In this document: positions 1-32,000 of the stretch, one piece after another | Layout of the letters: every line of letters starts with the position of its first letter | How positions within the stretch are numbered: the stretch's first letter is position 1 | Source of the DNA: Microcystis aeruginosa NIES-843 | GTDB taxonomy: Bacteria > Cyanobacteriota > Cyanobacteriia > Cyanobacteriales > Microcystaceae | Direction of reading: 5' to 3' | NCBI RefSeq assembly: GCF_000010625.1 | Contig: NC_010296.1 | Location: 3,420,001-3,452,000 of the forward strand | Length of the DNA stretch: 32,000 bases | Position numbers and translations under genes: made by a program | Notes under the pieces: model-generated | What the model saw: only the letters and a program-made list of their open reading frames with translations | The model's database searches: none | What the model was told of the DNA's origin: nothing

Positions 1-812
1 ATATCAGGGTTAACAGCAGTATTGATATCGAGGCGAATTTCTTGCCAATTGCCATCGCGGAATAGTTGGGGTAAAGCTTCGGGATTATAGGGACCACAAC
101 CCACATTTAAAACCAGTTTTTTCGGGGATTTTAGCGCTGTTATCTCTGGGGGAGCATTCCAAGCTAATAAACAAATATTTTTCAAACCAAGCAAACCGTG
201 ATTAGCGACTTGATCATCTAAAATTATCTGGGCTTGGGGATGGGTTTTAATAAAATCTTTTATCGCCTGTTGGAGAGCAGGATGCTGACATTTATTGATG
301 ATAATTAAAGCGGAATCAGACCAGAATTTTTTGGCTAAAAGTAAGGAGATCAAAAGCGATCGATAGTCTTCGGCGGCATCGTAGTAATAAACTCCCAGCT
401 TTTCTTCACTGTTTAATTCTTCGAGATCATCGAAAAAGTTTTCCGTTTCTTGATCGCTTAAAAATATCTGTTCTGATAGTTGAAAATCCTCCAAATCCTC
501 AGATAATATAGTTAGCTTTTCTCCCGATGGATCGTATTTAAAAAAAGCTTCTACGCCATAACCGCAGCGATCGCTATTATCGCAGAAAGCGGCGACTAAA
601 CTACCGCGACGAAAACAACCCACTTGACAGTAAACCTCGTCCGGTTGCAGACAGGCAACGGCGAGATTGAGCAGGGGAAAGAGATTGCGATCGGGATAGG
701 AGGCGGTTTTTTCGCTTAAAAGGGTTAATTGCTCGGAAATAGGCGACATCAAAGGCGATCCCCAATCCTGATACTGTTGGGGCAGTTTTTCTAAGAATTT
801 CTGTAAATCCAT
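1..812 (-). CDS. SAM-dependent methyltransferase-domain protein, first ~270 codons (3' end lies beyond window start)
   Basis: Absent from the ORF track because it runs off the edge. The ATG at 812-810 (minus) opens an unbroken frame to base 1 (MDLQKFLEKLPQQYQDWGSP...). The distal part carries a Gly-rich SAM motif I (KKLVLNVGCGP). The listed 601..822 ORF is an overlapping wrong frame. Confidence 0.6.
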   Translation of the reverse strand, partial: MDLQKFLEKLPQQYQDWGSPLMSPISEQLTLLSEKTASYPDRNLFPLLNLAVACLQPDEVYCQVGCFRRGSLVAAFCDNSDRCGYGVEAFFKYDPSGEKLTILSEDLEDFQLSEQIFLSDQETENFFDDLEELNSEEKLGVYYYDAAEDYRSLLISLLLAKKFWSDSALIIINKCQHPALQQAIKDFIKTHPQAQIILDDQVANHGLLGLKNICLLAWNAPPEITALKSPKKLVLNVGCGPYNPEALPQLFRDGNWQEIRLDINTAVNPD

Positions 813-943
813 GCTCTTGCAAAAGTGACGATCCTCACCCTTAATCATAGATCGTTGTGTTAGGGATGAAGTCACTGCCTTAATTGTGGAAGAGTGCTAA
901 TCTGATCTATTAGCCCATCAGCACAAGTAGACCAACTTCTGAT

Positions 944-2008
944 ATGCCCTACAACTGCTTCCAGATCAAATTTTGGGGAGTACGGGGGAGTATTCCCTGT
1001 CCAGGTTCGGAAACCGTTCGTTATGGTGGTAATACTTCCTGTGTGGAGATGCAAGTCGGTAGAGAAAGATTAATTTTTGACGGTGGTACAGGGTTACGCA
1101 TCCTAGGACAGTCTTTGATGGCAGAAAGTCCAGCGAAAGCCCATTTATTTTTCAGCCACTCCCATTGGGATCATATTCAAGGTTTTCCTTTTTTGGCTCT
1201 TCGGTAATTGTTATGCAATGGACGGGGGTTATAAGGGATGGAACCCTTATATAGAAAGGCATTTAGCGATTTTTGTCAATTATTTTTGATCTAGAGCGAA
1301 CTAATCAATTAAGTCTCTTACCAGATAAGGATTTAGTCGATTTATGACCCCCTATCGAACCATACCAAGTAACGAAGAACCCCTTTTTTTATCCCTGCTT
1401 TTATCCGGGGCAATACTTTTAAAATCTACGCAGTTCCCTCCCCCAACGGGGCAACCATCAAGCAAAAATTACACGATCAGATGTCACATCCCAATTTTCC
1501 CGTGCCTTTGCAGATTATGCGGGCCGATTTAGAATTTTATAATCTAGAAATGGGCGAAACCCTCCACTGTGGGGATGTCACCGTCGAAACCCGTCCTTTA
1601 AATCATCCAGGAGAAGCGGTGGGTTATCGGGTAAATTGGCAGGGTTTATCGGCAGCTTATATTACCGATACCGAACATTTTCCCGATCGCTTTGATGATA
1701 ACGTTCTGGCTTTAGCCCGGCAAGCGGATGTGATGATTATTGATGCTACCTACACCGATGAGGAATACAACGATCCTAAGTATTCTAAGGTGGGTTGGGG
1801 TCATTCCACTTGGCAGCAGGCAGTCAAAATCGCCCGGGCAGCGCAAGTTAAGCAGTTAGTTCTATTTCATCACGATCCCGCCCATAATGACGATTTTCTT
1901 GATCGCATTGGGGAAGAGGCAAGAAAGATTTTCCCTGAAACTATTCTCGCCCGGGAAGGACTTTCGATCGAATTGCGGCCGGGAGATGATCAGATAGATG
2001 AAGTGTAA
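944..2008 (+). pseudogene. MBL-fold metallo-hydrolase gene split by a 187-bp MITE
   Basis: ORF 944..1207 carries the HxHxDH motif (FFSHSHWDHIQGFPF) and then stops inside the insert. The frame resumes at 1390/1391 (FIPAFIRGNTFKIYAV...) and joins ORF 1481..2008 (LFHHDP...). Deleting 1195..1389 (MITE plus one TSD copy, 195 bp) restores a single frame. Confidence 0.85.
1195..1381. mobile_element. 187-bp MITE, copy A (TIR GGCTCTTCG / CGAAGAACC)
   Basis: Terminal inverted repeats GGYTCTTCG. It is flanked by the direct repeat CCTTTTTT (1187-1194 and 1382-1389). A second 187-bp copy lies at 23374..23560. Confidence 0.8.
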
Positions 2009-2134
2009 TCTAAGTCACTGTTCCCCACCATGAAGATAACTGCTGTAGATGGTCAACAGCTTATCTCCGTGAGCGCAGATAGGATAGAATGGTATAACTT
2101 CATCTGGGATTTTCTCTGGTGCTATATTATAAAA

Positions 2135-2833
2135 ATGTCCAATCAATCCTCACCTAACTCCACAGAAATACAAGCAATTTTTGATCAGATCGCTCCCGAA
2201 TATGACCGCCTTAATCAAGAATTAAGTTTAGGATTACACCGCGTCTGGAAATTAATGACAGTCAAGTGGTGTCAACCCGAAAAAGGGGATTTTGCTCTCG
2301 ATATCTGTTGTGGTAGCGGCGACCTGACTAACCTATTATCAAAACAAGTGGGTAAAACCGGCAAAGTGATCGGACTAGATTTTTCCCCACAACAATTAAA
2401 AATCGCCCGTCAACGTTTTAGCGCCACTAATATTAACTGGATGGAAGGGGATGCCCTCAATTTACCCTTTGCCGATTCTAGCTTTGATTGTGCCACTATC
2501 GGCTATGGATTACGCAATGTGGTCGATATTACCCAATGTCTGGGGGAATTATACCGAGTCCTGAAACCGGGTGCTAAAGCGGCGATTCTTGACTTCCATC
2601 AACCTACCCAAACCATCGCCAAACTATTCCAAAACTGGTATCTCGATCATATCGTCGTTCCCGCCGCCGAGCGCTACGGCTTAACTGACCAGTACGCTTA
2701 TATTAGTCCCAGTATCGATCGCTTTCCCCAGGGCCGAGAACAGGTAAAATTAGGCTATCGGTCGGGATTTTCCGGTGCCGTTCACTATCCACTCCTAGCA
2801 GGACTGATGGGAGTGTTAGTCTTGAAGAAATAA
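2135..2833 (+). CDS. menG: demethylphylloquinone/demethylmenaquinone methyltransferase (UbiE/MenG family)
   Basis: Motifs [22 protein letters not shown] and YGLRNV are typical of UbiE/MenG. The ATG at 2135 (MSNQSS...) is preferred over the track start at 2030, whose N-terminal extension looks non-native. Confidence 0.85.
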
Positions 2834-2868
2834 CTTACTCACATTTCCGTTTATTTTTTGCTGCTAAA

Positions 2869-4107
2869 TTGAATCTCCCTACTCTTTGGACATGGATCTT
2901 ACCGCCGATCGCGGGGGCAATTATTGGCTATTTTACGAACGATGTAGCCATAAAAATGCTATTTCGTCCCTACAAGGCGATTTATATCGGTAAGCGTCCT
3001 CTTCCCTTCACTCCGGGGTTAATTCCTCGCAATCAAGATCGATTAGCTGTCCGGGTATCGGATACGATCATGGGTTCCCTGTTAACCCCCGAGGAACTAC
3101 AAAAACTGGCTAAACGACTCCTCGACACCGAAAGGGTACAGGGGGCGATCCTCTGGCTGTTACAATTAGCTTTAAAACAAATAAAAGGCGATCGGCAAGC
3201 AAAAACAGCCGAGATTTTGGCGGCGATTCTTCACGATTTATTCGGGGAATCTTTAGCGAGATTACTAAAAGTTTTAGCCCGACGGCAGGACTTTTTAGAA
3301 AAACAGATCAATCAAATTTTTGATCGCCTAGTCTTAGAATTTTCTCTCAGTGAACAACAGGCGCGACAATTCTCCGATTGGCTATTAGAAACTGTCCTAC
3401 CTGCTGATGTTATCCGTCTAGCTTTAATCGATTTTTTAACCGATCGCAATATTCAAGTTATCGATGAAGGATTTCGGGAAAAAACCAGTGGAACCTATTG
3501 GGTAGTAGCCAATTTATTCGGTTTACGCAATGCCCTCGCCCGCTTACGCACTTTTTGCCTTGATGAAAAGGATTTAGCTAATACCAGAATCAAAGAATTA
3601 TTACTATCTTTAGAGATGCGTAATCGTCTGAAAAACTGGTTACAAAGTATCTCTTTACAAAATTTACCTATCTCCACCGTCAGACAATTGCGTAAAACCA
3701 CCAGGGATACGGTGCGAATTTATATTCAAGAAAGTGGCGAACAATTTCTGCAAGATTTTGGACAAACGATCGACTGGGATCAAATCGCTAATTTAATTAT
3801 TAATCGTCTGCAATCCTCGGTGTCAATGACTACATCATTAGGGGTAATTAGTCAAGAGTTAGCGTTAATTTTAGAGCGTTATTTAGAGGAAGATTTAGAG
3901 AAATTAGTCGCCCAAATTATCCCGATTCTCAACATCGATCAGGTGATCCGCGATCGGGTGAATGCCACTTCCCCCGCCGATCTGGAAAATGCTATTCAAG
4001 GCATTGTTAAACAGGAATTACAGGGAATTGTTAATCTCGGTGGTATTCTCGGTCTTCTAGTCGGACTAATGCAAACAATTATTTTAATCGCACAGAATCC
4101 GGGGTAA
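2869..4107 (+). CDS. DUF445-family membrane protein
   Basis: 412-aa ORF with a TTG start. N-terminus [18 protein letters not shown]...[10 protein letters not shown] and a C-terminal TM ([18 protein letters not shown]) match the DUF445/UPF0754 pattern recalled from memory. Confidence 0.65.
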
Positions 4108-4110
4108 TAA

Positions 4111-4242
4111 TTAGGGTCTGCTGAAAAAGTTTGTTGGTGGGGGCAGGGTGTGGGGTGTGGGGTGTAGGGTGTGGGGTGTGAATTTTCCCCCTGAAAAAGC
4201 CTTAATCTAACAAGGTTTTTAGATTTATTCAGCAAGCCCTAA
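4111..4242 (+). mobile_element. MITE with internal GGGTGTG heptad array (family 2, copy 1)
   Basis: TIRs TTAGGGTCTGCTGAA (4111-) and TTCAGCAAGCCCTAA (-4242). Internal (GGGTGTG)x5 at 4146-4180. Related copies lie at 8993..9197 and 27111..27265. Confidence 0.6.
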
Positions 4243-4461
4243 TTAGGGTTTGCGGCAAAAAGTACGGGCGAAGCATTCGGGCAATAACCTATCGGTGAAA
4301 CCGTAGATTTTTTATCCGAATGCTTCGCCCCTACAGGACGCGGGCCGATGAAGACGCAAGGTTTTGAAGCACGATTCTCTCAAAATCTTGCACCTGTTTC
4401 GCGAGAAAAGCCACAAAACCCTTACCTTGCCTACATTTCACCTTTATTCAGCACACCCTAA
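4243..4461 (+). mobile_element. MITE family 2-related element abutting the previous copy
   Basis: Starts TTAGGGTTTGCGGCAAAAAG and ends TTATTCAGCACACCCTAA. It contains a perfect 15-bp hairpin, GGGCGAAGCATTCGG ... CCGAATGCTTCGCCC (about 4265-4331). Confidence 0.55.
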
Positions 4462-4509
4462 TTAGGTGGGTTAAACTAAGTTAAACACCCGCAATTATCC
4501 CGTTTATTT

Positions 4510-5232
4510 TTAAGGTAAAATCAAAAAACTTCCCTGACAGAAAAGAGTTTGATCGTCAAGAATAAAAGATTTAATCTCCACATCTTTGCCTAAATCGACG
4601 GTAAAGGGTTGCAAATCAATAGATAAATCTGGGGCTAAACCTTGCCATTGTCGGGGACTAATCCCTAAAGTGCGGGCATCTTCTAGGGTAATATCAGCGC
4701 TAAAAATTACTTCCGCACCTGTTTCTCTGTGGCCGAGAAGACAGAAATAACCCTGATTTAAGAGAACATTTTTCCAGTTAAAACGCTGTTGTGAGATAAT
4801 TTCTCTGGCGTTAACAACTCCGTTATTTTCTAGGGAAAAAATTAGTAAATCGGCCAAAGCATTAACTAAAATAGTCGAGGCGATCGAATTATTTAAATCC
4901 TGCTCGTTAATTTCTACCTCACCGCTAACCCGAATAGGTTCCAAAATTTTTAGGGGTTTCCCTCGCAAAACCTGCCCGATATTAAGACGGATATTTTCCC
5001 CTCTTAATTGCGCTTTACCCAGATGTAAACCCTGATAAATCGCTTTTCCTACGGCTAAAAATACCCCGGGGATATAACCGCGCAAAATTTGCCGATCATG
5101 ACCTTGCAGCTGCATTTCTAAATCTTCTATCTGTTCTACTTGCGTTCTTAAGAACAGACGTACTGCTGTCGGCAAAACCTTACTAATAATCTCACTTTGA
5201 GTATTGACCCACATAAACGTTATCTCACTCAC
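4510..5232 (-). CDS. DUF2993 (LmeA-like)-family protein
   Basis: 240-aa ORF. The pattern LRGKPLKILEPIRVSGEVEINEQDLNNSIAS resembles cyanobacterial DUF2993 proteins. Assigned from memory, not from a search. Confidence 0.5.
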   Translation of the reverse strand: MSEITFMWVNTQSEIISKVLPTAVRLFLRTQVEQIEDLEMQLQGHDRQILRGYIPGVFLAVGKAIYQGLHLGKAQLRGENIRLNIGQVLRGKPLKILEPIRVSGEVEINEQDLNNSIASTILVNALADLLIFSLENNGVVNAREIISQQRFNWKNVLLNQGYFCLLGHRETGAEVIFSADITLEDARTLGISPRQWQGLAPDLSIDLQPFTVDLGKDVEIKSFILDDQTLFCQGSFLILP

Positions 5233-5333
5233 TCCACAATGTTTCTAATTGTAACAGAGCTAGATCGATCGAACCATGAGGGGCTGCCGTCAGGTATCAG
5301 TTATAGGTAAAAACTTCGCTACTTTCTTTTCAC

Positions 5334-5368
5334 TGATTACTGATTACTGATTACTGATTACTGATCAC
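5334..5368. repeat. tandem heptamer (TGATTAC)x4 + TGATCAC
   Basis: Direct reading of the sequence. Confidence 0.95.
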
Positions 5369-5385
5369 TGAAAAGCCGCTAATTT

Positions 5386-6192
5386 TTAGGTTTTTGAGGC
5401 GTTGAGGGAATTAAAACGAGGGGAAAGATAGGCGACTAAAACCCCAAGGGCAAAACCGATTAAATTGCGGAAAAGGGGCAGTAATTCACTGGTGCGAGTA
5501 ACCACCGGTCCAATGCCAAAAGCAACAAAGAGGATAAACCAGAGGGGAGAGACAATTAAAACCCATTGCCAAGCGAAAACCTGTCCTTCTTTGCGGGGAA
5601 TACCGGCAAAACCGAAGACTAAACCGCCGACAATTGAGGTAATTAAAGTTAAAATCCACTGTTCCCTCGGTAAACCGGGGACTACCGCACAACCACCTTT
5701 AACTAAACAGCCTTTTACCGTGTCTAAGGATTGTACGATCGCATTATTTTCGCCATTTTCCCGGACAAAATACATATTACCGAAACGGGCCTGTAACTCG
5801 ATCCAAAAAGTGCGGGGTAAAAATTCATAGACGGCATCGCCAATACTAAAAGATAGTAGATTACCCCCCCGACCATCGGCCACTAAGAGAATACTTTTAT
5901 CATCCAATCCCCAGAAATTAATCACTGCCCGGCCAGGGCTGCGGTCATATTGGGTTAAAACTCGCATTTTCCAGCCCGTTTCCCCTTGAAATGTCTCGAT
6001 ATCTCGGATTAATGCTTCTTCCTGTTTTGCGGGTAGATAATTGGCTAAATCAACGATCGGAGTGGCTTGATTGGGCAGTAATTCGGGATTATTCACCGCT
6101 AGAGCTTGATTTGGGCAGATAATCCAACCAAGACAGCTAATGACACCAATTACAAGAGCGATCGAGATTCCTCGGCAAAAACGATTGAGCAT
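5386..6192 (-). CDS. TPM-domain (TLP18.3/Psb32-like) membrane protein
   Basis: Signal/anchor N-terminus, a TPM-like core (LPAKQEEALIRDIETFQGETGWKMRVLT...), and C-terminal TM helices. ATG at 6192; the track's TTG at 6225 is an alternative start. Confidence 0.6.
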   Translation of the reverse strand: MLNRFCRGISIALVIGVISCLGWIICPNQALAVNNPELLPNQATPIVDLANYLPAKQEEALIRDIETFQGETGWKMRVLTQYDRSPGRAVINFWGLDDKSILLVADGRGGNLLSFSIGDAVYEFLPRTFWIELQARFGNMYFVRENGENNAIVQSLDTVKGCLVKGGCAVVPGLPREQWILTLITSIVGGLVFGFAGIPRKEGQVFAWQWVLIVSPLWFILFVAFGIGPVVTRTSELLPLFRNLIGFALGVLVAYLSPRFNSLNASKT

Positions 6193-6302
6193 AGCACTTC
6201 TAGACAATGAGAATTTTTTCAGCAAGGGTGTAGGCTAACTTTCAGTTTCTTTACACTTATTTACTTTATCTTAAGGGAATTCTCAACTTTAGTCACCCAG
6301 TT

Positions 6303-6346
6303 ATCAGGAGTCGGTCATCAGGAGTCGGTCATCAGGAGTCAGGAGT
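6303..6346. repeat. tandem 14-mer ATCAGGAGTCGGTC (~2.7 units) followed by G/T-rich degenerate repeats
   Basis: Direct reading of the sequence. Confidence 0.9.
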
Positions 6347-6438
6347 TGAGAGTTGGGGTTTTAGGGAGTTGGGGTATTAGTTGAAATTCCCCTATCTCCC
6401 CACTCCCCCATTTCCCCACACCCCACTGCCCCATCTGC

Positions 6439-6804
6439 TTAACTGCGTTTCCAAGTATTCCAAGCGACTTTAAAACCGATCAAGAGGCGACGGCTGCCAC
6501 GATCGAGCTTGCTAAGACCAGCTTTAGCACTACCGAGACTGCGATCGACTCCTTGGACAACTTGGCGGGTACTTTTGACCCCTTCATCGATATTGTCGGT
6601 TAATTCGCTGATTTCCGCCCCTGTTAGGCGAATTGCTTCTAGAGTCGGGGGAAATTCCCGATGGAGGGTATCGAATAATTTTTCGGCACTGCGGGCTGCC
6701 CGGGCTAACTCTTGCAGAGCAGGTAAAGCGGCGATGAAAACCGCCGTTAAACTAACGGCGACTAGCAGTAAAGAACATCCTAGCCAGAAAATAGGTTCGG
6801 TCAT
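6439..6804 (-). CDS. DUF948-family membrane-anchored protein
   Basis: 121 aa with an N-terminal TM followed by a helical region. Its start ATG (6804-6802) directly follows the upstream gene's stop (TAA-ATG), which implies an operon with ytxH-like. Confidence 0.55.
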   Translation of the reverse strand: MTEPIFWLGCSLLLVAVSLTAVFIAALPALQELARAARSAEKLFDTLHREFPPTLEAIRLTGAEISELTDNIDEGVKSTRQVVQGVDRSLGSAKAGLSKLDRGSRRLLIGFKVAWNTWKRS

Positions 6805-7164
6805 TTAGTAGTGATTCGAGTGTTGATTATCGCCCTGGGGGGATTCTTGCGAGTCAGGGGAGGGATTGTCCGTGGCTAGACTTTGACTAGCTTCGATTCC
6901 GGCTGTCACCGCCTCTTTTAATCTCATTAAAGTATCATCCCAATTACGCCTGGCTGATTCCGATAGGCGATCGGCCTGCAATTGCATCGTCGTGGTCAGA
7001 TCTTCGGCTAATTCAGGCAAAGCCCGCGCGGATTTTTGCAGAATTCGACGGGTTTCTTTTCCAGATCTGGGCGCTACTAATAAACCCGCCACTGCCCCGA
7101 TCGCACTGCCCACTAAAACCCCGACGACGAATAAGCCACCGTTACCGTTATTGTTATCTGCCAT
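6805..7164 (-). CDS. YtxH-domain protein
   Basis: Gly-rich TM (GGLFVVGVLVGSAIGAVAGLLVAPRSGKETR) is the YtxH signature. The ATG at 7164 (MADNNNG) is preferred over the track start at 7203. Confidence 0.65.
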   Translation of the reverse strand: MADNNNGNGGLFVVGVLVGSAIGAVAGLLVAPRSGKETRRILQKSARALPELAEDLTTTMQLQADRLSESARRNWDDTLMRLKEAVTAGIEASQSLATDNPSPDSQESPQGDNQHSNHY

Positions 7165-7351
7165 AGGATTGCCCTTGTACTTAATTCCCAATTTTACGAG
7201 CAATTACACTTCTCTTGTGCAGTTTCTTCGGCAAAAATTTTGACCTGTTGCTCTTGGTAAGCAAAAACAGACCTAGAAGGGATAACTTGAGAAAAAACTA
7301 GCGATCGGGTAAGACCTGATTTTATGGCTGACTTTGAGCCAATAAGGAAGT

Positions 7352-7431
7352 GAAAAAGAAGAACCTCTGGGAGTCTTGCCGTGTTTCGACCCCAAAGGTT
7401 CCTCTTATGCTGAACTTATACTCCTCACACG
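7352..7431 (-). ncRNA. candidate ~80-nt sRNA, or attenuating leader of the ytxH operon
   Basis: Lies downstream of a TTGACA-N18-TAATAT promoter. It ends in an 11-bp hairpin (7401-7391 / 7371-7361) followed by UUCUUUUU. The single imperfect stem position is a U-G wobble on the minus strand but a C-A mismatch on the plus strand. Confidence 0.35.
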
Positions 7432-7437
7432 ATATTT

Positions 7438-7467
7438 ATATTACACACAATCCGCTGCTTTTGTCAA
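7438..7467 (-). promoter_or_regulatory. sigma70-type promoter (TTGACA 7467-7462, TAATAT 7443-7438)
   Basis: Consensus -35 hexamer and a 5/6 match at -10, with an 18-nt spacer, read on the minus strand. Confidence 0.4.
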
Positions 7468-7551
7468 GGGGTTTATGAAATTTTTTCCATAGACTTCTGG
7501 CCAAATTAATTTTTTAGGGTCGGTAGGCGCTCTTGCCGGGGACGGCTATCA

Positions 7552-8874
7552 TCGAAAATTTGGGTCTGAAACCCCGTCGTTCTACGACGGCTTTACTGTT
7601 AAATATTAGCACATTTACGAAATATATGCTAAAATGTGAGGTATGGAAAAAGCCTATTCGTTTCGATTTTACCCAACACCAGAACAAGAGTGGCTATTGC
7701 GGCGCACATTGGGCTGTGTAAGATTAGTTTACAACAAAGCTCTCCACGAACGAACACAAGCTTGGTACGAAAAGCAAGAAAGAGTAGGCTACGCTCAAAC
7801 TTCTTCAATGCTAACCCATTGGAAAAAACAAGAAGAATTAAACTTTTTAAACGAAGTAAGCTGTGTACCTTTACAACAAGGGTTAAGACACCTACAAACA
7901 GCTTTTACTAATTTCTTTGCTGGTCGTACTAAGTATCCTAACTTTAAGAAAAAACATCAAGGAGGAAGTGCTGAATTTACTAAATCTGCTTTTAAGTTCA
8001 AAGACAAACAAATCTATTTAGCCAAATGCACAGAACCTTTACCTATTCGATGGTCAAGACAAATACCAGAAGCTTGTGAACCAAGTACAGTAACGGTCAG
8101 ATTACATCCTTCTGGACGTTGGCATATCTCAATAAGATTTGATGACCCAACGATTAAGCCATTACCAGTAACAGATAAAGCCATTGGAATTGACTTAGGA
8201 ATTAGTAGCCTCGTGATTACCAGCGATGGTGACAAAGTATCTAATCCTGAGCATTTTAACAAGCATTATCGGAGACTGCGAAGAGCATCTAAAAGTCTTT
8301 CTCGAAAACAGAAAGGGTCAAAAAATCGGGAAAAAGCGAGAATCAAAGTAGCAAGGATTCACGCTCAAATTACTGATAGTAGAAAAGACCATTTACATAA
8401 GCTAACCACTCAATTAGTTCGTGAAAACCAAACGGTTGTGGTTGAGAATTTAGCCGTCAAGAATATGGTCAAAAACCCCAAGTTATCTCAGGCAATATCT
8501 GATGTAAGTTGGGGAGAAATCACTCGACAATTAGCCTATAAATGCCGTTGGTATGGGAGAAATTACATCGAAATAGATAGATGGTTTCCTAGCTCTAAAA
8601 GGTGTAGTAATTGTGGGTATATTGCCCTTGAAAATGCCGTTAAATGTTCGAGAATGGGACTGTCCAGACTGTGGGACTCACCATGACCGAGATATTAACG
8701 CCAGTAAAAACATTTTGGCCGCAGGGCTTGCGGTGTCAGTCTGTAGAGCGACCATAAGACCAGAACAGAGTAAATCTGTTAAGGCAGGTGCGAAAAATCC
8801 TTCGGGAAAGAAGCAGAAACCTAAATCGTGAGGTTTGGGAATCACCGTCCGTTTACGGCGGTGAGGATGTCAAA
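7552..8874 (+). mobile_element. IS200/IS605-family, tnpB-only (IS1341-type) element, copy 1
   Basis: The LE has the subterminal hairpin CCGTCGTTCTACGACGG. The RE has the hairpin CACCGTCCGTTTACGGCGGTG and ends GGATGTCAAA. No tnpA and no TIRs are present. Ends were defined by where homology among the three copies stops. Confidence 0.8.
7643..8831 (+). pseudogene. tnpB: tnpB (RNA-guided endonuclease), +1 frameshift near 8622-8640
   Basis: The 347-aa ORF and the 72-aa ORF (8613..8831) together match the intact 395-aa copy. Here ATTGCCCTTGAAAATGCCG (19 nt) replaces ATTGTGAAAAAGCTGCCG (18 nt). The second CxxC and the RuvC-III HDRD motif are therefore out of frame. Confidence 0.85.
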
Positions 8875-8992
8875 CTAAATCACTGGTTAAGACTGTCTAT
8901 GAGCGCCGGAGCTGCGGAGCGGGGAGAGGTAGTTTGAGCATTTGTACTAAAATTCTCAAGAGGCAGTTTAAATACAGTAAGCTAAGACGTAC

Positions 8993-9197
8993 TTAGGGTT
9001 TGCTGAAAAAGTTTTTCGTGGGGATAGGGTGTGGGGTGTGGGGTTTTACCGATTTTGAGGGGGTCAATTACCTAATTTTCAGGGAAAAAGTACCTGAATT
9101 TTACCCCCGATCACTCCAATGGTTGGCACTTTTTGAGGGAAAAAAAGTCTAAAAGTCTTACCCAACAAGGTTTTTAGATTTATTCAGCAAACCCTAC
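8993..9197 (+). mobile_element. MITE family 2, copy 2
   Basis: TIRs TTAGGGTTTGCTGAAAAAG / TTTATTCAGCAAACCCTA, with an internal GGGTGTG repeat (about 9028-9046). Confidence 0.55.
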
Positions 9198-9396
9198 TTA
9201 AACTGCTTATTCTTAGATTAGCCCAATCTCCCCCCCCCAACCCTATAGGGTTGATTCATTTAAATTAAGTACAGCGGATTTTGAGTCAATAAATTTGAAT
9301 GAAAATTCTCAAGTTTATCTTTTTCTAATCAAAAGAGTTAGTGACAATAACTAATCTTTAATCCTCTGCCAATATTGATTATGAATAAATTGATAA

Positions 9397-10661
9397 AGCT
9401 TGTTTCCAAGCCACTAAAAGCCTATCTCTCTTCAAATTGTCTGAGAGTACATCCTGTTAATTTAGCTAATTTTTCTGCTTCTTACGTCGATAAAACTATC
9501 AGTTTTTCCCAACGTTCAGCTAACCACCTCTGTCCCTCTGTTATTGAGAGAAAACCCAAACCTCTGAAAAGATTCAATCCTATAGTTGTGAGAATTGACC
9601 AATTGCTGGCCGCTTGAAAATCACTTATCTCGCTTTTATCTTCCTCAAAAATTACATCTTTTACCCAATGTAACTGATTTTCTATTTTCCAATGTCCTCG
9701 AATAATTTTAGCAAATACTTGGGCGGATTCGGTTAGGCTACTGATATAGTAAGCTGTTTCTTCATAAGTTTTATCCCCGCGACTACCCCTTCTTTCTACT
9801 TTAATAATTCGGCGCAGATTTTCAAACCCTTGTCTTTCATTTTTCCTCACTTTAAAAACTTCTATTTTTCTGGATATTTTTCGTCCATGACTATTGTCTT
9901 GTTCAAGAAAACAACTTTCTGGCTTTGAGGAATTACTCAGGTTTTGTATTCGCTTATAAAGATTTTTCTGATTTCCTTTAACGGTGATAACATAGTCATT
10001 TTTACTCTTGGCTATTAAGCTGATTGTTTTTTTCTGACAGTGTAAAGCATCCCCAGTAAAAACTTTATTTTGGAGAGAGCAATCCTCAATTATAGCTTGA
10101 CCTTCGTCGATTTCAGACCCTTTTTTGTTTTCGATTCTTTTTAAGTGTAATACTAAGCCACTTTCTTGACTAAACAATGAAACAAACATAATAAAATTTT
10201 GTTGTTCATCATTAGGATTCTTTAGGGTGTTTTTGAGACTTTTTCCATCCATCCCTAGCCAATTTATATCACTTCTTTGTCCATATTCTTGTAATGCCCA
10301 TTCATTAAACACTTTTAACAAAATCTGCCATTACGTTCCTATCATTACCCTTCTAATTGTTGATTAGGATGGGACTCTTTCTGGAATTATGTTAAATTCT
10401 TGACTGAGCCTGTGCCGATTATTTTTAGCAAACTCTCCTAGCTCTCTATAACCTGAGTATCCTAGCATTGTTCCCAGTATTATTACTACTAATACTATCC
10501 ATAAAGGGTGTCTTTTTCCTTTATCTTTCCGAAAGTCCTTGACTTGTTTCAGTTTTTCTATTAAGCTCAACATATATTTGAAAAGTTGGCGGTCACTTAT
10601 CATTTTACCTGACAGTGATCGCTTTTACTTTTGATATTCTGATGGGAGAATGAAACAGCCC
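9397..10661 (-). mobile_element. ISAs1-family insertion sequence (ends approximate)
   Basis: Contains the ISAs1-type transposase. The imperfect terminal match GCTTGTTTC (9397-) versus GAAACAGC (-10659) is the only end evidence. Confidence 0.45.
9482..10603 (-). pseudogene. ISAs1-family (H-repeat-associated) transposase with two in-frame TAA codons
   Basis: ORFs 10364..10603 and 9482..10321 share one frame. TAA codons at 10366-10364 and 10333-10331 interrupt ...ERVPS*STIRRVMIGT*WQILLKVFNEW.... The C-terminal motif HWKIENQLHWVKDVIFEED is diagnostic of ISAs1 DDE transposases. Confidence 0.8.
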
Positions 10662-10690
10662 TACCCACTTCCCCACTTCCCCAACCCCAA

Positions 10691-11686
10691 TCAACGCTGT
10701 TCTAACCTACGACTGGCTAGGGACATAGAATAACAGAAAATCCAGTAAATAAACGCCAAAAATAGATAAACTTCTGGATAATCGCCGATAAATTTCGGAT
10801 TAGCCAAAACCGATCCTGCCATACCCAAGAGGTCCACCAGTCCCACGATCGCCAGTAGGGAAGTATCCTTAAATAAACTGATAAATTGACCAACAATAGC
10901 AGGAATGACCGCTTTTAAAGCTTGGGGTAGAACGATCAATAATAAAACGAAAATCGGTTTTAAACCCAAAGCTTTGGCCGCTTCAATTTGACCTTTGGGA
11001 ATCGCTTGTAAACCACCGCGGACATTTTCGGCCAGATAGGCTGCTGCAAAAAGGGTAAATCCGGCGATCGCTCTGATTACCCGTTCCGGTCTGGTCCCGG
11101 CGGGTAAAATTAAAGGTAACATCACCTGAGCCATGAATAAAATTCCCAACAAAGGTAAACCGCGCAATAATTCGATATAACCAATAGATAGCCAACGAAT
11201 TGCCGGTAATTCACTCTGTCTCCCCAGGGCTAATAATACCCCCAAGGGGAAAGATAAAATCATACTGGCGATCGCTACTAATAAAGTTAAGATTAAACCA
11301 CTGAGATCATCGAGGGGAATTGCCTTTAAAAATAATCCCCCCAATAGCAACCAAGCGATTAAAGGTAAAGTCAATAACCAGAGCAATCCCCACCAGCGTT
11401 GGAGAAAAGCGGGGCAATTGGGGAAGCGACCCCGGTTTAATTGCCAAGAAAACAGTGATAAAGCCGCAAGTATCGTTAAAATCAGCCAAATTCTCCATAT
11501 TGACTGTTCTGGATAACGACCGACCACAAATAAACCGATATTTTCCGTCACTACAGCCCATTTTGCCTGATTTATCGCCCAATCGAGAAAACTTAAACCA
11601 CCCCAGAGGCTGAGAAATAGACCCGCAAGGGTTAAGATGACGTTGTACCAAGTGTTAAAGAGATTTTTTCTTAACCAGAGTCCCAT
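10691..11686 (-). CDS. amino-acid ABC transporter permease (AapM/NatH-like, HisM/Q family)
   Basis: 331 aa and polytopic. EAA-loop-type motif IPKGQIEAAKALGL plus YIELLRGLPLL, typical of polar amino-acid permeases. Confidence 0.8.
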   Translation of the reverse strand: MGLWLRKNLFNTWYNVILTLAGLFLSLWGGLSFLDWAINQAKWAVVTENIGLFVVGRYPEQSIWRIWLILTILAALSLFSWQLNRGRFPNCPAFLQRWWGLLWLLTLPLIAWLLLGGLFLKAIPLDDLSGLILTLLVAIASMILSFPLGVLLALGRQSELPAIRWLSIGYIELLRGLPLLGILFMAQVMLPLILPAGTRPERVIRAIAGFTLFAAAYLAENVRGGLQAIPKGQIEAAKALGLKPIFVLLLIVLPQALKAVIPAIVGQFISLFKDTSLLAIVGLVDLLGMAGSVLANPKFIGDYPEVYLFLAFIYWIFCYSMSLASRRLEQR

Positions 11687-11771
11687 AAAATTCCCTAACC
11701 TCTACAGTGGTGATCCTTGTACTTTTTCAGTACAATGGTGCTATTAGAAAAATTCAGACTAATTTTCGACC

Positions 11772-12287
11772 ATGAACAGTTGCATTTTAATGGCTAAAAT
11801 TGTCCGTCGTCCCGAATTACGTTATACCCAAGATAATCAAACTCCCTACGCTCAAATGTTAGTCGAGTTTTCTGCCAATCGTGCCGAGGCAACCCCGACT
11901 AATTTAAGGGCCGTAGCTTGGGGAAATTTGGCCTCAGAAGTCGCTCAGAACTATAATGAAGGCGATCAAGTAATTTTGGAAGGTCGTCTCTCGATGCAGA
12001 CGATCGATCGTCCCGAAGGTTTTAAGGAAAAACGGGCCGAATTAGTCATTAGTCATCTCTATCATCTTGACGGCAGCGTGAGTAGCGGTGAAATGGCAGC
12101 CCCGACTCCAGAAAAAGTCGTGCCAATCAATACCCACAAATCGAATAAAACCCCGGTGGAAAAACCCGTCGCACCTGTCTCCACCGGGGATTTTGAATAT
12201 GACGCATCCTATGAACTTTCTAATCCTTCCGCTTGGCAACCTAGCGACACACCAGTGGAGGAAAATTTAGACGATATTCCTTTCTAA
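11772..12287 (+). CDS. ssb: single-stranded DNA-binding protein
   Basis: OB-fold N-terminus (MNSCILMAKIVRRPELRYTQDNQTPYA...), a Pro-rich linker, and the acidic tip LDDIPF. Confidence 0.85.
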   Translation: MNSCILMAKIVRRPELRYTQDNQTPYAQMLVEFSANRAEATPTNLRAVAWGNLASEVAQNYNEGDQVILEGRLSMQTIDRPEGFKEKRAELVISHLYHLDGSVSSGEMAAPTPEKVVPINTHKSNKTPVEKPVAPVSTGDFEYDASYELSNPSAWQPSDTPVEENLDDIPF

Positions 12288-12306
12288 TCACCCCGACAGA
12301 ATTAAT

Positions 12307-12439
12307 GGCTCTTCTCGATTTTGTCTGATAGTTTTTGCTTATGGAATCGTGGAATGCTTATCCGGCAAGACTTTAAGCACTATTTTGACGGATATTCTAT
12401 CAGTATAGACCTCGTTTCCACACAGAAACCAGAAGAGCC
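12307..12439. mobile_element. possible 133-bp MITE (TIR GGCTCTTCT / AGAAGAGCC)
   Basis: 9-bp perfect terminal inverted repeat that shares GGCTCTTC with the 187-bp MITE family. There is no second copy in the window to confirm it. Confidence 0.35.
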
Positions 12440-12451
12440 AGTTCTTGCCTT

Positions 12452-12670
12452 CTAACCCCCTAACTCCCCACCATTGATACTTTTCTTTTGTTGAACGTAG
12501 CTCTGAAAATCGGCGAGGGTCAGTTCATCTAACCACTGGTGTCGCTCGGCGGTGTAATCGCCATGGCCGACTTCCAATTGTTGCAGGAAGCGGAGCATTC
12601 CCACCACCCCTAAAGAGTCAACTAAAGCTTGATATCCTTGTTTTCTCAGTTCAGCTAATTTCATTGCCAT
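12452..12670 (-). CDS. small helical protein, possible TA-module partner of the adjacent PIN remnant
   Basis: 72-aa ORF whose start overlaps the PIN fragment's 3' end by 20 nt. No family could be assigned from sequence alone. Confidence 0.35.
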   Translation of the reverse strand: MAMKLAELRKQGYQALVDSLGVVGMLRFLQQLEVGHGDYTAERHQWLDELTLADFQSYVQQKKSINGGELGG

Positions 12671-12866
12671 CCTCCTGTAAAGTCGCGATCAACCAAATCA
12701 CGGGATTCTCTACCGTTACGTTAATTGAATCTCTATATTGTTGAGCTTTTCGCAGCAGTCTGTCATCGGTGGTCAGGAAAATATCAGCGCCCCCCGCTTC
12801 CGCAAAAGCCAGATGTAAGGCATCATAAAACTTAAAACCCAGTTGGGAGGTACGGAGTAGGGGCAA
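12651..12866 (-). pseudogene. PIN-domain (VapC-like) toxin, C-terminal half only
   Basis: YDALHLAFAEAGGADIFLTTDDRLLRKA matches the distal PIN acidic motif. The N-terminal ~60 residues with the first catalytic Asp are missing. The upstream boundary is a 28-bp palindrome. Confidence 0.55.
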
Positions 12867-12867
12867 T

Positions 12868-13041
12868 TCATGAATTGCCCCTACTGGCGATGGGCGTTTC
12901 CCTCGATACCATCCAACGGGCAGCTTCTACAGTAGCTTCTTGCCAAAATTCGGCATCAGTAGCAGCTATATCTGAATAATCTATATCAGAATCTTTCATC
13001 TGATCAAGGAGCTTTAATTGTTCCTCTCTCGACATAGTCAT
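12868..13041 (-). CDS. 57-aa ORF, possible truncated BrnA-like antitoxin
   Basis: Below the ORF-track size cutoff. MTMSREEQLKLLDQMKDSDIDYSDIAATDAEFWQEA resembles the N-termini of BrnA-type antitoxins. It ends inside the palindrome at 12857-12884. Confidence 0.3.
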   Translation of the reverse strand: MTMSREEQLKLLDQMKDSDIDYSDIAATDAEFWQEATVEAARWMVSRETPIASRGNS

Positions 13042-13473
13042 AATAAATAATCACCTAAGTAGGTAGGCGTTAAAAATCATCAGATCCCCCCGCCTATCGG
13101 CACCCCCCTTATCAAGGGGGGCAGGGGGGATCGAACCTAAAATCCATTTTTAATTTAATTATAACCAGCTACTTAACAATGTTAGCGAAATTTTGAACCC
13201 TATGACGGAATCTGACACACCGCGCCACAATCCCTCACGGAAGGCGATCGGTCGCCTGAGAAGCAGTAACACAGGGGAAAATACCTGAAACTCTTTCCCC
13301 TGTGAATCCCTAAGCTAGGGAGAAGAATATAAAGATTTATTAAATTGTAACTTTTGATACAGTTGTGGGGGGGGAGTGTGTATCGTTTTGTTGTCCGCCT
13401 TTGGGGTTGGGTTGGAGTGTTGCTTGACCTAGCTGCGAGGAGGGCAATCGCACTGTAGGGGGTTTTAAAAATT

Positions 13474-14142
13474 ATGAGTTCAAATGTAAATGTACTGAAG
13501 AAGGTCTCATTGGCAGCCGTTGGAATGATCGCAATTGATTTAACAGGAGCAACTCATGCGTTCGCCGTGTCAATAGGCTTCGAGGGGTTGCCCGACGGAA
13601 CCGTCGTAACGAATCAATTCTCTGACGTAGTATTCTCCGCGAATGCGGGGTTCGTAAACAAAGTAACCACTCAGCCTGGCATCGGTTTCGGAGATAACTT
13701 CATTTGTACTGCACCTACGGCAGGGGGAATCAACTGTACTCAAGAGACGATCCTTACCTTTAGCAGCGGAGTTAATAATCTATCTTTCTACCAGGTAGGA
13801 GACAATGCTAGTGGTGTAGTCGCCTTGGTTGATGTGTTTCAAAACGGCTTATTTTCTGTAACCGTTAATATTTTGGGATTCAATGACTCTTCTGTACCAA
13901 ATCTCGTTGACCTAACTGGCTTTAGTAATGTCTCGTCTATACGAATATATAACATTACTGATCCTGCCGGACTCGGATGGGATAACTTTCAGTTCGACGT
14001 AGCTACTAAACCTGTCTCCACCCCCGAACCCACCTCAACCATAAGTCTCCTCGCACTCGGCACACTAGGCGCAGCCTCAACCCTCAAGCGCAAACTAAAA
14101 CCCTCCCAATCCACTGAAAAAGAAACTACAAAAGTCTCCTAA
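13474..14142 (+). CDS. PEP-CTERM sorting-domain secreted protein
   Basis: Signal peptide (AVGMIAIDLTGATHAFA) and a C-terminal PEP motif, TM and basic cluster (TPEPTSTISLLALGTLGAASTLKRKLK). Confidence 0.8.
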   Translation: MSSNVNVLKKVSLAAVGMIAIDLTGATHAFAVSIGFEGLPDGTVVTNQFSDVVFSANAGFVNKVTTQPGIGFGDNFICTAPTAGGINCTQETILTFSSGVNNLSFYQVGDNASGVVALVDVFQNGLFSVTVNILGFNDSSVPNLVDLTGFSNVSSIRIYNITDPAGLGWDNFQFDVATKPVSTPEPTSTISLLALGTLGAASTLKRKLKPSQSTEKETTKVS

Positions 14143-14160
14143 AATCCCCCATAAAACCCC

Positions 14161-14196
14161 ACAAAAACCCCTGCAATTAATGAAAGGGGTTTTTGT
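14161..14196. terminator. bidirectional intrinsic terminator between convergent genes
   Basis: Perfect 12-bp stem ACAAAAACCCCT / AGGGGTTTTTGT with a 12-nt loop. T-runs occur on both strands. Confidence 0.7.
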
Positions 14197-14259
14197 CATA
14201 AAACCCAGTCGTTGGTCGTTAGGAGAATTAAGATTGAGTGTATGTACCCCAAAATAGTC

Positions 14260-15831
14260 CTACTGTTCACTAATTTTACTTTCAGCGAGAATTTCTTGGA
14301 GGACGGGGGATAAATTGCTAGTTAAACGGCCGGATCGAATAAATTCAGCGTAGGTATCAGCTTCGATATCTAGGAGGGTTTCCCGAAGTTGTTCCATTGT
14401 CAATAGCTGTAATTGGGGATAACTATCGTTGAGAGATTGTATTTCCGCTTCTACAGTCTTTAACTTTTCTTTGACGAGATGCTGCTCATAACTAAAGAAT
14501 TCGGGGGCAACATCGGGAGATTTATCTAACTTAGAAAGATAGTCTAAAACTCTTTTTAAAGCTACCCGTCGGGCTAAAAGTTCCGCATAGTTTTCTCGAA
14601 TTGGTTGATCACCGATCAAGTCTAATCTCGATAGGAAAGTTTGAATAGTTAATCCCTGAACCAAAAGGGTAAAGAGAACAACTCCGAAGACGATATCGAT
14701 GATATCCTGACGATTGGGAAAAATAACCGGCACACTTAAAGCTAGGGCAATAGAAACGGAACCGCGCAAACCTCCCCACCATAAAACCGTTTTTTCCCGC
14801 CAATTAATTTTAGTTTCCATCAAGGCATTACTAACAGTTGCCAAAGCAAAGGTAGCCAGAAAACGGGCCGCTACCACGGCAGCGATCGTGATAAAAATTA
14901 AATTGAGATTATCGGCTAAACTGGAGAGACGGATCTGATCGCCGATGAGGAGAAAAACGATCGAATTGACAAAAAAAGCGAGAAACTCCCAGAATTGCGT
15001 GACTAATAGGCGGGTACGGGGACTCATACTAATTCTAGAGCCAAAATTACCTAAAATAATCCCCGTAGTCACCACTCCGATTACCCCCGAACCCCCGAAC
15101 TCCTCGGTTAATAAATAAGCACCGTAGGCGGACACAAGAGTTAAAGACTGTTCCACTAGGGGTAAATCGAGACGTTGAGTCAGATAGGAAATACCAAAAC
15201 CCACTAAACAACCCACTGCCACCCCGATACCGATAAAAGCCGCAATCCGGCTAATGGTTGTCTCTAAGGATAGACCACTAGCACCGAGGGGAATTTCCAC
15301 CAAAAGAGCGAAAGCGACGACAGCGACCCCATCATTAAATAAGCTTTCCCCTTCCAAAAGCACGGTGAGGTTTTTACTGGCCCCCAATTCGCGAAAAAGA
15401 GCGACAACAGCGACGGGATCCGTAGAAGAAAGGCTCGCACCCACTAATAAGGCCGTAAATAGGGGTAAATTGGTCAATTCATCTAGGGTAAAACCAACCC
15501 CGAAAATCGAGATAATTACGCCGACAATAGCGAAAAGACTGACGGGAATCCAATTATCCTTCAGATCTCGCCAGCGCGTATTCCAAGCGGCTTCAAATAG
15601 CAAAGGGGGCAGAAAAATTTCTAGAATCAGTTCGGGGGATAGGTTCACCAGACGGATATCGATGAAGGCTAAACCTAAACCGACTATCACTAACAATAGG
15701 GTGTAAGGAATTTGGCGAAACCAGCTAAAAATCCTCGAAACCGTAGCCACACTCAGGGAAACGGACAAAACAATTAGAAATTGTTCTAAATTTTGCTTAA
15801 TGACTTCATCGGTAGCGGATTCTAAACTCAT
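14260..15831 (-). CDS. Na+/H+ antiporter, CPA1 (NhaP/NhaS1-type) with C-terminal cytoplasmic domain
   Basis: Polytopic; motifs LGASLSSTDPVAV and LLEGESLFNDG are CPA1 signatures. The ATG at 15831 (MSLESATDE) is preferred over the track's TTG at 15864. Confidence 0.85.
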   Translation of the reverse strand: MSLESATDEVIKQNLEQFLIVLSVSLSVATVSRIFSWFRQIPYTLLLVIVGLGLAFIDIRLVNLSPELILEIFLPPLLFEAAWNTRWRDLKDNWIPVSLFAIVGVIISIFGVGFTLDELTNLPLFTALLVGASLSSTDPVAVVALFRELGASKNLTVLLEGESLFNDGVAVVAFALLVEIPLGASGLSLETTISRIAAFIGIGVAVGCLVGFGISYLTQRLDLPLVEQSLTLVSAYGAYLLTEEFGGSGVIGVVTTGIILGNFGSRISMSPRTRLLVTQFWEFLAFFVNSIVFLLIGDQIRLSSLADNLNLIFITIAAVVAARFLATFALATVSNALMETKINWREKTVLWWGGLRGSVSIALALSVPVIFPNRQDIIDIVFGVVLFTLLVQGLTIQTFLSRLDLIGDQPIRENYAELLARRVALKRVLDYLSKLDKSPDVAPEFFSYEQHLVKEKLKTVEAEIQSLNDSYPQLQLLTMEQLRETLLDIEADTYAEFIRSGRLTSNLSPVLQEILAESKISEQ

Positions 15832-15884
15832 TGGGTGGGAGGCAATCGGTGAGCGGACGTGCAAGAAAAGAACAATCTAAATTA

Positions 15885-16110
15885 TTTGACATCCTCGCCG
15901 CCGTAAAACGGACGGCGATTCCCAAACCTCACGATTTAGGTTTCTGCTTCTTTCCCGAAGGATTTTTCGCACCTGCCTTCACAGATTTACTCTGTTCTGG
16001 TCTTATGGTCGCTCCACAGACTGACACCGCAAGCCCTGCGGCCAAAATATTTTTACTGGCGTTAATGTCTCGGTCATGGTGAGTCCCACAGTTCGGACAG
16101 TCCCACTCTC
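15885..16110 (-). ncRNA. predicted omega (right-end) RNA of the intact IS copy (5' limit approximate)
   Basis: In characterised TnpB systems the guide RNA scaffold overlaps the tnpB 3' end and the RE. The RE hairpin here shows a compensatory A:T to G:C change between copies 1 and 2. Confidence 0.4.
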
Positions 16111-17116
16111 GAACATTTAACGGCAGCTTTTTCACAATATACCCACAATTACTGCACCGTTTAGAACTGGGAAAACATCTATCTATTTCGATGTAATTTT
16201 TCCCGTACCAACGGCATTTATAGGCTAATTGTCGGGTGATTTCTCCCCAGCTTACATCAGATATTGCCTGAGATAATTTCGGGTTTTTGACCATATTCTT
16301 AACGGCTAAATTCTCAACCACAATCGTTTGGTTTTCACGAACTAATTGAGTGGTTAGCTTGTGTAAATGGTCTTTCCTGCTATCGGTGATTTGAGCGTGA
16401 ATCTTGGCTACTTTGATTCTTGCTTTTTCCCGATTCTTTGAGTCTTTCTGTTTTCTAGAAAGATTTTTTTGTGCTTTTCGCAACCTCTGATAATGTTTCT
16501 TAAAATGCTTAGGATTAGATACTTTATCGCCATCGCTGGTACTCACGAGGCTACTAATTCCTAAGTCAATTCCAATGGCTTTATCTGTTACTGGTAAAGG
16601 CTTAATCGTTGGGTCATCAAATCTTATTGAGATATGCCAACGTCCAGAAGGATGTAATCTGACCGTTACTGTACTTGGTTCACATCCGTCTGGTATTTGT
16701 CTTGACCATCGAATAGGTAAAGGTTCTGTGCATTTAGCTAAATAGATTTGTTTGTCTTTAAATTTAAAAGCAGATTTGGTAAATTCGGCACTTCCTCCTT
16801 GATGTTTTTTCTTAAAGTTAGGATACTTAGTACGACCAGCAAAGAAGTTAGTAAAAGCTGTTTGTAGGTGTCTTAAACCTTGTTGTAAAGGAACACAGCT
16901 AACCCCATTCAAAAACTCTAATTCTTCTTGTTTTTTCCACTCAGTCAACATCGAAGAAGTTTCAGTATATCCTACTCTTTCTTGTCTTTCGTACCATGCT
17001 TGTGTTCTGAGATGGAGAGCTTTATTGTAAACTAATCTTACACAGCCCAAGGTGCGCCGCAATAGCGACTCTTGTTCTGCTGTGGGGTAAAATCGAAACG
17101 AATAGGCTTTCTCCAT
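15929..17116 (-). CDS. tnpB: TnpB RNA-guided endonuclease (395 aa, apparently intact)
   Basis: RuvC-I IGIDLG, RuvC-II TIVVENL, zinc finger CSNCGY...CPNCG, and Ruv[16 protein letters not shown] are all in one frame. Confidence 0.9.
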   Translation of the reverse strand: MEKAYSFRFYPTAEQESLLRRTLGCVRLVYNKALHLRTQAWYERQERVGYTETSSMLTEWKKQEELEFLNGVSCVPLQQGLRHLQTAFTNFFAGRTKYPNFKKKHQGGSAEFTKSAFKFKDKQIYLAKCTEPLPIRWSRQIPDGCEPSTVTVRLHPSGRWHISIRFDDPTIKPLPVTDKAIGIDLGISSLVSTSDGDKVSNPKHFKKHYQRLRKAQKNLSRKQKDSKNREKARIKVAKIHAQITDSRKDHLHKLTTQLVRENQTIVVENLAVKNMVKNPKLSQAISDVSWGEITRQLAYKCRWYGKNYIEIDRCFPSSKRCSNCGYIVKKLPLNVREWDCPNCGTHHDRDINASKNILAAGLAVSVCGATIRPEQSKSVKAGAKNPSGKKQKPKS

Positions 17117-17276
17117 ATCTCACATTCTAGCATATATCGTGTAAATGCGCTACTATTTCATAGTAAAGCCGTCCTTTGAGAACGGGGTTTCAGAGCCAAA
17201 ATTGGCGATGACACTTGAGAACCAGTGATTTTTTCTCCTAAACCCAAGTTTTTCTGCTGGCAATTCCTTATTATCT

Positions 17277-17828
17277 ATGTCCTTGACTATGCCTCAGTCT
17301 GCCGAGTCCTCCACGGGTGAGGATTTACCCCTAGCTATCTCACCCAGTAACGAGCAGTTAGAGAATATTAATAGCTATTTAAACCTGATTTTGGCAGCTT
17401 TAGTCTCTCTAGCTAATTTAGACTCCGAGTCTATCACCCAAGCAGCCCAAGAATTAGCCTTAGATCTGGATACAAGCGATCGCCTAGTTGCCCACTACTG
17501 GCAACCCCAGTCAAACCTCTCCCTAGCGGACATCCGTTCTCTAGTTCTCCTCCTCTGTCATCTAGCCCAAAAAAAGCAAGAGTTAATCCGTCGCGCCGTA
17601 ATTCTCTTGGAACAAGTGGGAACTCAAGGACAAGAACCGGTCAAAACCACGCTTTTGGGCAATTATATCGATAATTTTCGCTTAAAATACCCAGAAATAT
17701 CGGAAAATAATCTCAGCAATTCTAGCCTGATTTCCCTAGCCTGGAAATTATTAATCGATTTATTGTTCTACAGCAGCCCCCGCAGTCATCTCCTTCTCTG
17801 GCACACCCTTTTGGCAAGTAAAAAGTAA
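17277..17828 (+). CDS. DUF3038-family protein (cyanobacteria-specific)
   Basis: 183-aa helical protein placed immediately upstream of a DUF4335-type gene, which I recall as a conserved pair. Assigned from memory. Confidence 0.5.
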   Translation: MSLTMPQSAESSTGEDLPLAISPSNEQLENINSYLNLILAALVSLANLDSESITQAAQELALDLDTSDRLVAHYWQPQSNLSLADIRSLVLLLCHLAQKKQELIRRAVILLEQVGTQGQEPVKTTLLGNYIDNFRLKYPEISENNLSNSSLISLAWKLLIDLLFYSSPRSHLLLWHTLLASKK

Positions 17829-17834
17829 AAAGGC

Positions 17835-17890
17835 TATCAGTTATCAGTTATCAGTTATCAGTTATCAGTTATCAGTTATCAGTTATCAGA
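17835..17890. repeat. tandem heptamer (TATCAGT)x8
   Basis: Direct reading of the sequence. Confidence 0.95.
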
Positions 17891-17950
17891 TGTAAGTTTT
17901 CAGTTCACCGATTACTGTTTACTGATCACTGAAAAAAAGCTTCCCAGTTC

Positions 17951-17992
17951 ATAATTCATAATTCATAATTCATAATTTATAATTCCCACCGA
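17951..17992. repeat. tandem heptamer (ATAATTC)x6
   Basis: Direct reading; one unit reads ATAATTT. Confidence 0.95.
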
Positions 17993-18001
17993 TAACTAAA
18001 A

Positions 18002-19339
18002 ATGAGTAATCTAATTCGCAAATATACACCCCCCACCTGTACCCTAGAAATTTGGGGAAATAGTTCGCCTCTGGCGGTTTGGTTAGGTAAAAATGTCTTA
18101 AACGATGCCCACTTTCAATTGCGTTTTGATGATCCTAGATTGAGTGAGGAAAAACAGGTGACGATCAAAGGCGATCGCACACAATTACAACTCCTAGGGG
18201 AAATTGTCGCTAATTATGTGCAGAATTTACTCTCTAGTCCCGTTTCTACCCTCTCTTTCGTGGCTAGTGGTTCCCCCGAAAGCCATCTCCCCTCCTTACC
18301 CTCTCTCCGTTGTCAGGGACTTCTGCAGCATCAATTATTTTTAGGTTCCCTGCTAACCGATCAGGATAAACAGGAGATCGAATTAACCACATCGCAATTA
18401 TTCGATCTAGCCAATGCTTTAGGGGAATATAACCATGAAAGCCCCCTAATACCCCCATTAATTCGCCAGAAAACTCGAAAAAATGCCCTGATGTGGACGG
18501 GATTAATCGCCTCAGCCCTAATAACTATCGGGGGAATAGCGATCGCATTTTATCAACAGCAAGAATTGGCCAACAATGATTTAACCACTGATCCCAATAG
18601 TGCCAAGATTCCCCAACCCTTGCCAACGCTGCCTTTACCCCCCACGGGAACGGCCGCCCCAAACCCGCAGTTACCGGCAAATTTGGGCAATAAAACCCCT
18701 TTACCGCCACCGCCACCCGTGGGAACCGTTCCAGCCCCAGTTCGTCCCTCTAGCGTCCCTCTAGTGATTCCGCCGTCCACTTTACCGCCGCCACCAGTCA
18801 CAGGTTCGCGTCCCGGCGGCACGGCGATCATAATTGAACCGAATAATCAGAACATCCCGATTACTGCCCCCCCCGTCACCAGCACTCAGGGTACAAATGC
18901 ACTGACAAATGTTCCCCCCACCACGATGAATCCGAGTCCAGCACCGCCAAAATTGCCCAATTTACCGCCTATAAGCCCTATTAACCCCGACAATGCCAAT
19001 TTAGACCCCAAACCGCCCACAAGCACCGCTAAAGCCCCAGAGACGAACTTACTAGATACAATTCCCCAAGTGGCAGAAACCAGAGAATATTTTCAATCCC
19101 GTTGGCAACCGCCGGAAAGTCTCAAGCATACTCTAGAGTACCGTTTGGTCTTAAATCAGGATGGTTCCCTAAAACAGATTATTCCCCTGGGACAGGCGGC
19201 GAAAATCTATCTCGATCGCACTAATATGCCCCTGCTCAATCAACCTTTTGTTTCTCCCCTCGATGTCCCCGGTAATCCCCAATTGCGTCTGGTGCTTGGT
19301 TCTGATGGTACGGTGCGGACTTTTATGGAACAGCAATAG
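18002..19339 (+). CDS. DUF4335-family protein with long Pro-rich linker
   Basis: N-terminus RKYTPPTCTLEIWGNSSPLAVW...FQLRFDDPRL...IKGDRTQLQLL matches the DUF4335 signature. One TM is followed by ~150 aa of Pro-rich sequence. Confidence 0.6.
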   Translation: MSNLIRKYTPPTCTLEIWGNSSPLAVWLGKNVLNDAHFQLRFDDPRLSEEKQVTIKGDRTQLQLLGEIVANYVQNLLSSPVSTLSFVASGSPESHLPSLPSLRCQGLLQHQLFLGSLLTDQDKQEIELTTSQLFDLANALGEYNHESPLIPPLIRQKTRKNALMWTGLIASALITIGGIAIAFYQQQELANNDLTTDPNSAKIPQPLPTLPLPPTGTAAPNPQLPANLGNKTPLPPPPPVGTVPAPVRPSSVPLVIPPSTLPPPPVTGSRPGGTAIIIEPNNQNIPITAPPVTSTQGTNALTNVPPTTMNPSPAPPKLPNLPPISPINPDNANLDPKPPTSTAKAPETNLLDTIPQVAETREYFQSRWQPPESLKHTLEYRLVLNQDGSLKQIIPLGQAAKIYLDRTNMPLLNQPFVSPLDVPGNPQLRLVLGSDGTVRTFMEQQ

Positions 19340-19476
19340 GCTGTAAGCTGCTCGCGGGTTGAAATTGCTTGTTGAGACGAGGCAACGGGCAAGAGGCAAG
19401 ACCCCCCAACCCCTCAGGGGGGTAAGATACCTGCCAAGAATAAGGAAAAATGGTATTGTAAAGTTTCAATACAAAT

Positions 19477-19680
19477 ATGGTCATATATAGTCATTCATGG
19501 CAATATGTACAGACAAAACTATCAGACTATGCAAAAAAAACAGGAATAAGTTATCGAACGGCTTGGAGGTGGTGGAAACAAGGGAATTTAACAGGCTATC
19601 AATTGCCTTCTGGTACAATTATGACAACGGATGACAACCCTTCAAAACCCGACGCTGAGTTAAAAGACAACGGACAATAA
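19477..19680 (+). pseudogene. tnpA: IS607-type tnpA reduced to its N-terminal HTH (serine-recombinase core deleted)
   Basis: KLSDYAKKTGISYRTAWRWWKQGNLTGYQLPSGTI matches the N-terminal HTH of IS607-family serine transposases. No catalytic-Ser domain follows. The stop overlaps the tnpB start (TAATG). Confidence 0.6.
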
Positions 19681-20897
19681 TGTTAGTAGCCGAAAGACAC
19701 ATTATCAAGAAAGGACATCGATTTTGGGCTGAGATAGATAATTTATCTTGGCAGTCTAAAAATCTCTACAACTCAGCCAATTATTTAATCCGACAAAACT
19801 TCATTTATGGTCATGGCTATTTGACCTATAATCAGATGGCCTCTCTCATGAAAAAGACAGAACAGTATCAAGCTTTACCTGCTAAAGTTTCCCAACAAGT
19901 TTTAAGAGGATTAGACTGGAACTGGAAATCATTTTTTGCCGCTTCATCGGAGTTTAAAAGTCACCCCGATAAATTTCTGGTCAAACCCAAAATCCCTGGC
20001 TATAAGGAGCAAAAAAAAGGAAGAAATCTCTTAGTTTACACGATTCAATCCCTAAGCAAAGTAGGTCTTAGGCAAGGATTGGTCAAACTATCAGGTACTT
20101 CAATTGCCTTGCCGACAAGAGTGGCGGAGCGCATAGCAGAAGTTAGAATAGTTCCTAAATGTGATTGTTATGTAATCGAGGTAATTTATGAGAAAACTGA
20201 ACAGTTCTTAGCTCCTAATGAAAAGATAGCTGCGATAGATTTAGGCATAGATAATTTCATGGCTGTAACTTCAAATCAACCGGACTTTATCCCTTTGTTG
20301 ATTAATGGCAGACCGTTAAAAAGCCTGAATCAATTTTATAACCAACGTCGAGCTAAGTTACAATCTCTGTTAAATCGTCAAAGTTCCCAGAGGATTCGCC
20401 GTTTAACCCGTTGCCGTAATCAGAAAGTAGATGATTATCTTCATAAAGCTAGTCGTTATTTGGTTAAGCTCTTAGTTGACCAACAAATTACTACTTTAGT
20501 TATTGGTAATAATCCAGGGTGGAAACAAGAAGTGAACTTAGGAAAAGTCAACAATCAAAAATTTGTGACCATCCCTCATGCTCGATTAATTGAGATGATT
20601 AGTTATAAATGTCAATTAGTAGGAATCTCTGTGATTCTTCAAGAAGAATCCTATACCTCAGCTTCTAATTTTTTGAATGACGATCCTCTCCCCGTTTATG
20701 GACAGATAACTGAAAAGCCAGTGTTTTCAGGAAAAAGAATTTCGCGAGGGTTATATCGTACAGATAGAGGATTTCTTTGTCAATCTGATGTCATGGGTTC
20801 CTACAATATTTTACGAAAAGCATTCCCAAATGCGTTTAACTGCTATGGGATAGAGAGGTGCGTAGTTCACCCAAGGAGAATCAATCTCTCGAAGTAA
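19680..20897 (+). CDS. tnpB: TnpB-family protein (IS607-associated type, no zinc-finger cysteines)
   Basis: RuvC-I AAIDLGIDNF and RuvC-III-like QSDVMGSYNILRK are present. The RuvC-II position reads TLVIGNNPGWKQE, with Gly where the other tnpB in this window has Glu. Both CxxC pairs are absent. Confidence 0.85.
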   Translation: MLVAERHIIKKGHRFWAEIDNLSWQSKNLYNSANYLIRQNFIYGHGYLTYNQMASLMKKTEQYQALPAKVSQQVLRGLDWNWKSFFAASSEFKSHPDKFLVKPKIPGYKEQKKGRNLLVYTIQSLSKVGLRQGLVKLSGTSIALPTRVAERIAEVRIVPKCDCYVIEVIYEKTEQFLAPNEKIAAIDLGIDNFMAVTSNQPDFIPLLINGRPLKSLNQFYNQRRAKLQSLLNRQSSQRIRRLTRCRNQKVDDYLHKASRYLVKLLVDQQITTLVIGNNPGWKQEVNLGKVNNQKFVTIPHARLIEMISYKCQLVGISVILQEESYTSASNFLNDDPLPVYGQITEKPVFSGKRISRGLYRTDRGFLCQSDVMGSYNILRKAFPNAFNCYGIERCVVHPRRINLSK

Positions 20898-20986
20898 AAG
20901 TGAAGGGAATTTCTGAAATGGAATTCAGTCTGTCTATATTTGACTATACTTTTACTAACTATCAGATGCTCTATTAGAGATTAAGA

Positions 20987-21032
20987 AAAGCTGTCGTAGA
21001 ACGACGGGGTTTTCAACCCAAATTTTCGCTCA
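20987..21032 (-). repeat. solo, inverted copy of the IS1341-type left-end hairpin segment
   Basis: The reverse complement CGAAAATTTGGGTTGAAAACCCCGTCGTTCTACGACAGCTTT is ~93% identical to LE bases 23123-23164 and 7554-7595. Homology stops after ~42 nt. Confidence 0.7.
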
Positions 21033-21067
21033 ATGTTCCGCTATGGTAAAAGGGTTACGGAGTCCTC

Positions 21068-23089
21068 CTAGCACCCGCACACCACACGAAAACCGTAGTA
21101 GTGGTAGGTGCTGACGCGCCTAGCGAAGAAGCTGCGGAAAGCGGAACGACAGAGACCTGGATTGCCGTACCAAGAACCGCCCCGTAATAGAGAACGATTA
21201 TTATTCTCAGTAATCCACGCCGACCCGTCCTCTGGCGCTCCGGTATAGTTATCGTGCCAATCGTCCGCGCACCATTCCCAGACTTGCCCGTGCATATCGT
21301 AAAGTCCGAAAGCGTTGGGGGGAAACTGCCCGACGGGAGTGGTTTGTTGTCGATAAGTACCCTTTTTACCGTCGGCGTAGGTATAGTTTCCGTGATAGTT
21401 CGCTATTTCGGTGGAGAGGGTAGCCCCGAAAGCAAAAGGAGTGGTCGTTCCTGCGCGACAAGCGTATTCCCACTGTGCCTCGCTGGGGAGATGATAATCT
21501 TTCTGAGTAAGCTTGGATAGCCGTTTACAGAATTCTACGGCTTGATACCAGTTCACACACTCTACCGGTCGATTATTTCCCTTGAAGTACGAGGGGTCGA
21601 GGGATAGGTCGATGTCGATTTTCGCCTGAGATGCGATGATTCGCCATTGCTCTTGGGTAATGGGATATTTGCCCATGTAGAAAGAGGGAACGGTGACTCG
21701 ATGCTGCGGTTTTTCGTAGTTATGCCCCTCACCATCGGGCGATCCCATGAGGAAAGTACCGCCAGGGATATAGACTATTTCTAGGTCGATATTATTGCCG
21801 AGGTTTTCGCTCTTTTGAAAACCTTTTCCCAGGCGAGGTTTGATTATATTCCCTCTGGGATCAACGGTGATGATCTCGAAGGAGAATTCTTTCCCTTTTT
21901 CCTCCTCCTGACTACAATCTTCCTCTTCTACTCCCCGCTTATTTTCCTCTCGCTCTTTTTCTTTCTCAAATCGTCTTGCTAATTGCTGTTCGTAGGCTTC
22001 TCGAACTTTCTTTTGCTTGGCTTTAAGAAGATCGCTATAGGGTTGAATTAACTCTTTTTTGAGATCGATATTCGGTAAGCGGACTTCGTAGTAGGGATCG
22101 AGATTTAGATAATAAATATCGATATAAAAAGCCAAGAGAATTTGGTGAATTTTGATAATTACCGCTCTAATAATCAAGAGGATTTCATCTTCGGTTTTTC
22201 CTGCCTTTAATAATTCCCGTTCTACTTCTCGCCAATTCCATTCGATCGGTGAGAAAGACATCGCTTGCTTATCCTGCATTTTCCAAGAGGCAACTCGAAA
22301 GGTCACGGCATCCGATCGAATGTCTGTATAGATTATATATACAGGTACGCAGGACAACAAACCATGTAACCGTTCGATTTCGATTTCCTCGATTGGTTGC
22401 TTGAAATAATCTCCAAAAAATTTAACGGGATATAGTTGATCATTAACTGAATAGTAATCCGCAAGAAAAGAACTCACCTTTCGCATCTCTAGCTTGAAAT
22501 CTAACTTCCTCATGGCAGCTAGGGAGCGATCGCTCGCTACACTGGGTAAACAGGCTAATATCAAGAGAGTTTGTTGATATTTCTTGAGAATCTGCTCGGT
22601 TTCAAAGCGACTCAACTGCGATAACCATGTATCTTTGTCCCACTCAGCTTGAATTTCTTGCAGCTTTAACTCAATTTCTTTTTCTTGCTGTTCTCTTAGT
22701 AGTTCTTGCCGTAGATAACTCAGGTTACGTTGTTCTTTTTGGATGGCGATTTTGATTTCTTTCAATTCAAGAGAAAGATTTTCTAAACCGATTCTTTCCC
22801 TAGGGATTTCATTATCTGTTTCTTGTTGCAGCAATTCGCACTTGAATTGCTGCAACGCCAATTCAAGTGCGAATTGGCGTTGTTTTCTTTGCAGTTGTAG
22901 GGATTGATTATCGAGTTCCAGCTTTTTTTTGTAGTAAGATAACTCGGCTTTTTTGACTTCGCTATTATTTTCCACTACGGAGGCACCATGACGAGATGCT
23001 TGATCATCATTAGATAGAAGGCGCTCCATCAGCTTCAGTGCCACCCGGGAGATACCAACAACAATTTGCTCGATCATTACCGCGTCCAT
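21068..23089 (-). CDS. 673-aa protein: N-terminal helix, long coiled coil, unassigned alpha/beta module, acidic linker, C-terminal FGE-sulfatase (SUMF1-like) domain
   Basis: FGE-domain motifs: IPGGTFLMGSP, HRVTVPSFYMGKYPITQEQW, PVECVNWYQAVEFCKRLS, LPSEAQWEYACRAG, FGLYDMHGQVWEWC, RGGSW. A GAGGAG Shine-Dalgarno lies 8 nt upstream of the ATG. Confidence 0.85.
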   Translation of the reverse strand: MDAVMIEQIVVGISRVALKLMERLLSNDDQASRHGASVVENNSEVKKAELSYYKKKLELDNQSLQLQRKQRQFALELALQQFKCELLQQETDNEIPRERIGLENLSLELKEIKIAIQKEQRNLSYLRQELLREQQEKEIELKLQEIQAEWDKDTWLSQLSRFETEQILKKYQQTLLILACLPSVASDRSLAAMRKLDFKLEMRKVSSFLADYYSVNDQLYPVKFFGDYFKQPIEEIEIERLHGLLSCVPVYIIYTDIRSDAVTFRVASWKMQDKQAMSFSPIEWNWREVERELLKAGKTEDEILLIIRAVIIKIHQILLAFYIDIYYLNLDPYYEVRLPNIDLKKELIQPYSDLLKAKQKKVREAYEQQLARRFEKEKEREENKRGVEEEDCSQEEEKGKEFSFEIITVDPRGNIIKPRLGKGFQKSENLGNNIDLEIVYIPGGTFLMGSPDGEGHNYEKPQHRVTVPSFYMGKYPITQEQWRIIASQAKIDIDLSLDPSYFKGNNRPVECVNWYQAVEFCKRLSKLTQKDYHLPSEAQWEYACRAGTTTPFAFGATLSTEIANYHGNYTYADGKKGTYRQQTTPVGQFPPNAFGLYDMHGQVWEWCADDWHDNYTGAPEDGSAWITENNNRSLLRGGSWYGNPGLCRSAFRSFFARRVSTYHYYGFRVVCGC

Positions 23090-23211
23090 TAGACTAACTC
23101 CTCATACTGTAGTGTTTTCATCGAAAATTTGGGTCTGAAACCCCGTCGTTCTACGACGGCTTTACCGTTAAATATTAGCGCATTTACACGATATATGCTA
23201 GAATGCGAGAT

Positions 23212-24313
23212 ATGGAAAAAGCCTATTCTTACCGATTTTACCCAACACCAGAACAAGAGTCGCTATTGCGGCGCACTTTGGGCTGTGTAAGATTAGTTTA
23301 CAACAAAGCTCTCCACGAACGAACACAAGCTTGGTATGAAAGACAAGAAAGAGTAGGCTACGCTCAAACTTCTGGTTCTTCGGTTTGTCTTATGCAATGG
23401 ACGGGGTTATAAGGAATGAAACCTTTATAGAGACAGACATTGCCGCAATTTTTGTCAATTGTTGGCGATCTGGAGCGAACTAATCAATTAAATCTCTTGC
23501 CAGATAAGGATTTAGTCGATTTATGCCCCCATGTCGAACCATACCAAGTCCCGAAGAGCCTTTACAACAAGGGTTAAGACATTTACAAACAGCTTTTACT
23601 AATTTCTTTGCTGGTCGGACTAAGTATCCTAACTTTAAGAAAAAACATCAGGGAGGAAGTGCCGAATTTACCAAGTCTGCTTTTAAATTTAAAGACAAAC
23701 AAATCTATTTAGCCAAATGCACAGAACCTTTACCTATTCGATGGTCAAGAAAAATACCAGAAAGCTGTGAACCAAGCACAGTAACAGTCAGATTACATCC
23801 CTCAGGACGTTGGCATATTTCAATTAGATTTGATGACCCAACGATTAAGCCATTACCAGTAACAGATAAAGCCATCGGAATTGACTTAGGAATTAGTAGC
23901 CTAGTAATTACCAGCAATGGCGATAAAGTATCTAATCCTAAGCACTTTAAAAAGCATTATCGGAGACTGCGAAAGGACCCAAAAAGTCTTTCTCGAAAAC
24001 AGAAAGGCTCAAAAAATCGGGAAAAAGCGAGAATCAAAGTAGCCAAGATTCACGCCCAAATTACTGATAACAGAAAAGACCATTTACACAAGCTAACCAC
24101 TCAATTAGTCCGTGAAAACCAAACGATTGTGGTTGAGAACTTAGCCGTCAAGAATATGGTCAAAAACCCGAAATTATCTCAGGCAATATCTGACGTTAGT
24201 TGGGGAGAAATCACCCGACAATTAGCCTATAAATGCCGTTGGTACGGGAAAAATTACATCGAAATAGATAGATGGTTTCCTAGCTCTAAAAGGTGTAGTA
24301 ATTGCGGGTATAT
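23212..24313 (+). pseudogene. tnpB: tnpB remnant: MITE insertion with ~65-bp deletion, plus 3' truncation
   Basis: MEKAYSYRFYPTPEQE... runs to 23373. The 187-bp MITE replaces the codons for SMLT.WKKQEEL.FLN.VSCV. The frame resumes at 23561 (PLQQGLRHLQ) and ends at ...CSNCGYI. Confidence 0.85.
23374..23560. mobile_element. 187-bp MITE, copy B
   Basis: Same length and orientation as 1195..1381 (TIR GGTTCTTCG / CGAAGAGCC). There is no TSD, consistent with an associated deletion. Confidence 0.8.
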
Positions 24314-24742
24314 CTGGACTTCCCCCGTATAAACATACTAGCTATGGCTAAAAGTCTTACAGAGCCTGAGTTAAAGCCATATAATACTAATGGACTACTG
24401 GACACAAAATCCTGAAGTCCTTACGCAGATAGGGTTTGAGGCAAAAATTTTCAAATTTGACCTTTCGACCATTATAGCTTGTTTCGGGGCAGAAAACCAT
24501 CAAAAACATGGCTACAGAGGGAATCGCTGACTCTAGAGATTAATGACACCATCTGTTACAATAAGGTTAGCGATCACTATACAGCCAACTCTACGGAATC
24601 GCTCTACTCCAGATACAGTCAACGGTACAGCCATTTTCAAGGGAAAAATGTACCCAGTAGCGGCTTGTCAATTTTTTCTGAGAAGCTCCAGGCAGTAAGG
24701 GTTTTGTTGATTTTTTAGTATTTCTGTATGGGGGAAGTCCAG
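24314..24742. mobile_element. 429-bp non-autonomous TIR element
   Basis: Termini CTGGACTTCCCCCGTA / TATGGGGGAAGTCCAG (about 15 of 16 complementary). No credible transposase ORF lies inside. Confidence 0.6.
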
Positions 24743-24990
24743 ATAAAAATGGTTATCGGCTTAGTCTGATCAAAGATTGTCAGGCAATCTTCGTGGTGTC
24801 TATCGGCGGACCGGCCGCCGCTAAGATGATTCAAGGTGGTGTTTATCCGGTGAAAAAAGATGCAGGTGGTCAAGCGCGGGAAATTTTGGCGGATTTACAG
24901 CGAGTGATTCAAACTTCGCCGCCACCCTGGATGGCCAAAGCTCTCGGCGTGGCTGATCGGCAAAGAGTGAAAAATTACAAGGGTTCTTAA
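24721..24990 (+). pseudogene. orphan 3' gene fragment of unknown family
   Basis: The frame opens directly at the TIR element boundary (…DKNGYRLSLIKDCQAIFVVSIGGPAAAKMIQGGVYPVKK…). No convincing start or RBS, and no family recognised. Confidence 0.25.
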
Positions 24991-25018
24991 GTAGTCGTGC
25001 AAAATTAATTTCCTAGTC

Positions 25019-25086
25019 GAGACTCGGAGACTCCGAGACTCCGAGACTCCGAGACTCCGAGACTCCGAGACGGGAGACTCCGAGAC
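25019..25086. repeat. tandem octamer (GAGACTCC) array, ~8 units
   Basis: Direct reading. It is bounded by a 12-bp inverted repeat, GCAAAATTAATT (24999-25010) / AATTAATTTTGC (25168-25179). Confidence 0.9.
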
Positions 25087-25193
25087 AGCTATTAGGGATC
25101 GGATTTGAGTTTTCAGTTCACTGTTTCCTCACACCAGAAGTCTGACGGAGTAGTGGCTTAGATGTGTAATTAATTTTGCTTAGGTACTTAATA

Positions 25194-25460
25194 TTAATTA
25201 ACAATAATCTCGTCGGTGCTGTCGGGTTGGTTTATTTCCGTTAGGGTTTGCCAACCTGATTGCCAGAGATTCGCATCTTGCAACTGTTTAGCATTAATCC
25301 AGAAGCGGACGGTCGGATCGCAGGAAGCGACTAATTCGGCAAAAACCCATTGACCGCGATTTTGACGATTGACCACTTGAAAATGTCGCCAGCCCCATGT
25401 TTTTTGTTTTGCCGTCCATTTTGATCCCAAGAGATGGGGATATTTCTGTTTTTTGGGCAT
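25194..25460 (-). CDS. TIGR02450-family tryptophan-rich small protein
   Basis: 88 aa. The SKWTA...WRHFQV...VFAELVA...INAKQLQD..LWQSGW pattern matches this family. Confidence 0.65.
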   Translation of the reverse strand: MPKKQKYPHLLGSKWTAKQKTWGWRHFQVVNRQNRGQWVFAELVASCDPTVRFWINAKQLQDANLWQSGWQTLTEINQPDSTDEIIVN

Positions 25461-25590
25461 AAAAGTTAAGACATCTGAGTTCGGGATAGGCTAAAACCCT
25501 TATATTATTCTATGTCTGCCAACCCGATTCTTTTCCAGAAGCCAAGGAGAGGAAAAATGATCGGGGCGCTTAAGTGCGCCCCAGTTTTGG

Positions 25591-26205
25591 CTAATAACCG
25601 CGCCAAACACCAACCAAAACCCCTTGCACTTGTACTTGTTCGGTATTGGCTGTAATTGGTTGGTATTTTTGATTGGAGGGTTGGAGAGTGATGATTTCGC
25701 CTTCTTGGTAGAAACGTTTTAAAGTAGTGCCGTGGCCTTCGACTCTAGCGGCGACGATTTCCCCATTGGAGACCGCTTCATTACCCGTGAGAGAACGCAT
25801 AATCACCAGATCCCCATCGGCAATATGATCCTCGATCATACTGTCTCCGGAAACCCGCAGAGCATAACAGTCTTGACTGCGTTGCAACAGGTTAGAAAGA
25901 TCGAGTTTTTCTTCCACATCGGTGAAGGGTTCCACTAAACCACCAGCAGCGATCGCACCCAGAACCGGTAAACCTTGCACTGGTTGTTTGAGAATCCGCA
26001 GGGTGCGTGCTTTTCCTTCTGTCCAATCAATATAGCCTTTGGCGCGTAAACGTTCTAAACGGCTTTGAATCGGTGCGGGAGAGCGTAAATTCATCGCTCG
26101 CATCATTTGCCGGATGGAAGGGGCGTGCTGAGTAGTGCTAATGTACTCAATTAGCCAGTCGTACAACTCCTGTTGCGCTTGAGTAAGGGATTCGAGGTTA
26201 GTCAT
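25591..26205 (-). CDS. lexA: LexA repressor (S24 peptidase)
   Basis: wHTH N-terminus (SIRQMMRAMNLRSPAPIQSRLERLRAKGYI), Ala-Gly site (GAIAAGG), catalytic Ser (VSGDSM) and Lys (TLKRF). Confidence 0.9.
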   Translation of the reverse strand: MTNLESLTQAQQELYDWLIEYISTTQHAPSIRQMMRAMNLRSPAPIQSRLERLRAKGYIDWTEGKARTLRILKQPVQGLPVLGAIAAGGLVEPFTDVEEKLDLSNLLQRSQDCYALRVSGDSMIEDHIADGDLVIMRSLTGNEAVSNGEIVAARVEGHGTTLKRFYQEGEIITLQPSNQKYQPITANTEQVQVQGVLVGVWRGY

Positions 26206-26237
26206 GATCTATTTTCCTATCCTTGGGTTAAGATAAT

Positions 26238-26253
26238 TTGTACTTTAGTTCAT
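26238..26253 (-). promoter_or_regulatory. putative cyanobacterial LexA box (GTAC-N4-GTTC)
   Basis: TTGTACTTTAGTTCAT lies 33-48 nt upstream of the lexA ATG and resembles the Anabaena-type box (AGTACnnnnGTTC). A half-degenerate second site, TAGTACATCTTAAC, is at 26266-26279. Confidence 0.5.
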
Positions 26254-26348
26254 TTGTGTTTAACCTAGTACATCTTAACTTCATCGGCTGACTAAATCAA
26301 CTGGTTATTAGATCTCTTGCAAAAATCAAAAATTGTCGTGCTTGGTTA

Positions 26349-26385
26349 GGAGACTCCGAGACAGGAGACTCCGAGACAGGAGACA
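26349..26385. repeat. tandem 15-mer (GGAGACTCCGAGACA)x2.5
   Basis: Direct reading. It has the same core and orientation as the 25019-25086 array. Confidence 0.9.
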
Positions 26386-26417
26386 GGGGATTATTTCTAT
26401 TTATTCTTCCGACACCC

Positions 26418-27108
26418 GTTACAGTAGAGCAGGAAGTCGCCTTCCCACCCCCTGCTTCAAAACCGGACTTACGACTTTCGCCGTATCCGGCTCCTGAGTA
26501 ACTAGGCTACTGTCATTAGTAGAATAATAATGGGAATTATTATTTCCTTGTCTATTCAACCCTCTTGGCTGTATCCCCACCAGACAAGATTGTTGGTTTT
26601 AGGGCGTATATGACCGTTGATTGTTGCTTAGACTTCCTAGTTACCCGTCCTTTGTCAGCATATCTTTGATATTACTCAAAGCCTTGGCTTTTAAGGACAT
26701 CCTCTCCCTCTATTGACTTGCGGATGGTTTCCTACTGCCCCGAACGGGCAGAGTCAATCAGGGTTACTTCGTTCCCTATAACCATTGGTTGAACCCTTAG
26801 GATGATACTGTCCACAACAGAGTAACGGGAATGCCTTACTGATAGTGGTATGAGCTATCAGCCCCAACTCTGTTAACTTTTGTTTCGAGCCTGTCAGCCT
26901 TTTGGCTCGTGGGTGTTGACGATGGTTAATTCGTATCTTCGCCCCAGGGCTATCCATAAGTTCTGGCTCAACGGGTTTCTGATTTAGGCTATCAGATACC
27001 GCTTTTTTTTCCTCGCTCACTACCTCAGATGTACCAAGTCTAAAGCAGCAGGAAATGCCGTCACTCTAGGCATCTAGAGGACAGGACTAAGGTTATTACT
27101 AACCCGCA
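26418..27108 (-). mobile_element. ORF-less group II intron (691 nt)
   Basis: 5' GUGCG at 27108-27104. Canonical domain V at 26493-26460. Domain VI has a bulged A (26425) 7 nt from the 3'-terminal AAC. Domain IV is a short AU hairpin with no RT/maturase ORF. Confidence 0.8.
26460..26493 (-). ncRNA. group II intron domain V
   Basis: GAGCCGGAUACGGCGAAAGUCGUAAGUCCGGUUU is 34 nt. It has the AGC catalytic triad at positions 2-4, 9+5 bp helices split by a 2-nt AA bulge, and a GAAA tetraloop. Confidence 0.85.
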
Positions 27109-27110
27109 CC

Positions 27111-27265
27111 TGTAGGGTTATAAAGTTATCAAGGTACTACATTTACCAAGCGGCTAATCCTCTAAACGTCTTACTGTCTAGTTTCTAGCCAACGAATCGC
27201 ACCACACCCTACACCCTACACCCCACACCCTGCCCCCAGGAAAAACTTTTTGCCGCAAACCCTAA
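27111..27265 (-). mobile_element. MITE family 2, copy 3 (minus orientation), 2 nt from the intron 5' end
   Basis: The minus strand reads TTAGGGTTTGCGGCAAAAAG...GGGTGTG-type heptads...TTTATAACCCTAC. The heptad array is at 27203-27235. Confidence 0.5.
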
Positions 27266-27678
27266 TTAATAATTCATAATTCCTTCTCCCTTCTCCCATG
27301 CAGTCTTAACGAGTAATTTAGATAGTCAACAGCTTATCTTCTGACCTAGCACTTTTTTTTTAAAAGTATCATTAATTTTTATCTCAATTCTGAATATTAA
27401 TTAATCCCAGGGTCGGTTGCTGGCAAACTCAGCAGCGTATTAAGAAAAAATAACGAATTGCTAGAAAGCCCAGAATCTGGATAATGATCGAGGTGGAGAC
27501 AGAAAAATTGCTCTACTTAAGCCTGTCTGCCGTAAGCGTCCAATAGTAGATAGGGAGTCAAAAGCGACGCTCAAGAAAATCCTTCGGTTGTCAGGGAAAC
27601 GAGAGGATATTTAGTGCGAAATTGAGCCGTAAAAAAACTTAAAATCCCGACAAATATCGTAAAAACTAAGGGGAACAC

Positions 27679-30600
27679 ATGACCACAAAAACCTATGCAA
27701 CCATAGATGGTAACGAAGCTGTTGCACGCGTTGCCTATCGTCTCAGTGAAGTGATCGCTATTTATCCTATCACTCCCTCCTCGCCTATGGGTGAATGGTC
27801 CGATAGTTGGGCGGCCGAACGCAGAGCTAATCTCTGGGGAACCATCCCTTCCGTAATCGAAATGCAGAGCGAAGGTGGGGCAGCGGGAACCCTGCACGGA
27901 GCGCTACAAACAGGCTCTTTAACTACCACTTTCACTTCCTCGCAGGGATTATTATTAATGCTCCCCAACTTCTACAAAATTGCGGGGGAATTAACCTCTT
28001 CAGTGGTTCATGTGGCGGCCCGTGCTTTAGCAGCCCAAGGATTGTCAATTTTTGGGGATCATAGTGATGTCATGTCTGCCAGAAGTACGGGTTGGGCTAT
28101 GTTAGCGGCTAATTCCGTTCAAGAAGCTCAAGATCTGGCGGCTATTGCCACAGCTACCACCCTAGAAACCAGGATTCCTTTTCTGCACTTTTTTGATGGT
28201 TTTCGTACCAGTCATGAGGTGCAAAAAGTCGAATTAATTAGCGATGAAACTCTCAAAGAACTGATCGATGAAGACCTAATTATTGCCCATCGTCAAAGGG
28301 CTTTAACTCCCGATCGACCGGTTTTGCGAGGCACGGCACAAAATCCCGATGTTTATTTCCAGGCAAGGGAAAGCGTCAATCCTTTCTATTATGCTTGTCC
28401 CGATATCACTCAAAAAATTATGGATCGTTTTGCCCAATTAACAGGACGGCAATACCATCTCTATGAATACCACGGTGCGCCCGATGCCGAAAGAGTGATT
28501 ATGTTAATGGGATCGGGAGGGGAAACCGTCCATGAAACCGTTGATTATCTCAATCAAAATGGGGCTAAAGTTGGGGTTTTAAAAGTTCGTCTCTATCGTC
28601 CCTTTGCCGCCGAAAAATTACTAGCAGCTCTGCCCACCACGGTGAAAAAAATAGCCGTTTTAGATCGCTGTAAAGAACCCGGTGCCGGGGGCGATCCGCT
28701 ATATTTAGACGTGGTAAATGCCTTTATGGAAAACTACGAAGGCAAGCTGCCGAAAATTGTGGGAGGACGCTACGGTTTATCTTCCAAAGAATTTACTCCA
28801 GCCATGATTGCTGGCATATTTGATAACTTAAGTCTCGACAAACCGAAAAATCACTTCACTATTGGTATCGTTGACGATCTTACCTTTTCCAGTCTGGAAT
28901 ATGACCGCAGTTTTTCCACTGAACCAGACGAAGTAGTGCGGGCGGTTTTCTACGGTTTAGGTTCCGATGGTACGGTGGGAGCTAACAAAAATTCAATTAA
29001 AATTATTGGTGAAGATACCGATAATTATGCCCAGGGTTATTTCGTCTATGATTCCAAAAAATCTGGGTCTGTCACCGTTTCTCACCTACGCTTTGGTCCG
29101 GAGCCGATTCGCTCTACCTATTTAATCACCGATGCTAACTTTATCGCCTGTCATCAGTGGGAATTTATCGAACAATTTGATCTGCTAGAAACCGCTAAAC
29201 CGAACTCTATTTTTCTCCTGAATAGTCCCTATCCACAGGAGGAGGTGTTTAGTCACTTACCCCGCCATCTCCAGCAAACTATCATCGATAAAAATCTGCA
29301 AGTTTATACGATTAATGCGACTCAAGTAGCCAAAGAAGCGGGGATGGGCAGTCGGATTAATACCGTTATGCAGGTGTGTTTCTTTGCCCTAGCGGGAGTT
29401 TTGTCGCGGGAAGAGGCGATCGCACAAATCAAAAAAGCCATCCGCAAGACCTACGGCAAGAAAGGCGAAGAAATCGTGCAGATGAACATCAAAGCTGTGG
29501 ATTCTGCCCTAGAACACCTCTATCAAGTCCCAATTCCCGCTACCGTTACCCCTGAAGCTTTTGAATTAAGACCACCAATTCCCGACACTGCACCCGCTTT
29601 CGTCCGAGAAGTCCTCGGCAAAATTATCGCCCGTCACGGGGATGAATTGCCCGTTAGCTCCCTTCCCAACGATGGTACTTACCCCACCGCCACTAGCCAA
29701 TGGGAAAAACGCAATATTGCCCAAGAAATCCCCGTTTGGGATGCGGATGTCTGTGTTCAGTGCGGTAAATGCGTTCTCGTTTGTCCCCACGCCGTTATTC
29801 GCTCGAAAGTTTATGATGAGGCCGAATTAGCCACGGCCCCGGAAACCTTTAAAGTCGCAAATGCCAAGGATCACGACTGGAAAGGGCTAAAATTCACCAT
29901 CCAAGTGGCCGCCGAAGATTGTACCGGTTGCGGTCTCTGTGTTGATGTTTGCCCCGCTAAAAACAAATCGCAACCGCGTCTAAGAGCGATTAATATGGCT
30001 CCCCAATTGCCCCTGCGGGAACAGGAACGAGTTAACTGGGATTTCTTCCTTAATTTGCCTAATCCAGACCGATTAAGCCTAAATCTCAATAAAATTAACC
30101 ATCAGCAAATGCAGGAACCTCTCTTTGAGTTTTCCGGCGCTTGTGCCGGTTGTGGTGAGACTCCCTACGTTAAATTAGTCAGTCAGCTATTTGGCGATCG
30201 CATGATAGTGGCTAATGCCACCGGTTGTTCATCTATCTACGGAGGTAATTTACCGACAACACCCTGGGCAGTTAACGCCGAAGGTCGCGGGCCGGCCTGG
30301 TCGAATTCCCTCTTTGAAGATAATGCCGAATTTGGCTTAGGATTCCGAGTTTCCATCGATAAACAGGCAGAATTTGCCGCAGAACTCTTAGGAACCCTCG
30401 CTAGTGAAATCGGAGAAAGTCTAGCGGCAGATATTCTCAATTGTCACCAAGTCGATGAAGCGGAAATTTACGAACAACGGCATCGGGTAGAGGCCTTAAA
30501 ATCCCGTTTAGGGGAATTAACCCCGACCACGCAGGTGAAAATGTTGTTATCCGTGGCCGATTATCTGGTCAAGAAAAGCGTCTGGATTGTCGGGGGTGAC

Positions 30601-31233
30601 GGTTGGGCCTACGACATCGGTTATGGTGGCTTAGATCACGTTTTAGCTAGTGGTCGCAATGTGAATATTTTGGTCATGGATACGGAAGTTTACTCGAATA
30701 CGGGCGGCCAGGCCTCGAAAGCTACTCCTCGCGCCGCCGTAGCTAAATTTGCTTCTGGTGGCAAACCAGGACCGAAAAAAGACCTCGGTTTAATGGCCAT
30801 GACCTACGGTAACGTCTATGTGGCCAGCGTGGCTATGGGGGCAAGAAACGAGCAAACTATCAAAGCTTTCCTAGAAGCGGAAGCTTACAACGGGCCATCG
30901 TTAATTATCGCCTATTCTCACTGTATTGCTCACGGGATCAACATGACCACCGCCATGAACCATCAAAAAGAAGTGGTGGAAAGCGGTCGCTGGTTAATGT
31001 ACCGTTATCATCCCGATTTAGCTAAAGAAGGCAAAAATCCCCTACAATTGGACAGCCGTGCGCCTAAGCTTACCGTAGCGCAAACTCTCTACTCGGAGAA
31101 TCGCTTTAAGATGTTGGCCACCAGTAAGCCGGAGGAAGCTAAACGTCTGCTCAAAGAAGCACAAGCAGATGTGGATACGCGCTGGCAAATGTATCAGTAT
31201 TTAGCAGCAAAAGGTACAGGGAGCAACGAATAG
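27679..31233 (+). CDS. nifJ: pyruvate:ferredoxin (flavodoxin) oxidoreductase
   Basis: 1184 aa. Two 4Fe-4S motifs ([24 protein letters not shown]) and a TPP-binding GDGW...D region. It is full-length and collinear with NifJ/PFOR. Confidence 0.95.
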
Positions 31234-31235
31234 TT

Positions 31236-32000
31236 ATGAATCTACACACTACCTACATGGGTTTACAATTGCGATCGCCGCTAGTTATCGGTGCGGCCGC
31301 ACCCTTGAGCGAGGATATCGACAATATCAAGAGAATGGAAGACTTTGGGGCCGCTGCCGTGGTTTTACACTCCTTTTTCGAGGAGCAGATTAAACACGAA
31401 AGACTGGCTCTACACCATCATTTTACCCACGGAGCCGAGAGTTTTGCGGAAGCTTTGACTTATTTTCCCGAACCGGAAGTTTTTCACGTTGGTTCCGACG
31501 AATATCTCAACCATATTCGCAAAGCCAAAGAAATGGTCGATATTCCGATTATTGCCAGTCTCAACGGTGAGACCTCTGGGGGATGGTTGGAGTATGCCAT
31601 TCAAATTCAACAAGCGGGCGCTGATGCTTTGGAGTTGAATGTTTATTATGTTCCCAACGACCTGGAATTAACCGGAAATCACGTCGAACAAAACTATATT
31701 GATATCCTCAAAATTGTCAAATCGGAGGTATCAATTCCCGTCTCGATGAAGTTAAGTCCCTACTTTAGCAATACGGCCAATATGGCTAAACAATTAGCGG
31801 AAGCGGGGGCCGATGGGTTGGTATTATTTAACCGTTTCTATCAGCCGGATATCGACTTAGAAACCTTGGATGTTCACCCCAATATTATCCTCAGTAATCC
31901 CCAAGCGATGCGTTTACCCCTGCGCTGGATTGCCATGCTTTACGGTCGTGTACCGACGGATTTTGCCGCTACCAGTGGTATTCATAACGCCATCGACGTG
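31236..32000 (+). CDS. dihydroorotate dehydrogenase-like (PyrD-family TIM-barrel) protein, 5' part (continues past window end)
   Basis: Absent from the ORF track because it hits the edge. The ATG is 2 nt after the nifJ stop, and 255 codons are open ([26 protein letters not shown]...SMKLSPYFS...[15 protein letters not shown]). Confidence 0.75.

Follow-up and report, generated by a model that had tools for sequence, protein, structure and literature searches.

What a gene annotated as an enzyme does between two insertion sequences (ISs) is the question raised by the window, a 32-kb stretch of the Microcystis aeruginosa NIES-843 chromosome.

21068..23089, minus strand: gene for a 673-aa protein, with an ATG start, from the ORF list

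Exact look-up returns identical protein records (WP_012266595.1, BAG03627.1, and BBH38783.1). The database annotation is "formylglycine-generating enzyme family protein" in Microcystis, and other source names are "SUMF1/EgtB/PvdO family nonheme iron enzyme" and "Serine/threonine protein kinase." A preliminary description had instead proposed an orphan, non-enzymatic protein related to conflict systems and boxed in by inverted IS hairpins. We consider it likely that the gene is a former target of a diversity-generating retroelement (DGR) and that a frozen C-type-lectin-fold (CLec) domain, a novel N-terminal module (N-module), and separate IS events together best explain the locus. The product is probably a two-module, non-enzymatic binding protein of the cytoplasm. 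The structural model used throughout came from AlphaFold with a 132-sequence alignment (pLDDT 86, pTM 0.76), which replaced an unusable first run with a 10-sequence alignment (pLDDT 48.6).

What kind of domain forms the C terminus is indicated by its closest matches.

21080..21781, minus strand: residues 437-670, putatively non-catalytic FGE-sulfatase/CLec domain of the DGR variable-protein type, from Pfam and PDB matches

FGE-sulfatase (PF03781) is the sole Pfam match in the protein (residues 437-670, E 1.2e-57, 196 bits versus a cut-off of 23.3) and is covered from profile position 4 to 254 of 255. The best PDB sequence match is PvdO (5hha, E 4e-40), and the second best is the DGR variable protein TvpA of Treponema denticola (2y3c, E 8e-22 with the full protein). 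In the alignment to human FGE (2aft, itself a Cys336Ser mutant), GGSWYGNPGLC lies opposite GGSYMSHRSYC, such that Cys336 corresponds to Gly642 and Cys341 corresponds to Cys647. Thus, the FGE catalytic pair retains a single Cys, as the preliminary description had claimed. Moreover, NCBIfam equivalog scores all fell far under their cut-offs (PvdO, 169/500 bits; EgtB, 65/360; OvoA, 54/400; SenA, 49/420). The incomplete Cys pair and the low scores agree with the earlier reading of the domain as non-catalytic and most likely a ligand-binding module. What had been missed was its DGR-type CLec identity. The RGGSW...C...GFRV stretch that had been highlighted appears to be the former variable region (VR) itself, and for that reason a single Cys would be the normal state of the DGR-type CLec subclass.

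TvpA has the same FGE-type CLec fold and the same RGGSW...C...GFR framework, and it aligns like the Microcystis protein at the Cys pair, with the second Cys position only. Strands at residues 401-409 and 415-424, seen in the low-confidence first model, could correspond to the beta extension of TvpA-like FGS domains; in the available portions of Kaur et al. 2020 (PMC7159879), the FGS domain is always C-terminal and DGR linked. TvpA is, however, a lipoprotein with an active DGR, whereas the Microcystis protein has no detected signal peptide or DGR and has a 400-residue N-module. Human SUMF1 and PvdO share the Pfam family and the overall fold but not the architecture, as the Microcystis protein has an incomplete Cys pair (Gly642) and a different multidomain arrangement. 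We conclude that residues 437-670, as judged by these alignments, form a non-catalytic CLec variable domain of the DGR type.

How the C-terminal end of that domain acquired its sequence is suggested by a relative that still has a DGR.

21095..21172, minus strand: residues 640-665, putative former DGR VR, fixed in Microcystis, from alignment to the VR and template repeat (TR) of locus L090

The closest non-Microcystis homolog (P0003, locus L090) is 72% identical and is followed by bAvd (PF22296) and RVT_1, the only documented instance of DGR adjacency among the FGE-type family members. The VR/TR pair of L090 spans 128 nt at 86% identity, and 15 of its 15 mismatches fall at template adenines (15/32 A positions versus 0/85 non-A positions). 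When the 3' end in the window was compared to the L090 TR, mismatches were found at 22 of 32 template adenines versus 21 of 85 positions elsewhere (Fisher p = 2.5e-5). Residues 640-665 differ from the orthologs L103 and L090 at 60 to 62% of amino acids, and the domain core differs at 15 to 17%. Against L103, nucleotide differences at codon positions 1/2/3 number 11/13/3 in the VR-equivalent (62% amino acid differences) and 18/10/49 in the domain core (15%); against L090, those in the VR-equivalent number 7/14/7. Changes in the VR-equivalent are thus concentrated at the first two codon positions. The framework of the relatives' VR is preserved in the VR-equivalent, and with the CLec domain ending 3 residues before the stop, the gene has its variable stretch at the 3' end. 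Part of the differences in residues 640-665 could stem from ordinary diversifying selection acting on a binding surface. DGR action is nonetheless favored because of the codon-position bias and because a relative carries the cognate TR. We conclude that residues 640-665 appear to be a VR that was once hypermutated by a DGR and that the gene appears to be a former DGR target, or "VP homolog." In the ancestor, a DGR with Avd, RT, and TR directly downstream, as in L090, would have rewritten AAC/AAT-type codons of residues 640-665, and such rewriting would have diversified the ligand-binding surface of the CLec domain.

Genes of this kind have been described. CLec variable proteins, remote targets, and undiversified "VP homologs" with grafted N-terminal domains, often near transposases, are reported for cyanobacteria in the available portions of Vallota-Eastman et al. 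2020 (PMC7517822). Like the variable proteins and VP homologs treated there and in PMC7159879, insofar as the available text of each covers them, the Microcystis protein has a C-terminal CLec domain, a variable stretch at the 3' end, and an unrelated N-terminal graft, with transposase genes nearby and a closest homolog whose cognate Avd-RT-TR shows adenine-specific mismatches. Unlike them, the Microcystis gene has no RT, Avd, or TR beside it, and its VR is fixed.

Whether diversification continues can be judged from alleles and flanks. Residues 640-665 show 0 to 1 amino acid changes among Microcystis alleles, with 1 in the PCC 9806 copy, which is 6% divergent overall, and hypervariability was not seen among these alleles. 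The VR is fixed to one sequence across Microcystis strains. Neither a VR repeat nor a TR was found in the 32-kb window, and the Microcystis loci yielded no TR. ORFs for RT and Avd were likewise missing from the window and from the sequence flanking the Microcystis copies, and a BLAST search with the RT and Avd of L090 as queries matched, among the ORFs of loci L001-L091, those of L090 alone. A DGR is likely absent outside the window as well, given the invariance of the VR and a preprint reporting that every RT found in NIES-843 is of the group II intron type (doi 10.1101/2021.01.26.428298). A stringent metagenome scan for TRs by AAY-codon pattern recovered an L090-type TR (L104) only; no TR carried the extra codon of the window type, and this is a weak negative because the pattern presupposes the TR sequence. 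Moreover, the 3' homing region after GFRV in the Microcystis gene has diverged from that of relatives. As RT, Avd, and TR are missing from the loci and the VR is fixed across strains, the gene appears to be a former and not a current DGR target, and as the DGR cassette is gone from the loci, the protein would carry a single frozen binding specificity. Downstream of other FGE-type family members lie a RES-type toxin-antitoxin pair and no DGR (L101) or an OrfB_IS605 fragment (L103). In Microcystis, a 47-nt IS200/IS605 left-end (LE) remnant sits at the position where the DGR cassette would start, and perhaps an IS event removed the cassette, a link that is circumstantial.

How the IS sequences around the gene relate to one another is layered.

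20987..21033, minus strand: solo IS200/IS605 LE remnant, hairpin CCGTCGT-TCT-ACGACAG then CUUUUCUU, from the inverted repeat and from alignment to the LEs of full IS copies
23122..24313, plus strand: degenerate TnpB-only IS200/IS605 copy (5' IS), from similarity to the intact copy at 15885-17211
19457..20959, plus strand: second, unrelated TnpB element (3' IS), with a 67-aa HTH ORF (19477-19680) and a 405-aa TnpB (19680-20897)

The inverted LE copy reported earlier is real, but it is 47 nt and not ~42 nt in length (20987-21033 versus 23117-23163, 87% complementary) and lies 34 nt and not 36 nt past the stop codon. The 26-nt core of the repeat occurs in 3 copies in the window versus 0 in 100 shuffles. 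The remnant past the stop is a fragment without an IS body. All Microcystis copies examined (L081-L100) have it, at a constant spacing from the stop codon, and these include IS-free strains as well as one copy that lies at a different locus. In strain PCC 9717, the gene is pseudogenized, with fragments found.

Both flanking ISs, by comparison, are strain specific. The 3' TnpB-405 element is a clean insertion just beyond the solo LE and is missing in L096-L100; positions 5969-8130 of L096 correspond to window positions 23121-20960, and 8128-8400 correspond to 19456-19184. The 5' IS starts at 23122, and the junction, mapped against IS-free strains, places its LE 32 nt upstream of the ATG, where a full LE had been reported at 31 nt. 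Its TnpB is in pieces (23203-23412 and 23523-24332), the element breaks off at 24313, and precomputed Pfam matches include HTH_OrfB_IS605, OrfB_IS605, and Cas12f1-like_TNB. Three IS copies are 87 to 93% identical, LE included. As in other TnpB-only (IS1341-type) members of IS200/IS605, the flanking elements encode OrfB_IS605/TnpB, the left ends share a subterminal hairpin, and the 5' copy lies 3' of TCAT, a motif that also flanks the left end of the intact copy. Unlike an IS1341-type element, the solo LE 3' of the gene is conserved with the gene and not with any IS. Simple insertion of the 5' IS was rejected, as the native upstream DNA of the gene is not found on its far side, and part of that sequence lies at 12306-12440; thus, the region has been rearranged. 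Other Microcystis strains have the same gene neighborhood (PFOR, LexA, the gene, DUF4335, DUF3038, and a Na/H exchanger) but not the two ISs, such that IS flanks are not a constant feature of the gene; the preliminary description had itself named such a finding as one that would refute it, and the IS framing is refuted on that count. We conclude that the two flanking ISs, on this comparative evidence, appear to be recent, independent insertions. The "boxed in" framing merged separate events, a gene-linked 3' LE remnant and two strain-specific ISs.

How the insertions affect expression of the gene may be a matter of both ends. In the window strain, the 5' IS lies 32 nt before the ATG and, as previously argued, leaves no room for a native promoter. 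Judging by consensus scans alone, the 5' IS would cut the gene off from a candidate native promoter; if so, expression may be lower or may depend on transcription that starts inside the IS. The LE hairpin had also been read as the terminator of the gene. The hairpin with AGCUUUUCUU does pass a simple terminator scan, but it has only 5 pairs, such structures occur at approximately chance density (4 found versus 2.9 expected), and the stability of the folded 3' flank is not unusual (z = 0.15). The solo LE may act as a weak terminator.

What lies before the CLec domain is a module of a different kind.

23012..23089, minus strand: residues 1-26, hydrophobic/amphipathic helix, from AlphaFold helix 2-26
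22634..22963, minus strand: residues 43-152, two long helices (43-88 and 96-152), coiled-coil or helical-hairpin, from AlphaFold (pLDDT 74-92)
22070..22627, minus strand: residues ~155-340, conserved alpha/beta core with 5 strands plus a long C-terminal helix, from AlphaFold (pLDDT 90-98)
21893..22063, minus strand: residues 343-399, long charged helix with EKEKEREE that links the N-module (residues 1-345) to the C-terminal domain, from AlphaFold

The 673-aa ORF, its parts, and the EKEKEREE linker had been delimited well, and the N-terminal amphipathic helix proposed at residues ~1-40 is modeled at 2-26. The one uninterrupted coiled coil proposed at residues 40-150, however, is two long helices in the model, with a break at 89-95. 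The N-terminal helix reaches a maximum hydrophobic moment of 0.58 and a maximum KD19 of 1.5, and a similar helix is found at the extreme N terminus in most of 120 family representatives checked. Charged linkers equivalent to residues 343-399 also align in relatives.

The N-module is no orphan. A profile built from residues 120-350 plus relatives defined a family that comprises, at 50% identity, at least 241 clusters (E <= 1e-3), 120 of them at E <= 1e-30, with several paralogs per genome. The module is always N-terminal, starting a median of ~100 residues in and leaving a median of 313 residues after it. As had been suspected, it recurs with other sensor-type domains: C termini, classified with local jackhmmer seeds, include WD40, TPR, Sel1, GUN4, DUF1566, CLec, and GTPase domains, the last of the dynamin, septin, or CobW type. 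In a Pfam scan of 150 representatives, WD40-clan families fill the top 25 among the matches listed. No family match to the module itself was found in Pfam, NCBIfam, PADLOC, PHROGs, or PDB sequences, and a PDB profile search offered ferritin at an E of only 0.68. Foldseek against PDB and BFVD gave nothing at E <= 1e-3; the best PDB matches, to YjjX/VC0702 (E ~5e-3), had TM scores of 0.14 to 0.30 and were rejected. The earlier statement that the middle of the protein matches no described family therefore holds for both sequence and structure searches. The N-module is also not among the grafted domains (kinase, CHAT, TIR, vWA, and others) named in the available portions of PMC7517822 and PMC7159879. 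The module showed neither a catalytic dyad nor any other conserved active-site pattern, and few of its polar residues are conserved. We conclude that the N-module appears, from these profile searches, to be a widespread, undescribed, and portable cyanobacterial family set before interchangeable binding or sensor domains.

How the N-module might act is suggested by its partners. We infer a role in output or localization, as an oligomerizing, possibly membrane-associating scaffold rather than an enzyme, and this role is conjecture because the module has no structural analog. Cyanobacterial orthocaspases, with C-terminal WD40, GUN4, FGE-sulfatase, and TPR domains, likewise combine an N-terminal "output" domain with the same interchangeable binding domains, and both families are enriched in Microcystis and filamentous cyanobacteria. 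Unlike orthocaspases, the N-module has no caspase p20 domain and is no known enzyme. A bolder and rather improbable proposal is that the N-module is a new class of ligand-triggered output domain that, without an NTPase switch, is coupled directly to interchangeable receptors (WD40, TPR, Sel1, GUN4, CLec, and DUF1566) or to dynamin-, septin-, or CobW-type GTPases and acts on membranes by oligomerizing, as a single-chain cyanobacterial analog of CC-NLR or orthocaspase-type death/immunity proteins. Were that true, the Microcystis protein would be a version with a DGR-programmed receptor locked onto one target.

The protein might be a stand-alone immune or abortive-infection sensor-effector, in which the CLec domain would recognize an invader molecule and the N-module would oligomerize and damage the membrane, much as the N-terminal helix of plant CC-NLR resistosomes does but without an NTPase. 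WD40, TPR, Sel1, GUN4, CLec, and GTPase partners do match the sensors of orthocaspases and conflict systems (PMC7159879 and caspase-homolog papers). Moreover, the hydrophobic/amphipathic N-terminal helix is conserved across the N-module family, several paralogs occur per genome, and the region around the gene is plastic and rich in ISs, with the gene pseudogenized in some strains (PCC 9717 fragments). PADLOC, however, returned 0 defense families at E <= 1 for the protein, and the few conserved polar residues come with no known pore-forming or toxin fold. Near 80 N-module loci, no conserved partner gene and no defense island were found, only housekeeping neighbors that are common to the loci through species relatedness. 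Finally, a VR frozen across strains is unlike an arms-race receptor. The earlier link to conflict systems thus finds no defense signature in the protein or around its relatives, and we regard a sensor-effector as unlikely.

Continued diversification in trans, by a DGR elsewhere in the genome, is very unlikely. Cyanobacteria commonly have remote targets that show VR/TR homology (PMC7517822), and the framework of the relatives' VR is kept; the VR-equivalent, however, hardly changes even at 6% overall divergence, NIES-843 is reported with group II intron RTs only, the 3' homing region has diverged, and the TR-pattern scan, a weak negative, gave only the L090 type. Highly improbable, too, is that the two inverted left ends make the gene mobilizable cargo of an IS-bounded composite unit. 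The gene does occur with ~95 nt upstream and ~150 nt downstream, solo LE included, at two chromosomal loci in Microcystis, and contigs break at its flanks in many assemblies. The 5' LE, however, is missing in IS-free strains and at the PCC 9806 locus, and therefore the relocated unit is not LE bounded. For IS200/IS605 elements to transpose, one left and one right end must lie on the same strand; the gene in the window instead has two left ends in inverted orientation and no left-right pair oriented alike. Moreover, the TnpB of the degenerate 5' IS is broken, and no TnpA was found in the window. It is scarcely credible that the protein has the catalytic activity of a SUMF1/EgtB/PvdO superfamily enzyme or of a Ser/Thr kinase: source names say so and PvdO is the best PDB sequence match, but one Cys of the catalytic pair is Gly, equivalog scores of 49 to 169 bits stand against cut-offs of 360 to 500, Pfam finds no protein kinase family at E <= 1, and the closest relative is a DGR variable protein.

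Thus, a former DGR target remains the reading that we favor, and with it the FGE-family enzyme and Ser/Thr kinase labels in databases would be better replaced by "lectin-fold binding protein with a DGR past." The IS hairpins at the gene are layered, partly strain-specific insertions and not functional design, and IS-based framing of such genes calls for caution. As a retired DGR target, the gene could show, by comparison with the still-diversifying relative, which specificity was kept. The N-module, with at least 241 clusters and a confidently predicted structure unmatched among solved PDB structures, is a testable family, and as it is found on the same receptor domains as cyanobacterial orthocaspases, its role is a concrete experimental target.

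The gene is a minus-strand ORF at 21068..23089, and M. aeruginosa NIES-843 has the identical 673-aa product (WP_012266595.1 / BAG03627.1). The Microcystis chromosome AP019314.1 (GCA_003945305.1), probably that of M. viridis NIES-102, encodes an exact match, and many Microcystis genomes and bloom metagenomes carry nearly the same allele. The PCC 9717 gene is broken into fragments of 442 aa (P0322) and 226 aa (P0319), and several metagenome alleles are truncated; thus, the gene is dispensable in some strains. The product has a single Pfam domain, FGE-sulfatase (PF03781, residues 437-670, E 1.2e-57). An AlphaFold model, made from a 132-sequence alignment (mean pLDDT 86.3, pTM 0.76), resolved the remainder as follows.

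Residues 2-26: N-terminal helix
Residues 43-88 and 96-152: two long helices, with a break at 89-95
Residues about 155-340: alpha/beta domain
Residues 175-179, 222-225, 250-257, 262-269, and 282-284: strands of the alpha/beta domain
Residues 300-330: long helix of the alpha/beta domain
Residues 343-399: charged helix with EKEKEREE

The model reproduces the partition proposed in the preliminary description, except that the coil said to be uninterrupted is split into two helices.

In a residue-level alignment to human FGE (2aft, a Cys336Ser mutant), GGSWYGNPGLC stands opposite GGSYMSHRSYC, such that Gly642 occupies FGE position 336 and Cys647 occupies position 341, and the single remaining FGE cysteine noted earlier is thereby confirmed. 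The second-best PDB sequence match was TvpA (PDB 2y3c), the variable protein of a Treponema diversity-generating retroelement (DGR), which likewise has the second cysteine position only. In cyanobacteria, according to one paper, DGR variable proteins, remote targets, and undiversified "VP homologs" have a C-terminal C-type-lectin (CLec) domain onto which N-terminal domains are grafted, and transposases often lie nearby (PMC7517822); another paper places the FGS domain always at the C terminus and links it to DGRs (PMC7159879). The gene product is a cyanobacterial CLec "VP homolog." Membership in the catalytic FGE, PvdO, or EgtB families and identity as a kinase were also considered, and for each the protein lacked a defining feature that was tested.

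Evidence of an active DGR came from a relative. The closest homologue outside the Microcystis cluster (P0003, 72% identical overall) is encoded on L090, a 5.5-kb metagenome contig, in which bAvd (PF22296) and RVT_1 reverse transcriptase genes come after it. A 128-nt segment from the 3' end of the L090 gene (2786-2913) recurs past the reverse transcriptase (4451-4578) with 86% identity, and 15/15 mismatches fall on adenines of the downstream copy (15/32 A versus 0/85 non-A positions). Such adenine-limited mismatches, here between a variable region (VR) and a template repeat (TR), are the defining signature of a DGR. At its 3' end, the window gene can be aligned to the L090 VR, and mismatches to the L090 TR occur at 22/32 template-A positions and 21/85 other positions (Fisher p = 2.5e-5). 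Moreover, a second orthologue (P0004, on L103) is about 85% identical in the domain core and has a VR equal in length to that of the window gene, and the two proteins differ at 62% of positions in residues 640-665 versus 15% in the rest of the domain. Nucleotide differences from L103 at codon positions 1/2/3 number 11/13/3 in residues 640-665 and 18/10/49 in the core. Normal divergence gives the opposite codon-position pattern, whereas mutagenesis of AAC codons gives this one. We note that L103 (1634-1936) retains the 3' hairpin terminator of its relatives and, downstream, has an OrfB_IS605 fragment instead of Avd-RT, which makes two instances of an element of the IS605 family in the place of the DGR cassette.

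Within Microcystis, the same stretch hardly varies. Residues 640-665 show 0-1 changes among alleles, and the PCC 9806 copy, with 41 differences overall, has T661A alone in that interval. No second VR copy was found in the window, no RT or Avd adjoins the gene in any Microcystis locus read, and the RTs found in NIES-843 are reported to be all group II intron RTs (preprint, doi 10.1101/2021.01.26.428298). The stretch just after GFRV, where relatives have a GC-rich end common to VR and TR, has diverged in Microcystis. We conclude that the gene was once a DGR target and that its binding surface is now frozen, because the VR is fixed, RT and Avd are missing alongside it, the RTs reported for NIES-843 are of intron type, and the 3' end has diverged. 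When metagenomes were scanned with a stringent TR pattern, the L090-type TR alone was recovered, a weak negative. The alternative of an active DGR target was rejected, as the gene lacked a defining feature that was tested. That the product is a binding protein, with a CLec surface once programmable and now fixed, is well supported.

The preliminary description had the gene boxed in by inverted IS left-end (LE) hairpins. An inverted LE repeat of 47 nt does flank the gene (20987-21033 versus 23117-23163, 87%), and its 26-nt core occurs 3 times in the window versus 0 in shuffles. The repeat ends 34 nt past the stop codon; on the other side, the distance from the ATG up to the start of the 5' IS is 32 nt. 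The IS elements are the following.

7549-8874, plus strand: TnpB-only IS200/IS605 copy
15885-17211, minus strand: TnpB-only IS200/IS605 copy, the sole one with a full 395-aa TnpB
23118-24313, plus strand: TnpB-only IS200/IS605 copy, degenerate
19457-20959: unrelated IS, a 67-aa helix-turn-helix ORF (19477-19680) abutting a 405-aa TnpB (19680-20897)

The three IS200/IS605 copies are 87-93% identical, and TCAT, likely the target motif of the element, precedes the LE of both the intact copy (15885-17211) and the degenerate copy (23118). The 67-aa ORF looks, by sequence, like a truncated IS607-type recombinase N terminus. At 24311-24745, exactly where the degenerate copy breaks off, is a 435-nt element that looks like a MITE-type insertion; its terminal inverted repeats are 30 nt long (24311-24340 and 24716-24745). 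Elsewhere in the window, an Rfam Cyano-1 sRNA match (RF01701, 54.9 bits; 7352-7434, minus strand) lies just upstream of the LE of the IS at 7549, and a group II intron match (RF00029, 55 bits; 26418-26495, minus strand) lies between lexA (25591-26205) and the PFOR gene, with no intron RT ORF noticed nearby. The heptamer TATCAGT is repeated in about 12 tandem copies after the DUF3038 gene (17821-17911), and the octamer GAGACTCC is repeated in about 7 at about 25030-25080.

Microcystis strains free of these ISs (L096-L100) keep the gene neighborhood, with PFOR, LexA, DUF2389, and Nitro_FeMo-Co on one side and DUF4335, DUF3038, and an Na/H exchanger on the other. L096 5969-8130 matches window 23121-20960 (99.4%) and L096 8128-8400 matches window 19456-19184; thus, the 3' TnpB-405 element is a clean insertion, and the first position of the 5' IS is 23122. 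The 19457-20959 element is strain specific relative to strains such as FACHB-1757. Native upstream DNA was not found beyond the 5' IS; window 12306-12440, 9-11 kb away, is 92% identical to L096 5768-5901, directly upstream of the gene in IS-free strains. The 5' flank is rearranged rather than simply interrupted, and the displaced DNA indicates an IS-associated rearrangement of the locus. In IS-free strains, consensus scans place a promoter-like TTCCCA-17-TACAAT 65-93 nt ahead of the ATG, beyond the insertion point, and they find none within 23000-23600 of the window. Judged by these scans alone, the claim of no room for a native promoter is right for the window strain, where the candidate promoter is missing because it was displaced by the IS.

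The 3' side has a different history. The 47-nt LE remnant lies at the same distance from the stop codon in every copy, including those of IS-free strains and that of PCC 9806, which is at a different locus (Iso_dh, NifU, DUF3386, the gene, and a second CLec paralogue). Thus, the remnant is an old feature of the 3' flank, older than the flanking ISs, and not half of a box. IS cargo was likewise rejected, a tested defining feature being absent. As the terminator proposed for the gene, the remnant is weak: its stem has 5 bp, the density of hits in the scan is about that of chance, and the 3' flank fold is not unusually stable. It may still serve as one, because Microcystis lacks the strong hairpin-plus-T-run that lies downstream in L090 and L103. 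In PCC 9806-type copies, the hairpin loop is flipped from TCT to AGA (L092 8078-8104 versus window 20987-21012), with stem and flanks unchanged. At the PCC 9806 locus (L092, HE973238.1, 6001-10742), the gene is followed by a tandem 663-aa CLec/FGE paralogue, with a different coiled-coil N terminus, no N-terminal module, and its own VR-like C terminus, and then by an 83-aa GUN4 fragment.

What the N-terminal module does is approached through its relatives. A search with residues 1-424 returned proteins with the same module and varied C termini (WD40, GUN4, DUF1566, and FGE), and among 1.84 billion representative proteins a core profile (residues 120-350) picked out 241 clusters at E <= 1e-3, of which 120 reached E <= 1e-30. 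The module is always near the N terminus (median start about residue 100), and a median of 313 residues follow.

C-terminal regions of the 149 best representatives, classified with four seed profiles
WD40: 34 of 149
FGE/CLec: 21 of 149
GUN4: 12 of 149
DUF1566: 6 of 149
Fewer than 80 residues past the module: 15 of 149
No match to the four seed profiles: 61 of 149

Sampled unmatched C termini contained TPR, Sel1, dynamin-like, septin/AIG1-like or CobW GTPase, and SH3_3 domains. Named hosts are almost all cyanobacteria (Microcoleus, Tychonema, Okeania, Dapis, Kamptonema, Lyngbya, and Microcystaceae), with several module paralogues per genome. The module was unrecognized by Pfam, NCBIfam, PADLOC, PHROGs, and PDB sequences, and its confident model had no structural neighbor at E <= 1e-3 in PDB or BFVD. 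The family is in none of the libraries checked, nor in the passages of the DGR/CLec literature consulted. In 132 sequences, conservation reaches 90% or more only at F229, W286, D324, Y326, and L328. His315 is replaced by Tyr in most Microcystis alleles, which argues against an enzyme. At 80 loci, the genes around the module have housekeeping roles (ABC transporter parts, aminotransferase, M24 peptidase, and XPB-type helicase), and neighbors are shared because the species are related. Known defense systems were considered, and a tested defining feature was lacking. Most members have a hydrophobic or amphipathic helix at the extreme N terminus. We speculate that the module is an oligomerizing, possibly membrane-associating output or scaffold. 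Cyanobacterial orthocaspases have a caspase domain in the position occupied here by the module, and they use a similar set of C-terminal domains.

Nothing in these findings upsets expectations, and the IS "boxing" is incidental to the story of the gene. Ultimately, reading the gene as the fossil of a DGR target corrects its annotation, and the N-terminal module is a target worth pursuing.

Follow-up and report, generated by a model that had tools for sequence, protein, structure and literature searches.

A complete 785-nt group II intron lies on the minus strand upstream of lexA in the window (the whole 32-kb stretch of Microcystis aeruginosa NIES-843 DNA that was analyzed). It extends from 27202 to 26418, beginning with 5' GUGCG and ending with UGUAAC 3', and contains no open reading frame (ORF) for a protein of its own. 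We consider it highly probable that this is an ORF-less intron of a CL/IIB1-type family, complete and probably still functional, which lost its protein gene through a deletion in domain IV, retrohomes into a heptamer repeat and depends on a helper.

The identity of the intron was determined by a search of the whole window against Rfam, which revealed a match to RF00029 at 26418-26495 (minus strand) with 55.0 bits, the gathering score being 40 (E = 2.3e-8). The model, which comprises domains V and VI, was matched over its full length. In a local Rfam scan the Plastid-ndhA-ndhB-1 D5 family also matched domain V, with 41.7 bits. These results agree with a preliminary description of this DNA, which had recognized an ORF-less group II intron in non-coding DNA, co-oriented with lexA, from a 34-nt domain V with an AGC triad, an AA bulge and a GAAA loop, all of which are seen in the Rfam alignment, and from a domain VI with a GCGA loop and a bulged adenosine at 26425. 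This adenosine was confirmed as the eighth nucleotide from the 3' end, and the 3' end itself was confirmed at 26418, 212 nt upstream of the lexA start at 26205. The intron encodes no intron-encoded protein (IEP), again as described: the longest internal ORF has 88 aa and a GTG start, and tblastn with the IEPs of relatives found no match in the window.

The 5' end, on the other hand, differs from that of the preliminary description, which had placed it at 27108 and given the element a length of 691 nt. The GUGCG motif cited for this start occupies 27109-27105, one base off, and the start made the intron 93 nt too short. We placed the 5' end at 27202 because of the homology of IEP-encoding relatives, an intron-less allele, the EBS/IBS pairing and structure, and the junctions of 14 other copies. 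When the segment 27210-26418 was compared with plasmids by blastn, the cyanobacterial matches began at query position 8-9, that is, at 27202-27203, and the Acaryochloris match spanned about 255 nt, running across the earlier start. The annotated plasmid matches are full-length introns, with about 600 nt between the start of the match and the start of the ltrA or RNA-directed DNA polymerase gene downstream. Contig L002 is 100% identical to 26417-25051, and upstream of this it reads ...CAGGGTGTGGGGTGTAGGGTGTAGGGTGTG followed directly by GGGTGTCGG. In this contig a heptamer array abuts the 3' exon and exactly 27202-26418 is absent, with a one-base ambiguity; it could represent either an empty allele or ligated exons. 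Contig L002, the divergence of the flanks and the 14 other copies indicate that the GUGYG and AY ends of the element, GUGCG at 27202 and ...UAAC at 26418, are its insertion boundaries.

An intron of 691/692 nt starting from the GUGCG at 27109, with a MITE terminus ...AACCCTAC as both 5' exon and homing site, is so improbable that it can in practice be set aside. The motif at 27109-27105 is indeed followed by a small GNRA hairpin, and a D1D4-2 match at 26989-27056 (26.7 bits, gathering score 36) begins at position 47 of the model and would thereby roughly fit a 5' end close by. However, homology to the relatives, from Acaryochloris, Nostoc, Fremyella and other genera, extends over 27202-27110, and at the internal motif these have GAG, GUG or GAC in place of GCG. 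Moreover, the 5' strand of covarying closing helices of domain I lies in the segment 27202-27110, which is also missing from the intron-less L002, and all other copies have the heptamer as 5' exon, immediately upstream of GTGCGATTCG and never of AACCCTAC. The sequence AACCCTAC, which had been taken for the end of a MITE, belongs to domain I, where its partner in the consensus structure is found at intron positions of about 419-430; relatives in other genera have conserved it. A GUGCG motif together with domains V and VI is insufficient to set the boundaries of such an intron, for which homologues and empty sites are needed. The revised coordinates are given in Table 1.

Table 1. Coordinates in the window of the intron, its domains, its exon target and neighboring features
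Feature	Coordinates	Strand	Basis or remark
Complete ORF-less group II intron	26418..27202	-	Homology of relatives, L002, copies L127 and L128, MFE fold
5' splice-site consensus GUGCG	27198..27202	-	GTGCGATTCGTTGGCTAGAAAC invariant at 5' ends of relatives, upstream flanks unrelated
Internal GUGCG of domain I	27105..27109	-	Aligns with AGGUGAG/AGGUGUG/UGGUGAC of relatives
Domain I (intron 2-438)	26765..27201	-	RNAalifold consensus and MFE
Domain II, predicted (intron 440-497)	26706..26763	-	Single-sequence MFE; consensus has only a 3-bp inner helix
Domain III (intron 505-556)	26647..26698	-	Compensatory consensus helices (alignment columns 694-749) and MFE
Domain IV, protein gene deleted (intron 557-707)	26496..26646	-	Family alignment, conserved 3' strand up to domain V
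Domain V with AGC triad, AA bulge and GAAA loop (MFE helix: intron 709-744)	26460..26493	-	RF00029, D5 family
Domain VI with GCGA loop and bulged branch-point A 26425 (intron 748-782)	26421..26455	-	Rfam and family alignments
EBS2 ACACCC	26911..26916	-	Pairs with IBS2 GGGUGU, exon -14..-9
EBS1 CAUACC, loop of hairpin 26839-26861	26847..26852	-	Pairs with IBS1 GGUGUG, exon -6..-1; stem covaries
5' exon target: IBS2 GGGTGT (27216-27211), spacer AG (27210-27209), IBS1 GGTGTG (27208-27203)	27203..27216	-	
3' exon start GGG	26415..26417	-	+1 G is the presumed IBS3
Target across the insertion point			GGGTGTAGGGTGTG / GGG
Left part of MITE (terminal TAATTAGGGTTTGC..., then GGGTGTR array), intron inserted	27203..27271	-	Repeats, alignment with copies at ~4105-4250 and ~8990-9200
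Unoccupied potential homing sites (GGGTGTRGGGTGTRG), another MITE copy	4146..4174	+	
Unoccupied potential homing site, third MITE copy	9027..9041	+	Such a MITE is occupied in L128
lexA, downstream neighbor, not part of the element	25591..26205	-	LexA_DNA_bind and Peptidase_S24 domains

The secondary structure was analyzed using an RNAalifold consensus of 11 family members and single-sequence folding. The consensus of domains I-III contained 104 pairs, and compensatory changes were seen in 56 of these. Of the 104 pairs, 97 (93%) are retained in the window copy, which is inside the 92-98% range of the protein-encoding members. The MFE fold of the 785 nt showed exactly six exterior helices, with z = -4.79 compared to shuffled sequences. 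The folding of domains I-III, proposed as a check in the preliminary description, thus came out in favor of the intron. Domain I is closed by a helix between intron positions 7-12 (UUCGUU) and 430-435 (AACGAA), present also in the single-sequence MFE fold, and further consensus helices of this domain use intron positions 13-93. The pairing of EBS1 CAUACC with GGUGUG includes one G-U pair. Both EBS loops are variable among the family members, each being complementary to the 5' exon of its own member: in 11 introns EBS1 had a mean complementarity of 5.55/6 to its own exon versus 4.47/6 to non-cognate exons.

In the comparison with covariance models, also proposed earlier, RF00029 was above threshold and the D1D4 models remained below it, the partial D1D4-2 match described above being the only one in the window. 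None of the D1D4 models reached the gathering score in 17 relatives either, and this intron family is not covered by them.

The distribution of the family was determined by scanning one genome per species with the 22-nt intron 5' end, which revealed at least 120 loci. Among the matches listed, nearly all titled records were cyanobacterial, including Nostoc, Calothrix, Moorena, Microcoleus, Acaryochloris and Microcystis, and many of the listed loci contained introns of 2.41-2.54 kb ending in an Rfam domain V/VI match. IEP-encoding relatives of about 2.4-2.5 kb, on whose existence in the lineage the preliminary description had partly depended, were found in cyanobacteria. Two such members of the family are the ltrA intron of Acaryochloris marina pREB1 (L004, 4002-6455) and the intron of Fremyella diplosiphon plasmid07 (L006, 3501-5927). 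The IEP-encoding members share with the window intron an identical sequence over the first 22-27 nt, alignable domains I-III, V and VI, EBS1 and EBS2 loops placed alike, and 3' ends reading UAAC or UAAU. They differ from it in their length of 2.4-2.5 kb, in encoding an RT-maturase-HNH protein, and in their EBS sequences and targets. Their insertions are found in a Tn3 transposase gene, in further genes and even within the domain V of a different intron; their nucleotide identity to the window copy is just about 65-80% in the conserved blocks. A 1129-nt element (L005) was considered as an ORF-less relative and rejected, since alignment revealed an internally deleted copy with RT-coding sequence left.

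The IEPs of the full-length relatives contain RVT_N, RVT_1, GIIM and HNH domains. Their best match among solved structures was the Thermosynechococcus T.el4h IEP (6ME0_C, E = 2.5e-101), compared with 6.9e-32 for the IIA protein LtrA and 1e-21 to 1e-31 for IIC RTs. The T. elongatus introns are of the CL/IIB1 class (PMC2882425), and domain V of the window intron resembles the plastid ndhA/ndhB D5 families. The family is most likely chloroplast-like IIB (IIB1-type), an assignment that comes from the IEP matches of the relatives, the window copy itself having no IEP.

Homology to the relatives runs from 27202 through domains I-III to the IEP start codon and resumes in the 3' strand of domain IV, continuing through domains V and VI. 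Since the alignment passes through the IEP start and resumes in the 3' strand of domain IV, the ORF was lost by a deletion inside this domain. A remnant of the IEP start at 26596-26611 reads ATATACGCCCTAAAAC in the window and ATATATGTCTAAAAC in the relatives, the ATG being changed to ACG, and an AU-rich stub hairpin at 26523-26544 in domain IV marks the deletion point. The preliminary description had equated domain IV with a short AU hairpin, which is merely the tip of a domain of about 150 nt containing the IEP-start remnants and the conserved 3' strand. The DIVa-like region kept around the former start codon would be compatible with continued IEP binding.

Near-identical copies were found in other Microcystis sequences. 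Among the matches listed, the 5' ends most similar to that of the window intron, with 99% identity across about 100 nt, came from Microcystis assemblies and comprised nine contig ends of a M. aeruginosa MAG, two degenerate copies in Microcystis sp. T1-4 and a 5' fragment in BLCC-F210. A metagenome scan with a 23-nt domain V string gave ten contigs. The whole 785 nt are present at other loci in L127 and L128, with 99.6% and 98.5% identity. The other eight are contig ends covering the last 110-124 nt of the intron at 98-100% identity, which is 100% in seven of them. Nine contigs, L127 and L128 included, have a readable 3' exon, and eight different 3' exons were observed among them. Overall, copies 98.5-100% identical to the window intron occupy at least nine other sites in Microcystis-type contigs. 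Degenerate copies are also present: L125 and L017 have no domain V, and L031, assessed by blastn, diverges past about 105 nt and gave no domain V match, this copy being cut by the contig end. The intron family is thus partly decaying in other Microcystis genomes. The G+C content of the window is 43.5%, and that of M. aeruginosa NIES-843 is 42.3% (PMC2779907).

Comparison of the flanks among the copies, another of the checks proposed earlier, revealed a common IBS. The independent 5' junctions read GGGTGT-R-GGGTGT-R directly before the intron, with GGGTGT at -14 to -9 in 15 of 15 junctions and at -7 to -2 in 14 of 15. Eight of the 15 have G and seven have A at position -1. At the 3' junctions, position +1 is G in nine of nine, and positions +2 and +3 are G in eight of nine. 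An A at -1 would form a mismatch opposite the C in EBS1 CAUACC; the seven contigs with this base end before their own EBS1. The gap between IBS1 and IBS2 is 2 nt, which is above the usual spacing.

Many of the junctions lie in one MITE family, marked by GGGTTTGCTGAAAAAGTTTTTC followed by the array, and others lie outside the MITE. The same MITE flanks the intron copies L031, L032, L044, L071, L078 and L128, and in L128 the intron interrupts a MITE of the kind found unoccupied at about 8990-9200 in the window. The copies L125, L038, L017, L072 and L094 are located at heptamer sites without the left end of the MITE, and for L125, L038 and L017 no MITE context can be recognized around the array. 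The 15-nt target motif has seven matches in the window compared to zero expected, and two further arrays bearing it are unoccupied. The window also carries a 187-nt MITE with GGCTCTTCG ends, a MITE described for M. aeruginosa PCC 7806 (PMC11448079), and it shares this and another MITE with the Microcystis contigs bearing the intron. The junctions indicate that the homing site is the heptamer array, often MITE-borne, and not the MITE terminus. The earlier proposal that a MITE end serves as a homing site and lets the intron spread on a multicopy target was thus correct in that the target is multi-copy and MITE-associated, but the site is an internal (GGGTGTR)n array.

The distribution of the copies also bears on the state of the intron. 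It could be an inert relic with a recognizable structure that neither splices nor moves, its copies having spread passively, carried along by the MITE or through recombination of heptamer arrays; we regard this as unlikely. Many copies do lie in the same MITE family, the loci searched yielded no helper IEP, Microcystis sp. T1-4 and BLCC-F210 have degenerate copies, and at an intergenic site a failure to splice costs nothing. However, the 3' exons are diverse, and the spread was therefore not simply MITE transposition. Five copies occupy heptamer sites without the left end of the MITE, as listed above, and the other MITE copies in the window are empty. In addition, the junction is always in one heptamer register, matching EBS1 and EBS2, and an RNA whose copies are 98.5-100% identical, with intact domain V and branch-point A and 93% of the consensus pairs, does not suggest a relic.

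The preferred reading, that of a functional and mobile intron, can be outlined as follows. An IEP-encoding ancestor of the CL/IIB1 type, with an RT-maturase-HNH protein, would have lost the protein gene by an internal deletion in domain IV. The resulting RNA would recognize the end of a (GGGTGTR)n array through pairing of EBS2 ACACCC and EBS1 CAUACC with GGGUGU-(AG)-GGUGUG, the first base of the 3' exon being G, and would enter the site by retrohoming, that is, by reverse splicing into DNA followed by reverse transcription. Arrays of this type on a Microcystis MITE and elsewhere would provide many targets per genome, and the intron would be multi-copy for this reason. Its position upstream of lexA would follow from the chance location of a heptamer array. 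Since no protein is encoded, efficient splicing and all mobility presumably must use the RT/maturase of another intron, which supports the earlier view that an active intron would require a protein supplied in trans. Retrohoming, present-day splicing and the action of such a protein are what we infer from the sequences compared here.

The helper was sought in several ways. When two IEPs of the family served as tblastn queries, neither the window nor any of the Microcystis-type loci gave a relevant match, and no Microcystis name was present among the best 120 of 7954 matches of a protein search with the IEP. The introns of the IEP clusters P0085, P0023, P0041 and P0102 were only 68-86% identical to the window intron, in short blocks only, and an IEP-encoding copy with near-identical RNA domains was found neither in these four candidate clusters nor among the Microcystis loci examined. 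A scan of viral contigs with the 36-nt intron 5' end gave zero matches. Of the seven group II RTs reported for M. aeruginosa NIES-843, six are nearly identical and carry a fused HNH/McrA domain (PMC8934634). It is possible, at somewhat less than even odds in our judgment, that the element is a protein-less, Microcystis-specific group II intron specialized on the (GGGTGTR)n microsatellite and riding a MITE, its helper IEP being distant or absent from many strains, for example through transient supply by a plasmid or phage.

A comparable situation was reported for the TeI3 introns of Thermosynechococcus elongatus, which are ORF-less CL/IIB1 introns present in multiple copies and mobilized by the IEP of another intron (Mohr et al. 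2010, PMC2882425). As in TeI3, the host is a cyanobacterium, and the full-length IEPs of the family are nearest to the T.el4h IEP among solved structures. Both introns lost the ORF by a deletion in domain IV that left a remnant of the ORF start (PMC2882425), and both are multi-copy, mostly intergenic and well paired to their flanks through EBS and IBS, with the IEP of another intron presumed to act. The window intron differs from TeI3 in belonging to a separate sequence family, with the conserved 5' sequence GUGCGAUUCGUUGGCUAGAAAC, in a mesophilic bloom-forming host. It also has a single type of target, the GGGTGTR array, whereas TeI3 has several EBS families and assorted sites.

Other group II introns also use repeated targets: RmInt1, of class D, targets ISRm2011-2, and class C introns insert after terminators or attC sites by recognizing a stem-loop, most of these introns carrying their own IEP. 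The window intron resembles them in using a harmless multi-copy target that allows proliferation without gene damage, but what it recognizes, through ordinary EBS1/EBS2 pairing, is a simple tandem heptamer. ORF-less, multi-copy and trans-driven CL/IIB1 introns of a cyanobacterium are already known (PMC2882425), and what is unusual here is the heptamer-repeat target. No description of this Microcystis element or of its heptamer/MITE target was found in the searchable literature.

The location and orientation of the intron raise the question of its relation to lexA. The contigs that encode an identical LexA (L001, L002 and L003) showed three other upstream arrangements, none with the intron, and the sequence common to them begins only at about 26364-26417. 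Since the shared sequence starts downstream of the intron, the lexA promoter probably lies in the approximately 160 nt downstream of the intron. The preliminary description had proposed a LexA box in this region; a search for the Anabaena-type box RGTACNNNDGTWCB with up to one mismatch found none between the intron and lexA. A scan of the intergenic region for promoters and terminators gave background levels and placed no promoter upstream of the intron. A cis-regulatory intron in the lexA leader, with LexA production depending on splicing, is very improbable. It would agree with the shared orientation, the distance of 212 nt and the lack of a terminator-like site in between, but the 100% identical lexA and its proximal upstream DNA occur without the intron and with quite different distal upstream sequences in the three contigs, the same intron is found at many unrelated loci, and no LexA box was found nearby. 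A regulatory link between the intron and lexA is thus unsupported, and the intron is probably a recent, dispensable insertion upstream of this gene.

The plasticity of Microcystis genomes is known and has been attributed to IS elements and MITEs. The intron described here adds to it a multi-copy, strain-polymorphic retroelement, one that standard annotation misses, as it has no ORF and only its last 78 nt match Rfam. Its presence/absence alleles, such as that upstream of lexA, are potential strain markers. With a simple tandem repeat as the target of its EBS/IBS pairing, it illustrates how a group II intron in nature can have many safe places to land in each genome. If the specialization on MITE-borne heptamers is true, this would be a retroelement that proliferates by riding a DNA element.

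The DNA upstream of lexA was hypervariable when window positions 26364-27430 were compared with two intron-less contigs encoding an identical LexA (L001, 1-1041; L003, 1-154). Contigs with identical LexA showed four upstream arrangements, with breakpoints at short tandem repeats, and the 8-nt repeat arrays flanking the lexA-DUF2389 gene pair coincided with the break positions of metagenome contigs. A near-palindrome, AGTACATTAGCACT (26134-26147), lies within the lexA coding region and differs from the Anabaena LexA-box consensus by one mismatch; the window holds 13 matches to this consensus against an expectation of 7.75, which is within what chance would give.

The heptamer-bearing MITE occurs twice more in the window, in copies that share the ends TAGGGTTTGC...GCAAACCCTA and are distinguished by internal insertions. 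Unoccupied intron target motifs were present in both. The terminal repeat of a second MITE, of ~187 nt, is that of a MITE of M. aeruginosa PCC 7806 (PMC11448079), in support of the window coming from Microcystis. The three IS200/IS605-type TnpB elements of the window are 91-94% identical to one another.

Features in the window and intron relatives at loci (L) of other genomes
Feature	Location	Strand	Remark
Heptamer-bearing MITE	window ~4105-4250	+	
Heptamer-bearing MITE	window ~8990-9200	+	
~187-nt MITE, two copies	window ~1191-1378, ~23370-23561		ends GGCTCTTCG
8-nt repeat arrays	window 25018-25088, 26341-26394		GGAGACTC/CGAGACTC type; either side of lexA-DUF2389
Cyano-1 RNA (RF01701)	window 7352-7434	-	54.9 bits (gathering score 41)
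TnpB element, copy 1	window 7549-8686	+	
TnpB element, copy 2	window 15929-17203	-	
TnpB element, copy 3	window 23118-24332	+	ORF broken
Nested relative	L019 4996-7411		Nostoc genome
Nested relative	L005 3501-4629		Nostoc genome
Degenerate derivative	L125 6285-6676		domain I internally deleted; without domain V
Degenerate derivative	L017 4695-4950		5' fragment
Degenerate derivative	L031 1-906	-	divergent beyond ~105 nt; cut by contig end

In two Nostoc genomes, relatives of the ORF-less group II intron upstream of lexA sit within domain V of a different group II intron, with the flanks GAGCCGGATGAGGTGAAAGT|intron|CTCACGTCCGGT. This arrangement would be a twintron, with the outer intron's catalytic domain as its homing site.

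Degenerate derivatives of the lexA-upstream intron were found in other Microcystis genomes, at heptamer sites in all three cases; in some strains, decay of this intron family is under way.
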